Source of the DNA: a virus
Virus record (IMG/VR): IMGVR_UViG_3300045988_083036
Coordinates: 1-40,266 of that record
Reading direction: 5' to 3' (one strand)
Length of the DNA stretch: 40,266 nucleotides
How positions within the stretch are numbered: the stretch's first letter is position 1; each line of letters starts with the position of its first letter. Position numbers and translations under genes: made by a program. This document shows positions 1-40,266 of the stretch, piece by piece. The notes below the pieces were generated by a model. It was not told the origin of the DNA. It ran no database searches and saw only the letters and a program-made list of their open reading frames with translations.

Positions 1-55
1 AAAGCCATAAAAACCGATGGGTTTTCTGAGAAACCCACGGAAACCGATGGGTTTT
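1..55. repeat. Terminal overlap copy 1, identical to 40212-40266
   Basis: Compared by hand: aaagccataaaaaccgatgggttttctgagaaacccacggaaaccgatgggtttt occurs at both ends. Confidence 0.95.
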
Positions 56-744
56 TAGATTGCCGAATTTCAGCAGGTGAGAAACCCACGGAAACCGATG
101 GGTTTTTAGATTGCCGAATTTCAGCAGGTGAGAAACCCACGGAAACCGATGGGTTTTTAGATTGCCGAATTTCAGCAGGTGAGAAACCCACGGAAACCGA
201 TGGGTTTTTAGATTGCCGAATTTCAGCAGGTGAGAAACCCACGGAAACCGATGGGTTTTTAGATTGCCGAATTTCAGCAGGTGAGAAACCCACGGAAACC
301 CATAAAAACCAAGAATTAATAATTAAAAATTACACTGATACTAAAGTATCAGATACTACTACTGTTGTTGAGCACGATTTGGACGCAGACCTTTCAAAGA
401 TTGCGCACCACTTCCAAGAGGCTTTTGGAGACCTGCCGCCGTCTGTCGGCTACAAAATAAGCAGCTGGCGGCAAACGTTCAGCGCTGAGATGATTATTCT
501 GGCAATCGACCGAGCTGCCGAGGCTGGGAAGCGGAACTGGACGTATGTAGACGGCACTCTAAGAAACTGGAAGAGGGACGGAATAAAAACACCAGCCGAG
601 GTAGCTGCAAGCGATGAACAGTGGCAAAGCCGCCAGCAGCAGGCGCGGCCTGGCAGATCGACCCGGCAGCCCGCAGAAAGCACGAGAGACCAGCTTGCCC
701 GGGTGCTGGGCAACATGGACAAAGAAAGGGGTTTTGACACATGA
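1..744 (+). CDS. Replisome organizer / replication initiator, DnaD-like C-terminal domain (3' part of the gene that starts at 39939 and wraps)
   Basis: Frame 1 is open from base 1 and is in phase with ATG 39939 across the overlap. It contains five 17-aa repeats (EKPTETDGFLDCRISAG). The DnaD-type motif SWRQTFSAEMIILAIDRAAEAGKRNWTYVDGTLRNWKRDGIKT follows. Confidence 0.85.
   Translation, partial: KAIKTDGFSEKPTETDGFLDCRISAGEKPTETDGFLDCRISAGEKPTETDGFLDCRISAGEKPTETDGFLDCRISAGEKPTETDGFLDCRISAGEKPTETHKNQELIIKNYTDTKVSDTTTVVEHDLDADLSKIAHHFQEAFGDLPPSVGYKISSWRQTFSAEMIILAIDRAAEAGKRNWTYVDGTLRNWKRDGIKTPAEVAASDEQWQSRQQQARPGRSTRQPAESTRDQLARVLGNMDKERGFDT
28..300 (+). repeat. Five perfect 51-bp tandem repeats plus an 18-nt partial sixth copy; candidate origin iterons
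   Basis: The unit is gagaaacccacggaaaccgatgggtttttagattgccgaatttcagcaggt, starting at 28, 79, 130, 181 and 232, with a partial copy at 283. Each unit contains the inverted repeat AAACCCA-N10-TGGGTTT and a GAAACC direct sub-repeat. Confidence 0.9.
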
Positions 745-1316
745 CCAAGGAAGAAGCGGCGGAGCTGATCTTGATGAACGCAACGCTGTACAAGCTGGGA
801 ACAAAACCGCTGACCGATGACGAGATGAAAACCACCATCGACATTTGGACGTATCAGTTCCGGGATTATCCCGGCGAAGTGGTGAAGCGGGCGTTCCTCG
901 CAGCGAACCGCGTCTGTGTCTATCCCATCACGGTGGCCGATATCTACAAGCAGCTTTCCAAGTGCATCGACCCGGAAGCAGAGTGGGGCGCGCTGGCCGA
1001 TGCAGCCCGCAAGGCACAGAAATACATGAGCTGGAAAAACTTCCCGATGGTGACCGGCATTGACGAGAAGGGCGGGCTTATCCGTAGCGATGGCACGGAA
1101 GAGCTGCAAGTGCTGTACGACAACCTCCCCCCGGCGGCCAAAACTTACGCCGGGAGCGTGGGCGGCCTAAAGGAGCTGGCCATGACCCCGGACCTGACCT
1201 ATCGCCGGGTGGAATTCCTGAAGCAGTCGCGGGAGGACATTACGACCGCGCCCCGGGAAGCTGCCCGGCTGAGAGCCGGGGACACCCCGGCCAGACTGGA
1301 GGCGGCCAATGGGTAG
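741..1316 (+). CDS. Helicase-loader-like protein (SPP1 G39P-like family)
   Basis: ATGA overlap with the upstream gene. The motif IDIWTYQFRDYPGEVVKRAFLAANRVCVYPITVADIYKQL resembles the G39P loader family. It follows the replisome organizer. Confidence 0.6.
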   Translation: MTKEEAAELILMNATLYKLGTKPLTDDEMKTTIDIWTYQFRDYPGEVVKRAFLAANRVCVYPITVADIYKQLSKCIDPEAEWGALADAARKAQKYMSWKNFPMVTGIDEKGGLIRSDGTEELQVLYDNLPPAAKTYAGSVGGLKELAMTPDLTYRRVEFLKQSREDITTAPREAARLRAGDTPARLEAANG

Positions 1317-1494
1317 ATTCAGGGTTTTAGTGGAGTGCCGCAACGAGGGCGGCACAGATCTCCACTGCTGGGATAATGTGCAGGCAGCCAACGAGAAGGA
1401 AGCTGAACACAAGGCTGTGGAGATGGCCAGAAGGTATTACCCGGAATTTGATGAGTTCGAGCCTGTGCGGGTCGAAACATCCCGATGGAGGTGA
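1309..1494 (+). CDS. Hypothetical early protein (61 aa)
   Basis: ORF with a start overlapping the upstream stop, within a co-oriented operon. Confidence 0.5.
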   Translation: MGRFRVLVECRNEGGTDLHCWDNVQAANEKEAEHKAVEMARRYYPEFDEFEPVRVETSRWR

Positions 1495-1500
1495 CAGGCG

Positions 1501-1788
1501 ATGGAAGTTGAGCAGCTGTCTTTCTTCTCAATGCTGGCCGCGCCCACGCTGCCACAGGTGGCGGTCTGCTGCATGGACGGCACACGGGCGGACGCTGCAC
1601 CCGCCGAAAGCTGGATGCAGCGTCTTGTGCAGGGCGGTGAGTATGTCGTGCAGGTCGCAGGACATCCGCTGGTGTTAAAGCCCGTCCCCGGAACGCCTGA
1701 CAGCATCCAGAGCGGGCACGAATACTACCACTACACCATCGGCCCGCGCCTGTACGCGGGGACGTTTGTCGGGAGGATACAGCATTGA
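1501..1788 (+). CDS. Hypothetical early protein (95 aa)
   Basis: ORF tightly packed in the early operon. Confidence 0.55.
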   Translation: MEVEQLSFFSMLAAPTLPQVAVCCMDGTRADAAPAESWMQRLVQGGEYVVQVAGHPLVLKPVPGTPDSIQSGHEYYHYTIGPRLYAGTFVGRIQH

Positions 1789-2159
1789 GAAGCCTTGAGG
1801 AAATCGACCGCGACCTTCAAATCGCATACACTGACATGGCGAGTTTTATTAAAAGCGGCTTCCCGGTCTCCCCGATTCTGCAAGATGACATCGACGAGCT
1901 GAGGGATGAACGCGCTGCCGTAGTAAAGGCCATGCAGGACGCTGGCCTGATGCGGTATGAGGTTTGCATCCTGCCGAAGCCGGAAAACACGTCCAGCTAT
2001 TGCGCAGCGTTATACAAAGTCACGGCCACAAGCAGAGATCAGGCTTTCGAGCATGGCAAGGAAACCTTTATCCGCGGTTTTGCAAACTGCGGCGTCACTG
2101 CCGAAGATTTTGACGCAGGATATGACATCGGCGTCACGAAAGGAGAAAAGATTGAATGA
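1785..2159 (+). CDS. Hypothetical early protein (124 aa)
   Basis: ORF with a 4-nt overlap on both neighbours. Confidence 0.6.
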   Translation: MRSLEEIDRDLQIAYTDMASFIKSGFPVSPILQDDIDELRDERAAVVKAMQDAGLMRYEVCILPKPENTSSYCAALYKVTATSRDQAFEHGKETFIRGFANCGVTAEDFDAGYDIGVTKGEKIE

Positions 2160-2728
2160 AAGCACACGTTTCAAACGGCTGCAAGCCCTGCCCGTTTTGC
2201 GGCGCACCTGTCACGGTACGCCTTATGAGAAAAGGCCCTGACTTCATCGCCTGCACCAACAAGCAGGAGTGCGGCGCGATCGTCAGCTTTAACAATACCC
2301 CGTGCGACTGTTTCGGGGCATCCCCGGTGGACTACTTCAACAGGAGGGCCAGCACGGACGAGATTGCACTGGTAGAAGATGCCCCAGCAGTCGTCCCGGA
2401 TGTCCAGCGCTGGCGCGACCCCGACAAAGACCCGCCCAAGGTCGAAACCGAAGTACTGATTTTGTACCGCAACGATATTGACGGATACGGTATTACGACA
2501 GCGCACTATGAAGACGGGAGCGTTTTTTTACAAGATAGCGTATGGTATTGGGAAGACCTTCCCGATTGGGGAACATACGACGAAGAGCGGGACGACTACA
2601 AAATCCCGAAAGGCTGGTGGGAATACCGCCACTTCAACCCTGACGAGGTTTACAATAACAAGATAGACCGCCCTGTTGTGGGCTGGATGCCGCTGCCGGA
2701 GAAGCTGAAAAAGGAGGGCGTGGCATGA
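2156..2728 (+). CDS. Lar-like zinc-ribbon (restriction alleviation family) fused to a DUF551 domain
   Basis: N-terminal motif CPFCGAPVTVRLMRKGPDFIACTNKQECGAIVSF. The C-terminal part (DPPKVETEVLILYRN...VVGWMPLPE) is typical of DUF551. Confidence 0.65.
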   Translation: MKAHVSNGCKPCPFCGAPVTVRLMRKGPDFIACTNKQECGAIVSFNNTPCDCFGASPVDYFNRRASTDEIALVEDAPAVVPDVQRWRDPDKDPPKVETEVLILYRNDIDGYGITTAHYEDGSVFLQDSVWYWEDLPDWGTYDEERDDYKIPKGWWEYRHFNPDEVYNNKIDRPVVGWMPLPEKLKKEGVA

Positions 2729-3069
2729 GCAAGCGGAAATATCTTGAGGCTGAAACCCTGAAGCAACATCTTTTCGCGGAGGCCACTCTGGGCTACGTCA
2801 AGACATTGGAAGATGTGAACAGGGTCATTGATGCCCTGCCTGAAGCTGACCCGCAGGAAATGGCCCGCCAGCTCTGGAGAGACGCAAAGAAAGACCCGCC
2901 TGACCCGAATGTTGATGTCATCGTGTACTGCTCCGATGGTGATATCTTGACCGCATTCATGTATGACAACGGAGATTGGGCTGAGAACAGAGAGTGCATT
3001 CCTCTGGATGATGTCACCCACTGGATGCCTAACATCGCAGGCCCTGAACTGGAGGAACCTGAAGCATGA
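2725..3069 (+). CDS. DUF551 domain protein
   Basis: Motif DPPDPNVDVIVYCSDGDILTAFMYDNGDWAE...VTHWMP. Confidence 0.6.
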   Translation: MSKRKYLEAETLKQHLFAEATLGYVKTLEDVNRVIDALPEADPQEMARQLWRDAKKDPPDPNVDVIVYCSDGDILTAFMYDNGDWAENRECIPLDDVTHWMPNIAGPELEEPEA

Positions 3070-3716
3070 AAGTTTTGATAGCCTGCGAGGAGAGCCAAGA
3101 GGTTTGCAAGGCTTTCCGAGCACGAGGGCATGAGGCGTACTCTTGCGACATTCAGGAACCATCTGGCGGTCACCCGGAATGGCACATCCTTGGCGATGCT
3201 CTGTTGCCACTGAGGGGGGGGCAAATTGAGACGATGGATGATAAAGGGCATTACATTGATGCTTGGGACTTGCTCATTGCGCACCCGCCCTGCACATACC
3301 TGAGCAATGCCGGCGCACGGCATCTCTGGAAAGGGCACCAGCTTCAAGCTGACCGCGTGATGTTGGGCATTCAGGGCCGCGACCTGTTTATGCGGTTCTG
3401 GTGGGCAGATGTGCCGAGAATCTGCGTGGAAAATCCCGTGCCGAGTAAGGTTTTCTGTCTGCCACCGTATACGCAAGCTGTGCAACCGTATGAGTATGGA
3501 CACCCATACAGCAAGAAAACTTGCCTTTGGCTGAAGGCTCTGCCGCCACTATTCCCAACCGATATTGTGGAGCCTGTGGCTACATGGTGTCCGTCCGGCT
3601 CTTACGCACATAAGCATGATGAGCGCAACAAGGGTATGTTTACCACTGACCGCGCTAAAAATCGAGCAAAAACATTCACCGGAGTTGCGAAAGCTATGTC
3701 TGAGCAATGGGGATGA
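3066..3716 (+). CDS. Minimal C5-cytosine-methyltransferase-like protein (216 aa, no obvious target-recognition domain)
   Basis: N-terminus MKVLIACEESQEVCKAFRARGHEAYSCD. It has a PC-type motif (AHPPCTYLS) and an ENV-like motif (ICVENPV). Confidence 0.55.
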   Translation: MKVLIACEESQEVCKAFRARGHEAYSCDIQEPSGGHPEWHILGDALLPLRGGQIETMDDKGHYIDAWDLLIAHPPCTYLSNAGARHLWKGHQLQADRVMLGIQGRDLFMRFWWADVPRICVENPVPSKVFCLPPYTQAVQPYEYGHPYSKKTCLWLKALPPLFPTDIVEPVATWCPSGSYAHKHDERNKGMFTTDRAKNRAKTFTGVAKAMSEQWG

Positions 3717-3739
3717 TTGGAGGAAAAGAACGATAGGAG

Positions 3740-4048
3740 ATGAACGCGCAAAATGACACACAAGGAATTTTTGGAGCGCAAAATCGACATTGCGCCCACT
3801 GTAGACTGGAGCGTGAACCGATGAACCACGAAAACAACTTGGGCCGAAATGCCGAACACTATGCAGACCCGACCCCGGCCGCAGCTATACGCAACATCTT
3901 CCGGGACGAGTACCAGAAGGAAGCCGCCCGGCTTGACAGAATCGGAGACATCGTTCCCCTGCTGCGCCAGATGGCCGACATCGCAGGGTTCGAGATCATA
4001 GGCCGCATCCCGCTGAGGGACAAGGCCACCGGAAAGGAGTATCGGTAA
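3740..4048 (+). CDS. Hypothetical protein (alternative start ATG 3821)
   Basis: ORF in the operon. The GGAG upstream of 3821 is better spaced than the one before 3740. Confidence 0.5.
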   Translation: MNAQNDTQGIFGAQNRHCAHCRLEREPMNHENNLGRNAEHYADPTPAAAIRNIFRDEYQKEAARLDRIGDIVPLLRQMADIAGFEIIGRIPLRDKATGKEYR

Positions 4049-4353
4049 TGGAAAGAGCTGAAGCGATTATCGCCGCCTGTCGCGATACGATGTTGACCAC
4101 ATTGGAAAAGATCGGCGGCCAGAGCCTCATTTGTTCGTGGACGCGCCGGGATGGTACGGTGGTCAGACTGTCGCTGAAAATCATGCCCCACAACGAGAAC
4201 ACCATTGCAGATGCCATCTGCGACATGGACGATGAGGAGCTGGCCAAGCGCCTTATCCCCATTGTCGTGAACCAGATGTGCGAGGACCATGTACCCACGG
4301 AAGAAGAGGCGCTGAAGTGGCTCCAGCAGCCTGCCAGCTGCCTGAAGGAGTAA
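4048..4353 (+). CDS. Hypothetical protein (101 aa)
   Basis: ORF with TAATG stop/start coupling to the upstream gene. Confidence 0.55.
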   Translation: MERAEAIIAACRDTMLTTLEKIGGQSLICSWTRRDGTVVRLSLKIMPHNENTIADAICDMDDEELAKRLIPIVVNQMCEDHVPTEEEALKWLQQPASCLKE

Positions 4354-4363
4354 GGAGGACGAA

Positions 4364-4531
4364 ATGGCAAAACACTACAAGATTGACTGTGACAAGGTAG
4401 AGGACAGAAAGGCACTGACCGTCATTCTCGCAATGAACGGCTACACCGTCCGCATGGGCAAAGAGAAGCGCGGCGGAAAGTCCACCTTGACCTATTTCGT
4501 GGAGTATTGGAGGGCTGACGATGAAGGGTAA
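4364..4531 (+). CDS. Small hypothetical protein (55 aa, not in the ORF track)
   Basis: AAGGAGGA RBS 6 nt upstream of ATG 4364. It reads MAKHYKIDCDKVEDRKALTVILAMNGYTVRMGKEKRGGKSTLTYFVEYWRADDEG and overlaps the next start by 11 nt. Confidence 0.5.
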   Translation: MAKHYKIDCDKVEDRKALTVILAMNGYTVRMGKEKRGGKSTLTYFVEYWRADDEG

Positions 4532-5081
4532 CGCAGCGGCCAGCGCCCGCCGCAGCTACATGGGCGCACGGAGCCGCGCAGAAGGCGCAGGTTTTGAGGC
4601 CATCATCAGCTCCGCTTGCGACTACTACCGCGCAATCGGGCGGGCAGACATCGAGAAAACCCCGGAGCCGATGAAGCCCCTCGGTGGTGCAGATCGCTCC
4701 GGCAGATTCCTCGCCTGCTACACCAAACAGGCACAGCCAGACTACAAAGGAGTTCTCTCAGGCGGAAGAGCGGTCGTTTTCGAGGCGAAGCACACCGACA
4801 CCGGTCGTTTGTTGTCCGACCGCGTATCAGCCGAGCAAGCCGCCTGTTTGCGCCGGATATCACGGCTGGGCGGTATCGCGTTCGTTCTGTGTTCATTCAA
4901 TGGCCGGGAGTTCTACCGCATTCCGTGGCCGATCTGGGAAGACATGAAGAACGTGTTTGGCCGGAAGTACATCACCCCGGCGGATTTGGCAGAGTACCAT
5001 ATCCGCGTTGCGGCGCCCGGAGTGTTGCTATTTTTGGAGGGAGTAAAGGAGAAAAACGATGGCTCGAAGATGGACACCTGA
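4521..5081 (+). CDS. recU: RecU-like Holliday junction resolvase (PD-(D/E)xK)
   Basis: Motif PDYKGVLSGGRAVVFEAKHT, plus overall RecU-like length and layout. Confidence 0.7.
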   Translation: MKGNAAASARRSYMGARSRAEGAGFEAIISSACDYYRAIGRADIEKTPEPMKPLGGADRSGRFLACYTKQAQPDYKGVLSGGRAVVFEAKHTDTGRLLSDRVSAEQAACLRRISRLGGIAFVLCSFNGREFYRIPWPIWEDMKNVFGRKYITPADLAEYHIRVAAPGVLLFLEGVKEKNDGSKMDT

Positions 5082-5574
5082 AAGTGAGAATGAAAAGCCT
5101 CCCCAGAATAAAAAAGCGCAGCTAGTCAGAGGGTGGTTTGAGCGCCTGCCCCGGATGCGGGAACAGATACAGCAGCAGGAAGAACGCATTGTAGATCTGC
5201 AGTGCATTGCTACCGCGACCACATCTAACGTCTCATCTGCACCCGGACGTTCTGGAACCAGCGATAAGGTGGGAAATGGAAGCACTGCAATCGTTGAAGC
5301 AAAGGAAAAGCTCGCTGCACTCAAGTGCGAGTACGTAGAAATGCAGAAAGCGGCAATTGATACGGCATACCTGCTGAACGCTGACCAAGCGTCAATCCGC
5401 CGCAGCAAGTGCATCATCCTGTGCTATGTAGAGGGCAAGACGCGCGAGCAGGCCGCTGCTGAGGTGGGCTTTGCACAGGCACATACGGCATCCAGAGCAA
5501 TTACAGCCGGGTTTGAAGCCCTTGCGGAGATCTGGGAAGCAACGCCTTTTTGCAATTTTGACGAAAGCGCATAA
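5059..5574 (+). CDS. Putative late-gene transcriptional activator (ArpU/RinA/DUF1492-like, sigma-70 region-4-like HTH)
   Basis: AAGGAG RBS. C-terminal HTH IILCYVEGKTREQAAAEVGFAQAHTASRAI. It is the last early gene before the packaging module. Confidence 0.55.
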   Translation: MARRWTPESENEKPPQNKKAQLVRGWFERLPRMREQIQQQEERIVDLQCIATATTSNVSSAPGRSGTSDKVGNGSTAIVEAKEKLAALKCEYVEMQKAAIDTAYLLNADQASIRRSKCIILCYVEGKTREQAAAEVGFAQAHTASRAITAGFEALAEIWEATPFCNFDESA

Positions 5575-5779
5575 AAATCACGCATTTTTTTGTATTGCTT
5601 CGGGTATGTATGCGGTATGTACAGACACCATGAAAAAGTGATTCAATAATATCATCGGCAAAGCCGTAAAGGCAAACCGATCTGCGCAGTCTCCGAAACG
5701 AACCTCCCAAAAATGCTTCCTCCAAAGGAAAAGGCTTGACCGGCATTTTTCTTCCTCTCGTTTCGCGGGCTGCTTCTAT

Positions 5780-5856
5780 GTTCCGGTAGCTCAACTGGTA
5801 GAGCAGCAGCCTATTGAAGCAGCAAGTAGTTGGTTCAAATCCATCCCGGAACACCA
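5780..5856 (+). tRNA. tRNA-like gene with an 8-nt anticodon loop (CTATTGAA) and encoded CCA
   Basis: Acceptor stem GTTCCGG/CCGGAAC and D arm GCTC-AACTGGTA-GAGC. T arm GTTGG-TTCAAAT-CCATC has one T.T mismatch. The anticodon stem GCAGC/GCAGC has a central A.A. Confidence 0.6.
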
Positions 5857-5972
5857 TATGGCGCATGGACTCATCCCCCACAAAGCTGCACGCTTAACCT
5901 CCCGTGCTACGAGAGAAAGCTTTGAATCCCTGAGGGTGTGGGTAGACTTCCCGACGGGATGTGCGTCAAACA

Positions 5973-6004
5973 ACAGCCCTGGCGGAGAACCAGGGCTGTT
6001 TTAT
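5973..6004 (+). terminator. Hairpin with a T-tract (intrinsic-terminator-like)
   Basis: 10-bp stem ACAGCCCTGG/CCAGGGCTGT, 7-nt loop, then TTTTAT. Confidence 0.55.
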
Positions 6005-6006
6005 AT

Positions 6007-6074
6007 GGCCGCCTGAGCGCAATGTGGAGCGCGGTGCGTGTGTAGACACGGCTGGTTCGATTCCAAGGGCGGCT
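6007..6074 (+). ncRNA. Degenerate 68-nt tRNA-like element (no usable anticodon loop)
   Basis: Acceptor stem GGCCGCC/GGCGGCT, D arm GCGC-AATGTGGA-GCGC and T loop GGTTCGATTCC. The central arm is CGTGT-GTAG-ACACG and the T stem has only 3 bp. Confidence 0.35.
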
Positions 6075-6080
6075 TTTTAT

Positions 6081-6156
6081 ATTCCCGTAGTTCAAGTGAT
6101 GGAACAGCGGTCTCCAAAACCGCAGGCTGCAGGTTTGAGCCCTGCCGGGAATGCCA
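6081..6156 (+). tRNA. tRNA-Trp (anticodon CCA), CCA encoded
   Basis: Canonical cloverleaf. Acceptor stem ATTCCCG/CGGGAAT. Anticodon arm GCGGT-CTCCAAA-ACCGC. T arm GCAGG-TTTGAGC-CCTGC. Confidence 0.9.
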
Positions 6157-6220
6157 TTTGCGTACCCTGTGAGGGGGCTGCGCAGATAGCGGAGCATCTG
6201 GCCGCGAAAGTTCCAGATGA

Positions 6221-6258
6221 GCGGCTTTGTGTACGACAGGCAAAGCTGCTTATTATAT
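6221..6258 (+). terminator. Hairpin with a weak T-rich tail
   Basis: 9-bp stem GCGGCTTTG/CAAAGCTGC (one G.T pair), followed by TTATTATAT. Confidence 0.4.
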
Positions 6259-6394
6259 GCCGCCATAGCTCAATTGGGAGAGCGCCGCCCATTTAAGGCG
6301 GGACAACGTTGGTGACACCACGGGAACATCACTGCACAGCCAACCACTGCGCACATCCATTCCGCGGGTGCTGGTTCAAATCCAGCTGGCGGCA
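6259..6394 (+). tRNA. tRNA-like gene interrupted by a 68-nt insertion between the anticodon stem and the T arm; loop CATTTAA (A at position 33)
   Basis: Acceptor stem GCCGCCA/TGGCGGC and D arm GCTC-AATTGGGA-GAGC. Anticodon arm CCGCC-CATTTAA-GGCGG. An insert occupies 6302-6369, followed by a perfect T arm GCTGG-TTCAAAT-CCAGC. Confidence 0.5.
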
Positions 6395-6406
6395 CATTCG
6401 ATTTTG

Positions 6407-6437
6407 ACCGTTCGGGTTTCCGGGCGGTTTTTATTTT
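6407..6437 (+). terminator. Intrinsic terminator closing the tRNA island
   Basis: Stem ACCGTTCG/CGGGCGGT (two G.T pairs), followed by TTTTTATTTT. Confidence 0.6.
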
Positions 6438-6455
6438 ACACGGGAGGAGAATAAC

Positions 6456-7670
6456 ATGATTCAGAAAGAACTACTGAAAATGCCGGTTGCAGATCTGGTT
6501 CCATACGAGCGCAACCCGCGCGTGATCTCCCCGGAAGCCGTGAACGCCTGCGCGGAAAGTATGCGCCAGTGCAGCGCACTTGACCCCATCGAGGTGGACG
6601 AAAACAATGTCATCCTCAGCGGTCACACCCGCCGCCTCGCTCTGATGCAGCTCCATGTGGACATGGCCGACGTGGTGCGCTACACCGGCCTTACCGAAGA
6701 ACAGAAGCAGAAATACCGTATCCTCGCCAACAAGACCGGTGAAATGTCCGGGTGGGATTTCGGAAAACTCGAACAAGAACTGGCAGAAGTTGACTTTGGG
6801 GACTTTGACTTTGATTTTGACCTTCCTGCTGGTGACAGCAAAGAAACGCGGGTTTCTGAGGATGAGGCTCCAGAAGTTGACAAAGCCGCACCTCCAAAAG
6901 CAAAGCTGGGTGATATCTGGAAGTGCGGCAGGCATCGCGTTATGTGCGGGGACAGCACGAATGCAGAAAGCATCAAAACCCTTATAGGGGGGGCGCAGGC
7001 TGATATGTTGCTTACAGATCCGCCGTATAACGTGAACTATGGAGCAGTGCGAGATGTAAGCGAGGCAGTAAAAAGGCACAAAAGAACGGATGGCCTGCTC
7101 ATACAGAATGACAACATGGGCGATGAGGAATTTAGAGAGTTCTTGACCAGCGCTTTCAAAAACGCCGATGCTGTAATGAGACCTGGTGCGGTTTTTTACA
7201 TTTGGCACGCAGATGGAGAGGGCTATAACTTCCGAGGAGCGTGTAAAGACACTGGATGGACTGTAAGGCAGTGTCTGATTTGGAACAAAAACACGCTATG
7301 TATGGGACGGCAGGATTACCAGTGGAAGCATGAGCCATGCCTGTATGGATGGAAAGACGGCGCAGCACATTTTTGGGCAAGTGACAGGAAACAGACAACG
7401 GTTCTTGATTTTGACAGACCGGTTAAGAGTGAACTGCACCCAACAATGAAACCGGTTGCGCTTTTTGACTATCAAATCAAGAACAACACAGAAAACGGGA
7501 ATATTGTCCTTGACCTGTTTGGAGGAAGCGGGACAACATTGATTGCCTGCGAACAGAACGGACGAACAGCCTACATCATGGAGTACGACCCGAAGTACGT
7601 TGATGTTATTGTCAAGCGATGGGAAGACCTCACTGGAGAAAAGGCTGTACTTGAAAAAGAGGTGAACTGA
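6456..7670 (+). CDS. ParB-like nuclease domain fused to an N6-adenine/N4-cytosine DNA methyltransferase
   Basis: N-terminal motif LVPYERNPRV (ParB-type). Catalytic motif LLTDPPYNVNYG. AdoMet motif FGGSGTTLIACEQ. Confidence 0.85.
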   Translation: MIQKELLKMPVADLVPYERNPRVISPEAVNACAESMRQCSALDPIEVDENNVILSGHTRRLALMQLHVDMADVVRYTGLTEEQKQKYRILANKTGEMSGWDFGKLEQELAEVDFGDFDFDFDLPAGDSKETRVSEDEAPEVDKAAPPKAKLGDIWKCGRHRVMCGDSTNAESIKTLIGGAQADMLLTDPPYNVNYGAVRDVSEAVKRHKRTDGLLIQNDNMGDEEFREFLTSAFKNADAVMRPGAVFYIWHADGEGYNFRGACKDTGWTVRQCLIWNKNTLCMGRQDYQWKHEPCLYGWKDGAAHFWASDRKQTTVLDFDRPVKSELHPTMKPVALFDYQIKNNTENGNIVLDLFGGSGTTLIACEQNGRTAYIMEYDPKYVDVIVKRWEDLTGEKAVLEKEVN

Positions 7671-7671
7671 G

Positions 7672-8190
7672 ATTGGCCGCAAAGGTAAGTATGAGCAGTG
7701 GCTAGAGCCTGAAGGGCTGACGCTGCTTCGTGGGTGGGCTAGAGACGGCCTCAAAGACAAGCAGATTGCCGAAAATATAGGCTGCTCAGTATCGACCCTC
7801 TGCGAATGGAAAAACAAATTTCCCGAATTTTCGGAAGCGCTAAAAAAGGGCAAGGACGTCGCAGACTACATTGTGGAGAATGAGCTGTTCGAAAGCTGCA
7901 AGACCCGCACCGTAACCGTAAAAAAGCCCATCAAACTGAAAAAGGTCATGGTGGATGGAAAAAAGAGGCTGGAAGAAGAGCGCATTGAATATGCGGAAGA
8001 GCAGGTCGTCGTTCCAGCCAACGTGACGGCTCAGATATTCTGGTTGAAAAACCGGAAGAAAACAAAATGGAGCGAAAAAACGCAGGAAGAAGCATTTGCA
8101 CAGGGCGAGACCCCGGCGGACGAGTTGAGTAAGGCACTGTTCGAGATAAGCGAGGGTGGAGATCATGCCACTGGGCAAAAAACAACTTGA
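7672..8190 (+). CDS. terS: Terminase small subunit (HTH N-terminus), probably initiating at non-canonical ATT 7672
   Basis: The frame is open from 7666 and encodes IGRKGKYEQWLEPEGLTLLRGWARDGLKDKQIAENIGCSVSTLCEWKNKFPEFSEALKKG. The first canonical start is GTG 7873. An AAGAGGTG SD lies 7 nt before ATT 7672. Confidence 0.6.
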   Translation: MGRKGKYEQWLEPEGLTLLRGWARDGLKDKQIAENIGCSVSTLCEWKNKFPEFSEALKKGKDVADYIVENELFESCKTRTVTVKKPIKLKKVMVDGKKRLEEERIEYAEEQVVVPANVTAQIFWLKNRKKTKWSEKTQEEAFAQGETPADELSKALFEISEGGDHATGQKTT

Positions 8191-9394
8191 GATTCTGCGG
8201 TTCCGGCGGACATCATACAACTATCTTATCTGTGACGGTGCGGTTCGTTCCGGCAAGACCTCCCTGATGATGGTTGGGTTCGTTGATGATGCAATGGAGC
8301 GATTCAACGCCCAGCGCTTCGGCATCTGCGGCAAGACCGTAGACAGTGCCATCAAAAACGTGATAGAGCCGTATATCTCCATGCGGTATGCACAGCAGAG
8401 TTATCAGATCAAGTGGAGCCGCAGCGGAAAGATCCTGACCATCACCAAGGGCAACGTGACCAACATCTTCGAGGTGTTTGGCGGAAAAGATGAAAGCAGC
8501 TATATGCTGATTCAAGGCCGAACGCTGGCAGGCTGCCTGATCGACGAAGTTGTTTTGCAACCGCGGTCTTTCGTGGAGCAGGCCATCACCCGTTGTTCCG
8601 TCACCGACTCAAAAATCTGGTTTTCCTGCAACCCGGCGGGCACACAGCACTGGTTTAACCAAGAGTGGATCCTGCAAGCAGAGGAGCGCAACGCGCTGCA
8701 CCTGCATTTCGTTCTGACCGACAACCCGGGATTATCCCCCGAGACCATCCAGCGGTATGAGAAGGCATTTTCCGGCGTGTTCTACCGCCGGTATATTCTT
8801 GGGGAATGGGTTGACGCAGAGGGGCTTGTCTATCCGTTCTTCGCAGCCAACGAGGACACATACCTCTTCAAGGACTCAATCGCGGGGCTGGAAGGGCGTT
8901 TTTTCGTCTCCATCGACTACGGCACCCACAATCCTTGCAGCATGGGGCTTTGGGTGGTCAACAACGGGAGGGCAATCCGCATCAAGGAAAGCTATTACGA
9001 CAGCACCAAGACCAAGGTGCAGCGCACGGACGAAGAGCATTACAGTGAGCTGGAACGGCTTGTGAAAGGATACTACATTCAATCCGTGATCGTTGACCCG
9101 TCCGCCGCGTCGTTCATAGAGACCATCCGGCGGCACGGGCGGTTCGTGGTCATCCCGGCCAACAACGACGTTATCAACGGCATCCGCTGCGTGGGGTCGC
9201 TGCTGCAAGCTGGCCTTATCAAGATTCACGAGTCCTGCGCCGATTCCCGCCGGGAGTTCGGCCTGTATGCGTGGGATGAAAAGTCATCCGAAGATCGTGT
9301 ACTCAAAGAGTTTGATCACGCGATGGACGATATACGATATTTTTGCTATACGATTTTTGCCCCAGAAATTCGCTGGGCGGATTGGAGTACTTGA
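8156..9394 (+). CDS. terL: Terminase large subunit (likely start ATG 8165)
   Basis: Walker A motif DGAVRSGKTS. Its size and its position after TerS fit. Confidence 0.9.
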   Translation: MEIMPLGKKQLEILRFRRTSYNYLICDGAVRSGKTSLMMVGFVDDAMERFNAQRFGICGKTVDSAIKNVIEPYISMRYAQQSYQIKWSRSGKILTITKGNVTNIFEVFGGKDESSYMLIQGRTLAGCLIDEVVLQPRSFVEQAITRCSVTDSKIWFSCNPAGTQHWFNQEWILQAEERNALHLHFVLTDNPGLSPETIQRYEKAFSGVFYRRYILGEWVDAEGLVYPFFAANEDTYLFKDSIAGLEGRFFVSIDYGTHNPCSMGLWVVNNGRAIRIKESYYDSTKTKVQRTDEEHYSELERLVKGYYIQSVIVDPSAASFIETIRRHGRFVVIPANNDVINGIRCVGSLLQAGLIKIHESCADSRREFGLYAWDEKSSEDRVLKEFDHAMDDIRYFCYTIFAPEIRWADWST

Positions 9395-10830
9395 TGTTCG
9401 ACAAGCTGATTTCATGGCTGCGAGAAAAGGCACGGCAGCTGTTCGGGGAAAATACGACCGTGAGCGCGAACATTTCCGCGCCAATGGAAAAATCTGTTGA
9501 GCTTTGGGCGGATATGTACGACACCGGTGGGCCGTGGTGCCACAGCCTCAAATCCGGCGACACACTGCACGGTATCGGGCTGCCGCAGAGCATTGCAAGC
9601 GAACTTGCACGGCTGACAACCATTGAGATGGAGTGCGTTGTATCCGGTGGAGAGCGTGCGGGCGCAATCAATGAAATCATTCAGCCGTTTGTTGAAACTT
9701 TGCGTGCACCGGTGGAATACGGTTGCGCCTTGGGCGGCATCCTGTTCCGCCCGGTCATGGCAGCAGATGGAACGATCAGTATTGACGTAATTCAGGGCGA
9801 CAGCTTTTGTCCGACCCATTTCGACAGCACCGGGCGGATGACCGGCGCGATCTTCTCCGAGCAGCTTGTAAAGGGAAATAAAATCTATACCAGGCTGGAA
9901 AATCATGAATACACCGACAGCAAGTATATTGTTGAGGTCAAGGCGTTCCGCTCGATGACCACGGCAGACATCGGCCTAGAGGTTCCGTTGACCGATGTTC
10001 CTGAGTGGGCAGACATCTCCCCTACCAGCATTGTGGACGGCGTTGACCGGCCCTTGTGGGGCTATTTCAAGGTGGCGACAAGCAACACGGTTGACCGCAG
10101 GTCGCCTTTGGGAGTAAGCGTGTATGCCAACGCGGTCAAGCTGATCCGGGATTGTGATGAGCAATACGGGCGGTTGCTGTGGGAGTACGACGGTGGGCAG
10201 CTGGCTCTTGATGTAGATCAGACCGCACTGCGGCCCACTCCAGACGGCGGTTCTGCGTTGCCACAGCGGGAACAGCGGCTCTATCGTAACTGGCTGAACG
10301 GCAGTTACGGGCAGACAGGGCGCAATCTGTACGAGGTGTTTGCTCCCTCCCTGCGAGACGAGAACTACCGACGCGGTCTGGATACCATCCTCAAGCGGAT
10401 CGAGTTCCAGTGCGGCCTTGCATACGGCACGCTGTCCGACCCGCAGAACGTGGACAAGACCGCCGAGGAGATCCGCAGCAGTAAGCAGCGGAGTTATACC
10501 ACAGTCAAGGACTTGCAGCGGTCGCTCAAAATTGCCGTTACAGACCTGATCTATGCCATCGATGCACTTATGACGTCCGCATGGCAGCAAGGCGCAGCGG
10601 TTGTTTCCCCGGGGGATTATGATGTGACATTCGATTTTGACGATTCGATTGTCTCCGACCCAAAGGAGCGCAAACAGATGTTCTGGGGTTACGTCACCGC
10701 TGGAAAGTTCCCATTCTGGCGGTATCTGGTCGAGTTTGAGGGGTACAACGAAGACGAAGCCAAGCAGATCGAGGCAGAAGCAAAGGAGAGCGCACAGCAA
10801 CCCGGGCTTGAGTTTGGCGGTGGTGCTTAA
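9394..10830 (+). CDS. Portal protein
   Basis: TGATG coupling to terL and a GGAG RBS. A 478-aa protein lying between terL and the head-morphogenesis gene. Confidence 0.85.
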   Translation: MFDKLISWLREKARQLFGENTTVSANISAPMEKSVELWADMYDTGGPWCHSLKSGDTLHGIGLPQSIASELARLTTIEMECVVSGGERAGAINEIIQPFVETLRAPVEYGCALGGILFRPVMAADGTISIDVIQGDSFCPTHFDSTGRMTGAIFSEQLVKGNKIYTRLENHEYTDSKYIVEVKAFRSMTTADIGLEVPLTDVPEWADISPTSIVDGVDRPLWGYFKVATSNTVDRRSPLGVSVYANAVKLIRDCDEQYGRLLWEYDGGQLALDVDQTALRPTPDGGSALPQREQRLYRNWLNGSYGQTGRNLYEVFAPSLRDENYRRGLDTILKRIEFQCGLAYGTLSDPQNVDKTAEEIRSSKQRSYTTVKDLQRSLKIAVTDLIYAIDALMTSAWQQGAAVVSPGDYDVTFDFDDSIVSDPKERKQMFWGYVTAGKFPFWRYLVEFEGYNEDEAKQIEAEAKESAQQPGLEFGGGA

Positions 10831-12005
10831 TGTTGCAACCAGACTATCTTGACCACGCACCAGACGAAATGGTGAAGCTCTGGCAGCAGGTCGAGGATGA
10901 TATTTTGCGGGACGTAGCCCGGAGAATCGGCAAGATGGGCGGCATGACACCAACGGCCAAATGGCAGCTCTGGCGTTATGAGCAAGTCGAGGCCGTCCGG
11001 GAAGAAGTCGTCAAGCTGCTGGCCAAGTACAGCGGAAAGAGCGAGCGCGAGATCCGTCGCATCCTGAAAGAAGCCTGCACCGCCGCGCTGGAAGCCGACG
11101 ATGAAATCTATTACCACTACGGCAAGACCCCGACCCCGTTCGCGGAATCTTTGCCCCTGCAAAACCTGCTGAACGCCGGTTACAGGCAGACAAGCGGCAC
11201 ATGGAGCAATTTGACGGCCACAACCGCAAACACCGTCACAGGGGCTTTTGAGCGCGTGTTGGATGAAGCATGGCTCAAGGTCAGCACCGGGGCGTTCGAT
11301 TACAAGACCGCGATCAAGACGGCGGTGGACACGATAGCGGACGATATGCCCTATATCACCTACCCCACCGGCCATACAGACACGCTGGAAGTAGCCGCAC
11401 GGCGAGCCATCCTTACCGGAGTCAACCAGACCGCCGGGAAGCTGCAGGATGCAAGGATGCAGGAGATGGGCGTGGAGTATGTCGAGACAACGGCACACGG
11501 CGGCGCACGGCCTACCCATGCAGAGTGGCAGGGCAAGCGGTTCCATCTGGGCGGAGACAAGGTTCTAAACGGCAAGCTCTACAAGGATTTCGTCCGGGAG
11601 ACCGGATACGGCACCGGCGCAGGGCTTTGCGGCTGGAACTGCCGCCACCAATATTTCGCCTGTTTCCCAGAGCTGGGCGACCCGCCGTCATGGACGCAGG
11701 AAAGCCTAGAGCAGCTCAATGCCCGCAACGTCGAGTATAACGGGCAGATGTACACCCAATACGAGATCTCCCAGATGCAGCGTTCCCGGGAGCGCAATGT
11801 GCGCAAGTGGAAGCGGCGGTATCTGGCAGAGGATGCAGCAGGCAGCGACACCACGGCGGCTGCTGTCCGTCTCAAGGCTGCACGCGACAGCCTCAAGCAA
11901 TTCACACGGGACACCGGCGGGCAACTTGACAGTGCCCGCACCATGGTTTCTGGATTTGGCCGAAGTCAGGCGGCGAGAGCCACAGCACAGGCCAGAAAAA
12001 AATAA
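10830..12005 (+). CDS. Minor head / head-morphogenesis protein (Mu F / SPP1 gp7 family)
   Basis: Motifs ARPTHAEWQGKRF and CGWNCRHQY. It lies directly after the portal gene. Confidence 0.8.
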   Translation: MLQPDYLDHAPDEMVKLWQQVEDDILRDVARRIGKMGGMTPTAKWQLWRYEQVEAVREEVVKLLAKYSGKSEREIRRILKEACTAALEADDEIYYHYGKTPTPFAESLPLQNLLNAGYRQTSGTWSNLTATTANTVTGAFERVLDEAWLKVSTGAFDYKTAIKTAVDTIADDMPYITYPTGHTDTLEVAARRAILTGVNQTAGKLQDARMQEMGVEYVETTAHGGARPTHAEWQGKRFHLGGDKVLNGKLYKDFVRETGYGTGAGLCGWNCRHQYFACFPELGDPPSWTQESLEQLNARNVEYNGQMYTQYEISQMQRSRERNVRKWKRRYLAEDAAGSDTTAAAVRLKAARDSLKQFTRDTGGQLDSARTMVSGFGRSQAARATAQARKK

Positions 12006-12008
12006 CAT

Positions 12009-12030
12009 GCAGCCTTCGGGCTGCTTTTTT
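12009..12030 (+). terminator. Intrinsic terminator abutting the tRNA-Met gene
   Basis: GCAGCC-TTCG-GGCTGC followed by TTTTTT. Confidence 0.7.
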
Positions 12031-12107
12031 GTTGCTTTCGCCTAATTGGTCAAGGCACCCGGCTCATAACCGGGCACATGTGGGTTCGATTCCCTCAAGC
12101 AGCACCA
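12031..12107 (+). tRNA. tRNA-Met/Ile2-type (anticodon CAT), CCA encoded
   Basis: Acceptor stem GTTGCTT/AAGCAGC. Anticodon arm CCCGG-CTCATAA-CCGGG. T arm GTGGG-TTCGATT-CCCTC. Confidence 0.85.
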
Positions 12108-12205
12108 CGCGGAGTCGGCGCGAACCCCGACAAACCTGTAATTTCCAATGTGGACGCGCACCACGAGAAAAAACGCTGGTTAGGACAGAACGAAAGGAGC
12201 AAACC

Positions 12206-12745
12206 ATGAAACGAGACGAAATCAAGCAGATTATCCCCGGCATCACACAGGAGCAGCTCGACAGCATTATGAATCTGCATAGTGCCGATGTGGGCGAGAA
12301 GGTCAACAAGATCAGCACCCTTGAGGCGGAGAAAACAACCCTGACCGCCCAGCTGGAAGCCGCAAACGGCAAGCTGGAAGGTTATGACCCCGAGTGGAAG
12401 ACCAAGGCAGAGCAGGCCAAGACCGACGCGGCGAACCAGCTGGCAGAGATGCAGCGCGGCTTTGCCATCGAGAAAAAGGCCGGTTCCCTCAAGTTTTCCA
12501 GCGAGAGCGCGAAAAAGGCGTTTCTTGCCGATGCAAAGGCACAGAATTTTGCCATGAAGGACGGCGAGATTCTGGGTTTCGACGATTATGTCAAGACCTT
12601 CAAGGCCGCAGACCCGAGCGCGATCCTCGCAAATGGCACGCTCCCGCGATTTACCGCGTCTGCCCCGGGAACTCCGGCGCAGGCATCCAACACGCACGAG
12701 GCCGCAAACGCAGCGTTCCGTTCGCTGTTTGCGGAGAAAGGTTAA
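12206..12745 (+). CDS. Scaffolding protein
   Basis: AGGAG RBS. A coiled-coil, charged 179-aa protein immediately upstream of the major capsid gene. Confidence 0.7.
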   Translation: MKRDEIKQIIPGITQEQLDSIMNLHSADVGEKVNKISTLEAEKTTLTAQLEAANGKLEGYDPEWKTKAEQAKTDAANQLAEMQRGFAIEKKAGSLKFSSESAKKAFLADAKAQNFAMKDGEILGFDDYVKTFKAADPSAILANGTLPRFTASAPGTPAQASNTHEAANAAFRSLFAEKG

Positions 12746-12751
12746 TCCATT

Positions 12752-13681
12752 ATGGCAACTAACATTATTGCCCGTACCGGCGCAGAAGCCCTTATCCGGG
12801 ATCAGCTGGTCAATACCATTCAGCAGGATGTGCCGAAGTCCTCCATCGTCATGCAGCTGGCGACCCGCCTTGCCAACATGACCAGCAATCAGACCAAGAT
12901 TCCTGTTCTGTCCATGCTGCCGCTGGCCTATTGGGTCAACGGCGACACCGGCATGAAGCAGACCAGCAAGCAGGAGTGGAAAAACGTCACCATGACCGCC
13001 GCAGAGCTGGCAGTGATCGTTCCCATCCCCGAAGCCGTGCTGGCGGATTCCAGCTTCGACATCATGGGTGAGGTTCAGCCCCGTGTCCGTGAGGCGATGG
13101 CAGCGAAAATTGACGGCGCGGTCCTGTTCGGCAACGACAAGCCCACCGAGTGGACGACCGACATTCTGACGCAGGCCACCGCCAACAAGGTCACCGGCCC
13201 CATCGACTACGCCAAGATTCTGGGCGACGGCGGTATGTTCGCCAAGGTCGAGGAGGGCGGTTTCGGGGTTGATGGCGTTGTTGGTGCACTGTCCACCAAG
13301 GCACAGCTTCGAGGCCTGCTCGACAATAACGGTCGCCCCCTGTTCCGCTCGGATATGCAGGGCGCAACCAACTACGCGCTGGACGGTGCCCCGCTCTATT
13401 TCCCTGAGAACGGTGCGTTTGACGCTTCCAAGGCGCTGATGATCGCAGGCAACTTCAAAAAGATCGTCTACTCCATCCGGCAGGACGTCACCGTGAAGAT
13501 TCTGGATCAGGGCGTCATTCAGGACCCCTCGACCAAGGAGATCGTGTACAACCTCGCACAGCAGGACATGGTCGCGCTGCGCGTTGTTATGCGCATGGGC
13601 TGGGCTCTGCCGAACCCGTCCACCCGCCTGAACACCGACGGCAGCAAGGTGCCATTCTCCTACATCGTCGCGGGGGAATGA
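12752..13681 (+). CDS. Major capsid protein
   Basis: A 309-aa ORF after the scaffold gene. The call rests on position and size. Confidence 0.8.
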   Translation: MATNIIARTGAEALIRDQLVNTIQQDVPKSSIVMQLATRLANMTSNQTKIPVLSMLPLAYWVNGDTGMKQTSKQEWKNVTMTAAELAVIVPIPEAVLADSSFDIMGEVQPRVREAMAAKIDGAVLFGNDKPTEWTTDILTQATANKVTGPIDYAKILGDGGMFAKVEEGGFGVDGVVGALSTKAQLRGLLDNNGRPLFRSDMQGATNYALDGAPLYFPENGAFDASKALMIAGNFKKIVYSIRQDVTVKILDQGVIQDPSTKEIVYNLAQQDMVALRVVMRMGWALPNPSTRLNTDGSKVPFSYIVAGE

Positions 13682-13702
13682 CAAGCCGGGAGGTAGCCGA
13701 AA

Positions 13703-14089
13703 ATGATCTACTGCACGTACAGCGAGTATCAAGCCGCCGGGGGAAATCTCGAAGCGGCAACGTTTGACATCTACGCGGCCAGAGCTTCACGCCTGATCGA
13801 CGGCATCACATTCGGGAGGGCCGAAACCCATGTGGACGAGTGCGACCGCTGCAGAGCCGCACTGTCGGACGCTTGTGTGCAGATCATCCAGCTTTTGGCT
13901 GCAGCGCAGAACGCTGTTACGGCCAACGGCTACGCTCCCGGCGTATCCAGTGTATCCAATGACGGCTATGCGGTAAGCTATGCCAGCACCGGCAGCATGA
14001 CGGCCACCGCCCGGAGCGAAGCGGCCGAAATCGTGCGCGAGTGCCTGGGCAACGACCCGCACGGCCTTCTGTATCGGGGGATTTATTGA
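13703..14089 (+). CDS. Head-tail connector (gp6-like)
   Basis: Position directly after the capsid gene; 128 aa. Confidence 0.6.
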   Translation: MIYCTYSEYQAAGGNLEAATFDIYAARASRLIDGITFGRAETHVDECDRCRAALSDACVQIIQLLAAAQNAVTANGYAPGVSSVSNDGYAVSYASTGSMTATARSEAAEIVRECLGNDPHGLLYRGIY

Positions 14090-14090
14090 G

Positions 14091-14492
14091 ATGAACACAT
14101 CGGTTACAATCATCAATCTCATCCATGATACGGCAACGGATAAGGATACACCGGTCTGCTGGGTATTCAATAACGCCACATGGCGGGAGACTTACGGCAC
14201 GAGCGGAAACGGCACGGTCAAAGACCCGGCAAAGACCGTGCATGTCCGCATCATGGCCCGGCAGGGCGAACCGCCGTACATGCCCGCGTGGGCGTGGTAT
14301 CAGCTCCCGGCGGACGCAAAGGAAAAGGCATGGACACTGAAAAACGGCTGGATGATCGTCAAAGGTTCGATTCCGTCCATGACCATTGAGCAGTACAACC
14401 GCCTGAAGAAAAGCGCCGACTGCACCATGATCACATCATGGGCGGACAACCGGGAACAGTTTCTTCCGCACTGGCATATCTACGGAGGCTAA
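14091..14492 (+). CDS. Head closure / head-tail adaptor protein
   Basis: Position in the connector module; 133 aa. Confidence 0.55.
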   Translation: MNTSVTIINLIHDTATDKDTPVCWVFNNATWRETYGTSGNGTVKDPAKTVHVRIMARQGEPPYMPAWAWYQLPADAKEKAWTLKNGWMIVKGSIPSMTIEQYNRLKKSADCTMITSWADNREQFLPHWHIYGG

Positions 14493-14495
14493 TCC

Positions 14496-14939
14496 ATGAC
14501 TGAGTGGAAAAATGGCAAAAATGGCCTGCTGCAAGTCAGCACACCCAAAGGTCGTGTCATTTCCGTACGGCACAAAAACGGCTCTGTGACAACGGAGGTC
14601 CAGTGGAATCCGGCGTTTGCAAACCGGATGAACCGGGCAGGAAACACCACCCTCGCCCAATTGACGCAGATCGTGGCCCGCGATACGGACAAGTTTGTGC
14701 CGTTCCAGACCGGCATGTTGAAGAACACCGCCAACATTGCCAGCGACTACGACAACGGCCTGATCGTATACTCCACGCCCTACGCCCGGCGGCAGTATTA
14801 CTTGCACCCACAGGGCACTGACCTGCACGGAGACACCGGCTTGCGCGGTTCCTATTGGGGCCAGCGCAGCAAGGGCGCCAACATGTCAAGCTGGGAAACC
14901 ACCGCCCATGCGCTGATGAAGAAGGAGAGCAAGAAGTGA
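14496..14939 (+). CDS. HK97 gp10-like tail-completion/neck protein
   Basis: The motif KFVPFQTGMLKNT is typical of the gp10 family. Its position fits. Confidence 0.55.
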   Translation: MTEWKNGKNGLLQVSTPKGRVISVRHKNGSVTTEVQWNPAFANRMNRAGNTTLAQLTQIVARDTDKFVPFQTGMLKNTANIASDYDNGLIVYSTPYARRQYYLHPQGTDLHGDTGLRGSYWGQRSKGANMSSWETTAHALMKKESKK

Positions 14940-15385
14940 AGCCTGTTATCAAATCCATGCAGGAATGGCTGAAAACCTGCCCTCTGGTAGCTTCCGCACA
15001 GGACGAGGGCGTTGCGTTCCGCGTTTCGTGGCTGAGCCCGGACGTGGATGAATACTCCATCGAAGACGTGCCCACGCAACCGATTCTGGCCAAACGGCTC
15101 AACGGTACGATCCGGCAGAAGGTGTTTGCCCTGTCATCACGCGAGGAGTACAACTCCGACGTTGAGCATCAGGCCGAACGTTCCGGCTTCTGGGATGACC
15201 TGACCGCATGGGTAGAAGCCCAGAGCCGCACAAAGAACCTGCCCGCGCTCGGAGATGGCCGCATCCCGATCGGTGTGGCCGTCACGACCACCGGCTACAT
15301 CATCACCGCAGAGGATGGCCGGTGCCGGGCGCAGATTCAATTACAAATCGTATATTTTCAACCGAAAGGGGTTGCTATCACATGA
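14936..15385 (+). CDS. Tail terminator / tail-completion protein (GTG start)
   Basis: GTGA overlap with the upstream stop. It lies immediately before the major tail gene. Confidence 0.5.
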   Translation: MKPVIKSMQEWLKTCPLVASAQDEGVAFRVSWLSPDVDEYSIEDVPTQPILAKRLNGTIRQKVFALSSREEYNSDVEHQAERSGFWDDLTAWVEAQSRTKNLPALGDGRIPIGVAVTTTGYIITAEDGRCRAQIQLQIVYFQPKGVAIT

Positions 15386-15882
15386 CTGTTACCGAAGCGA
15401 TGAAGGGCATCACGCCCGACCCTGACAAGGTGGGCTTCCAGATGGCCGACGACTTCATCCTTGCCTTCAAAACTGCGGACACGCAGAACAAAGAGGGCGA
15501 CTTTATCGTGTGCGAGTCGATGGTGGAGGAGCATTCTGCTGCCGTCAATTCCAGCACGACCGATAAAAACTACATCCGGCAGGGACAGGTCACGATCAAG
15601 ACCAACACGCAGCGGGTGTTCACGATCAACGCCGACCGCTACCACGACGAAAAGACCGCGTTCTTCGACTGGATCAGCTCGTTCAAGATGGTTCACGGCG
15701 TGGGGTCGGACGTCATTGCCGACTATGTGTATTTCAACATGTTCACCGGCAAGGGCGAGAAGGGCCGCGCCACCGTCAATGTGACTGCGGACTCCACCAA
15801 CGGCGCAGGCAACATTGCGGGCTACACCGTCACCGTTTCCAGCGTGAAAAAGCCGGAAGAGTTCACATACGTCGCAGCCTGA
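15382..15882 (+). CDS. Major tail protein
   Basis: ATG 15382 inside ORF 15208..15882. The call rests on its position before the chaperones and tape measure. Confidence 0.7.
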   Translation: MTVTEAMKGITPDPDKVGFQMADDFILAFKTADTQNKEGDFIVCESMVEEHSAAVNSSTTDKNYIRQGQVTIKTNTQRVFTINADRYHDEKTAFFDWISSFKMVHGVGSDVIADYVYFNMFTGKGEKGRATVNVTADSTNGAGNIAGYTVTVSSVKKPEEFTYVAA

Positions 15883-15892
15883 GCGCTGTATA

Positions 15893-15923
15893 CAGACCGT
15901 CTGGCACACCGCCAGGCGGTCTT
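15893..15923 (+). terminator. Hairpin after the major tail gene (partial terminator/attenuator)
   Basis: 11-bp stem AGACCGTCTGG/CCAGGCGGTCT with one T.G pair and a short T tract. Confidence 0.4.
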
Positions 15924-15985
15924 TGACGCCTTAACAGACAAGGCCGGGGCAGCACCGGCAAAGGCGCACTGAAAGGAGCAACAAC

Positions 15986-16393
15986 ATGGATTTTCGTGGT
16001 ATTACCTTCGATTTCAAACCCACCCGCGCAAGCGACGCCGAACGGATGGAGAACGCTGAAAAGACCCTCGGCAAGAGCTGGAGCGCACTGAATGTGGAGA
16101 AGCTGGGCGCAGGGGCAGCAATTCTGGAAATGTGCAATCTCTACGACGACTATTTCTGCGACATTCTGGGCGACGACTACGCCGACAAACTGGGCGTGGA
16201 CACCGAAGATCTTGACGAGATGATGCCGCTGTTCAGCGAGTTCCAGCAGACGGTCAAAGCATTCGCCGACGACATGGTAGCAAAGGCTATGGCAAGCCTG
16301 CCTAAAAAGGCCGAACAGCCCATGAACAACGCGGTTCCCATGCCGCAGAACCGCGAACAGCGCCGCGCTGCCCGGCGGAACCATAAACACTGA
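15986..16393 (+). CDS. Tail assembly chaperone
   Basis: An acidic 135-aa protein between the major tail and tape measure genes. Confidence 0.6.
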   Translation: MDFRGITFDFKPTRASDAERMENAEKTLGKSWSALNVEKLGAGAAILEMCNLYDDYFCDILGDDYADKLGVDTEDLDEMMPLFSEFQQTVKAFADDMVAKAMASLPKKAEQPMNNAVPMPQNREQRRAARRNHKH

Positions 16394-16995
16394 TGGACAA
16401 GTGCTTCTTTGTGGATGATCTCCCGCAGGATTTCAACACCGATTTCCGGGCATGGATCCGATATGAGATTCTGGCAAACGCGGCAAAGACGGATGAAGAA
16501 CGCCGCAAGGTGCAGCAGTATGCCGAAACTGTTCTGGCTGGCGGAAATCCCATTGGTGAAGAGCGGCTTCAGGCGTTCATCCGGTTTTTCCGGTGCGGCG
16601 AGACGCAGATCGAGACGGACAACAAGTTGAATCAGGCGTTCGGCACTAGCGCCAGGGGGTACGACTTCGCAGTAGACGGCCCGCTCATCTATGCAGCGTT
16701 CTGGCAGGCCTACGGCATCGACCTGAACAACGTGGAACTCCATTGGTGGGAGTTCATGGCCCTGTTTCGCGGTCTGCCTGAGACCTGCCGCATCTGCCAG
16801 ATCATGGAGTACAGAACGGCAGATACGTCCAAAATGCCGAAGGAGACAAAGGAACAGTATGACAAGTACCGCCGGGCGTATGCGCTGCCGGAGACTTCTG
16901 GAGGTGAACGCCGGTATGCCAGTTTCGCAGACCGCAAGGCCGCTGCCATCGCGCGGCACAACGCGCTTGACCACGAGCCCAGAAACGGGCAATAG
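16393..16995 (+). CDS. Phage Gp15-family protein (tail assembly)
   Basis: Motif IYAAFWQAYGIDLNNVELHWWEFMALFRGL. The start overlaps the upstream stop (TGATG). Confidence 0.65.
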   Translation: MDKCFFVDDLPQDFNTDFRAWIRYEILANAAKTDEERRKVQQYAETVLAGGNPIGEERLQAFIRFFRCGETQIETDNKLNQAFGTSARGYDFAVDGPLIYAAFWQAYGIDLNNVELHWWEFMALFRGLPETCRICQIMEYRTADTSKMPKETKEQYDKYRRAYALPETSGGERRYASFADRKAAAIARHNALDHEPRNGQ

Positions 16996-17002
16996 AAGCC
17001 CT

Positions 17003-17125
17003 GTGCGCTGCCCTTTCTGTGGCAAGGCAAGTTCCGTATGGGCAGACGAAACCGCTCACGCAGGCGGGCTTTGGGTCAAATGCAAGAACCCCGTGTGCAA
17101 GCGGGAATTTGAAATAAAAATCTGA
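17003..17125 (+). CDS. Small Com-like zinc-ribbon protein (about 41 aa, GTG start)
   Basis: It reads RCPFCGKASSVWADETAHAGGLWVKCKNPVCKREFEIKI, a CxxC...CxxC pattern like the Mu Com family. The upstream part of ORF 16859..17125 overlaps Gp15 out of frame. Confidence 0.45.
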   Translation: MRCPFCGKASSVWADETAHAGGLWVKCKNPVCKREFEIKI

Positions 17126-17167
17126 GCGTGTGCCTTTGTGCCGGTGCTCCCACAGGGAGGGGTATAA

Positions 17168-19840
17168 ATGGCACAAAATCCAGATTTTGAAGTTCATGGA
17201 CAGGTAACGCTCGACAATTCCGACGTCAAGCAGGTTCTCGACGAAACCGAGTCCAAAGCAGAAAAGACCGCAAAAGAAACCGGCACAAAAATCGGCGATG
17301 CGGCCGATGACGCGGCGGAAAAGGTCAAGAAAAAGAGCAAAGAGACCCGTGATCAGCTGGCATCCGACACCCAAAAGGCCGGAAAGCAGACCGAGAAAAC
17401 GGCAAAGGATACCACCGAGAAGGTCAAAAAGCAGTTTGAGGCGGGTTCCGTTGCCATCGGCAACATCATCTCCGGTCTGGTCACAAAAATTGCCAGCGCG
17501 GGCAAAGACCTAATCAAGCAAGGCATTTCCTATAACGCCCAGATCGAGACCTACCGAACCGGCCTGACAAACATGCTGGGAGACGCGGAAAAGGCCAACA
17601 CCGCACTTGAGAACATCAAGCAGGACGCAGCCCGAACACCCTTTGACACAGCTTCTCTCGTTAAGGCGAACCAGTACCTTATCGGTGCAGGCGAAAACGC
17701 CGACTACAGCCGCAAGATCATCCTTGCGCTGGGCGACGCGGTTTCGGCCACTGGAGGCGGTTCGGCAGAGCTGGAACGCATGGCGCAGAACCTCCAGCAG
17801 GTCGCCAACGTTGGCAAGGCTAGCGCAGTAGACATTAAACAATTTGCATTTGCGGGCATCAACATCTATCAGGTGCTTGCAGATTATACCGGCAAGTCCA
17901 TTCAGGACGTCCAGAACATGACCATCTCCTACGACCTGCTGACGAAATCGTTGCAGGCCGCAGCAGAAGAGGGCGGACGCTACTATAACAGCATGGAAAC
18001 GCAGAGCGAGACGCTCAAAGGCTCCCTCTCCACCCTCAAGGACAACGCTTCCCAGCTGCTTGGCACCGTCACAGAGGGGCTTTCCAGCGGTCTGGGCGAG
18101 TGGATGCAAGGTCTGAATCAGATCGTGATCGACCTGAACGAGGGAATCCAGAACGGAACCATCAACTTTGAGGGAATGTTCGCCGCTCTGGGCGCGGTAG
18201 CCGGTGCGTTGCTTACCTACAAGACCTACACCACCGCCTCAACCGTCGCACAAAACCTGCTCAACGCCGCTATGAATGCAAATCCCATCGGCATTGTGGT
18301 GTCGCTGCTTGGTGCGCTGGCTGGCGCATTTGTCACGGCCTATACCACAAGCGAGACCTTCCGCAAGTGGGTGAGCAACGCTTTTCAATCCGTAAAAACC
18401 GCAGCCCAAAAGTTTATCTCCCCGGCTATTTCGTTGGTAAAGAACCTGCTTTCCCTGCTTGATCGAGCAAGTTTTGCGATGAACAAGGTTCTCGGGAAAG
18501 AATCAGTTGCCAAGTATTCCAATTATGATGAATATCTCAAGGAGAAGAGGCAAAAAGAGGGCGGGCACGCAAGAAGAACCACCAACCAAGACAGAAGAAC
18601 CGCCTCTAGCGGAAGCTCTGGTTCTTCCGGTGGCACTGTCGGAGATACCATTGTAAGCTCTATTCCATCGAGCACTTCCGGATCCGCTTCCAAAAAAACA
18701 AAACCCACCCCCAAGAAAACAGCCAAAGTCATTGACAGCCTGAGCGAGACGTCTCACAAGACCGCCGGGAAGATCACGACCGACGTCCAAAAAGTCACTG
18801 AGAAATACGACGACGGCACAAAGAAAATCACGACCACCACAACGCAGTCGGAGAAGAAGATCATAGACGGCGTTGAACAGACCGTAAAAACCGTGACGAC
18901 GGAAGTTGACGACGGTTCGGGCAAAATCAAAAAGACCGTCAAGAAAACCGTCGATAATATCGAGCAGTCGGTCGATGTCGTTGAGAAGAAAATCAAATCG
19001 GCAAATTCCGAGATTTCCTCGGAGTTGTCCTCCGGCATTTTCGGCATCCTCAAGAGCGGCCTCTCCGACGTAAAGAAAAAAAATTGGAGCGGCCTTGCAC
19101 TGGATGTGGCAAAGCTCATTTGGGGCGAGGTAGACCAAAGCCAGCGGTTTTTGATTTCGGAATGGGCGAAAGACGTCCTAAAAGTTATCAACGAGCAATA
19201 TGCAAGCGGCGGAATATCTTCTGTTATAAGGACCATCAAAACGCTTGTCGCCGGTGGAGAGCTTACGACAAGCGGCGGAACGGTCCTTGATTCCATCAGC
19301 AAGATTGTTTCTGACCTGACCGCAAGCGGCGGCATGGGCGAAGTGCTGGGCACGATGGCCACAAAACTTGGTGGTCTGTTCGGTACACTGGCCACCAAAA
19401 TCGGCAGCGTCGGCACGGCACTGAGCGGCCTTGCAACAAAGTTGGTTGCCGTTGTCGCTTCAAACCCGGAGATATTCGCAATTCTAGCCATTGTCGCCGG
19501 GGTCGTTGCACTGGGTGCCTACATCTGGAAGAAGCACGGCAAGGAAATCAGCGGATGGTGGAGCGGCCTTTGGGCGGATAAACCCACCGCCGCACCTGCC
19601 TCCAACTACCAGCAGAGCGACAGCATCACCGCCGCCCGTCTGGTACAGGAATCTCAGGCCGCTGCAGCGGCCAACCAGCAGAGCACGACTCGTGTGCAGA
19701 GCGGAACCGGAAGCGCAGCAAGCCAACAGCTGAACGCCAGCTGGCGCGGCTCTTCCACCACCATCTTGAACCTGGACGGCAGAGAAGTGGCCCGCTCTAC
19801 TGCGCCTTATATGGACGAAGAGCTTGCATTCAGGTCGTAA
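17168..19840 (+). CDS. Tape measure protein
   Basis: An 890-aa protein with coiled-coil and TM segments, in the canonical position. Confidence 0.9.
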   Translation: MAQNPDFEVHGQVTLDNSDVKQVLDETESKAEKTAKETGTKIGDAADDAAEKVKKKSKETRDQLASDTQKAGKQTEKTAKDTTEKVKKQFEAGSVAIGNIISGLVTKIASAGKDLIKQGISYNAQIETYRTGLTNMLGDAEKANTALENIKQDAARTPFDTASLVKANQYLIGAGENADYSRKIILALGDAVSATGGGSAELERMAQNLQQVANVGKASAVDIKQFAFAGINIYQVLADYTGKSIQDVQNMTISYDLLTKSLQAAAEEGGRYYNSMETQSETLKGSLSTLKDNASQLLGTVTEGLSSGLGEWMQGLNQIVIDLNEGIQNGTINFEGMFAALGAVAGALLTYKTYTTASTVAQNLLNAAMNANPIGIVVSLLGALAGAFVTAYTTSETFRKWVSNAFQSVKTAAQKFISPAISLVKNLLSLLDRASFAMNKVLGKESVAKYSNYDEYLKEKRQKEGGHARRTTNQDRRTASSGSSGSSGGTVGDTIVSSIPSSTSGSASKKTKPTPKKTAKVIDSLSETSHKTAGKITTDVQKVTEKYDDGTKKITTTTTQSEKKIIDGVEQTVKTVTTEVDDGSGKIKKTVKKTVDNIEQSVDVVEKKIKSANSEISSELSSGIFGILKSGLSDVKKKNWSGLALDVAKLIWGEVDQSQRFLISEWAKDVLKVINEQYASGGISSVIRTIKTLVAGGELTTSGGTVLDSISKIVSDLTASGGMGEVLGTMATKLGGLFGTLATKIGSVGTALSGLATKLVAVVASNPEIFAILAIVAGVVALGAYIWKKHGKEISGWWSGLWADKPTAAPASNYQQSDSITAARLVQESQAAAAANQQSTTRVQSGTGSAASQQLNASWRGSSTTILNLDGREVARSTAPYMDEELAFRS

Positions 19841-19850
19841 GGAGTAACGC

Positions 19851-20606
19851 ATGGAAAACACATTTTGGGTGGATGACCACGGCGGTTCTGAGTTTGGCGC
19901 GATGCTTCTGGCCGATTATTCGGTCGGCGCACCGAGCATATCTCAAGATTACGTTGTTGCGTCCACCGGAAGCCGCATCACAGCAGGCGGAACCCGGTAC
20001 GGGCTGCGAACCATCACGCTGCCGGTCGTCATCGAAGGGTGCAGCCCAGAGGATGCAGAAGATAAGAGAAGCCATTTAACAGCTGCTCTGCTGAAGCGCA
20101 CGGTGGAGCTGTGCCTTCCGGACGGTGGGCTGTATACCTGTCTGCTGACCGATGGCGGCAAAAAGGCAGAGATCGACCGGGACGGAAAATTTATCGAGAC
20201 GAGCTATACATTGGTCGGCTACAAGCACGGCCCGCTGGAAACGCTGGTCTTTACAAACCCAGATGGAACGATCAGCTTTTTCGCGGCTGGAACAGCAGAA
20301 ACGATGGAATGCCGCATCACGGCCACTGTGGCGAAAAGCTATTCCGGCACCGTGTACATATTTTACCCCAACAGCATACTGTCCAACTGCATTTTCAACA
20401 GCGGCGCACTGAAGGGCGGCGATACCGTCATTGTGGACGGCATCGAAAAGAGGCTCACCGTCAACGGTTCGGCCGGCATGAAGCTGCTCAACAAGATTTC
20501 GGGCGGCTGGCCCAGGGTCGTGCGCGGGGAAAACAAGCTGTACACATCGCAAAAAACTATGCCATTCTCGCAGATCGCGATTGAGTACTATCCAATATAC
20601 ATTTAA
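19851..20606 (+). CDS. Distal tail protein (Dit)
   Basis: A 251-aa ORF directly after the tape measure gene. Confidence 0.7.
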   Translation: MENTFWVDDHGGSEFGAMLLADYSVGAPSISQDYVVASTGSRITAGGTRYGLRTITLPVVIEGCSPEDAEDKRSHLTAALLKRTVELCLPDGGLYTCLLTDGGKKAEIDRDGKFIETSYTLVGYKHGPLETLVFTNPDGTISFFAAGTAETMECRITATVAKSYSGTVYIFYPNSILSNCIFNSGALKGGDTVIVDGIEKRLTVNGSAGMKLLNKISGGWPRVVRGENKLYTSQKTMPFSQIAIEYYPIYI

Positions 20607-20619
20607 GGAGGTGCGCTTT

Positions 20620-21711
20620 TTGCTTTCCATCATTTTGGATACCGGGCAGGAGATCCCGCTGGATTATGACGGATACTGCATCGAACAGAACACAAACGGT
20701 TGGGAAGACAAGCTGAAGTTTACGCTTCCGCTCAACCACCCGCAGGCCTATCTACTGTCCGAACGGGTGCGCATCTGGGAGACGACACAGAACCAGGTAT
20801 ACGCCATTTCCAGCATCAGCAACGGAAAAACGGATACGGCCTATGAAGCCCGTCTTGACCTGGATAGCCTGTGCGCGGTCCTTTTGGCAGACTGGAACAA
20901 CTTCGTTAAAACGGGCATTTTCAGCAAGGGACCTCAGACGATGGAAGACACCATCAGGCGGGCCCTCAGTGACATTTCCGGGTGGAGCCTTTTTGCTATG
21001 GGCGAAACGTCTGAAAAGTTGGCAATCGAGAATTTTTTCGGGACTCCTCTGGAACTCATCAAAAAAGCCGTGGAAGTCTGGCCGGATTACACGGTGCGGC
21101 TGCAAGTCCCCAAAAGCGGCCTCAAGATAATGGACGTGCACGAACCAAGAAATGAAGCGGAAGCGACGGAGACGTTCTTCTCCGATGAGCTGAACCTTCG
21201 GGAACGGCCTTCCTTCAAAGGAAAGGCCGAATCTGGGGACAGCTACTATACAGAGCTTCGGCTCTATGGGAAAGATGGGATCTATGTAGATGTGAGCTGT
21301 CACGATTACGATAAGCGCGTCATCTGGCACACCGAAACGGACAGCTCGATTGAAGATACAAACGCCCTGAAGCTAAAAGCAGACAAGATGATAAAATCGG
21401 CTGCTTTCCCGTCCCGGTCATACAGTTGCAATGTAATTGACCTATACGAGCATGACAATCAAAAGTATCCCAATATGGAGATCGAACTCTACAAGGCCAT
21501 AACGTTGATGGATTCAGACACAGGATCCACGTCCACATTGCAGATCGCACAAAAAACGATCTATCCATACTACCCGGAAAAGAACCAGGTGCAGCTCAAC
21601 ACTGTGGCCGGAAACATCTCGAAGAAATCGCAGAAATATTCCGGCAAAGTCATCACATACACCGATTCACAGGCCACACAGGCAGAAAAAAACGAAAAGG
21701 AGACAGTGTAG
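20620..21711 (+). CDS. Tail-associated / baseplate hub protein (Tal-like), TTG start
   Basis: AAGGAGG RBS 9 nt upstream of TTG 20620. Its position after Dit fits. Confidence 0.6.
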   Translation: MLSIILDTGQEIPLDYDGYCIEQNTNGWEDKLKFTLPLNHPQAYLLSERVRIWETTQNQVYAISSISNGKTDTAYEARLDLDSLCAVLLADWNNFVKTGIFSKGPQTMEDTIRRALSDISGWSLFAMGETSEKLAIENFFGTPLELIKKAVEVWPDYTVRLQVPKSGLKIMDVHEPRNEAEATETFFSDELNLRERPSFKGKAESGDSYYTELRLYGKDGIYVDVSCHDYDKRVIWHTETDSSIEDTNALKLKADKMIKSAAFPSRSYSCNVIDLYEHDNQKYPNMEIELYKAITLMDSDTGSTSTLQIAQKTIYPYYPEKNQVQLNTVAGNISKKSQKYSGKVITYTDSQATQAEKNEKETV

Positions 21712-21714
21712 CAC

Positions 21715-22980
21715 ATGCAAACGCTTAAAATGGATTTCCAGAGCCAGAGCGCCCCACCGGTCGTTCCTGTCATGCAGTATGATGCACAGAGCCGCTTTAT
21801 CGGCATCACCCTGTACAACGGCGGCGTTCCGTACGAGGCCCCAGAGGGTGCAAGCTATACCGTGCAGTATCGCGGCCCCGGTGCCAATAACATGGGCTGG
21901 TACAACACCATCACGCTTTCCAGCGGCACCCGCAAGGCGGTCATCGTAGACAGCGCCAGCAAAAACGTTGTCACCCTTGAGCTTGCAGAGCAGGCTTTGC
22001 GCGTCAACGGAAACGTCTTTGTCAATCTCTGCGTAGTCACCAATACCGGATACATGCTCCATACCTTTCCTATCATCTGCCGCGTCACCGGCGCGGCGTT
22101 CCCCGATACCGTCGCGGTGCAGTCTTTCTTCTATGTCACCGGCCTCACCTCCGTGCAGTGGCTTGCCTACGTCACCGCCTGCCAGGACGCACAGAGACGG
22201 GCGGAATATGCAGCGGCGAAGCTCGTCATCGACCCCACCCTCTCCCTTTCCGGCAAGGCTGCGGATGCGGCAAAGGTGGGCGAGGCGGTCAATGCGGAGT
22301 CAACCAGAGCGAAGGAGGTGGAAGGTGAGCTAAAGGAAAATATTAGCGATAATCTGTTATTATTCAATGATTATATTGCAGGGGCAACAATAGAACTGGA
22401 AAAAAACACTAATGGTATTCCTATTAAGGCAACTTTTAGAGTTGATGGAGAAATCGTAAGAACAGACACAATGACCTATTTTCCTAATGACACAGCAATA
22501 AAAACCATTGTTACAAAGAGAATAATATCGAACAAAGCTATGATTACGATTACAGAAGACACAGAAACAGGGAAGACCATTGTTTCTGAGATTGAAGAAT
22601 ATAACATGATCGACAATGGCTCGAACTATGAAAATTGGGTCATTGCAGGTAATGGAACAACTGCGAGTGCTAATGGCATCCATCTTGTTGCAGATGGGAA
22701 TATCGAAGCGGCGAATTATAGTTTTGGTGAATTGGTTGATGGGAAAACTTACAAATTCACATATGAGGTTGTAAGCAAAACGGTTAATTCAACTATGGTA
22801 TTGTCTGCTGGGAATTTTGTTGGTTCTAAAAATGTCGTGCTTGATAATTCTATAGGTGTTCATAGTGTTAATATTATTTATGTAGCAACGTCAATAAACA
22901 GGTTAAGAATCACTCTTTCTAAAGATAACGAAGACGGGACTTATATCAATCTTTGCAATTTTAAGCTTGTGGAGGTATAA
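21715..22980 (+). CDS. Baseplate/receptor-binding protein with a BppU-like N-terminus and an AT-rich C-terminal half
   Basis: The N-terminal motif VMQYDAQSRFIGITLYNGGVPYEAPEGASYTVQY resembles BppU_N. Base composition changes sharply near 22330. Confidence 0.6.
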   Translation: MQTLKMDFQSQSAPPVVPVMQYDAQSRFIGITLYNGGVPYEAPEGASYTVQYRGPGANNMGWYNTITLSSGTRKAVIVDSASKNVVTLELAEQALRVNGNVFVNLCVVTNTGYMLHTFPIICRVTGAAFPDTVAVQSFFYVTGLTSVQWLAYVTACQDAQRRAEYAAAKLVIDPTLSLSGKAADAAKVGEAVNAESTRAKEVEGELKENISDNLLLFNDYIAGATIELEKNTNGIPIKATFRVDGEIVRTDTMTYFPNDTAIKTIVTKRIISNKAMITITEDTETGKTIVSEIEEYNMIDNGSNYENWVIAGNGTTASANGIHLVADGNIEAANYSFGELVDGKTYKFTYEVVSKTVNSTMVLSAGNFVGSKNVVLDNSIGVHSVNIIYVATSINRLRITLSKDNEDGTYINLCNFKLVEV

Positions 22981-22982
22981 AA

Positions 22983-24497
22983 ATGGCGTTCACATTATCT
23001 AAAATTATTAACGACAAAATCAAAACAGAAGCTGAAATTATTAACGACAAAATCAAAACAGAAGCTGAAATTACTAACGACAAAATCAAAACGGAAGCTA
23101 TTATGCTAAATGGCATGAGAATGGCATATCCCGTAACAGAACCGATACTGCTTAACATCCCTACTTATGACGGAAGTGGTCAGGCAGTGCATCCATCTGT
23201 TGTTGTTCCACAGTCACCGAATGGTTTATTTGGTGGATATCGATATTGGATGGCTATGACCCCATTTGCTAATAGCCAAGATGCACTCGAAAATCCTTCG
23301 ATACTTTGCTCTAACGATGGCATAGAGTGGAATGTGCCAAAAGGAGTAGCCAATCCACTCGTCAAACCGCTTGAAAACGGTCAATTTAACGCAGATCCAA
23401 ACCTTGTATTTAATCCGTATGATGGATATTTGTATTTATATTGGAATGCCCAAGGCAAAAATATTGGCGGAAACGGTATAAACGCCATTGGGCGAATGAT
23501 AAAATCGAATAATGGTGTAAGTTGGAGTGATCCAGTAGAGATTAAAGCAATCAACTGGTCTGGAAAAGAAGTGCCAATTACATTCTCTGGCTCCGGCATT
23601 GAAGTGTTGTCCGATGGATCATGGATTGCTCTGCTGAATAGAAAGTCTGGTGGCAATGCGTACAGTTGCGGACAAGCAAATATGACGCTATTTATCTCAT
23701 CCGACGGATTAACGTGGAGTGAGTTACCGAGTACCTATGACAACCTTGCTGGCTCACATTGGCATATCAGTTTTCGTAGATTTTCGGATGGTTTCCATTT
23801 TATTTCATCCGTAACCAACAATGAATCGGGGTCTGCGTATAATTTAGGTTTATACTATGGCTACAGCCCAGACGGTCAAGCACCATTGTTTGATGGAACG
23901 CCATTATTTGGGTTGGATCGCGTAAAAACAAACATTCGCAAATGGTACGCATCGTGTATTGTGCCGATTGGAACAAACACAAGTCGTGTGTATTTTTCGC
24001 AACAACACGATGACGGAACATGGCACATTGGATATTTTGATGTTGTTGTCAATAATCCGTATGCTGCATATGTTCAATCTCCTAATTATATGATGCGTTA
24101 TACACCGGTCTGGCATCAGTTTAATTTACGAGATACAGATTATCATGTATCTACACCAATTAACAGCAATCAAACATTATATTATGGTTTGCGAAAAATG
24201 ATTGAATTTCGTGAGTGTGCATTGATTTGCATTAATTCACTCACAGATAGCGATAATCAACCAATATCTGTAAAAATCGAATCAATCAATAGATATTGCG
24301 GAGGTACCCAAACGACGACTCTTGACGGTATCGATCAGATAATTACAGTACCTTCTTCTACTAAAACTGTTATTATTACAAAGAATACGTTTGGAATATT
24401 AGGTGTGCGTAGTCTTGATCGAGTTGGTCTAAAAATTAAAGCCGAAAAAGTGCCAGCGAACGGCTATGTTTCGATATATCTAGTCCCGCAAGCATAA
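22983..24497 (+). CDS. Tail fibre / depolymerase-like protein (N-terminal 11-aa repeats, putative beta-propeller glycosidase-like body)
   Basis: It has three copies of a NDKIKTEAEI-type 11-aa repeat. The motifs HPSVVV...GYRYWMAMTPF...ENPSILCSNDGIEWN resemble glycosidase/BNR-like propellers. The gene is entirely AT-rich. Confidence 0.5.
   Translation: MAFTLSKIINDKIKTEAEIINDKIKTEAEITNDKIKTEAIMLNGMRMAYPVTEPILLNIPTYDGSGQAVHPSVVVPQSPNGLFGGYRYWMAMTPFANSQDALENPSILCSNDGIEWNVPKGVANPLVKPLENGQFNADPNLVFNPYDGYLYLYWNAQGKNIGGNGINAIGRMIKSNNGVSWSDPVEIKAINWSGKEVPITFSGSGIEVLSDGSWIALLNRKSGGNAYSCGQANMTLFISSDGLTWSELPSTYDNLAGSHWHISFRRFSDGFHFISSVTNNESGSAYNLGLYYGYSPDGQAPLFDGTPLFGLDRVKTNIRKWYASCIVPIGTNTSRVYFSQQHDDGTWHIGYFDVVVNNPYAAYVQSPNYMMRYTPVWHQFNLRDTDYHVSTPINSNQTLYYGLRKMIEFRECALICINSLTDSDNQPISVKIESINRYCGGTQTTTLDGIDQIITVPSSTKTVIITKNTFGILGVRSLDRVGLKIKAEKVPANGYVSIYLVPQA
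23004..23102 (+). repeat. Three 33-bp tandem repeats (in frame)
   Basis: attattaacgacaaaatcaaaacagaagctgaa occurs twice, followed by a diverged third copy. Confidence 0.9.
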
Positions 24498-24673
24498 TAA
24501 AGTTTTATTTGGTGATTAACTGTAGTCTAATTCTAGTTGATGAAAGAGGGCGATTAAACAGTATAGCCTTATAGCAGACGGCAACCGCCGCCTTGCACAG
24601 GACTTTAAGGTGCGGGAGATGCGCTGCCGAGACTGACCATCCACCCACATAAAAAACAGAAAGGACTGATATC

Positions 24674-25354
24674 ATGCTCCCCATTATGGACGTTTCCCGC
24701 TGGCAGGGTCAAATCAACTGGGACAAGGTCAAGGAAAGCAGACTTGTCTCCGGCGTGATGCTCAAAACTGTCAGCACCAACCGCAAGCTGAGCAAGCGCA
24801 AGGATGGGTTGTACATTGACCCGACCTTTGAGCGCAACTATGCCGAATGCAAGCGGCTGGGGATTCCGGTGGGCGTGTACTACTACACCTATGCCGTCTC
24901 GCATACCAGTGCCGACGCAGAGCTGGCCCTGCTCAAAACTGCGCTGACCGGGAAAACCTTCGAGTTGCCGATTTGCGTGGATGTGGAGGACAACAAGCTC
25001 CGCAAGCTTGGCAAGCAGGCGTTGACCGACCTGACCGCATATGCGCTGGCGACCATCGAGCAGTGGGGCTTCTACGCCCTACTCTACACCGGTCTTAACT
25101 TCGGCGAGACCCGGCTGTATATGGGTGGCGCGGCATTGCGCAAGTATGACGTGTGGGTGGCAAGATACCCCAAGGATCAGAGCAAGACTAAGCCCGAGGA
25201 CAAACCCGCCACGTCGTGGGCTTATGGGATGTGGCAGTATACAGACGCCGCCAGCGTGCCGGGCATCAAGGGCAACGCAGACCTTTCTCACGCCTATAAG
25301 GACTACGCCGCCATTATCGCGAAAAAGGGGCTGGACCGGCTCCGGGAGGGGTAA
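24674..25354 (+). CDS. Endolysin, GH25 muramidase
   Basis: Motifs DVSRWQGQINWDKV and GVYYYTYA. Confidence 0.85.
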   Translation: MLPIMDVSRWQGQINWDKVKESRLVSGVMLKTVSTNRKLSKRKDGLYIDPTFERNYAECKRLGIPVGVYYYTYAVSHTSADAELALLKTALTGKTFELPICVDVEDNKLRKLGKQALTDLTAYALATIEQWGFYALLYTGLNFGETRLYMGGAALRKYDVWVARYPKDQSKTKPEDKPATSWAYGMWQYTDAASVPGIKGNADLSHAYKDYAAIIAKKGLDRLREG

Positions 25355-25359
25355 CGTCT

Positions 25360-25647
25360 ATGTGGCAATGGATCGCCCAATATTGGGCAGAGTGGGCTTT
25401 TGGTCTGCTAAGCACCGCCGTCATCGCGGTGGTCATCAAGTACAAGGCCCTGCTGGACGGCGTGCTGGCCATCCTGCATGATCGTATCTATCAGGCGTGT
25501 CAGTATTACATCAAGCAGGGCTGCATCGACACGGCAGGGCTCAAAAATATTGAGTACCTGTATAAGAGCTATCATACTCTTGGCGGCAACGGAACCGGCA
25601 CGGAGCTTTACAACCGCGCTAAGTCGCTGCCGATTCACGACAATTGA
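25360..25647 (+). CDS. Membrane protein of the lysis cassette (putative holin/accessory)
   Basis: N-terminal TM segment WAFGLLSTAVIAVVI. It lies between the endolysin and holin genes. Confidence 0.5.
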   Translation: MWQWIAQYWAEWAFGLLSTAVIAVVIKYKALLDGVLAILHDRIYQACQYYIKQGCIDTAGLKNIEYLYKSYHTLGGNGTGTELYNRAKSLPIHDN

Positions 25648-25660
25648 GAGGAGACACACT

Positions 25661-25909
25661 ATGACTAACAACAAGATTTCCGCCGGAACCATCGCCCGCA
25701 CCGCCGTCCTCGCGCTGGCACTAACCAATCAAATTCTGAGCGCAACTGGCCACTCCCCGCTTCCCATCGAGTCGGAGCAGCTGGAGCAGATCATCACAAC
25801 CGGCATCACCGTCGTCGCTTCCCTCGTGGCGTGGTGGGAGAACAACTCCTTCACGTCTGCCGCTATCCACGCCGATCACGTCCTCAATCAGATGCAGGGC
25901 AAGGAGTAA
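25661..25909 (+). CDS. Holin (LL-H / phi-LC3-like family)
   Basis: Motif KISAGTIARTAVLALALTNQIL...WWENNSFTSAA. ATG 25661 lies inside ORF 25478..25909. Confidence 0.7.
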   Translation: MTNNKISAGTIARTAVLALALTNQILSATGHSPLPIESEQLEQIITTGITVVASLVAWWENNSFTSAAIHADHVLNQMQGKE

Positions 25910-25919
25910 GGAGTATATC

Positions 25920-26168
25920 ATGGCAAGCACTACATACGAGCATTTTGTTGACGTCAACAAAATGTGCGCCGCACGAGAGCAATTTCGGCACATCACGAAA
26001 ATGGTCTGCGCATGTTTTCGCGGCATCACGAAAACATACCATTTTGCCGTGCTTGGCACTATGGTGCGCAACGCCGGACAGCTGCCGGACATTGCAGCAC
26101 AGACGCATTACAGCCGGACGGCGGTAGGCTACCGGCTAAAAGGCATTGAAAAAATGCTGGATGTGTGA
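25920..26168 (+). CDS. Small HTH protein (sigma-70 region-4/LuxR-like C-terminus); coding status uncertain
   Basis: C-terminal motif GQLPDIAAQTHYSRTAVGYRLKGIEKML. The N-terminal half coincides with a 24-bp palindrome and direct repeats. Confidence 0.4.
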   Translation: MASTTYEHFVDVNKMCAAREQFRHITKMVCACFRGITKTYHFAVLGTMVRNAGQLPDIAAQTHYSRTAVGYRLKGIEKMLDV

Positions 26169-26174
26169 TATAAT
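26146..26174 (+). promoter_or_regulatory. Near-consensus sigma-70 promoter with extended -10
   Basis: TTGAAA (26146-51), a 17-nt spacer ending in TG, then TATAAT (26169-74). Confidence 0.7.
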
Positions 26175-26180
26175 ACTTAT

Positions 26181-26265
26181 AGTGTCCGAAGTAGCGTACA
26201 CACACTTCGGAGAAATGTGTACAGAGAGCCAGCGGAAGAACGTTTACCCGCTGGCTTTTCTTTTT
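26181..26265 (+). ncRNA. Candidate 85-nt small RNA or leader (two hairpins, the second a terminator)
   Basis: The TSS is predicted near 26181. Hairpin TCCGAAGT/ACTTCGGA spans 26185-26211. An alternative pairing is GTACACA/TGTGTAC. Terminator GCCAGCGG/CCGCTGGC with TTTTCTTTTT spans 26228-26265. Confidence 0.5.
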
Positions 26266-26275
26266 GCACGATTTG

Positions 26276-26284
26276 TGGTATAAT
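26276..26284 (+). promoter_or_regulatory. Extended -10 promoter element (TGgTATAAT)
   Basis: Read directly from the sequence. The -35 element is weak. Confidence 0.45.
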
Positions 26285-26295
26285 AATCTCAACAA

Positions 26296-26377
26296 ATCCA
26301 CCCGGCCTCTCGAAGAAGCGCATTAGGGTGGATATCTGAACCCATCAAGCCTCTCAACGATGCGTATCATGGTGGGT
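26296..26377 (+). ncRNA. Two tandem 38-nt stem-loops (44-nt period) with compensatory stem changes
   Basis: SL-A is ATCCACCC-22 nt-GGGTGGAT. SL-B is ACCCATCA-22 nt-TGGTGGGT. The loops share gcctctc.a..ga.gcg.at.a. Confidence 0.55.
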
Positions 26378-26383
26378 CTTTGA

Positions 26384-26455
26384 GGCTATGTAGCTCAGTT
26401 GGTAGAGCAGGGCGTTACACCGCCTATTGTCGCTGGTTCAATTCCAGCCATAGCA
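26384..26455 (+). tRNA. tRNA-like gene (Val-UAC-like) whose best anticodon stem leaves a 6-nt loop (TTACAC); G1.A72 mismatch, no CCA
   Basis: D arm GCTC-AGTTGGTA-GAGC and T arm GCTGG-TTCAATT-CCAGC are perfect. The anticodon stem GGGCG/CGCCT is shifted by one nucleotide. Confidence 0.5.
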
Positions 26456-26537
26456 AGCCCGAAAATGCTTGAACGGTTTTGAATAGTGCGCATACGTCAA
26501 AATTGCGATAGCAGAAGTAGGCATTTTTAGTTGATAC

Positions 26538-26579
26538 AGTCTCTTGCCCGACCACTAACAGTGCGTACCATGCAAGAGA
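26538..26579 (+). ncRNA. Hairpin with a 9-bp stem and a 24-nt loop
   Basis: GTCTCTTGC ... GCAAGAGAC. Confidence 0.4.
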
Positions 26580-26586
26580 CGCAAAT

Positions 26587-26660
26587 AATCCCCTGCTTCG
26601 CCGAAGCCCTGCGTTCCACGCGGGTACTTTATAGGCAAAGTGGGGGATTGTTTTATTCGC
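26587..26660 (+). ncRNA. Compact four-way-junction (cloverleaf-like) RNA followed by a T tract
   Basis: The closing stem is AATCCCC/GGGGATT. It encloses GCTTC-gcc-GAAGC, CCTGCG-ttcca-CGCGGG and ACTTT-ataggc-AAAGT. GTTTTATT follows. Confidence 0.4.
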
Positions 26661-26679
26661 ACTAGTTTTGTCGAAACTC

Positions 26680-26708
26680 TTGTCTTACAAGTCAAAACGT
26701 GATATTTT
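26680..26708 (+). promoter_or_regulatory. Candidate promoter for the downstream cassette
   Basis: TTGTCT, a 17-nt spacer ending in TG, then TATTTT. Confidence 0.35.
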
Positions 26709-26741
26709 ATTTTTGCTTCCAATGTGAAGCCCTTAACAGTT

Positions 26742-26786
26742 AAGCGCTCATGCGGCTTTGTGCCGTGTGGGCGCTTTTCTTTTTTG
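26742..26786 (+). terminator. Long hairpin with a T tract in the cassette leader (attenuator-like)
   Basis: A stem of about 14 bp pairs 26742-26755 with 26763-26776 (several G.T pairs). TTTTCTTTTTT follows. Confidence 0.5.
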
Positions 26787-26862
26787 TCCTTCGTTGTGCG
26801 TTCGTTGCCTCTCGCTTTTCGGGAAAGATATAAAATCATCCCAGAAGAAAGGGGGAGCTATA

Positions 26863-27308
26863 TGGGATATCCTTATGAAGGATGGCGGCCCGGCCCGTAC
26901 GGGGCGCAGCCTATGAGTAGCTACGGGCAGAACCAGTACATGCCGCAGATGCAGGGACAGACAGGCCAGATGGCCGCACAAAACCCGTTTACCATGGTGC
27001 CAACCATCGCAGACGTAGAAAAGGTCATGGTACAGCCCGGCGAAACGCGCTGGATTATGGTGCAAAACGAGCCTGTCATGGCTGTCAAAAAGGCAGACAC
27101 GATGGGCTATGCGGCCGGCGAGTACTACCGCCTGACAAAGATCGACCCGGCGGCGATGCAGACACCGGCAGAGACGCAGTATCTAACCTCTGCGCAGGCA
27201 GATCAGAAGATACAGGCTGCCGTAAAAGCCGAGGTGGAGCGCGTGATGGCGCAGTATCAGACGGCCCCGGCGGCTCCTGCAAGGCCCGCACGGGCAAAGG
27301 AGGGTTAA
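26863..27308 (+). CDS. Hypothetical protein, Q/P/G/Y-rich N-terminus (cassette gene 1)
   Basis: GGGGGAG RBS. It begins MGYPYEGWRPGPYGAQPMSSYGQNQYMPQMQGQ. Confidence 0.6.
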
Positions 27309-27311
27309 GAT

Positions 27312-27551
27312 ATGGCAAATCCTTTGATGCAGTTCTTGGGCGGCGGTGCACCGTCCGGCTTTCCCGGCCCTCTGGGCAACATGATGCAGATTTTGCAGCA
27401 GTTCACGGAATTCTGCTCTAAATTTCAGGGTGACCCGCAGAAAAAAGTGCAGGAACTCTTGAAATCCGGGCAAATGACGAAAGAACAGTATAGGCAGCTC
27501 GAAACAGTTGTGAAGCAGCTCTTGCCGTACATCAAGCCTTACCTTAAATAG
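27312..27551 (+). CDS. Hypothetical small helical protein (cassette gene 2)
   Basis: 79-aa ORF, 3 nt after the upstream stop. Confidence 0.6.
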   Translation: MANPLMQFLGGGAPSGFPGPLGNMMQILQQFTEFCSKFQGDPQKKVQELLKSGQMTKEQYRQLETVVKQLLPYIKPYLK

Positions 27552-27611
27552 CCGAAAAAATCGTGCGCACGATTTGAAATATTCAGCTCTATCAACGAAA
27601 GGACAATAACC

Positions 27612-28268
27612 ATGGATAACTATTCTTTGGCAGACATCGCCGCTGCGACCCGCAACAATGACGACAACGGCTTCGGCATTGGTTCCGGTGGCGGCATTTT
27701 CTTCCTCGCAATCCTGTTTCTCTTCTTTGCCATGATGGGCGGAGGCACCGGACTGTTTGGCAACCGCACCGGCGAGTACGGCCAGTATGCCACTGCAGCA
27801 AGCCAGCAGGAGATCCTCTATGGCCAGCAGTTCGGCCAAATCAACGACCGCCTGACCAACATCGGCAACGGCATCTGCAATCTCGGTTATGAGATGCAGG
27901 GCAACATCGGCCAGCTCGGCAAGGAAGTTGCTCTGGCACAGGCTGGTACCAACACCACCATCCTCCAGACCGGAAACAGCATCCAGAGCCAGCTCGCACA
28001 GTGCTGCTGCGACAACCGTCTGGCAACGGCCAATCTGGCCGCTCAGATGGACAAGCAGACCTGCGCGATCAACTCCAACATCGACGCGAAGTTTGCCGAG
28101 CTGCAGAAGCAGCAGTATGAGCAGACCATCGCGGCCCAGAATCAGCGGATCAGCCAGCTGGAGCTTGCCTCCCAGATGTACGGCGTTGTGAAGTACCCCA
28201 ACGGCTACTCCTACAATGCGGGGCCGAGCCCCTTCTGCGGCTGCAATAACGGCTGCGGCAACATCTAA
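27612..28268 (+). CDS. Hypothetical membrane-anchored coiled-coil, Cys-rich protein (cassette gene 3)
   Basis: TM segment GGGIFFLAILFLFFAMMGGG. It has Q-rich heptads, an AQCCCDNR motif and the C-terminal end FCGCNNGCGNI. Confidence 0.65.
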   Translation: MDNYSLADIAAATRNNDDNGFGIGSGGGIFFLAILFLFFAMMGGGTGLFGNRTGEYGQYATAASQQEILYGQQFGQINDRLTNIGNGICNLGYEMQGNIGQLGKEVALAQAGTNTTILQTGNSIQSQLAQCCCDNRLATANLAAQMDKQTCAINSNIDAKFAELQKQQYEQTIAAQNQRISQLELASQMYGVVKYPNGYSYNAGPSPFCGCNNGCGNI

Positions 28269-28347
28269 CACATACGCCCTTTAGGCGAGGATTGGCGGGG
28301 CGGCAGCAGCTGCCCCGCTTTTGATTTTTGAAAGGAGTTTTATCATT

Positions 28348-28749
28348 ATGGCACGTTGTGCGATCTATACCACCAATACGTCCGCCCAAGCACTGACCGC
28401 CGGTAGCATCATTCCGGTGGGTTCCACCACCCGGCGATTCGGGAAGGCCATCCAGCAGGATGGAAACACCATCACGCTGTTGGGCGAGGGTTATTACCAC
28501 GTCAACGCATCTGCAACCCTGATTCCCGCCGCCGCTGGCACTGTCACAGTGACCGGCCAGAAGGACGGCGTTGCCGTCGTTGGGGCTACCGCATCCGCGA
28601 CCGTGGCCGCTGTCTCGACCGCTACCAACCTCAACCTTGATTTCATCGTGCGGAATATTTGCGGCTGCAGCAGCTCGATCCTGTCCTTTGTCCTGACCGG
28701 AGCAGATGCTACTTTGTCCAATTTGGCCGTCACCGTCGAGAAGCTGTAA
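28348..28749 (+). CDS. Hypothetical beta-rich protein, possibly a BclA-C/C1q-like fold (cassette gene 4)
   Basis: AGGAG RBS. The fold guess comes from the sequence pattern only. Confidence 0.55.
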   Translation: MARCAIYTTNTSAQALTAGSIIPVGSTTRRFGKAIQQDGNTITLLGEGYYHVNASATLIPAAAGTVTVTGQKDGVAVVGATASATVAAVSTATNLNLDFIVRNICGCSSSILSFVLTGADATLSNLAVTVEKL

Positions 28750-28761
28750 GGAGGAAACACC

Positions 28762-29103
28762 ATGGCTATAGATGAGCGAAAGCTTTGCGGATACAAGGCC
28801 GCATTGATTCAGGCCGCAAAGCAGATGGCGGAAGAGTACAGCGACGCGATGAGCTACGCAGACTTTGCGGTGGAGTATAAGAGCGTTTGCCCGTCGGCTG
28901 CCTCCGAATGGTACAAGCTCTCCGGCGACGAAATCGAGCACGCCGAAATCAACTCCCGCATCGGACAGAAGGTGCTTTCCATGGTCGAAACAGAAGATGC
29001 TTCAGCAGTGGCAGACCTTCGCAGCATGTGGGCGATGGCTGAAGAGCTTGTTTCCAGTCTGCACGAAGCTGTCATAAAACAGCGAGCGGCCTATGTAAAG
29101 TAA
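28762..29103 (+). CDS. Hypothetical helical protein (cassette gene 5)
   Basis: 113-aa ORF with an AAGGAGGA RBS. Confidence 0.6.
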   Translation: MAIDERKLCGYKAALIQAAKQMAEEYSDAMSYADFAVEYKSVCPSAASEWYKLSGDEIEHAEINSRIGQKVLSMVETEDASAVADLRSMWAMAEELVSSLHEAVIKQRAAYVK

Positions 29104-29120
29104 TAACAAAAAGATAGCAG

Positions 29121-29159
29121 CAGCACCGGGGAGCCTGACGGTTCCTCGGTGCTGTTTTT
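29121..29159 (+). terminator. Intrinsic terminator after the cassette
   Basis: 12-bp stem CAGCACCGGGGA/TCCTCGGTGCTG followed by TTTTT. Confidence 0.75.
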
Positions 29160-29216
29160 GCGTTTATAAAGCTGTTTTTCAGCGGTGTGTTACCAAAAAT
29201 GTTACCATGATAAAGG

Positions 29217-29253
29217 AAAGGACGTCAATTCTCAACGAAATGACGTCCTTTTT
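29217..29253 (+). terminator. Second hairpin/terminator
   Basis: 11-bp stem AAAGGACGTCA/TGACGTCCTTT followed by a T tract. Confidence 0.6.
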
Positions 29254-29256
29254 GCA

Positions 29257-29280
29257 TGGTGGAGGCGATGGGAGTCGAAC
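29257..29280 (-). other. 24-nt fragment identical in form to a tRNA 3' end (T loop to CCA); probable attP core
   Basis: The minus strand reads GTTCGACTCCCATCGCCTCCACCA. No matching 5' half or T-stem partner is present. Confidence 0.65.
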
Positions 29281-29419
29281 AATTAAAAACGATTGATTGT
29301 CGTCAAAAATGAATCTGGGATTCATGAAAGAGTGAAGGAATAATTCGGCTTTGTTGGGTTATGCCTGATTCGTTTTTTGACATTTAGAAAAAAGAGTGTT
29401 ACCAAATGTGTTACCAGAA

Positions 29420-30556
29420 TCACCCTTGAGCCTTCCTGAATGCAGCTGTCGTTGCAGCTGCCAAATCTTCTCGCTGGCCCTGCAATTCATGATGGTACAC
29501 GCCGGAAGTGTCCATGTTCTTGCTGTGACCAACCAGCATTTTTAGCTGGCTGTCAGTCAGGACGCTTGATTCAACGCTGACAAAGGTGTGCCGCAGCTCG
29601 TAAAGTGAGACTTTCGGCTCAATCCCGTTTGCTTCCTGATACGATTCCCATCGGCGATAGAGCGTATGCTCTGACGGAATCTGAAACAGCGGCGTATTGT
29701 ATTGTAGCAGTATGCCTTGAGCCTTTAGGAGCTGTACCTGCGCCTCATAGGCGTCCCGTGCTTCCTTGCCCATGTCAAAAGAGCGGATGGCGTTTTCATT
29801 CTTTCCGGTGGTCTGCTCCCGGTGCACGTTGATGCTGCGCCGAAGATTGACCGTGTTCCCTTTGATGTCACCATACCAGAGACCAATCAGCTCCCCGGGG
29901 CGCAGGCCGGTCGCAACTGCAAAGCGGTAGGCGTAGATATATTCATCAAATACCAGCTTTCCATAGTAGGTGCGGGTTTCTACGCTAAACAAAACCTTCA
30001 GGGCGGTGGGCTGCAAGATCGTGCGTTTCCCCATCCTGGCATTCTTCGGGATAGACAGGTCGGGGTGGAGCGTCGTGTACTTGTTCCTTCGGCACCACTT
30101 GACAAAGGCGGTTTCCGCTGCCCGGATCGTCATAAGCGTCTTTCGGCTCAACGGCTGGTTTGAGATGGGCTTGCGCTGGTTCTTTTTCTGTGAGCGCTTC
30201 CGGAACGAAACGTCAATGGCCTTTTGAAGATCGCCCTCGGTTAACTCGTCAATGCGGATATTTCCACAGGTCGGCAGGATATAGCAGTCCCCATAACGCC
30301 GGCATTGTGTCACATAGGACGTCCCGCAAGTCAGCTTCAACTCTTCCACCCACTCCGAATAAAGGGCACTGACTTTCTTTTTCCCGTCTCTGATGCTATC
30401 ATCAAGCCATGCATCCGCTTTTGCGTTTGCTTCCCGTTGTCCTGTCCGGCCCGGCGTGCTGCTGTAAAACCGTTTGCGGGTGCCGTTCTTCTGAACCGCG
30501 ATGCACCAGCGCTTTTCCTTTTCCACCCAAAATGCCGTGTTGACCCGTTTTTTCAT
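29420..30556 (-). CDS. int: Tyrosine integrase
   Basis: Motifs YELRHTFVSV and LVGHSKNMDTSGVYHH. A GGAGGTGG RBS precedes ATG 30556; the ORF track extends to 30679. Confidence 0.9.
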   Translation of the reverse strand: MKKRVNTAFWVEKEKRWCIAVQKNGTRKRFYSSTPGRTGQREANAKADAWLDDSIRDGKKKVSALYSEWVEELKLTCGTSYVTQCRRYGDCYILPTCGNIRIDELTEGDLQKAIDVSFRKRSQKKNQRKPISNQPLSRKTLMTIRAAETAFVKWCRRNKYTTLHPDLSIPKNARMGKRTILQPTALKVLFSVETRTYYGKLVFDEYIYAYRFAVATGLRPGELIGLWYGDIKGNTVNLRRSINVHREQTTGKNENAIRSFDMGKEARDAYEAQVQLLKAQGILLQYNTPLFQIPSEHTLYRRWESYQEANGIEPKVSLYELRHTFVSVESSVLTDSQLKMLVGHSKNMDTSGVYHHELQGQREDLAAATTAAFRKAQG

Positions 30557-30722
30557 AAAATCCACCTCCATACACAAGCGTACACTGTGCCGCTGTCCTT
30601 GGGCCGGCGGCGTTTTTTTCTTTGCTGCGGGGCGGCTTCCGGCTGCTTCTTCCCGCCCCACGGACAAAAGAAGCACCATCCGGGATCTCCTTCCGGCAGC
30701 ATGCTCTCACGCATTTCATGGC

Positions 30723-31310
30723 TTACTCCTTTTTCTGCCCGATATATCCAAAGGCACCATTTTCAGCAGCGGCCCTTCCGGCCTTGTAGTTGATCTTCAG
30801 ATCGTCAATAGGAGGTTGCGGAGCGTCCGGGCATGGGTCAAGGCCCGCGATCTGCGCATAGGTATACTGGTCTATGATGGTCCCGCACACGCTGGCCCGG
30901 TTATTCAGAGGGCAGTGCAGATTTGCAGCTATCTCCGATATGACAGCAGGCGGGCTGCTTCCGTGACTGCCCTTCAATATGAAGAGAAGCAGCCTTTTCG
31001 TCAGCGGCGGCAGGTTTACCACAAGACGGCACAACTCCGCGTTTAGCTCATCGTCGGCCTTGCCGTCATCCGGCGCTTTGTACAGTTCTGGGTGGATAAT
31101 CTCCATGAACACCGTGATGGGTGACACCCCGCACGCCGTGCACCAGTCCATGATCTCGTCACTGTCCGGGCTAGTGCATCCTTTTTCCCAGCTCTGCACG
31201 GTACGCTCTCCCTTCTCAATGCGCCTTGCGATCTCCACTTGACTCAAGCCCGCAGACACCCGTGCTTTTGCAAGCGCTTTCCCGATTTGGCTCGCCGTAA
31301 AATAACTCAT
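30723..31310 (-). CDS. XRE-family HTH protein with an unknown C-terminal domain
   Basis: The likely start is MSYFTASQIG at 31310. HTH motif LSQVEIARRIEKGERTVQSWEKG. Confidence 0.7.
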   Translation of the reverse strand: MSYFTASQIGKALAKARVSAGLSQVEIARRIEKGERTVQSWEKGCTSPDSDEIMDWCTACGVSPITVFMEIIHPELYKAPDDGKADDELNAELCRLVVNLPPLTKRLLLFILKGSHGSSPPAVISEIAANLHCPLNNRASVCGTIIDQYTYAQIAGLDPCPDAPQPPIDDLKINYKAGRAAAENGAFGYIGQKKE

Positions 31311-31469
31311 ACTTTCACCCCCATAATACCGGCGTGTTTTTAACAAAAAATGGCGCAGAAAAAATCCGCGCCATTCGACAAATTTTATCCGTATTTCATT
31401 TTCCACTGGCGCATGGTAAAATCTGGTACATAAGTTGACACAATTACTAAAAATCAGGAGGAAAACAAA

Positions 31470-31580
31470 ATGAAAAACGGTCAAACAAGCAACAAAGACC
31501 CGGAAATGACCATCATTGACGGAATGCCCGCCAGCGTGCTTACCGGCACAGCTAAAACCCCGCAGCCTTGGGAGGATTGA
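31470..31580 (+). CDS. Micro-ORF (36 aa)
   Basis: A strong caggaggaaaacaaaATG initiation region. It reads MKNGQTSNKDPEMTIIDGMPASVLTGTAKTPQPWED. Confidence 0.4.
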   Translation: MKNGQTSNKDPEMTIIDGMPASVLTGTAKTPQPWED

Positions 31581-31583
31581 GCC

Positions 31584-31796
31584 ATGACCAACAAAAAGAC
31601 CGCCTGTTTCTGCAACCACATCCGCGCCGCGCTGGCCTGCTATGAGGACATGCCGCCCGAAGGGCAAGCCCGCGCCCGACTTTACGTCACCCGCAAGGCC
31701 GGTGCCATCCGCAACCTCAAAGCCGCTTCCGATGATCCCGGCGGGGAGCTGGCAGGGGAGCTGTTGCATTTTCTGCAACAGCTGGAAGCTGATTAA
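31584..31796 (+). CDS. Hypothetical protein (70 aa)
   Basis: ORF with a GGGAGGA RBS. Confidence 0.5.
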   Translation: MTNKKTACFCNHIRAALACYEDMPPEGQARARLYVTRKAGAIRNLKAASDDPGGELAGELLHFLQQLEAD

Positions 31797-32737
31797 GCAG
31801 CTTTCCGGCCTTCCGCCTTACCGCCTGCAATGTAGTGCTCATAGTATTTCACATTATCATCGCCAAACAATGCGACCAAATCGGGGTTGTTCGCCTTATA
31901 GGCAGCGAGGTTAAATTCAGAATTGCCCTGACGGCCTTCCTTCATGCCACTGTTGATGAAGTGCTCAAACAGAGCCTTCTGGTTGTCGCCGAGGCTTGCG
32001 GCCAAATCCTGATTATACTGCAAATATTCTTGGTAGTTGTAAACAGCTGCGTACTGTGCAAGCTGCTCTTTGAACGGCTTATTCTGGAGCGGCGTGTCAC
32101 GATACGCCGAACCAATATTTGTTACAGTCTGCTGACTTCCGTCCATGTATGTGATTTTTACTTTGCTCACATTCAAGTAATCAATCGTACTATTGTACCA
32201 CACAACGTCAAAAGCGGAGCAACTTGAAAACAAGGCATTGTTGATTTCGTCTTCCGTCAAGTAAATGTTCTTGCTTTCGTCAAGAACACTCGGCTCAATG
32301 AAAAAATTCCCATACTTATCTTGATAGACGCTTTCAAGATATCCATTGTTATCAATCCAATAGTTGGTGTCGGTGTACTCATGGAATGGAGAGTCTGCAT
32401 CTGAGAACGAAAGCGTCTGAACCTGTCCACTCGGTTGCCGTTCAAGTCGGAACGACTCAATCGGTCCGACTGTGCGAATCTGAGCAACTGCGCTTCCGGT
32501 AATATCGTCTGGCGCAGGATCTCCAACCCTGTTGTAGGCGGTTATATACCAATCAAGGTACTTTATTGTCTTACCGGAATTGTTTCGGTAGTAGAGTTTT
32601 GGAGACACACCGCCAACAGAGTTCATGTCAAAAGTAAAATACATCAACTCAATGGTCGGTTTTGCCGCAAGTGCTACGGACGAAAACGCAAGCAGCGCAG
32701 CAATTGAGAGGACCATAGCGAACAGTCTTTTTCTCAT
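31793..32737 (-). CDS. Secreted protein with C-terminal tandem repeats (moron); lower GC
   Basis: Signal peptide MRKRLFAMVLSIAALLAFSSVALA. A repeated Y..NPDL...FG.D...YY.HY...G..EGR-type motif is present. Confidence 0.7.
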   Translation of the reverse strand: MRKRLFAMVLSIAALLAFSSVALAAKPTIELMYFTFDMNSVGGVSPKLYYRNNSGKTIKYLDWYITAYNRVGDPAPDDITGSAVAQIRTVGPIESFRLERQPSGQVQTLSFSDADSPFHEYTDTNYWIDNNGYLESVYQDKYGNFFIEPSVLDESKNIYLTEDEINNALFSSCSAFDVVWYNSTIDYLNVSKVKITYMDGSQQTVTNIGSAYRDTPLQNKPFKEQLAQYAAVYNYQEYLQYNQDLAASLGDNQKALFEHFINSGMKEGRQGNSEFNLAAYKANNPDLVALFGDDNVKYYEHYIAGGKAEGRKAA

Positions 32738-32844
32738 AATAGATAACACCTCACAACATATTTTTACAATATCTCTCACAATGTACAACCGAAAGGCGTA
32801 TAATGTAAGAGGGCCCAAAACAATTTGAACAGGAGGAAAACAAA

Positions 32845-32949
32845 ATGCAGGACACAACTTTCAGTCCGGAAGAAATCCGTCGAATCATCGAAAAGCTAAA
32901 GAGTGACCCTGCATTTCGTCAGAAAGTCCTCGATATTCTAAACATCTGA
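32845..32949 (+). CDS. Micro-ORF (34 aa)
   Basis: It has the same 18-nt initiation region, caggaggaaaacaaaatg, as the ORF at 31470. It reads MQDTTFSPEEIRRIIEKLKSDPAFRQKVLDILNI. TATAAT lies upstream. Confidence 0.4.
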   Translation: MQDTTFSPEEIRRIIEKLKSDPAFRQKVLDILNI

Positions 32950-32962
32950 ATCACAGCAACGC

Positions 32963-33592
32963 TCAGATCGCATTCTTCTTTGCATCCGAAGCGGCCATAA
33001 TTTTTCTTACAAGCTCGGCATCATCTGGAGATAGACTGCTCAAATCTATCTCTCCGGCGGTGCTGGGCTTTTCTTTTTGCTCAGGTGCAGCCGGGGCGAG
33101 TACGGGGGAAGGATCATCGGTTTCGCCGTTCAGGTATGCAGCGGTCGTGTGCAGCTCTTTCGCCCAGACCTCAAGGATTTCAGGCTTCACGTTCTTCGTC
33201 CGGCGCAGGTTGCTTCCTGCCTTATCCGGCATGCCGACCATCTTATATAGGTGAGCCTGTGTTTTGCCTGACTTTTGGCAAAGGGCATAGAATCTATCAA
33301 ACTGGAATGAGCCATAGTCAACATCGAGCGGTGACGTTGTCAGGCCATCGTCTATATCATCCACGAGACCATTTATGTACTCAACAGATGTGCCAAGGAT
33401 TTCTGCGATAGCAGGTAGATATTTCGATGGAACATTAGCATTTCTGCCAGAAATCTCTGAAAGATAGCCATTGCTCTTTCCAATCTGCTGACTGATAAAG
33501 TTTAGCTTTAGGCCCCTCATCTTTGCGATTTCTCGAATTTTCACGATATTCCCTGCATTTTGGATGGGGTTTCCACCTGTTGTCTGGCCCAT
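32963..33592 (-). CDS. CI-like repressor with two XRE-type HTH domains
   Basis: HTH motifs IREIAKMRGLKLNFISQQIGKSNGYLSEI and FYALCQKSGKTQAHLYKMVGM. A GGAGG RBS lies 8 nt before ATG 33592. The gene is divergent from the early promoter. Confidence 0.75.
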   Translation of the reverse strand: MGQTTGGNPIQNAGNIVKIREIAKMRGLKLNFISQQIGKSNGYLSEISGRNANVPSKYLPAIAEILGTSVEYINGLVDDIDDGLTTSPLDVDYGSFQFDRFYALCQKSGKTQAHLYKMVGMPDKAGSNLRRTKNVKPEILEVWAKELHTTAAYLNGETDDPSPVLAPAAPEQKEKPSTAGEIDLSSLSPDDAELVRKIMAASDAKKNAI

Positions 33593-33651
33593 GAAGTACA
33601 CCTCCGAAATACAAAAAGCAGAAAAGGAAAGAAAAAAGTTTAGAAACAGTA

Positions 33652-33680
33652 TTTACAATTCTGTGATAAAGTAGTATAAT
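33652..33680 (+). promoter_or_regulatory. Early promoter copy A
   Basis: TTTACA-17 nt-TATAAT, inside a block of about 55 bp that is repeated at 36230-36285. Confidence 0.7.
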
Positions 33681-33759
33681 AAAAACAGAAAAACAGTTGT
33701 TTCCTACAAAGATATTACCACCAAAGAAGTAATAAATCAATAACAAAGAGGTAAAAAAC

Positions 33760-34005
33760 ATGAAAGACTTCAACTTGAAAATCTCCGAGATCAAGAAGGC
33801 AGAGCGGTTCGCAGCAAAGGAATCTGGAAAGACCTGCTTCCTTGCAGCTATGAGCTATTCCGGCGCTGATGTGTTCGGTTGGCAGGATGTGCTCTGCGAG
33901 ATGGACAGTGCCGAGAGCGGCGAGTATGTCAGCACTGTTCACCTTTGCGTTTACATGAACGACCGCCGCCGGTCTTATGTGGCCCGCGTAATGCCCACTG
34001 TTTGA
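33760..34005 (+). CDS. Hypothetical early protein (81 aa)
   Basis: First ORF after promoter A, with a GAGG RBS. Confidence 0.6.
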   Translation: MKDFNLKISEIKKAERFAAKESGKTCFLAAMSYSGADVFGWQDVLCEMDSAESGEYVSTVHLCVYMNDRRRSYVARVMPTV

Positions 34006-34025
34006 TGATGAAAGGAGAGCTGAAC

Positions 34026-34277
34026 ATGAACGCACTTTCTATCAACATCCCCGCAAACTTCGCTGCAGATTGCAATAACACCCTCAAGCGGTACAACGCC
34101 GCCCAGACCGACGCCGAGCGCCGTGCGGTGCTTGACCGCCAGACGGTGCAGGGCCTGTGTTGGGCGCTCAAGTTCGTCTGCCAGCTTCAGACCGCTTACA
34201 TGAGTGAGAAGGAGCTGAAGCACGCGATCCGCCTCACCCACTTCCGCGGCACTGTATGCCCGGAGTTTAAGGCTTGA
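34026..34277 (+). CDS. Hypothetical early protein (83 aa)
   Basis: AAAGGAGA RBS. ATG 34026 lies inside ORF 33879..34277. Confidence 0.6.
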   Translation: MNALSINIPANFAADCNNTLKRYNAAQTDAERRAVLDRQTVQGLCWALKFVCQLQTAYMSEKELKHAIRLTHFRGTVCPEFKA

Positions 34278-34293
34278 AAGGGAAATCTATTGA

Positions 34294-34361
34294 CCCGCCT
34301 GATGATGGCTGCCCGGCAGCAGCCGAAACCATCCCGGTAACGTCACCGGGATGGTCGCGGG
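34294..34361 (+). ncRNA. Hammerhead ribozyme motif, type I topology (HH-1); predicted cleavage after C34356
   Basis: The fold reads CCCGC | CUGAUGA U | GGCUGC-ccggca-GCAGCC | GAAA | CCAUCCCGG-uaacguca-CCGGGAUGG | UC / GCGGG. Confidence 0.75.
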
Positions 34362-34398
34362 AACCACCGCAAACAATCAATAATCGGAGGTATGAAAA

Positions 34399-35325
34399 AT
34401 GTCTGCAAATGTTGAAACGATGTTCTATGTCCGGGAGAAGCCTTGGCACGGTCTGGGAACCATGGTGCAGGAAGCACCCACCAGCGCAGAGGCGCTGAAG
34501 CTGGCCGGTCTGGACTGGACTGTCGAGGCCCGCGATATGTGGCTGAACGGCGGCTATGAGCCGATTCCCGGCTACAAGGCAAACGTCCGTAGCTCGGACA
34601 ACAAGGTTCTGGGCGTGGTCAGCAACAAGTACCGCATCGTCCAGAACGCGGAGGCTTTCGCGTTCACAGATGCGCTGATCGGCGGCGATGTCCACTATGA
34701 GACCGCTGGAAGCCTACTGGACGGTAAGAAGATTTGGCTGCTGGCAAAGCTGCCAGATTCCGAAATCTGCGGGGACAAGACCGAAACCTATATGTGCTTC
34801 TCCAACACGCATGACGGATCCGGCGCCGTCCGCGTCTGCATGACCCCGGTTCGCGTGGTCTGCAACAACACGCTGAACCTTGCGCTAGATACCGCGCAGC
34901 GAGCATGGAGCGTCCGTCATGTAGGCGATATCAACACTAAGCTGGTAGAGGCCCGGCAGTGCTTAGACATGGCCAATAAGTACATGGATGAACTTGCAAC
35001 CCGCGCCGACCAGATGGCAAACACCACGGTCAACGATGCACGGCTGCGGGAGGTTCTGGACAGCCTGTTCCCGGAAGCGGACGATATGACCGACCGCCAG
35101 AAGCGCCATGTGCAGGACATGAAGGACGGTTACATGGTCTGCATGATGGCTCCTGACCTCGTGAAATTCCGCAATACCGCATGGGGCGCGGTGAACGCAA
35201 TGAGTGATTTTGTCACCCACAGCGCCCCTCACCGGAACACGAAGAATTATCAGGAAAACAACTGGAACAACGTAATGAACGGACACTTCCTGATGGATGC
35301 CATGGCAAAGGCCGTCACCCGGTAA
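34399..35325 (+). CDS. DUF932 / phage-plasmid-like protein (TIGR03299-type)
   Basis: N-terminus MFYVREKPWHGLG...; 308 aa. Confidence 0.7.
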   Translation: MSANVETMFYVREKPWHGLGTMVQEAPTSAEALKLAGLDWTVEARDMWLNGGYEPIPGYKANVRSSDNKVLGVVSNKYRIVQNAEAFAFTDALIGGDVHYETAGSLLDGKKIWLLAKLPDSEICGDKTETYMCFSNTHDGSGAVRVCMTPVRVVCNNTLNLALDTAQRAWSVRHVGDINTKLVEARQCLDMANKYMDELATRADQMANTTVNDARLREVLDSLFPEADDMTDRQKRHVQDMKDGYMVCMMAPDLVKFRNTAWGAVNAMSDFVTHSAPHRNTKNYQENNWNNVMNGHFLMDAMAKAVTR

Positions 35326-35379
35326 ATATTTGATGGCTGTGCTATCTGGCCTAACGGGCGCTTTTGGAGGAACTGAAAG

Positions 35380-35922
35380 ATGTCTGATTCTATCGGAAAG
35401 AAAATTCGTGCAGCACGAAAAGACGCTCACATCACGCAGATTCAGCTTGCCCAAAGAATGGGTGTGACCAAGCAGACGGTGAGCCTGTACGAGAATGGCG
35501 GGGTCAATCCGACGGCCAAGATGCTGGCCAAGTTCGCAGCTGGGCTGAAAGTCCCTGTTGGCTTTTTAGCCGGTGACGAAGAGGGGCAGCTTGCTGGACG
35601 GTGGGTCAGCGTCAAAGTGCGCCTGCCAGAGCTGGACGAGGACGAACCATTTGCCCGCTGCATTGTGAATGTCATTCGGTGGTGTGAGGGCTGGACAGGC
35701 CCTTGGAACCAGCCGGAACCCGACTTGAATGAAGAAGAGTTCACTGCTGCCGCTGCCTATAACCCGGAGCAGAAAACTTTCACAGTGTATGATGGCTTTG
35801 GCGGCTCGATGGTGATAAACGCTCTACTCGACCCGAACGATTTTAGCGGTTCATCCGGTATGCGAATCACCCACTGGATGGAACTTCCCGCAACCTTTGG
35901 ATTCTGGGAGGCACCTCGATGA
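35380..35922 (+). CDS. XRE-type HTH fused to DUF551
   Basis: HTH motif IRAARKDAHITQIQLAQRMGVTKQTVSLYENG, followed by RWVSVKVRLPE...THWMELP. Confidence 0.7.
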   Translation: MSDSIGKKIRAARKDAHITQIQLAQRMGVTKQTVSLYENGGVNPTAKMLAKFAAGLKVPVGFLAGDEEGQLAGRWVSVKVRLPELDEDEPFARCIVNVIRWCEGWTGPWNQPEPDLNEEEFTAAAAYNPEQKTFTVYDGFGGSMVINALLDPNDFSGSSGMRITHWMELPATFGFWEAPR

Positions 35923-36152
35923 AACAATACTGCCGGTACTGCTGCAACGCCTGTCTGAACGATGACGAGCTGGCCTATTGCAGCTACAAAGACGAGATGC
36001 TAGACGGCCCTGCCCTGCGGCGGCTGAATCACTGCAAGGGCTTCCAGTTCTGCGAGATTGATGTCTTGACCCAAACCCGTATCTACAAACCCAGATCCGC
36101 AAAGCCTCCCTCTGAGGACCCAGAGGATTTCGGGCAGCAAACCCTGTTTTGA
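35919..36152 (+). CDS. Cys-rich hypothetical protein (77 aa)
   Basis: It begins MKQYCRYCCNACLNDDELAYCSYK...NHCKGFQFCE. Confidence 0.55.
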   Translation: MKQYCRYCCNACLNDDELAYCSYKDEMLDGPALRRLNHCKGFQFCEIDVLTQTRIYKPRSAKPPSEDPEDFGQQTLF

Positions 36153-36160
36153 TGGGCGAA

Positions 36161-36183
36161 ACCGGCGCTTCCGGTATTTTTTT
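36161..36183 (+). terminator. Short GC hairpin with a T7 tract
   Basis: ACCGG-cgctt-CCGGT followed by ATTTTTTT. Confidence 0.5.
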
Positions 36184-36236
36184 GGCTTTCCTTTAGAAAA
36201 ATCGAGAAACAATACAGATAAAATACAGAAAAGGTA

Positions 36237-36265
36237 TTTACAAATCTGTAATAAAGTAGTATCAT
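36237..36265 (+). promoter_or_regulatory. Early promoter copy B
   Basis: TTTACA-17 nt-TATCAT. The flanks repeat promoter A (atttacaa.tctgt.ataaagtagtat.ataaaa.cagaaaaacagt). Confidence 0.65.
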
Positions 36266-36308
36266 AAAAGCAGAAAAACAGTGTCCCACAAAACAGGAGG
36301 AACAGAAA

Positions 36309-36533
36309 ATGAAATTCTATTATGACGGCGTTCTAATCTGCTGTGCAAAGGTCAAAGAGTACAAATACGCAGTTGTCTATCCGGACAGCAAGAAAGTATG
36401 GGCGATGCATTCCCGGCATTGTTCCTTGGAGGCTGCCCAAGAGTTGCTCAAACGGGTAAAGCGCGGAATGTCCTTTTACGACCCAGAAAAGGCCGCATCG
36501 CTGCGTGTTGTCCCGCTTGAAAAACGTGCTTAA
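36309..36533 (+). CDS. Hypothetical protein (74 aa)
   Basis: First ORF after promoter B, with an AGGAGGA RBS. Confidence 0.6.
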   Translation: MKFYYDGVLICCAKVKEYKYAVVYPDSKKVWAMHSRHCSLEAAQELLKRVKRGMSFYDPEKAASLRVVPLEKRA

Positions 36534-36534
36534 C

Positions 36535-36601
36535 CCCATCTGATGATGGCCCTGTGGCAAGGGCCGAAACCACCCGGCAGCCAGCCGGGCAAGGTCGTGG
36601 G
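36535..36601 (+). ncRNA. Hammerhead ribozyme motif, type I topology (HH-2); predicted cleavage after C36596
   Basis: The fold reads CCCAU | CUGAUGA U | GGCCC-uguggcaa-GGGCC | GAAA | CC-a-CCCGGC-agcca-GCCGGG-caa-GG | UC / GUGGG. Confidence 0.7.
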
Positions 36602-36630
36602 AGCCACCCACAGAAAGGAGAACCGATATC

Positions 36631-36858
36631 GTGTCGAAGTATTACACCACCAAAGAAACTGCCAAAGCGCTTGGCGTATGTCAGGCAAGGGTCCTTCAGC
36701 TCAGGAAGCAGGGCCTGCTGGACGCTTATTCTCACGGAGAGAAGGGCAGCAAGAGCAAGTTCTACTTCCTCGCTGATGACGTTGAGCACTACAAGCAGAG
36801 CCGAGACAACCCGGAGCAGCCGCCGTTACGCAAGGTCAGCACCAAGGAGACCGCCTGA
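36631..36858 (+). CDS. Excisionase/MerR-like HTH protein (GTG start)
   Basis: Motif YTTKETAKALGVCQARVLQLRKQGLL. AAAGGAG RBS. Confidence 0.6.
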   Translation: MSKYYTTKETAKALGVCQARVLQLRKQGLLDAYSHGEKGSKSKFYFLADDVEHYKQSRDNPEQPPLRKVSTKETA

Positions 36859-36948
36859 TGAACGGGCGTAATAAGTACTGGCGGGAAGCCCGCTGGGACA
36901 AGAACCAGCCTGCACGGCTGGCACACATCAAAGAAAAGAGGTCGAAGC

Positions 36949-37206
36949 ATGATGAAGGTCATACAGGGCAGCTTCCGGCAGATTCCGTACTGGAAACTTC
37001 GGGGCCGGTTCCACAGCTGCGGCTACCGCGATCAGGAAGTCGCTAAGTATATCGGCATTGGCCGGGACACCATGAGCGGCAGGATGCAGGGGCACAATCC
37101 GTGGACAAGCGCAGAGATCACAGCAATGTGTGAACTGCTGGACATCCGACAGGATGAGATCGGGGAACTGTTTTTCCCCTCACTTGAGAAAGGAGAATCC
37201 GCATGA
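36949..37206 (+). CDS. Small phage regulatory/HTH-like protein (85 aa)
   Basis: AAGAGG RBS. Motif EVAKYIGIGRDTMSGRMQG. Confidence 0.55.
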   Translation: MMKVIQGSFRQIPYWKLRGRFHSCGYRDQEVAKYIGIGRDTMSGRMQGHNPWTSAEITAMCELLDIRQDEIGELFFPSLEKGESA

Positions 37207-37490
37207 AGCTCAAATCTACTACTTACTACTGGTTGGCTGCCATTTTTGGTGGCGTTGGAATGGGCACAGCTATGGGCGCAGAGGGCACCGCTCAGACCAC
37301 CGGATACATCTCCGGCGCACTGTTTGCTGTGTCGCTGGTGCTGATTCTGGCTGCTGTTCTTCTGGCTCGTCTGGGCTTTGCCGCAGAGGACAGGGAGAAA
37401 GCCACAAATCGGTGCAAGTACGGCAAGATCAACCGCACCCACGCCCGCCCCCAAGAGCCGGAGTACCGGCAGAACCGGAGGGACGCATGA
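37203..37490 (+). CDS. Small membrane protein (2 TM segments)
   Basis: Hydrophobic segments YYWLAAIFGGVGMG and ALFAVSLVLILAAVLLA. Confidence 0.55.
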   Translation: MKLKSTTYYWLAAIFGGVGMGTAMGAEGTAQTTGYISGALFAVSLVLILAAVLLARLGFAAEDREKATNRCKYGKINRTHARPQEPEYRQNRRDA

Positions 37491-37591
37491 AAAAAGCCCG
37501 CCGGTGCGCCAACACCGACAGGCTGCAAGGGTTGATGGAATTTGAAAGCCCCATCACCCCGATGATATCACAAAATCGGAGGTTTTTACAG

Positions 37592-38518
37592 ATGGAGAAT
37601 GAATTGACCGTCCGGGTGGAACGCCCGGCAATTCCGGCCATGAGCTGGAACAAGGACGAGGTTGAACGGAATCTTGACGAGATGCTGGCGGCCTACAAAG
37701 GCCGGGTCTACACCCCGGAGAGCATCAAGAGCGCCAAGGAGGACCGGGCAAAGGTCAACGGCTGGGATAAGCAGCTTGGAGCTGCTGCCACGGCAGCGAA
37801 GAAGCTCTACATGAAGCCGCTGGAAGATTTCCAGCAGAGCATCAAGGAGATGCAGGGCAAATGCAAGGAGATTTCCGGAGCGATTGACGCACAGGTCAAG
37901 GCTGTGGAGGCCGCCGAGAAGGAAGAAAAGGCTTCTACCCTACGCCTGATCTACCGGGACAACATCGGTGAGCTGGAAGCTCTCATTCCGTTTGAACGCC
38001 TGTTGGACAACCGCTGGCTGAACAAGACGTTCGCCATTGCGGAAGCAAAAAAGACGCTGTGCCAGTCCATCGAGAACATCCGCAGCGATTTGGAATTTGT
38101 CCGAGAGAACTGTGGGGAGGACATGGAACCCTGCACCACCGAATACCTGCGCAACCTGAGCGTAAACGAGGCCGTCCGCGAGCATACCCGCCGCGAGAAG
38201 TCCCGCGCAGCACAGAGGGACGCAGAGGCCGCCAGAGAAGCGGCAGAGCGGGCGCGAATGTCGGCCCCGGTAATTGTTCCCCCGACTGCAGAAGGACGCG
38301 AGATGCGGGCGCAAGCCGCCGCAGCAACGCAAGCTGCCGCATTCATCACGCCGGATGGCCGGTTGGATGTCGAGGCGATGCAGACGATGGCTGCCGCGCA
38401 GCCCAGCGCACCGGCCCGCAAGAAGTATTATTTCTGGGTCGAGTTCACCAAAGAAGACATTGCATGGTTCCGCAGCGCTGCCAAGGAACGCGGGTTCGAT
38501 TTCGGCAGCATCAAATAA
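37592..38518 (+). CDS. DUF1351 protein (recombination module partner of RecT); alternative start 37487
   Basis: CGGAGG RBS before ATG 37592. The N-terminus MENELTVRVERPAIPAMSWNKDEVERNLDEMLAAYKG is typical of the family. It lies directly upstream of recT. Confidence 0.7.
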   Translation: MENELTVRVERPAIPAMSWNKDEVERNLDEMLAAYKGRVYTPESIKSAKEDRAKVNGWDKQLGAAATAAKKLYMKPLEDFQQSIKEMQGKCKEISGAIDAQVKAVEAAEKEEKASTLRLIYRDNIGELEALIPFERLLDNRWLNKTFAIAEAKKTLCQSIENIRSDLEFVRENCGEDMEPCTTEYLRNLSVNEAVREHTRREKSRAAQRDAEAAREAAERARMSAPVIVPPTAEGREMRAQAAAATQAAAFITPDGRLDVEAMQTMAAAQPSAPARKKYYFWVEFTKEDIAWFRSAAKERGFDFGSIK

Positions 38519-38545
38519 TCTTCAACATTCTAGGAGGTAACAAAA

Positions 38546-39370
38546 ATGGGTTTCACTTCACGCGCTGGCGCTGCTGCGCCGAATACCACTACCACAGTTC
38601 AGAGCCGCTCCTTCGCTGCTCAGGTCAAGCAGAGCGAAGCAATGCAGCCGGTCGCAGAATCTAAGCCGGTCGAAATCGAGAGCATGGACGGCCAGCATCT
38701 GACCGTCACCTTTGACGATGTGCGCGACTTCATCTGCAAGGAAGCTACCATTGCAGAGTGCCGTATCTTCTTGGAAACGTGCAAGCAGTACCATCTCAAC
38801 CCTTTCACCAAGGAAGCCTACCTCATCCACTATGACAACAAGAACGGTGATACGGCCAGTACCATTGTTCTGGGCAAGACCTGCTACATGAAGATGGCAG
38901 AGGCGCACCCTCAGTATGATGGCTTTGAGGCTGGCGTGATTGTCTTTGTTCCTGAAGTTGGTGAGCTCATCCACCGCGAAGGATCCATCGTCTACGAGGA
39001 CGAGAAGCTGGTCGGCGGCTGGGCTAAAGCCTACCGTAAGGACCGCAGCCGCCCCTTCTACGAGGAAGTGAAACTGAGCGAGTACGACACCAAGAAATCC
39101 CTGTGGGTAACGAAGCCTGCAACGATGATTCGTAAGGTAGCCCTTGTCCACGCGCTGCGCGAATCCTTCCCGGCCACGTTTGGCAGCCTCTACGATGAGA
39201 GCGAGGTTCCGGTAGCTGCAGAAGCATCCTACCGCGAGGTCGAGAACGAGCAGCCCGAAATCGGCGCTATGCAGCCCCGCAAGCTGAAGCCGAAAAAAGA
39301 GCAGCCCGAACCGTTTGCAGTCGAAACCACCGACACTAACGATGATCCGTTTGGCGGTGATGCCGAATGA
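38546..39370 (+). CDS. recT: RecT-family single-strand annealing recombinase
   Basis: Motifs KEAYLIHYDNKNG and KPATMIRKVALVHALRESFP. Confidence 0.85.
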   Translation: MGFTSRAGAAAPNTTTTVQSRSFAAQVKQSEAMQPVAESKPVEIESMDGQHLTVTFDDVRDFICKEATIAECRIFLETCKQYHLNPFTKEAYLIHYDNKNGDTASTIVLGKTCYMKMAEAHPQYDGFEAGVIVFVPEVGELIHREGSIVYEDEKLVGGWAKAYRKDRSRPFYEEVKLSEYDTKKSLWVTKPATMIRKVALVHALRESFPATFGSLYDESEVPVAAEASYREVENEQPEIGAMQPRKLKPKKEQPEPFAVETTDTNDDPFGGDAE

Positions 39371-39909
39371 TTATTCAGACAAAGACCGGGACGAAGATCA
39401 CCGGAACCCTCTCTCGCGACCCTAGTCTAAAGGAAACGAAGACCGGAAAGCCGTTCCTCAGCTTGAGCGTCAAGGCTCATAGTACAAAAGATGCCTCCGG
39501 CAACCGGAGCAATATGTTTGTCGAGTGCTGTATTTGGAGCGATCTCGACAAGTGGGACGGCCTCCTTCAGAAGGGCGATTTTGTCGAGATTTGCGGCGGC
39601 GAGCTGAAAAGCAATACCGGCGCGAACGGTACAACCTACTGGAACCTGCATAACGTCGAGGGCGTTGTCGTTGGCGGGCTTGTTGCTGCCCGATGGGTTC
39701 AGATGGCAATCGACATGATGCAGCCGACCGGACAGGCAGGAACCAATGACTTTGCACCGGTGGAGGACGAAACACCCTTTGACCCCGGCGCACAACCGGC
39801 ACAAACGGCTTTTCCGGCTGAACCGGTAAAACAACCCACCCCGGAGGCAGCGCCCGATTACAACGGCGATGACCGCCCGATTTCGGACACTGACGACTTG
39901 CCGTTCTGA
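39367..39909 (+). CDS. ssb: Single-stranded DNA-binding protein
   Basis: The N-terminus resembles an OB fold. The tail is acidic and ends DTDDLPF. Confidence 0.8.
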   Translation: MIIQTKTGTKITGTLSRDPSLKETKTGKPFLSLSVKAHSTKDASGNRSNMFVECCIWSDLDKWDGLLQKGDFVEICGGELKSNTGANGTTYWNLHNVEGVVVGGLVAARWVQMAIDMMQPTGQAGTNDFAPVEDETPFDPGAQPAQTAFPAEPVKQPTPEAAPDYNGDDRPISDTDDLPF

Positions 39910-39938
39910 TTCACCGTTGAGAGAAAGGAGGTGAGCAG

Positions 39939-40266
39939 ATGGCGGATGGAACCGCAAGCGACCGTCCGAAAGGGTTGCTGATACTTTTTACATCGCTAAA
40001 GCTGCTGAACATCTTGAATGACACCGAGTTCAGGCGGGTTGTCAATGCGATGGCTGCTTATGTCGAAAGTGGGACGGAACCAGATGGGCTGAAACCTATT
40101 GAACAGCTTGCATTTGAATCTCAGCGCGAGGCGCTTGACGGTAATATTCAAGCATACCAAAAAACAGCGACCGCAAACCGCGAAAATGGCAAGAAAGGCG
40201 GCAGGACGAGGAAAGCCATAAAAACCGATGGGTTTTCTGAGAAACCCACGGAAACCGATGGGTTTT
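39939..40266 (+). CDS. Replisome organizer, N-terminal part (continues in frame into bases 56-744 through the overlap)
   Basis: GGAGGTG RBS. The motif QKTATANRENGKKGGRTRK is typical of phage replisome-organizer N-terminal domains. No stop codon occurs before the window end. Confidence 0.8.
   Translation, partial: MADGTASDRPKGLLILFTSLKLLNILNDTEFRRVVNAMAAYVESGTEPDGLKPIEQLAFESQREALDGNIQAYQKTATANRENGKKGGRTRKAIKTDGFSEKPTETDGF
40212..40266. repeat. Terminal overlap copy 2, identical to 1-55
   Basis: Same 55-nt string as bases 1-55. This indicates circular closure or terminal redundancy. Confidence 0.95.

What the first reader, a model, noticed from the sequence alone, without database searches (positions are those of the whole stretch)
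33652..36601. Duplicated regulatory module: repeated early promoter, then small leader ORF(s), then a hammerhead, then the downstream operon, with a possible post-cleavage 5' hairpin switch
The same layout occurs twice.

1. A block of about 55 bp carries TTTACA-17-TATAAT (33652-80) in one copy and TTTACA-17-TATCAT (36237-65) in the other.
2. One or two small ORFs follow each block.
3. A hammerhead then starts within 1-17 nt of the stop codon.
4. The RBS of a longer operon follows (DUF932... in one case, Xis-like... in the other).

In both copies the 3' strand of stem I can instead pair with the nucleotides that follow it. HH-1 gives GCGG-gaacca-CCGC and HH-2 gives GUGGG-agcca-CCCAC. This would leave the 3' cleavage product with a 5'-OH and a terminal hairpin just upstream of the RBS. 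That hairpin also covaries between the two copies.

Together this suggests ribozyme-mediated uncoupling of leader ORFs from downstream genes, with different mRNA stability or translation for each part. I do not know this to be characterised in phage early operons.
Basis: inference. Interest (0 to 1): 0.8.

Follow-up and report, generated by a model that had tools for sequence, protein, structure and literature searches.

The report
Phage hammerheads with product-capping hairpin
Two early operons of a temperate gut phage each carry a self-cleaving hammerhead RNA between their first small genes and the rest of the operon. The cut should leave the downstream message starting with a small hairpin, a conserved extra on an already known kind of phage ribozyme.

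Summary
A 63-nt block (86% identical) carrying TTTACA-17-TATAAT/TATCAT occurs exactly twice. Each copy is followed by small ORFs, a hammerhead, an RBS and a longer operon.

Both hammerheads have a complete catalytic core. A covariance model built from relatives less than 75% identical to them scores them at 65 and 49 bits; the next best hit in the window scores 15. They belong to the prophage-associated type I pseudoknot hammerheads described in 2011. That mRNA processing gives fragments of different stability has already been proposed in the literature.

- The hairpin "loop" is the pseudoknot strand that pairs with loop II.
- The hairpin is family-wide and covaries. It is present in 28 of 63 sequence clusters, against 10.4±2.6 expected.
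- The two folds are nearly isoenergetic.

The layout recurs in two related phages. Their promoter-proximal ORFs are unrelated or only partly shared. Their promoter spacers are phage-specific but match within each phage, which points to shared operators. The "leader ORFs" are ordinary conserved small genes.

My best model is cleave-and-protect processing, a natural analogue of RiboJ. Cleavage itself and its effects on expression are untested.

The parts
32963..33601 (-). Divergently transcribed repressor-like gene (212 aa)
   Evidence: PHROG phrog_8 transcriptional regulator, E 1.1e-11. Weak HTH_3 match. 60% identical homologue at the same position in L029.
33635..33697 (+). Promoter/operator block P1 (-35 TTTACA 33652-57, -10 TATAAT 33675-80)
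   Evidence: Direct repeat D1, 63 nt, 86% identical to the P2 block. 11/12 consensus match. The spacer is phage-specific but shared with P2.
33760..34005 (+). orf81, promoter-proximal small gene
   Evidence: ORF list. No Pfam or PHROG match. 97.5-100% identical protein in L029, L100, L033 and L032.
34026..34277 (+). orf83, second small gene of unit 1
   Evidence: ATG at 34026 preceded by GAAAGGAGAG. 80-98% identical homologues in 8 loci.
34294..34361 (+). HH-1, type I hammerhead. Stem I 34294-98/34357-61; CUGAUGA 34299-305; extra U 34306; stem II 34307-12/34319-24; GAAA 34325-28; stem III 34329-38/34345-54; U16.1-C17 34355-56; cleavage between 34356 and 34357.
   Evidence: Sequence. MFE equals the hammerhead fold, -40.1 kcal/mol, z -4.7. 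Model R1 scores 65.0 bits, E 1.6e-17.
34357..34370 (+). HH-1 product hairpin GCGG-GAACCA-CCGC (pseudoknot strand 34362-66; second copy of the stem I 5' strand 34367-70)
   Evidence: -7.9 kcal/mol. The uncleaved alternative fold is -39.8 against -40.1 for the hammerhead fold. Family covariation.
34386..35325 (+). RBS GGAGG (34386-90) and DUF932 gene (34399-35325)
   Evidence: Pfam DUF932, E 8e-59. phrog_1221.
35380..36152 (+). HTH_3 regulator (35380-35922) and orf77 (35919-36152), the end of unit 1
36161..36183 (+). Intrinsic-terminator-like hairpin ACCGGCGCTTCCGGT followed by a T run, between unit 1 and P2
   Evidence: An equivalent terminator sits before P2 in L029 and L113.
36220..36282 (+). 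Promoter/operator block P2 (-35 TTTACA 36237-42, -10 TATCAT 36260-65)
36309..36533 (+). orf74, promoter-proximal small gene of unit 2
   Evidence: 74% identical homologue in L081, where it lies downstream of a hammerhead. Replaced by unrelated ORFs in L029 (87 aa) and L113 (116 aa).
36535..36601 (+). HH-2, type I hammerhead. Stem I 36535-39/36597-601; CUGAUGA 36540-46; extra U 36547; stem II 36548-53/36560-65; GAAA 36566-69; stem III 36570-78/36584-94 with an internal loop; cleavage between 36596 and 36597.
   Evidence: Sequence. MFE equals the hammerhead fold, -33.0 kcal/mol. Model R1 scores 48.9 bits, E 1.2e-12.
36597..36611 (+). HH-2 product hairpin GUGGG-AGCCA-CCCAC. Nucleotides 36603-36607 pair with loop II 36554-36558 in the 5-bp pseudoknot.
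   Evidence: -8.0 kcal/mol. The uncleaved alternative fold is -35.7 against -33.0 for the hammerhead fold (pseudoknot not counted).
36617..36858 (+). RBS GGAG (36617-20) and GTG-initiated HTH_17 / excisionase-like gene (36631-36858), the first gene of the downstream operon
   Evidence: Pfam HTH_17, E 2.4e-9. PHROG matches to excisionase families. 86-92% identical homologues behind the equivalent hammerhead in L024, L029 and L084.

Best explanation
The region is the early-gene control region of a temperate phage, probably of a Clostridia (Oscillospiraceae or Faecalibacterium-like) host.

Two co-directional early promoters, P1 and P2, carry the same phage-specific operator sequence. They are therefore switched together by the phage's own repressor, whose gene lies divergently at 32963-33601. 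Each transcript begins with one or two small accessory genes of variable content, followed by a type I pseudoknot hammerhead.

The ribozyme folds during transcription: stem I, loop II paired to the 3' tail, and a complete core. It cuts after C34356 (HH-1) and after C36596 (HH-2).

Cleavage makes stem I intermolecular. A second copy of the stem I 5' strand, lying 5-6 nt downstream, then captures the new 5'-OH end in a 4-5-bp terminal hairpin. This should do three things:
- release the upstream fragment and make cleavage irreversible;
- hide the 5'-OH end, which in Bacillota is an entry site for RNase J1;
- give the downstream operon a fixed short 5' UTR with an RBS 15-25 nt further on, whatever lies upstream.

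The upstream mRNA keeps the ribozyme body as a structured 3' end.

Shown: sequence membership in the family, covariation of all helices, the pseudoknot and the hairpin, and conservation of the layout. Inferred: promoter and operator function, cleavage in vivo, and every consequence for stability or translation.
For: Ribozyme identity:
- Full core, with the G10.1-C11.1 and A15.1-U16.1 pairs.
- The isolated sequences fold as three-way junctions.
- Model R1, seeded only with members less than 75% identical to the window copies, scores them 65.0 and 48.9 bits. The next hit in 40 kb scores 15.1.
- Across 146 distinct relatives, stems I, II and III are 98%, 97% and 95% paired. The covariation score is 0.489, against 0.133 for shuffles and at most 0.08 for slid controls.
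- The pseudoknot, which the model does not encode, covaries: pair 30-135 reads UA 35, CG 29, GC 18, AU 9.
- An extra nucleotide between A9 and G10.1 is tolerated, and A10U raises the rate in CChMVd (PMC3705267).

Hairpin:
- The exact reverse complement of product nucleotides 1-4 lies within +7..+26 in 28 of 63 clusters. Control windows give 4, 2 and 3 of 63. Permuting the 4-nt product starts between clusters gives 10.4±2.6, with 0 of 5000 permutations reaching 28.
- The match is specific: GCGG→CCGC 13/25, GUGG→CCAC 8/10, ACGG→CCGU 4/6, with few off-diagonal cases.
- L043, L041 and L104 show a stepwise compensatory series.
- The hairpin is shorter than stem I in 16 of 23 clusters. The median energy difference between the hammerhead fold and the alternative fold is -0.7 kcal/mol. 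In the window the values are -40.1 vs -39.8 and -33.0 vs -35.7, pseudoknot not counted.

Context:
- The stop codon lies a median of 2 nt before stem I. The next start codon lies a median of 39 nt after the cut.
- The layout P - ORF(s) - hammerhead - DUF932 ... terminator - P - ORF - hammerhead - xis recurs in L029 and L113, with a different ORF in the P2 slot of L029 and different ORFs in both slots of L113.
- Promoter spacers are phage-specific but match within each phage.

Literature:
- Prophage hammerheads flanking genes cleave in vitro, and in E. coli when cloned (PMC3088659).
- RNase J1 degrades the 5'-OH product of the glmS ribozyme, and 5' hairpins stabilise Bacillus mRNAs (PMC3997798).
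- RiboJ, a hammerhead plus a hairpin, raises expression (PMC6206723).
Against: - No transcript or cleavage data exist for this phage.
- The HH-1 pseudoknot is only 2-3 bp (loop CCGGCA against AACCA; close relatives have AGCCA). Perreault et al. found a 20- to >100-fold loss of rate on shortening a pseudoknot, so HH-1 may be slow.
- For HH-2 the alternative fold is predicted to be 2.7 kcal/mol more stable than the active fold before the pseudoknot is counted. The hairpin could therefore inhibit cleavage rather than follow it.
- The hairpin is absent from about half of the family clusters, so it is not essential.
- A 4-5-bp hairpin (about -8 kcal/mol) may be too weak to stop RNase J1.
- The host, and therefore its RNase set, is inferred only from related contigs.
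- Part of the complementarity (GG/CC) follows trivially from the composition of stem I and the pseudoknot.
- Clusters defined at 80% identity are not fully independent.
Confidence: 0.6

Rival explanations
1. The downstream arm is a pre-cleavage competitor, that is, an off-switch or tuner. By sequestering the stem I 3' strand it confines cleavage to a short co-transcriptional time window. Alternatively it makes cleavage depend on whether ribosomes terminating at the abutting stop codon occlude the stem I 5' strand. The fraction of transcripts cut, and hence the ratio of upstream to downstream expression, would then be regulated.
For: The two folds are nearly isoenergetic, and for HH-2 the alternative fold is favoured by 2.7 kcal/mol without the pseudoknot. 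With downstream sequence included, the MFE uses the hairpin instead of stem I. The stop codon abuts stem I: median gap 2 nt, and 1 nt for HH-2. In many relatives the arm overlaps the pseudoknot strand, so the hairpin excludes both stem I and the pseudoknot.
Against: The hairpin is usually one pair shorter than stem I (16 of 23 clusters). The active fold is on average slightly favoured even without the 4-5-bp pseudoknot. HH-1 lies 16 nt from its stop codon, which I estimate is beyond the reach of a terminating ribosome. Stop-codon abutment is also what genome compaction alone would produce.
Confidence: 0.2
2. The hammerheads mainly serve as shared about 70-nt linker sequences at gene-module boundaries. 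They would promote homologous exchange of modules between phages. RNA cleavage would be neutral or secondary.
For: Hammerheads at least 85% identical sit between unrelated flanks in 158 of 195 pairs. Exchanges are seen on either side (for example L002 vs L070 and L002 vs L013). The two hammerheads within one phage can share stem II exactly (L029).
Against: A recombination linker does not need an intact catalytic core, compensatory changes in three helices and a pseudoknot, or a covarying product hairpin. The high identity is partly forced by the search pattern and the conserved core.
Confidence: 0.1
3. The hairpin after each small ORF is a protein-binding site, for example a boxB/nut-like antitermination signal or an RNase III site. 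On this reading it has nothing to do with the ribozyme.
For: The position is reminiscent of lambda nut sites: after the first gene of an early operon, with a 5-bp stem and a 5-6-nt loop (my own knowledge, not tested here).
Against: The loop covaries with hammerhead loop II and the stem covaries with hammerhead stem I. The loop length between the 4-bp arms ranges from 3 to 15 nt across the family. No boxA-like partner was looked for or found.
Confidence: 0.03

Closest known systems
Prophage-associated type I hammerhead ribozymes with a stem I/stem II pseudoknot (Perreault et al. 2011, PMC3088659)
   Same: Consensus core, open stem I, and loop II paired to nucleotides next to stem I. Intergenic position between prophage genes, with several copies per operon. 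The proposed role is processing of polycistronic phage RNA.
   Different: The covarying second copy of the stem I 5' strand, which turns the 3' product's end into a hairpin, is not mentioned in the passages of that paper or of the 2019 review that I read. The figures and alignment dataset could not be inspected. Rfam 15 models do not detect this subfamily.
RiboJ synthetic insulator (sTRSV hammerhead plus a 23-nt hairpin; described in PMC6206723)
   Same: A hammerhead placed between upstream transcribed sequence and an RBS. After cleavage, a hairpin remains at the 5' end of the message. The expected effects are insulation from upstream context and higher mRNA abundance.
   Different: RiboJ's hairpin is a separate appended element and its ribozyme is type III. 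Here the hairpin re-uses the stem I 3' strand and encloses the pseudoknot strand, so it is mutually exclusive with the active fold. This is a natural element, and its effect on expression is untested.
glmS ribozyme and RNase J1 decay in Bacillus subtilis (reviewed in PMC3997798)
   Same: Self-cleavage in a 5' UTR leaves a 5'-OH on the coding fragment in a Bacillota host.
   Different: In glmS the exposed 5'-OH end is the signal for RNase J1 degradation, so the gene is switched off. Here the 5'-OH nucleotide is predicted to be base-paired, which should have the opposite outcome. No ligand dependence is apparent.
Shared operators at the two early promoters of temperate phages (lambda OL/OR type; my own knowledge)
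   Same: Two early promoters carry near-identical repressor-specific sequences, one of them next to the divergent repressor gene. The sequence differs between heteroimmune relatives.
   Different: Both promoters point the same way and a terminator separates the units. Repressor binding is not shown.
Hammerheads with an extra nucleotide between A9 and G10.1 (CChMVd A10, PMC3705267; Penelope-like element hammerheads, PMC4209133)
   Same: A single inserted nucleotide at the same core position. U at this position was the most active variant in CChMVd.
   Different: Those are viroid or retroelement ribozymes with loop-loop contacts, not pseudoknot-type phage ribozymes.

Membership tests
Hammerhead ribozyme | Conserved core C3 U4 G5 A6 N7 G8 A9 / G12 A13 A14 / A15.1-U16.1 / H17 | tested here: met
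   Both copies read CUGAUGA ... GAAA ... UC. The one deviation is an inserted U between A9 and G10.1, which has precedent and is tolerated (PMC3705267, PMC4209133).
Hammerhead ribozyme | Three helices around the core, supported by compensatory changes; G10.1-C11.1 closing pair | tested here: met
   MFE folds. Across 146 relatives, stems I/II/III are 98/97/95% paired and 16 of 18 stem pairs show changes on both sides. Between HH-1 and HH-2, three stem II pairs and two stem I pairs differ; four of these five changes are on both sides and one gives a G-U wobble.
Hammerhead ribozyme | [quoted passage not shown] | tested here: inconclusive
   HH-2: 5 bp (36554-58 with 36603-07). HH-1: only 2-3 bp (and sequence). 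In the family, pseudoknots of at least 4 bp occur in 70 of 100 sequences against 44.7±3.3 for permutations, and the pseudoknot columns covary.
Hammerhead ribozyme | Match to a curated family model | tested here: not met
   No Rfam 15 hammerhead hit at the gathering score or at E<=10, and none in 9 related loci.
Hammerhead ribozyme | Site-specific self-cleavage giving a 2',3'-cyclic phosphate and a 5'-OH | not testable with these tools
   Requires in vitro transcription or end-specific RNA-seq.
RiboJ-like ribozyme insulator (works-like comparison) | Ribozyme upstream of the RBS; a hairpin retained at the product's 5' end; downstream expression independent of upstream sequence | tested here: inconclusive
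   The geometry is met. Variable upstream ORFs combined with conserved downstream genes fit the idea. The effect on expression is not testable here.
Repressor-controlled early promoter pair | Sigma-70-type hexamers plus an operator sequence shared by the two promoters and specific to the phage's repressor | tested here: met
   Hexamers match 11/12 and 10/12. P1 and P2 spacers are near-identical within the window, within L029 and within L113, but differ between phages. The repressor homologue is only 60% identical in L029. Binding itself is not testable.
Leader-peptide / attenuation ORF | A short ORF whose translation, rather than its product, controls the downstream genes | tested here: not met
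   The ORFs are 74-83 aa. They are conserved as proteins (orf81 97.5-100%, orf83 80-98%). They occur elsewhere in other positions (orf74 lies downstream of a hammerhead in L081). They are replaced by unrelated ORFs in L113 and, at P2, in L029.

The most novel reading that the evidence does not exclude
The hammerhead plus captured-end hairpin is a natural "cleave-and-protect" insulator. It lets temperate phages of RNase J-containing hosts swap promoter-proximal cargo genes freely, while the core early operons keep a constant, nuclease-resistant 5' end. The hairpin would have evolved specifically to escape the RNase J1 attack that ribozyme-made 5'-OH ends otherwise attract, as in glmS. A bolder variant is that the balanced stem I/hairpin competition, together with the abutting stop codon, makes cleavage sensitive to translation of the upstream gene.
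Probability: 0.3. Interest if true: 0.75.

Novelty: new variant of a known kind. Interest (0 to 1): 0.5.

Why it matters
The biological role of the many bacterial and phage hammerheads has been open since 2011 and was still described as largely elusive in a 2019 review (PMC6765202).

This locus offers a compact, testable system. It has two co-regulated promoters, each followed by a ribozyme placed between variable cargo genes and conserved core genes. It also has a conserved accessory hairpin that makes a directional prediction: the product is protected, which is the opposite of what happens with glmS.

If the prediction is confirmed, it would explain why self-cleaving ribozymes accumulate in phage operons. 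It would also supply natural, host-adapted insulator parts for engineering Clostridia and other Bacillota.

Tried and rejected
- **Rfam scans.** I ran the whole window at gathering score, 33000-37500 at E<=10, two 106-nt slices, and 9 related loci. None reported a hammerhead. I rejected this as evidence against membership, because clear relatives are missed too and a purpose-built model finds both copies.
- **Weak Rfam hits.** These were twister-sister 34095-34183 (16.8 bits), M23 RNA 36575-36618 (21.3 bits) and several miRNA families. All are far below gathering score and I treat them as chance or as generic hairpin-plus-RBS matches.
- **Phage GenBank search of 33400-37200.** It returned only two about 67-69% identical DUF932 matches in unannotated faecal phage records, so it gave no annotation help.
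- **Searching relatives for the window's promoter block.** The block is not found in them. The relatives turned out to have their own, different repeated blocks.
- **MAFFT alignment of stem III-deleted constructs (A1).** It could not align the variable-distance downstream arm, so column-based counting of the hairpin was abandoned in favour of permutation tests.
- **A first fuzzy-regex search** timed out.
- **Long-range CUGAU:AUCGG pairing over the HH-1 RBS.** The MFE of the uncleaved RNA predicts it, but it is not conserved in L024 or L029, so I dismissed it.
- **Leader-peptide and nut-site readings.** I considered both and rejected them (see the membership tests and rival explanations).

Full report
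**Observation**

A 63-nt direct repeat (33635-33697 and 36220-36282, 86% identical) carries the two best sigma-70-like sites of the region: TTTACA-17-TATAAT at 33652-33680 and TTTACA-17-TATCAT at 36237-36265. Its 26-nt core occurs exactly twice in the 40-kb window and never in shuffles.

The first block is followed by ORFs of 81 aa (33760-34005) and 83 aa (34026-34277). The second is followed by one of 74 aa (36309-36533).

HH-1 begins 16 nt after its stop codon and HH-2 begins 1 nt after its stop codon. Downstream lie GGAGG and ATG 34399 (DUF932, E 8e-59), and GGAG and GTG 36631 (HTH_17, excisionase-like). A terminator-like hairpin plus T run (36161-36183) separates the two units. A repressor-like gene (32963-33601, minus strand; phrog_8) diverges from P1.

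**Are these hammerheads?**

Both copies have the full core: CUGAUGA, GAAA and UC before the cleavage site. Both have G10.1-C11.1 and A15.1-U16.1 pairs, a 5-bp open stem I (type I), a 6-bp stem II with a 6-nt loop, and a long stem III. Each isolated sequence folds into the three-way junction as its minimum-free-energy structure.

Rfam 15 reports no hammerhead in four scans of the window. It equally misses all relatives in nine other loci.

I therefore scanned IMG/VR and GTDB genomes for CTGATGATGGC-N8-16-GCCGAAAC. I built a covariance model from 21 members that are less than 75% identical to the window copies. With filters off it scores HH-1 at 65.0 bits (E about 1e-17) and HH-2 at 48.9 bits (E about 1e-12). 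The next hit in the window scores 15.1 bits.

The model finds 151 hammerheads in 100 sources, often several per locus. On the 146 distinct sequences:
- stems I, II and III are 98%, 97% and 95% paired;
- the covariation score is 0.489, against 0.133 for shuffles and at most 0.08 for slid controls.

An independent MAFFT alignment gives the same result for stems I and II. The single oddity is a U inserted between A9 and G10.1. This has precedent in CChMVd, where U at this position was the most active variant, and in Penelope-like-element hammerheads (PMC3705267, PMC4209133).

**The hairpin "loop" is the pseudoknot strand**

In the family, loop II pairs with the 4-5 nt that follow stem I. Examples are GGAU/AUCC, GACU/AGUC, UGGC/GCCA and UGGG/CCCA. 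Pseudoknots of at least 4 bp occur in 70 of 100 unique sequences, against 44.7±3.3 after permutation. The columns covary even though the model does not encode them. This is the pseudoknot that Perreault et al. showed to be needed for fast cleavage (PMC3088659).

In HH-2 it is 5 bp (36554-58 with 36603-07). In HH-1 it is only GG:CC, or a 3-bp alternative, because the window has AACCA where close relatives have AGCCA. HH-1 may therefore be slower.

**The post-cleavage hairpin is real and selected**

The first 4-5 nt of the 3' product (the stem I 3' strand) can pair with a second copy of the stem I 5' strand a few nucleotides downstream.

Sixty-three clusters were defined at 80% identity from both collections. 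The exact reverse complement of product nucleotides 1-4 lies within +7..+26 in 28 of them. Equal-sized control windows give 4, 2 and 3 of 63. Permuting the 4-nt product starts between clusters gives 10.4±2.6, and none of 5000 permutations reaches 28.

The association is specific:

| First 4 nt of product | Matching downstream arm | Clusters |
|---|---|---|
| GCGG | CCGC | 13 of 25 |
| GUGG | CCAC | 8 of 10 |
| ACGG | CCGU | 4 of 6 |

Off-diagonal matches are few; the largest, GCGG with CCGU in 4 of 25 clusters, still allows a G-U wobble pair. L043, L041 and L104 show the changes accumulating stepwise. The viral and genome sets each show the effect separately.

The hairpin is usually one pair shorter than stem I (16 of 23 clusters). 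The hammerhead fold and the alternative fold are nearly isoenergetic, with a median difference of -0.7 kcal/mol. In the window the values are -40.1 vs -39.8 for HH-1 and -33.0 vs -35.7 for HH-2, without counting the pseudoknot.

That balance fits a design in which the active fold, helped by the pseudoknot, forms first. The unimolecular hairpin then wins once cleavage makes stem I bimolecular. About half of the clusters lack the hairpin, so it is an accessory and not a requirement.

**Context**

Across the family the ribozyme starts a median of 2 nt after the upstream stop codon. The next start codon lies a median of 39 nt after the cut. These are intercistronic elements.

The window's layout recurs in two related phage contigs:
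- L029: P1 2715-43, orf81 and orf83 homologues, hammerhead at 3356, DUF932, terminator, P2 5231-59, an unrelated 87-aa ORF, hammerhead at 5569, xis-like gene.
- L113: the same order, with unrelated ORFs of 190, 84, 63 and 116 aa in the promoter-proximal slots.

Aligning the six promoters shows shared -35 and -10 regions. The 17-nt spacer differs between phages but is nearly identical between P1 and P2 of the same phage. The repressor homologue is only 60% identical in L029. This is the signature of immunity-specific operators shared by two early promoters, which is ordinary for temperate phages.

The small ORFs are conserved proteins (orf81 97.5-100%, orf83 80-98%). An orf74 homologue lies downstream of a hammerhead in L081. 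They are accessory genes, not leader peptides.

Hammerheads at least 85% identical often sit between unrelated flanks. When only one flank is shared, it is the downstream one in 19 pairs and the upstream one in 5. This is weak, non-independent evidence that the ribozyme travels with the gene it precedes.

**Mechanism proposed**

Co-transcriptional self-cleavage separates the cargo cistrons from the core operon. The upstream RNA keeps the ribozyme body as a structured 3' end. The downstream RNA starts with a base-paired 5'-OH nucleotide and a free RBS.

In Bacillota, RNase J1 attacks the 5'-OH product of the glmS ribozyme. There, 5'-terminal hairpins are strong stabilisers (PMC3997798). Related hammerheads occur in Faecalibacterium, Oscillospiraceae, Paenibacillus and cyanobacterial genomes.

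The engineered RiboJ part, a hammerhead plus a hairpin, has the same logic and raises expression (PMC6206723).

All steps after folding are inference.

**Comparison and novelty**

The following are already published:
- prophage hammerheads flanking genes;
- their pseudoknots;
- their cleavage in vitro and, when cloned, in E. coli;
- the suggestion that they process polycistronic RNA into mRNAs of different stability or translation (PMC3088659, PMC6765202).

Not found in the texts I could read:
- the covarying product-capturing hairpin;
- its energetic balance with stem I;
- the conserved arrangement of a promoter, a variable cargo slot and a hammerhead before core genes.

Figures and the alignment dataset of the 2011 paper could not be inspected, so prior depiction cannot be excluded. 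I rate the finding as a new variant of a known kind, of moderate interest.

Noticed in passing
window 26587-26649 (+): Full-length DUF3800-VIII RNA motif (68 bits; gathering score 40.2). It lies 130 nt downstream of an unusual tRNA-like gene at 26384-26456.
   Followed up: no
window 5780-5856, 6259-6394, 26384-26456: Odd tRNA genes. ARAGORN calls one with a 4-base anticodon (attg) and one with a 2-base "anticodon". Rfam's tRNA at 6259-6394 carries a 63-nt insertion and ARAGORN does not call it. These may be recoding or suppressor tRNAs, or an intron-bearing tRNA.
   Followed up: no
L017, L025, L040, L066, L098, L102, L108, L115, L007, L121, L156 (20-60 nt after the hammerhead cleavage site): A second conserved element follows these hammerheads: ..CCGUCGGCA-nnn-GGGGA..AUCGCCGCC-nnn-UUUU, a hairpin with a conserved loop followed by a U run. 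It is not present in the window and its function is unknown.
   Followed up: no
L050, L083, L131, L184, L217, L057: Dense hammerhead arrays.
   Followed up: partly
L122, L132, L135, L143, L154, L216, L220, L228, L233 (cyanobacterial genomes): In this variant the 3' product begins GCGGAUUG-[pseudoknot strand]-CAAUCCGC. The result is a 5-8-bp hairpin whose distal part could stack on a 4-bp stem I and present the pseudoknot strand in a closed loop.
   Followed up: partly
window 34362-34366 (HH-1 pseudoknot strand): The window has AACCA where the closest relatives (L024, L029, L032, L033) have AGCCA. This reduces the HH-1 pseudoknot from 3 bp to 2 bp. L100 shares the change.
   Followed up: partly
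window 34095-34183 and 36575-36618: Sub-threshold Rfam hits: twister-sister (16.8 bits, E 7.4) inside orf83, and M23 RNA (21.3 bits against a gathering score of 41.2) over the HH-2 product hairpin plus RBS. Both are probably chance matches.
   Followed up: no
all loci; Rfam 15: The Rfam hammerhead models did not report any of the phage or bacterial type I hammerheads of this subfamily. Annotation pipelines that rely on Rfam will therefore miss them.
   Followed up: yes
L029 3356-3430 vs 5569-5643; L113 5144-5182 vs 10365-10403: The two hammerheads within one phage are 84-92% identical over 39-75 nt and can share stem II exactly. In the window they differ at three stem II pairs. This suggests exchange or gene conversion between copies.
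   Followed up: no

What the first reader, a model, noticed from the sequence alone, without database searches (positions are those of the whole stretch)
34294..34361. Hammerhead ribozyme motif (HH-1) in the gap between a small early ORF and the DUF932 gene
Every core element of a hammerhead can be read directly from the + strand.

- Stem I 5' strand CCCGC (34294-98).
- CUGAUGA (34299-305).
- One extra U (34306).
- Stem II GGCUGC/GCAGCC with loop ccggca.
- GAAA (34325-28).
- A 9-bp stem III, CCAUCCCGG/CCGGGAUGG, with an 8-nt loop.
- U16.1-C17 (34355-56).
- Stem I 3' strand GCGGG.

Stems II and III are capped and stem I is open, which is type I topology. The predicted scissile bond lies between 34356 and 34357. 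The only departure from the textbook core is the single U inserted between A9 and G10.1. The motif occupies an otherwise unexplained 121-nt intergenic gap.
Basis: partly seen in the sequence, partly recalled or inferred. Interest (0 to 1): 0.85.

Follow-up and report, generated by a model that had tools for sequence, protein, structure and literature searches.

The report
Type I hammerhead ribozyme in prophage operon
The 68-nt motif is a well-conserved self-cleaving hammerhead RNA motif sitting between two early genes of a temperate gut phage; it belongs to a known kind of element (hammerheads that punctuate prophage operons) that the public RNA-family models fail to detect.

Summary
Window 34294-34361 (+) has every hammerhead core element, type I topology and one extra U after A9. 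Chance does not explain it: simulated 40-kb sequences gave 0.045 minimal matches each, and none with stems of 5 bp or more. A second copy, HH-2, lies at 36535-36601.

Rfam gives no hammerhead hit. That negative is uninformative, because textbook type I hammerheads in related loci also stay below the gathering scores.

A purpose-built covariance model found 146 relatives in phage and bacterial contigs.
- The core is invariant except at N7.
- 10 of 14 modelled pairs show compensatory changes.
- The nucleotide after A9 is variable (U, G, A, C or absent).
- Loop II covaries with the tail just 3' of stem I, indicating a pseudoknot. In HH-1 itself this contact is only 2-3 bp.

These hammerheads sit a median of 4 nt after the upstream stop codon and about 44 nt before the next start codon. 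They travel with the downstream gene. HH-1 is itself a recombinant, with the crossover at the cleavage site.

Most likely role (inferred): intercistronic self-cleavage that gives DUF932 mRNA its own 42-nt leader with a 5'-OH and a 5' hairpin. It is a new member of a known kind. Cleavage was not tested.

The parts
34294..34298 (+). HH-1 stem I, 5' strand (CCCGC)
   Evidence: Pairs with 34357-34361. In the family these pairs covary (CG/UA/GU, GC/AU).
34299..34305 (+). HH-1 core C3-U4-G5-A6-U7-G8-A9 (CUGAUGA)
   Evidence: Conserved in 135-138 of 138 relatives, except N7, which is C or U.
34306..34306 (+). Extra U between A9 and G10.1
   Evidence: In the family this position is U 105, G ~20, A 2, C 2, absent 11. 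It is a tolerated, variable junction nucleotide.
34307..34324 (+). HH-1 stem-loop II (GGCUGC / loop CCGGCA / GCAGCC)
   Evidence: Five of six modelled pairs have compensatory changes. The loop carries the GGC-type pseudoknot partner seen across the family.
34325..34327 (+). HH-1 core G12-A13-A14
   Evidence: Invariant in 138 of 138 relatives.
34328..34355 (+). HH-1 stem-loop III, from A15.1 to U16.1 (10-11 bp)
   Evidence: A15.1-U16.1 is kept in 137 of 138 relatives and the third pair covaries CG/GC. Distal sequence and length vary freely among relatives.
34356..34357 (+). C17 and the predicted scissile bond (between 34356 and 34357; GUC triplet)
   Evidence: Position 17 is C 129, A 4, U 4, G 1 in relatives. 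Cleavage itself is inferred, not shown.
34357..34361 (+). HH-1 stem I, 3' strand (GCGGG), and the 5' end of the predicted 3' product
34362..34370 (+). 3' tail AACCACCGC. It is the candidate pseudoknot partner of loop II (CC 34364-65 or CCG 34367-69). Its CCGC (34367-70) can pair with GCGG (34357-60) to form a 5'-terminal hairpin after cleavage.
   Evidence: Pseudoknot covariation across the family. Hairpin in the folds. The equivalent hairpins in HH-2 (GUGGG/CCCAC) and L079 (CGGGAA/UUCCCG) change on both sides.
34386..34401 (+). Shine-Dalgarno GGAGG (34386-90) and the ATG of DUF932 (34399). The leader after cleavage is 42 nt.
   Evidence: The family median from cleavage site to start codon is 44.5 nt.
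34399..35325 (+). DUF932 gene, the cistron that the hammerhead travels with
   Evidence: Pfam PF06067, E = 8e-59. Homology to L001-L007 begins at the 5' edge of the hammerhead.
34026..34277 (+). Upstream small ORF whose stop codon lies 17 nt before HH-1
   Evidence: No Pfam or PHROG match. It is replaced by unrelated genes in L001-L007.
33652..33680 (+). Promoter-like site (TTTACA-17-TATAAT, 11 of 12) that could drive the rightward early operon
   Evidence: This is a consensus match only.
36535..36601 (+). HH-2, a second type I hammerhead of the same family, with the scissile bond at 36596/36597
   Evidence: 85.5 bits with model R1. It starts 1 nt after the stop codon of the 74-aa ORF and ends 29 nt before the GTG of an HTH_17 excisionase-like ORF (36631); its cleavage site lies 34 nt upstream of that GTG.
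36602..36611 (+). HH-2 tail AGCCACCCAC. GCCAC (36603-07) pairs with loop II GUGGC (36554-58). CCCAC (36607-11) can pair with GUGGG (36597-601) after cleavage.

Best explanation
HH-1 is a type I hammerhead self-cleaving ribozyme motif. It lies in the intercistronic gap of the rightward early operon of a temperate phage, probably a Faecalibacterium/Oscillospiraceae phage.

**Proposed mechanism**
1. As the polycistronic RNA is made, stems I-III assemble the conserved core.
2. The 2'-OH of C34356 attacks the adjacent phosphate. This leaves a 2',3'-cyclic phosphate on the upstream RNA and a 5'-OH on G34357.
3. The short 5-bp stem I then dissociates.
4. The new 5' end refolds into a small terminal hairpin (GCGG...CCGC, 34357-34370).
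5. DUF932 mRNA is left with its own fixed 42-nt leader: hairpin, unstructured CA-rich spacer, then GGAGG.

The leader is therefore independent of whichever gene lies upstream. The ribozyme thus acts as the 5' boundary of a portable expression cassette, and HH-2 does the same for the excisionase-like gene at 36631.

**What is shown**
- Motif, conservation and covariation.
- Intercistronic placement.
- Linkage to the downstream gene.

**What is inferred**
- Cleavage in vivo.
- The refolding of the 5' end.
- Any effect on mRNA stability or translation.
For: - **Anatomy and chance:**
- **Family:** 146 relatives were found with model R1. The core is invariant except at N7. Cells are 96.7% paired, against 84.9% in shuffles and 24-44% in slid controls. 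Ten of 14 pairs have double changes, in 214 cells.
- **Tertiary contact typical of natural hammerheads:** the longest loop II / tail Watson-Crick helix averages 3.64 bp. Permuted partners give 3.01 +/- 0.07, and 0 of 1000 permutations reach the observed value. At least 15 different covarying helices occur, such as GGGA/UCCC, GGUC/GACC, GGAUA/UAUCC and CCCU/AGGG.
- **Placement:** the hammerhead starts a median of 4 nt after the upstream stop codon. The next start codon with an RBS lies a median of 44.5 nt after the cleavage site. In 132 of 154 cases there is a same-strand downstream ORF, and these ORFs fall into 50 unrelated protein clusters.
- **Linkage to the downstream gene:** against L001-L007, identity is 56-60% (background) in the 100 nt upstream, 84-87% in the hammerhead, 88-97% in the leader and 94-99% in the CDS. 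The pattern is the same for HH-2.
- **5' hairpin of the 3' product:** in 91% of 99 non-redundant products, at least 3 of the first 5 nt pair downstream. Mean folding energy is -7.5 kcal/mol against -3.1 for a control segment (Wilcoxon 4e-14). The three DUF932-lineage hairpins differ on both strands.
- **Context:** integrase, repressors and RecT are present, with a promoter-like site at 33652-33680.
- **Literature:**
  - Clustered hammerheads flank genes in prophages, cleave in vitro and in E. coli, and were proposed to process long phage transcripts (PMC3088659).
  - The function is still regarded as open (PMC6765202).
Against: - No cleavage assay or transcript-end data are available.
- Rfam models give no hit for HH-1.
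- The stabilising pseudoknot is only 2-3 bp in HH-1 (CGG/CCG, or GG/CC with a C.A mismatch), against 5 bp in HH-2. The cause is a recombination, or a G-to-A change, in the tail. The copy may therefore be slow at physiological Mg2+.
- Nearest-neighbour folding of HH-1 and HH-2 in their genomic context never forms stem I. Alternative folds are 2.6-5.8 kcal/mol better than the enforced hammerhead fold. These models ignore core tertiary interactions and pseudoknots.
- The hairpin signal is modest against shuffles (mean z = -1.3) and is partly a consequence of the G-rich 5' end.
- The benefit to the phage (stability, translation, insulation) is entirely inferred.
Confidence: 0.6

Rival explanations
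1. The hammerheads mainly serve at the DNA level. On this view they are conserved 55-70-bp 'linker' repeats between genes. Such repeats would give homologous recombination a foothold and so drive the modular (mosaic) exchange of early genes between phages. RNA cleavage would be secondary or incidental.
For: - Mosaic breakpoints coincide with the hammerheads.
- The window's HH-1 is itself a recombinant. The upstream ORF and ribozyme body are of the L009/L012 type. The tail, leader and DUF932 are of the L002 type. The crossover lies within 34353-34371, around the cleavage site.
- The second hammerhead of L010 and L023 combines an HH-1-type stem II with an HH-2-type stem I and tail.
- Up to 9 copies occur in 8 kb in L086.
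Against: - A DNA repeat would not need an invariant catalytic core together with freely covarying stems.
- It would not need a covarying pseudoknot.
- It would not need a strict same-strand orientation with the genes.
- Recombination at a conserved sequence is an expected by-product, not evidence of selection for it.
Confidence: 0.12
2. HH-1 and HH-2 act together. They would excise the 2.24-kb DUF932-HTH segment (34357-36596) as a discrete RNA with 5'-OH and 2',3'-cyclic-phosphate ends. That RNA would then be ligated, for example by RtcB, into a circular or spliced RNA.
For: - Two same-strand hammerheads flank the block.
- The end chemistry of hammerhead products suits RtcB-type ligation (established knowledge).
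- Perreault et al. raised this possibility for clustered hammerheads (PMC3088659).
Against: - Perreault et al. looked for spliced or circular products and found none (PMC3088659, section read).
- A terminator-like hairpin with a T-run (36161-36175) and a promoter-like site (36237-36265) lie between the two hammerheads. They may therefore sit on different transcripts.
- Each hammerhead is linked to its own downstream gene, not to its partner hammerhead.
Confidence: 0.05
3. HH-1 is a decaying or inactive copy. The motif would be inherited from an active family. In this genome, however, the extra U, the broken pseudoknot and competing folds would make it catalytically silent. The gap would then function only as an ordinary leader with an RBS.
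For: - The pseudoknot is reduced to 2-3 bp after a tail change.
- MFE folds in context lack stem I.
- There is no Rfam hit.
Against: - All core positions and all three stems are intact.
- Close relatives with the same loop/tail combination persist (L001, L016).
- The extra nucleotide is the majority state of an obviously selected family.
- An extra nucleotide at this position lowers the rate only moderately in CChMVd (PMC1636495).
Confidence: 0.15
4. The motif is a chance match, or an ordinary structured element such as a terminator, an attenuator or part of a coding sequence, and not a ribozyme.
For: - The stems are GC-rich.
- A 74-codon ORF (34274-34498) formally spans it.
Against: - The chance expectation is about 0.045 minimal matches per window, and 0 with stems this long.
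- No T-run follows the stems, and no terminator-like site was called there.
- Relatives differ in length by amounts that are not multiples of three (56, 66, 67 and 68 nt), with compensatory rather than synonymous change.
Confidence: 0.02

Closest known systems
Clustered hammerhead ribozymes of prophages (Perreault et al. 2011, PMC3088659; e.g. Clostridium scindens, Agrobacterium tumefaciens ardA locus)
   Same: - Canonical hammerhead core.
- Several same-strand copies flanking single genes or short gene blocks in prophage early or accessory regions.
- Pseudoknot-type contact stabilising stems I and II.
- Variable identity of the flanked genes.
- Proposed role in cutting long phage transcripts.
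   Different: - It is not the same locus: the C. scindens primer has no match in the window.
- Most members here carry an extra nucleotide after A9.
- This work adds three features:
  - linkage to the downstream cistron;
  - a conserved distance of about 44 nt to the start codon;
  - a candidate 5'-terminal hairpin.
  I did not find these described in the papers read.
Rfam RF00163 Hammerhead_1 (type I; seed dominated by eukaryotic repeat-associated hammerheads)
   Same: Same topology (stem I open, stems II and III capped) and the same core. A no-insert sibling of this family aligns correctly to the model (L084 2971-3026, 22.7 bits).
   Different: HH-1 gives no hit even at E<=10. It has an extra U, a 10-11-bp stem III and a 6-bp stem II, and it uses a 3'-tail pseudoknot instead of a loop II / stem I bulge contact.
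[quoted passage not shown]
   Same: One additional nucleotide at exactly the same core position. In CChMVd it causes only a moderate loss of rate.
   Different: Those are type III viroid or eukaryotic retroelement hammerheads with other biology (rolling-circle replication, retrotransposition). Here the inserted base is mostly U and is dispensable within the family.
RAGATH-1 / pseudoknot-containing hammerhead (RF03152; crystal structure in PMC11300833)
   Same: Bacterial or phage-associated hammerhead variant that relies on a pseudoknot.
   Different: In RAGATH-1 the pseudoknot replaces helix II. HH-1 keeps an ordinary hairpin helix II, and its pseudoknot would be an additional loop II / tail contact. 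There is no RF03152 hit on HH-1.
RiboJ synthetic insulator (sTRSV hammerhead followed by a hairpin; from my own knowledge: Lou et al. 2012, Clifton et al. 2018)
   Same: Functional analogy only. A self-cleaving hammerhead placed just upstream of an RBS removes variable upstream RNA. It leaves a defined leader that begins with a hairpin.
   Different: RiboJ is engineered from a type III plant satellite ribozyme. The natural role proposed here is inferred, not demonstrated.

Membership tests
Hammerhead ribozyme class (structural/biochemical definition) | Conserved core: C3 U4 G5 A6 N7 G8 A9, G12 A13 A14, the A15.1-U16.1 pair, and position 17 not G | tested here: met
   All are present in HH-1. 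In 138 distinct relatives each is conserved in 135-138 sequences, N7 is C or U, and H17 is C 129 / A 4 / U 4 / G 1. One extra U follows A9, which is a known tolerated position (PMC1636495, PMC4209133).
Hammerhead ribozyme class (structural/biochemical definition) | Three helices meeting at the core, maintained by compensatory change | tested here: met
   The MFE of the 68-mer is the three-way junction. 96.7% of cells are paired, against 84.9% in shuffles and 24-44% in slid controls. Ten of 14 pairs have changes on both sides. Caveat: the alignment was fitted by the model.
Hammerhead ribozyme class (structural/biochemical definition) | Type I topology: stem I open, stems II and III closed by loops | tested here: met
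Hammerhead ribozyme class (structural/biochemical definition) | Tertiary contact holding stems I and II parallel (loop-loop, loop-bulge or pseudoknot), needed for fast cleavage at physiological Mg2+ | tested here: inconclusive
   For the family, the loop II / 3'-tail pseudoknot is supported: 3.64 bp against 3.01 +/- 0.07 with permuted partners, with many covarying helices. In HH-1 itself only 2-3 bp are possible, whereas HH-2 has 5 bp.
Hammerhead ribozyme class (structural/biochemical definition) | Site-specific self-cleavage 3' of position 17, giving 2',3'-cyclic-phosphate and 5'-OH ends | not testable with these tools
   This needs in vitro transcription and cleavage assays, or mapping of 5'-OH ends.
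Rfam hammerhead families (RF00163, RF00008, RF02275-7, RF03152) as operationally defined | Covariance-model score at or above the family's gathering threshold | tested here: not met
   There is no hit in the window at gathering thresholds and none at E<=10 on 34200-34460.

Controls:
- A textbook type I hammerhead at L049 4442-4490 reaches only 26.6 bits (RF03152, GA 56.3) and 21.1 bits (RF02275, GA 52).
- A no-insert sibling at L084 2971-3026 reaches 22.7 bits for RF00163, GA 34.

I therefore do not file HH-1 under any Rfam accession. I file it only under the ribozyme class.
Prophage-clustered hammerheads (Perreault et al. 2011) | Multiple same-strand hammerheads flanking genes within a prophage or phage genome | tested here: met
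   There are two copies, at 34294-34361 and 36535-36601, both on the + strand. The window encodes an integrase, repressors and RecT. Relatives carry up to 9 copies per 8 kb. At least 120 pattern matches were found in viral contigs.
RAGATH-1 pseudoknot hammerhead (RF03152) | Helix II replaced by a pseudoknot formed with a separate upstream hairpin loop | tested here: not met
   HH-1 has a conventional 6-bp hairpin helix II and no RF03152 hit.

The most novel reading that the evidence does not exclude
These phage hammerheads would be natural 'insulator cassettes'. The ribozyme, its pseudoknot-forming tail and the leader would form one unit that moves with the downstream gene.

After cleavage the tail would switch partners. 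It would leave stem I and the pseudoknot and form a 5'-terminal hairpin. That switch would make cleavage irreversible and protect the 5'-OH mRNA. Any early gene would then be expressed identically wherever recombination drops it.

The conserved ribozyme sequence would at the same time act as the recombination joint that creates the mosaicism.
Probability: 0.3. Interest if true: 0.6.

Novelty: new member of a known kind. Interest (0 to 1): 0.35.

Why it matters
Hammerheads in prophages have been known since 2011, so finding one is not surprising. Their biological role in bacteria and phages is still open (PMC6765202).

This locus and its relatives offer a tractable case, for three reasons:
- A ribozyme is tied to a defined downstream gene.
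- The leader length is conserved, and there is a testable switch between pseudoknot and hairpin.
- Natural recombinants, including the window itself, have uncoupled the pseudoknot partners.

The work also exposes a practical blind spot. Current Rfam hammerhead models miss a widespread bacterial and phage type I subfamily found in many phyla.

Tried and rejected
- **Rfam.** A gathering-threshold scan of the window and a permissive scan of the locus gave no hammerhead hit. I rejected this as evidence against the motif after controls on textbook and sibling hammerheads.
- **Same locus as the tested C. scindens hammerheads?** I checked whether the window is the Clostridium scindens tandem-hammerhead locus tested by Perreault et al. 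Their forward primer has no match within 3 mismatches. Their supplements hold no CUGAUGAUGG string.
- **Promoter in place of the hammerhead?** In distant DUF932 loci (L025-L077) I thought a sigma-70 promoter might replace the hammerhead. The consensus scan does not support this for L027, L048 or L061, so I dropped it. The conserved GGTTAGCAAAAC motif there remains unexplained.
- **Known phages.** A search for close relatives found only two weak, unannotated hits.
- **Loop II / loop III pairing (GGC/GCC).** I rejected this by eye. It is not conserved in HH-1 and is geometrically implausible, because stems II and III stack coaxially.
- **RBS masking.** The hammerhead 5' half (GCCU...UGAU) pairs with the RBS region in the MFE fold. 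I did not pursue this, because it rests only on CCU/AGG complementarity that any Shine-Dalgarno sequence provides.
- **Model R1 is too family-specific.** It does not detect the small canonical hammerheads of L049-L072. Those came only from my own descriptor scan.

Full report
**1. Observation**

Reading 34100-34560 confirms every element at the coordinates given.

| Element | Sequence | Coordinates |
|---|---|---|
| Stem I, 5' strand | CCCGC | 34294-98 |
| Core | CUGAUGA | 34299-305 |
| Extra nucleotide | U | 34306 |
| Stem II | GGCUGC/GCAGCC, loop CCGGCA | 34307-24 |
| GAAA | GAAA | 34325-28 |
| Stem III | 9 bp, plus A15.1-U16.1 | 34329-54 |
| U16.1-C17 | UC | 34355-56 |
| Stem I, 3' strand | GCGGG | 34357-61 |

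- The motif lies in the 121-nt gap between the stop codon of a small ORF (34277) and the ATG of a DUF932 gene (34399).
- On its own, the 68-mer folds into exactly the three-way junction (-39.0 kcal/mol, z = -4.9).
- My descriptor scan of both strands found this site and one more, HH-2, at 36535-36601.
- Two hundred simulated 40-kb sequences gave 0.045 minimal matches each, and none with all stems of 5 bp or more.

**2. The database negative**

- Rfam 15 gives no hammerhead hit in the window at gathering thresholds, and none at E<=10 on 34200-34460.
- Seven related loci that contain textbook type I hammerheads also gave no hammerhead hit at gathering.
- One of those, L049 4442-4490, reaches only 26.6 bits for RF03152 and 21.1 bits for RF02275, against thresholds of 56.3 and 52.
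- A no-insert sibling of the present family (L084 2971-3026) aligns correctly to RF00163 but scores 22.7 bits against 34. Its neighbour with the inserted nucleotide gets nothing.
- The Rfam negative therefore reflects the models, not the motif.

**3. Comparative evidence**

*Close relatives.*
- The DUF932 protein retrieved 80 viral loci.
- The motif precedes DUF932 in all loci with 90% or more identity, and in L079, which has 53% identity.
- In L079 the extra U is absent, stems I and II carry compensatory changes, and position 17 is A.

*Wider distribution.*
- A DNA pattern for the extra-U form hit at least 120 stretches in genome contigs and at least 120 in viral contigs.
- Hosts include many Clostridia and Oscillospiraceae (among them a Faecalibacterium MAG carrying close copies of both HH-1 and HH-2: L138, L193). 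Other hosts are Desulfosporosinus, Paenibacillus, rhizobia and cyanobacteria.
- The pattern also hit FtsK-like coding sequences, which are false positives.

*Covariance model.*
- Model R1, built from 15 sequences, found 146 matches in 84 sources.
- In the 138 distinct rows:
  - the core is conserved in 135-138 sequences at every position except N7 (C 76, U 61);
  - G12, A13, A14 and A15.1 are invariant;
  - position 17 is C 129, A 4, U 4, G 1;
  - the position after A9 is U 105, G about 20, A 2, C 2, or absent in 11.
- Pair counts: 96.7% of cells are standard pairs, against 84.9% in shuffles (0 of 500 reach the observed value) and 24-44% when partners are slid.
- Ten of 14 pairs have changes on both sides, in 214 cells. 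The alignment was fitted by the model, which favours the structure somewhat.
- This is the signature of a selected hammerhead.
- The extra nucleotide is a tolerated, variable junction residue. [quoted passage not shown]

**4. Tertiary contact**

- Across 110 non-redundant members, loop II is complementary to the 10 nt that follow stem I.
- The longest Watson-Crick helix averages 3.64 bp. Permuted partners give 3.01 +/- 0.07, with a maximum of 3.22 in 1000 permutations.
- Many different covarying helices occur: GGC/GCC, UGGC/GCCA, GGGA/UCCC, GGGU/ACCC, GGUC/GACC, GGUU/AACC, GGAUA/UAUCC, GACU/AGUC and CCCU/AGGG.
- This is the kind of pseudoknot that Perreault et al. reported for all three hammerhead types (PMC3088659).
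- HH-2 has a 5-bp version (GUGGC 36554-58 with GCCAC 36603-07).
- HH-1 has only CGG/CCG (34314-16 with 34367-69), or GG/CC next to a C.A mismatch.

**5. Why HH-1's contact is weak**

- A six-way alignment shows the window is a recombinant.
- The upstream ORF and the ribozyme body, up to stem III, match L009/L012.
- The tail, the leader and DUF932 match L002.
- The crossover lies within 34353-34371, around the invariant cleavage-site sequence.
- This uncoupled a CCGGCA loop, which is partnered with AGCCA in L008-L024, from its tail, which is now AACCA.
- L016 shows the same G-to-A state in an otherwise L009-like context. The third pair is therefore not strictly required.

**6. Genomic logic**

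- In the family, the hammerhead starts a median of 4 nt after the stop codon of the upstream ORF.
- The next start codon with an RBS lies a median of 44.5 nt after the cleavage site (IQR 42-60).
- Downstream proteins fall into 50 unrelated clusters. DUF932 is the largest.
- For the window, the cleavage site lies 42 nt (HH-1) and 34 nt (HH-2) upstream of the downstream start codon.
- Against L001-L007, the 100 nt upstream of HH-1 is at background identity (56-60%). The hammerhead (84-87%), the leader (88-97%) and the CDS (94-99%) are conserved.
- HH-2 shows the same pattern with its excisionase-like HTH_17 gene.
- The ribozymes therefore belong to the downstream cistron and mark mosaic boundaries.
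- The window is a temperate phage. It has an integrase (29420-30679, - strand), repressor-like HTH proteins, then a rightward early operon with a promoter-like site at 33652-33680, and RecT at 38546-39370.
- A terminator-like hairpin (36161-36175) and a second promoter-like site (36237-36265) lie between HH-1 and HH-2. The two may therefore be on different transcripts.

**7. The 3' product**

- The first 32 nt after the cleavage site were folded for 99 non-redundant members.
- In 91% of them, at least 3 of the first 5 nt (the stem I 3' strand) pair with downstream sequence.
- Mean folding energy is -7.5 kcal/mol, against -3.1 for a control segment (Wilcoxon 4e-14). The mean z against shuffles is only -1.3.
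- In the DUF932 lineage the hairpins are GCGG/CCGC (HH-1, 34357-60 with 34367-70), GUGGG/CCCAC (HH-2) and CGGGAA/UUCCCG (L079). They differ on both strands.
- I read this as a post-cleavage refolding of the new 5' end. It is an inference of moderate strength.

**8. Caveats**

- In genomic context, nearest-neighbour MFE folds of both hammerheads lack stem I. Alternatives are 2.6-5.8 kcal/mol more stable than the enforced hammerhead fold. These models ignore core tertiary interactions and pseudoknots.
- No experiment or transcript data were available.

**9. Interpretation and rivals**

- The best-supported explanation is an intercistronic self-cleaving ribozyme. It would give the downstream gene a fixed, context-independent leader with a 5'-OH and a terminal hairpin.
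- Functionally this is like the engineered RiboJ insulator (my own knowledge).
- It is consistent with the processing hypothesis of Perreault et al. and with the 2019 review, which states that the purpose is still undefined (PMC6765202).
- Rivals considered:
  - a DNA-level role as recombination linkers, supported as a by-product;
  - excision and circularisation of the 2.24-kb block, which is disfavoured and by the negative result reported in PMC3088659;
  - an inactive, decaying copy;
  - chance or an ordinary structured element, which is refuted.

**10. Classification**

- I file HH-1 under the hammerhead ribozyme class (type I), and with the prophage-clustered hammerheads described in 2011.
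- I do not file it under any Rfam accession, because the score criterion was tested and not met.
- It is not a RAGATH-1 pseudoknot hammerhead (PMC11300833), because helix II is an ordinary hairpin.
- Novelty: a new member of a known kind.
- Interest is modest. It rises somewhat because the family offers a clean system for the open question of what phage hammerheads are for, and because it exposes a detection gap.

Noticed in passing
window 36535-36601 (+), tail to 36611: A second type I hammerhead of the same family (HH-2). It starts 1 nt after the stop codon of a 74-aa ORF and ends 29 nt before the GTG of an HTH_17 excisionase-like ORF; its cleavage site lies 34 nt upstream of that GTG. It has a 5-bp loop II / tail pseudoknot (GUGGC/GCCAC).
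   Followed up: yes
window 34353-34371: Recombination junction inside HH-1. The upstream ORF and ribozyme body are of the L009/L012 type, and the tail, leader and DUF932 are of the L002 type. L010 and L023 also carry a chimeric second hammerhead, with an HH-1-type stem II and an HH-2-type stem I and tail.
   Followed up: partly
window 26587-26649 (+): DUF3800-VIII RNA motif (RF03075), 68 bits against a gathering score of 40.2, next to a tRNA-like gene at 26384-26456.
   Followed up: no
window 6259-6394 (+): tRNA-like match (51 bits) with an insertion of about 65 nt between the anticodon arm and the T arm. ARAGORN does not call it.
   Followed up: no
window 5780-5856 and 26384-26456 (+): ARAGORN reports tRNAs with irregular anticodon loops: a 4-nt 'attg' and a 2-nt 'ac'. 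Rfam scores both as tRNA. They could be unusual or suppressor-type phage tRNAs.
   Followed up: no
window 27-300: A perfect tandem array of 5.4 copies of a 51-nt unit, with 100% matches. Each unit contains a small hairpin (CCCACGGAAACCGATGGG). It could be an iteron-like or origin repeat.
   Followed up: partly
L079 2064-2118 (+): A type-P5 twister ribozyme (RF02684), 47.9 bits against 37.6. It lies about 750 nt upstream of that locus's hammerhead and DUF932 gene. This fits the known co-occurrence of twister and hammerhead ribozymes.
   Followed up: no
L025-L047, L074, L077, about 60-100 nt upstream of the DUF932 start: A conserved GGTTAGCAAAAC... motif occupies the position that the hammerhead holds in the window's lineage. 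It does not match the sigma-70 consensus scan. Its function is unknown.
   Followed up: partly
L086 (8 kb, 9 hits), L171 (7 hits), L151 (5 hits): Dense arrays of this hammerhead family lie between nearly every small gene in some Clostridia MAG prophage regions.
   Followed up: partly
L087, L099, L100, L102, L121, L134, L135 and others: The DNA pattern also matches a conserved FtsK/SpoIIIE-like coding segment (..GCCGA CCTGATGATGAC..GTCGAAACC..). These are false positives and not hammerheads.
   Followed up: yes

Follow-up and report, generated by a model that had tools for sequence, protein, structure and literature searches.

Does the hammerhead-like motif that lies between a short open reading frame and an HTH_17 gene in a viral DNA (IMG/VR record IMGVR_UViG_3300045988_083036, positions 1-40,266; this whole 40,266-nt stretch is called the window below) encode a working self-cleaving ribozyme, and what might such a ribozyme do for the transcript that contains it? 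Although phage hammerheads were recognised 15 years ago, their function has yet to be established, and the role of prokaryotic hammerheads is still called an open question (PMC6155905). An earlier note had read the motif, HH-2 (36535-36601, + strand), as the second of two hammerheads in this DNA. The hammerhead reading is borne out by the anatomy of the element, by a descriptor test, by conservation at orthologous positions and by covariation of the helices, and on these sequence comparisons we consider HH-2 very probably to be a genuine self-cleaving type I hammerhead that processes an early transcript. The features concerned are:

34294-34370, + strand: HH-1, before the DUF932 gene (ribozyme proper 34294-34361; cut predicted after C34356; tail AACCA; CCGC at 34367-70)
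36161-36185: terminator-like hairpin and T-run, ahead of P2 (consensus match only)
36237-36265, + strand: promoter-like P2, TTTACA-17-TATCAT (consensus match only; same sequence kept in the deletion variant L326)
36309-36533, + strand: upstream 74-aa ORF, called as a gene in relatives, with homologues in L353 and L354
36535-36539, + strand: stem I 5' strand CCCAU, pairing with 36597-601
36540-36546, + strand: conserved core C3-A9, CUGAUGA, invariant in both alignments
36547, + strand: extra U between A9 and G10.1, deviating from the hammerhead core consensus by one base
36548-36565, + strand: stem II hairpin, GGCCCU (36548-53) / AGGGCC (36560-65), loop GUGGCA (36554-59)
36566-36568, + strand: core G12, A13 and A14 (GAA), invariant in both alignments
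36569-36595, + strand: stem III hairpin with internal loop, from A15.1 (36569) to U16.1 (36595)
36596-36597, + strand: C17 and predicted scissile bond 36596^36597, placed by the hammerhead consensus
36597-36601, + strand: stem I 3' strand GUGGG, also the 5' arm of an alternative hairpin
36603-36607, + strand: GCCAC, predicted pseudoknot partner of loop II GUGGC (36554-58), with covariation in the family
36607-36611, + strand: CCCAC, repeat of the stem I 5' strand, giving an alternative or post-cleavage hairpin GUGGG-AGCCA-CCCAC; enriched in the family
36614-36620, + strand: RBS AAAGGAG, followed by the GTG start (36631) of the HTH_17 gene (36631-36858)

Direct reading of the sequence placed stem I, CUGAUGA, the extra U, stem II, GAA, stem III and C17 at 36535-36601 on the + strand, and the coordinates given earlier for HH-2 all hold. 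The motif does begin just behind ORF 36309-36533, as had been claimed: the TAA stop at 36531-33 is followed by one base and then by stem I, which consists of the pairs C-G, C-G, C-G, A-U and U.G. Stem II is closed by G10.1-C11.1 (G36548-C36565); its pairing had been correctly recognised, but the helix has 6 bp (GGCCCU/AGGGCC) and not the 5 bp reported. A register that opens stem II with a U36547-G36566 pair was rejected, because it costs the core its G12. Stem III is formed by A36569-U36595, C36570-G36594 and C36571-G36593, an internal loop (A36572 / C36590-A36592), the helix CCCGGC (36573-78) / GCCGGG (36584-89) and the apical loop AGCCA. Position 17 is occupied by C36596, i.e. not by G, and relatives nearly all have C here, occasionally A. 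Stems II and III are loop-closed and stem I is open with the 5' and 3' ends, which is the type I topology, and the minimum free energy (MFE) fold agrees. The proposed extent of 36535-36601 is correct as far as it goes, but the element runs 3' of 36601 and takes in the pseudoknot partner (36603-07) and a strand of the alternative hairpin (36607-11).

HH-1 lies 2.2 kb away, likewise on the + strand, with DUF932, HTH_3 and two small ORFs between the two copies, and the same HH-1/HH-2 pair is present in relatives. Three to four hammerhead copies per phage are found in L085, L093, L226, L357, L404 and L456. The helices of HH-1 and HH-2 differ in sequence and keep their pairing, as the earlier note had proposed, and the wider homologue alignments (the 36-member and protein-selected sets described below) agree. 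A descriptor that demanded the core, each of the three helices and any base but G at position 17 matched HH-1 and HH-2 only in the 40-kb window, both on the + strand, and gave no match in 300 dinucleotide shuffles with both strands scanned. Our family model scored HH-1 at 69 bits and HH-2 at 62 bits in the window; the next match (36847-36901; 13 bits, E 0.044) was weak and was excluded as a copy. HH-1 and HH-2 each fold alone into a three-way junction, with a folding energy z-score of -4.4 for HH-1 and an unremarkable -1.2 for HH-2.

The Rfam hammerhead models (RF00163, RF00008, RF02275-7) gave no match at the gathering threshold in the window or at E<=10 in 36400-36750, and they also miss eight relatives, including a canonical-core triple in L093. 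Since Rfam is silent on these canonical-core control copies too, the result seems mainly to reflect insensitivity of the models to the phage architecture and not to be counter-evidence. Rfam-based annotation misses the whole subfamily, and the copy in the cultured phage FP_Epona is unannotated. A megablast of the 7-kb region against deposited phages produced essentially no match.

Conservation was assessed in two alignments, one of 36 diverse family members and one picked solely by homology of the downstream HTH_17 protein. In the former, 93.7% of the cells are paired (31-45% with the partners slid) and 14 of 17 pairs have both partners changed; in the latter, 92.7% are paired (31-46% in slid controls). 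Stem I is 100% paired in the protein-selected set, with one A-U to G-C covarying pair, stem II is 95% paired, with both sides changed in four of its six pairs, and three other perfect hairpins substitute for stem III at the orthologous site. The HTH_17-selected loci differ in the entire stems II and III. What they retain is the core with its extra U, the pairing, the GGC/GCC contact and the hairpin downstream. All HTH_17 homologues with sufficient upstream sequence, down to 58% protein identity, are preceded by a hammerhead that ends about 13 nt before the start. The sole exception is the deletion variant L326, in which the upstream ORF and the 5' half of the ribozyme are missing and the promoter-like site is followed directly by the retained hairpin and RBS. 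Hammerheads occupy the orthologous position at 30 loci, and an identical stem III recurs in 85 viral contigs. The A15.1-U16.1 pair and a non-G at 17 are kept throughout the relatives. Core variants with CCGAUGA occur, including that of FP_Epona (U4C), and some relatives are without stem I, so not every copy need be active. Loose core-pattern scans of viral and genome collections returned mostly chance matches, which were screened with our own descriptor; the genome scan held at least about eight true loci among the matches listed.

The extra U is found in HH-1, HH-2 and 76 of 81 collected relatives, a proportion obtained with search patterns that themselves required the U. Among the matches listed, U-inserted cores account for about 25 of 120 loci and canonical cores for 43 of 119, which allows a rough comparison only. 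U-inserted and canonical copies stand side by side in one phage in L093 and again in L226. De la Pena and Flores are said to have found in 2001 that a U at the A9/G10.1 insertion position raises the rate. Text searches of the literature for 'A9 and G10.1' and for CUGAUGAU returned nothing relevant.

A tertiary contact that would align stems I and II has a candidate in the predicted pseudoknot between loop II and the 3' tail. Among close relatives the GGC/GCC core of this pairing is invariant, and therefore uninformative. In the wider family it takes the forms UGGAU/AUCCA, UAGCU/AGCUA, CGACU/AGUCG, UAGGAC/GUCCUG and UGGG/CCCA, and each element's own pairs average 3.57 bp (3.03 +/- 0.09 when permuted; none of 2000 permutations as high). 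HH-1 has a 2-3 bp version only. The canonical-core phage hammerheads give no signal for a loop II-tail pseudoknot (2.65 vs 2.67), indicating that it is specific to the GC-rich subfamily.

The downstream hairpin is 94% paired in the orthologous set with a U-A to C-G change, perhaps a single evolutionary event. Own pairing reaches 3.29, against 2.75 permuted and 2.49 shuffled, and in 49 independent canonical-core phage hammerheads it is 3.02 vs 2.62 +/- 0.11 (0/2000; positional controls flat). A hairpin of at least 4 bp is present in 13 of these 49 copies, so it belongs to only part of the wider family. At least six different hairpin sequences exist, for instance CCUGC/GCAGG/CCUGC in FP_Epona, GCUAU/AUAGC/GCUAU in L075 and GUCUAA/UUAGAC/GUCUAA in L357. 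In folding predictions the MFE structure is the active fold until about 36607 has been transcribed, after which an alternative fold is about 2 kcal/mol better, the pseudoknot not being counted. Once downstream sequence is added, HH-2 takes this alternative fold, with the hairpin, as its MFE structure (active -32.6 vs alternative -34.5 kcal/mol for HH-2; -40.1 vs -38.6 for HH-1). The predicted 3' cleavage product opens with the hairpin.

The gene behind HH-2 had been labelled excisionase-like HTH. Its HTH character is confirmed by a Pfam HTH_17 match (E 2.4e-9), but the excisionase assignment draws only on that and on weak PHROG matches, which point to excisionase and to small terminase. In the assembly collection, 204 indexed blocks contain an identical protein. 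The phage, which also encodes RecT, is a temperate phage of the human gut. A single match of 77% identity to a Faecalibacterium phage suggests its host, and the cultured phage that carries the closest relative of the element is the Faecalibacterium prausnitzii phage FP_Epona.

We propose that transcription from the promoter-like sequence at 36237-65 would yield an RNA with the 74-aa ORF, HH-2 and the HTH_17 gene, as part of a putative early rightward operon. As soon as the 3' strand of stem I is made, the three-way junction would form, probably locked by the 5-bp pseudoknot GUGGC/GCCAC, and the RNA would cut itself after C36596. The upstream piece would keep its stop codon; its 3' end would consist of the hairpins of stems II and III and carry a 2',3'-cyclic phosphate. 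The downstream piece would begin with a 5'-OH at G36597, and its first 15 nt would refold to GUGGG-AGCCA-CCCAC, a hairpin that withdraws the stem I strand from the ribozyme and leaves the RBS free 3 nt further on. The likely effects are that the fate of the HTH_17 mRNA and the genes downstream is uncoupled from the promoter-proximal leader ORF, and that the new 5'-OH end may be shielded from 5'-3' exonuclease. For this capping by the hairpin, taken alone, we would put the chances at even or somewhat below. More tentative is the larger idea that the U-inserted, pseudoknot-locked hammerhead and its stem I repeat make up a 'cut-and-cap' cassette, a natural counterpart of RiboJ and also a joint for shuffling early-gene cassettes, which we regard as possible but rather doubtful in its entirety. 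If it is true, strand exchange turns stem I into a +1 hairpin and makes cleavage irreversible, the 5'-OH is protected from RNase J-type exonuclease in Firmicute hosts, and prokaryotic hammerheads gain a concrete, testable function. In that case the conservation of the cassette amid genes that are otherwise unrelated would also let it serve as the point where phages of the human gut reshuffle early-gene cassettes, among them anti-restriction genes.

Other explanations of the same locus have to be weighed against this reading. The repeat at 36607-11 might act as a switch that captures the 3' strand of stem I and buries the pseudoknot tail in a loop, so that transcription speed, or ribosomes terminating at the stop codon, would set the cleaved fraction and tune the ratio of bicistronic to processed mRNA. 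The near-isoenergetic active and alternative folds of HH-2 and HH-1, together with the alternative MFE fold of HH-2 in downstream context, fit such conditional cleavage, as does the position of the upstream stop codon right beside stem I, an arrangement common to HH-2 and most relatives (in 36 of the 49 canonical-core copies a stop triplet lies no more than 12 nt away); regulated cleavage of phage hammerheads has also been raised as a possibility by Perreault et al. (PMC3088659). We consider a switch unlikely, however. The 3' strand of stem I is transcribed about 10 nt ahead of its competitor, and the active fold should gain from the pseudoknot, which the energies leave out. Hammerheads with tertiary stabilisation are fast cleavers, the element shows no obvious domain for sensing or for binding a ligand, and L326 retains the hairpin although it has no ribozyme left to control. 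Decay into a non-catalytic relic is clearly less probable than a switch. In such a relic the extra U or some other feature would kill the core, and the hairpins would remain as a 3'-end stabiliser, an RNase III or RNase Y site, or a spacer. The inserted base off the core consensus, the relatives whose core is U4C or that lack stem I, and the silence of Rfam could be read in this way, but all 11 core bases are invariant in dozens of relatives with fully replaced helices, a core that plain hairpins would not need, and A15.1-U16.1 and the non-G at 17 are always kept. The inserted U is itself conserved and coexists with canonical cores in single phages, and a natural viroid hammerhead tolerates an insertion at exactly the same position.

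An element acting in DNA, a conserved linker for the recombination of phage gene cassettes whose ribozyme-like features are secondary, would account for the variety of neighbours found next to a single type of ribozyme. At least four different genes follow the upstream flank tcgccctgaataac, at least eight different contexts lie upstream of the HTH gene, and in six other contigs an HH-2-type ribozyme sits behind the upstream flank of HH-1. Moreover, CCCGC is joined to GUGGG in nine variants, a pattern that crossovers within the element would produce, and RecT is encoded by the phage. Yet the G.U pairs, compensatory changes, pseudoknot and gene co-orientation are strand-specific RNA features without a DNA-level rationale, and the invariant stretches of only 7-10 nt are short for homologous exchange. 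The mosaic joints are more simply a by-product of conserved sequence between cassettes, and we rate the linker as marginally more improbable even than the relic. A chance resemblance to the hammerhead could appeal to the bare core pattern, which is not rare alone (two matches vs 1.08 expected), but it is contradicted by the full descriptor (0/300 shuffles), the 30 orthologous loci, the 85 contigs with identical stem III and the 92.7% pairing, and we call it already refuted, with a probability close to nil. A self-cleaving hammerhead remains the reading that we prefer for HH-2. The locus makes the function of such ribozymes testable, as it holds two of them, each behind the promoter-proximal short ORF or ORFs of a putative early transcription unit, and further handles are offered by the cultured relative FP_Epona, the natural deletion variant and the mutable prediction of a +1 hairpin. 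Since this human-gut phage lineage is very common, metatranscriptome reads should exist.

Among known systems, the closest are the clustered hammerheads flanking genes in prophages described in 2011 (Perreault et al., PMC3088659). Tandem copies of these are active both in vitro and in E. coli, and the cutting of polycistronic phage RNAs was suggested as their role. HH-2 shares with them the catalytic core, the three-helix junction with open stem I, an intergenic and gene-co-oriented position in several copies per phage around single genes or short blocks, proximity to integration and early-region genes, a Watson-Crick pseudoknot in place of loop-loop contacts and the proposed cutting of long phage transcripts to gene-length mRNAs. 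A link to anti-restriction recurs as well, through ardA in that study and, in the present lineage, through the DUF932 and Lar restriction alleviation genes that HH-1 and HH-2 enclose. In contrast, the extra U does not appear among the core variations listed in the main text of that paper (A6C, A6a, U13a, C3-G8 to U-A, U15.1-A16.1, 2a/2b), nor is a second copy of the stem I strand behind the ribozyme described there, and the HH-2 subfamily escapes the current Rfam hammerhead models.

The engineered RiboJ insulator resembles the locus in its order of hammerhead, hairpin and RBS and in the removal of upstream RNA context from the downstream gene (PMC7536230). However, RiboJ was derived from a type III satellite-RNA ribozyme and its 23-nt hairpin is a separate added part, whereas the natural HH-2 hairpin re-uses the ribozyme's own stem I strand and so forms only at the expense of stem I. 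The pseudoknot hammerhead 8YDC likewise has a core stabilised by a Watson-Crick pseudoknot, but there the pseudoknot and an extra upstream hairpin replace helix II in a pistol-like fold (PMC11300833); it was rejected as a matching architecture, because helix II of HH-2 is ordinary and its loop is predicted to pair with the 3' tail. The glmS ribozyme of B. subtilis offers a parallel for the predicted fate of the product, as its cut gives a 5'-OH mRNA in a Firmicute and this end is attacked by RNase J1 (PMC3328962). Cleavage there destabilises the downstream mRNA, whereas the product hairpin of HH-2 should block the attack, with the opposite outcome. Finally, the (+) hammerhead of CChMVd, natural and active, carries an extra A10 between A9 and G10.1 (De la Pena & Flores 2001, as cited in PMC1636495), which is one additional nucleotide at exactly the same core position as in HH-2. 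As described in that citing paper, it is a type III viroid ribozyme in which the extra A is explained by a second role in viroid folding, whereas the extra base of HH-2 is a U in a type I ribozyme of a DNA phage. HH-2 therefore adds one member to a large and already recognised class of phage hammerheads, and its extra base has a precedent in a viroid.

HH-2 is very probably a genuine hammerhead ribozyme for which catalysis is predicted: every sequence-level feature that defines the hammerhead is found in it, save for a one-base insertion. A U at this position, between A9 and G10.1, is reported to raise the rate. The placement at 36535-36601 (+), the core and the extra U described in the earlier note are all borne out on reading the sequence, as is the start of stem I 2 nt past the stop of the upstream ORF. 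Its stem II pairs as it had proposed, and is one base pair longer than the five it had counted.

Elements of HH-2, with the preceding stop codon and the sister copy.
36309-36533 (+): ORF with TAA stop ending at 36533, one base between stop and HH-2 stem I
36535-39 with 36597-601 (+): stem I, CCCAU with GUGGG
36540-46 (+): core CUGAUGA, followed by the extra U at 36547
36548-53 with 36560-65 (+): stem II, GGCCCU/AGGGCC, 6 bp, loop GUGGCA
36566-68 (+): GAA core strand
36569-36595 (+): stem III, three proximal pairs, internal loop (A36572 / C36590-A36592), CCCGGC/GCCGGG and cap AGCCA
36595 and 36596 (+): U16.1 and C17
34294-34361 (+): HH-1, sister copy of HH-2

The bare core pattern has two matches in the window against 1.08 expected, and is hence not rare. 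The full descriptor (core, three helices and non-G at position 17) is matched in the window solely by HH-1 and HH-2, and never in 300 dinucleotide shuffles of it; each of the two also folds in isolation into a three-way junction. A covariance model (R1) built from the hammerheads that we collected, run on the whole window with filters off, scores HH-1 at 69 bits and HH-2 at 62 bits, with the next match at 13 bits. A weak match of this model at 36847-36901 (+) (13 bits, E 0.044) straddles the HTH_17 stop codon and reads CCGC-CUGAUGA, 19 nt, GCGGG-AAGCC-CGC, thus possessing stem I, core, tail and repeat without stems II and III. A decayed hammerhead and a chance match are both conceivable, and no full copy was seen at the matching position in the relatives examined.

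Thirty viral loci were taken by homology of their encoded protein to the downstream HTH_17, not by RNA. A hammerhead ends ~13 nt ahead of the start codon in every HTH_17 locus with enough upstream sequence, except L326; this holds down to the six loci with just 58-59% protein identity. Many of the 30 have a second hammerhead ~2.7 kb upstream, preceding a DUF932 gene, the same layout as that of HH-1 and HH-2 in the window. At the orthologous site the helices have been swapped wholesale, with core, extra U and pairing kept: there are four stem III hairpins (CCACCCGGCAGCCAGCCGGGCAAGG, CACCCGAAAGGGUG, CCAUUUUCGYCACGUCACGAAAAUGG and CCAUCUUGUUGAUACCAACAAGAUGG) and at least five versions of stem II, one identical to that of HH-1. 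In the alignment of 17 distinct upstream regions selected in this way, pairing is 100% in stem I, 95% in stem II (both sides changed at 4/6 pairs) and 92.7% over the whole structure (31-46% with slid partners). The earlier claim that pairing survives in spite of differing helices is thereby upheld, and the hammerhead reading stands because the covariation persists once homologues are added.

The Rfam hammerhead models gave no match on the window at gathering score, nor on the local region around HH-2 at E<=10. They also missed the two hammerheads with a perfectly canonical core (CUGAUGAG or CUGACGAG) among three in tandem at locus L093, which indicates that these models do not readily detect so short a phage architecture. 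We collected the family by pattern. Viral contigs were scanned with a loose core-only pattern and the matches screened with the full descriptor; among the matches listed, ~25 were complete hammerheads that share the inserted U and differ widely in their helices, and among those listed for genomes there were a few more, mostly in Clostridia MAGs and two cyanobacterial. In a MAFFT alignment of 36 members both sides are changed at 14/17 pairs, and 93.7% of cells are paired vs 31-45% with partners slid, a percentage partly built in by the pairing-demanding descriptor that chose them. The weight lies in the many unrelated sequences that match a descriptor which random sequence essentially never matches.

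Several arrangements are found within this family. Arrays of 3-4 type I hammerheads, each preceding a successive small gene, occur at L085, L093, L226, L357, L404 and L456; copies within one phage array are often alike in stems I and III and unlike in stem II, and U-inserted and canonical cores stand side by side in L093 and L226. The core is CCGAUGA (U4 -> C) in L272, L289, L305 and the FP_Epona element, relatives that are otherwise intact, while L268, L308 and L322 have lost the 3' strand of stem I. Among deposited phages a similar element is found in FP_Epona alone, a Faecalibacterium phage (NC_047910), where it has a U4C core and lies unannotated between gp72 and gp71 (47526-47603, - strand; L480 1974-2057). 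The HH-2 phage lineage is common in human-gut metagenomes.

We also found other RNAs in the window. A DUF3800-VIII RNA at 26587-26649 (+) (Rfam 68 bits vs gathering score 40.2, E 6e-11) follows a tRNA-like gene (26384-26456) at a distance of 130 nt. ARAGORN calls this gene and 5780-5856 (+ both) as tRNAs without assigned identity, with abnormal anticodon loops (two-base 'ac' and four-base attg, respectively; Rfam tRNA 47.9 and 50.9 bits); both are possibly phage tRNAs of a frameshift or suppressor type. Another Rfam tRNA match, at 6259-6394 (+) (51 bits), holds a ~65-nt insert between anticodon arm and T arm, and ARAGORN called no tRNA there.

HH-1 and HH-2 lie in the early arm of a temperate phage, which is organised in two units.

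Features of the early region.
32963-33601 (leftward): CI-like repressor
33652-33680 (+): promoter-like site of unit 1, TTTACA-17-TATAAT
Unit 1 (rightward): promoter-like site, short ORFs, HH-1, DUF932, Cro-like HTH_3, 77-aa ORF, terminator-like hairpin
36161-85 (between units 1 and 2): terminator-like hairpin with T-run
36237-36265 (+): promoter-like site of unit 2, TTTACA-17-TATCAT
Unit 2: second promoter-like site, 74-aa ORF, HH-2, HTH_17, then DUF739-like, RecT and SSB genes

The two promoter-like sites share an identical -35 hexamer and spacing, and in both units the ribozyme comes after the promoter-proximal short ORF(s). Family-wide, stem I usually adjoins a stop codon, with a ribosome-binding site and start codon in the next ~15-35 nt. 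In six loci related to window 34399-36630 (L474-L479), the gene content between DUF932 and HTH_17 varies by cassette: each locus has DUF932, followed by Lar restriction alleviation, Cro-like HTH_3 or unknown small ORFs. One upstream flank ('tcgccctgaataac') leads to four or more different genes downstream, the HTH gene has eight or more different upstream contexts, and in six other contigs it is the HH-1 upstream flank ('gggaaatctattga') that leads into an HH-2-type ribozyme. The downstream gene takes along its stem I 3' strand, tail and ribosome-binding site, and stems II and III assort independently. We read these mosaic joints as a by-product of conserved sequence between cassettes, not as the primary function.

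Loop II of HH-2 (GUGGC, 36554-58) is complementary to GCCAC (36603-07) in a tail starting 2 nt past stem I. This putative pseudoknot covaries across the family (UGGAU/AUCCA, UAGCU/AGCUA, CGACU/AGUCG, UAGGAC/GUCCUG, UGGG/CCCA and UGGU/ACCA), and pairing of loops with their own tails exceeds that with other members' tails (3.57 vs 3.03 +/- 0.09; 0/2000 permutations as high). Its core GGC/GCC is invariant in close relatives, HH-1 has only a 2-3 bp version, and the 49 canonical-core phage hammerheads give no such signal. About 40% of hammerheads are predicted to have a pseudoknot of this general type (PMC3088659); the pseudoknot hammerhead crystallised in 2024 differs from HH-2 in architecture (PMC11300833).

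Directly after this tail the stem I 5' strand is repeated (CCCAC, 36607-11), so GUGGG has two possible partners, the upstream strand of stem I and the downstream repeat, with which it gives a hairpin GUGGG-AGCCA-CCCAC. The repeat tracks stem I in HH-1 (GCGG/CCGC), in FP_Epona (GCAGG/CCUGC) and in four collected loci, L006 (AUGGG/CCCAU), L075 (AUAGC/GCUAU), L357 (UUAGAC/GUCUAA) and L435 (UUGGU/CCAA). Moreover, in 52 variants with the HH-2 stem III, CCAC always follows GUGGG and CCGC always GCGGG, even in nine whose upstream strand gives just a G.U wobble. The repeat is enriched over permuted and shuffled controls. It is also enriched in 49 independent canonical-core copies, which took no part in forming the idea (3.02 vs 2.62 +/- 0.11, 0/2000; two positional controls flat), and is not universal, reaching >=4 bp in only 13/49 of them.

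In the mechanism that we propose, the ribozyme would fold once the 3' strand of stem I emerges, the active fold being the MFE structure until ~36607. The pseudoknot would lock stems I and II, and the RNA is predicted to cut itself after C36596. The upstream fragment would retain the stop codon and end in two stable hairpins, and the downstream fragment would carry a 5'-OH at G36597, with its first 15 nt refolding to give the hairpin. As long as the RNA is uncut, only ~2 kcal/mol separates the active fold from the more stable alternative, the pseudoknot uncounted; after cleavage the 5-bp stem I, now intermolecular, would dissociate and leave the hairpin without a competitor. The B. subtilis 5'-3' exonuclease RNase J1 destroys the 5'-OH product of the glmS ribozyme (PMC3328962), and a hairpin at nucleotide +1 might be expected to block attack of this type, assuming a Firmicute host. 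Such a hairpin cap for HH-2 is tentative, at best an even bet.

The main rival takes the repeat for a switch by which HH-2 cleavage becomes conditional. We rate it lower, because the competing strand is transcribed last and because the repeat persists in L326, which lacks a ribozyme that could be regulated. In this locus (2900-3000; same contig as L477) the HTH gene is 99% identical and no hammerhead matches; a deletion from just past the second promoter to mid stem III has taken out the upstream ORF together with the 5' strand of stem I, the core and stem II. Directly behind the promoter there is now the distal hairpin of stem III, then GUGGG-AGCCA-CCCAC, and after it the ribosome-binding site and gene. 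Judged from this single case, the catalytic half seems to be dispensable when nothing upstream is left to cut away, with the module of hairpin and ribosome-binding site retained.

A 2011 study reported hammerheads that cluster in prophages and flank genes, cleave in vitro as well as in E. coli and are often stabilised by pseudoknots (PMC3088659), and the CChMVd (+) viroid hammerhead has an extra base between A9 and G10.1 (PMC1636495). HH-2 thus belongs to an already known type, and a phage hammerhead as such would not surprise a specialist. We found no description in the literature of the conserved U insertion, the loop II-tail pseudoknot or the stem I repeat, and the 2011 collection may include these sequences. 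What these ribozymes do is still counted as an open question (PMC6155905), on which the HH-2 locus yields concrete predictions. The DUF932/Lar cassettes between hammerheads recall the 2011 hammerheads flanking the anti-restriction gene ardA (PMC3088659). The engineered insulator RiboJ has the same layout of ribozyme, hairpin and ribosome-binding site (PMC7536230), whereas the hairpin of HH-2 uses the ribozyme's own strand.
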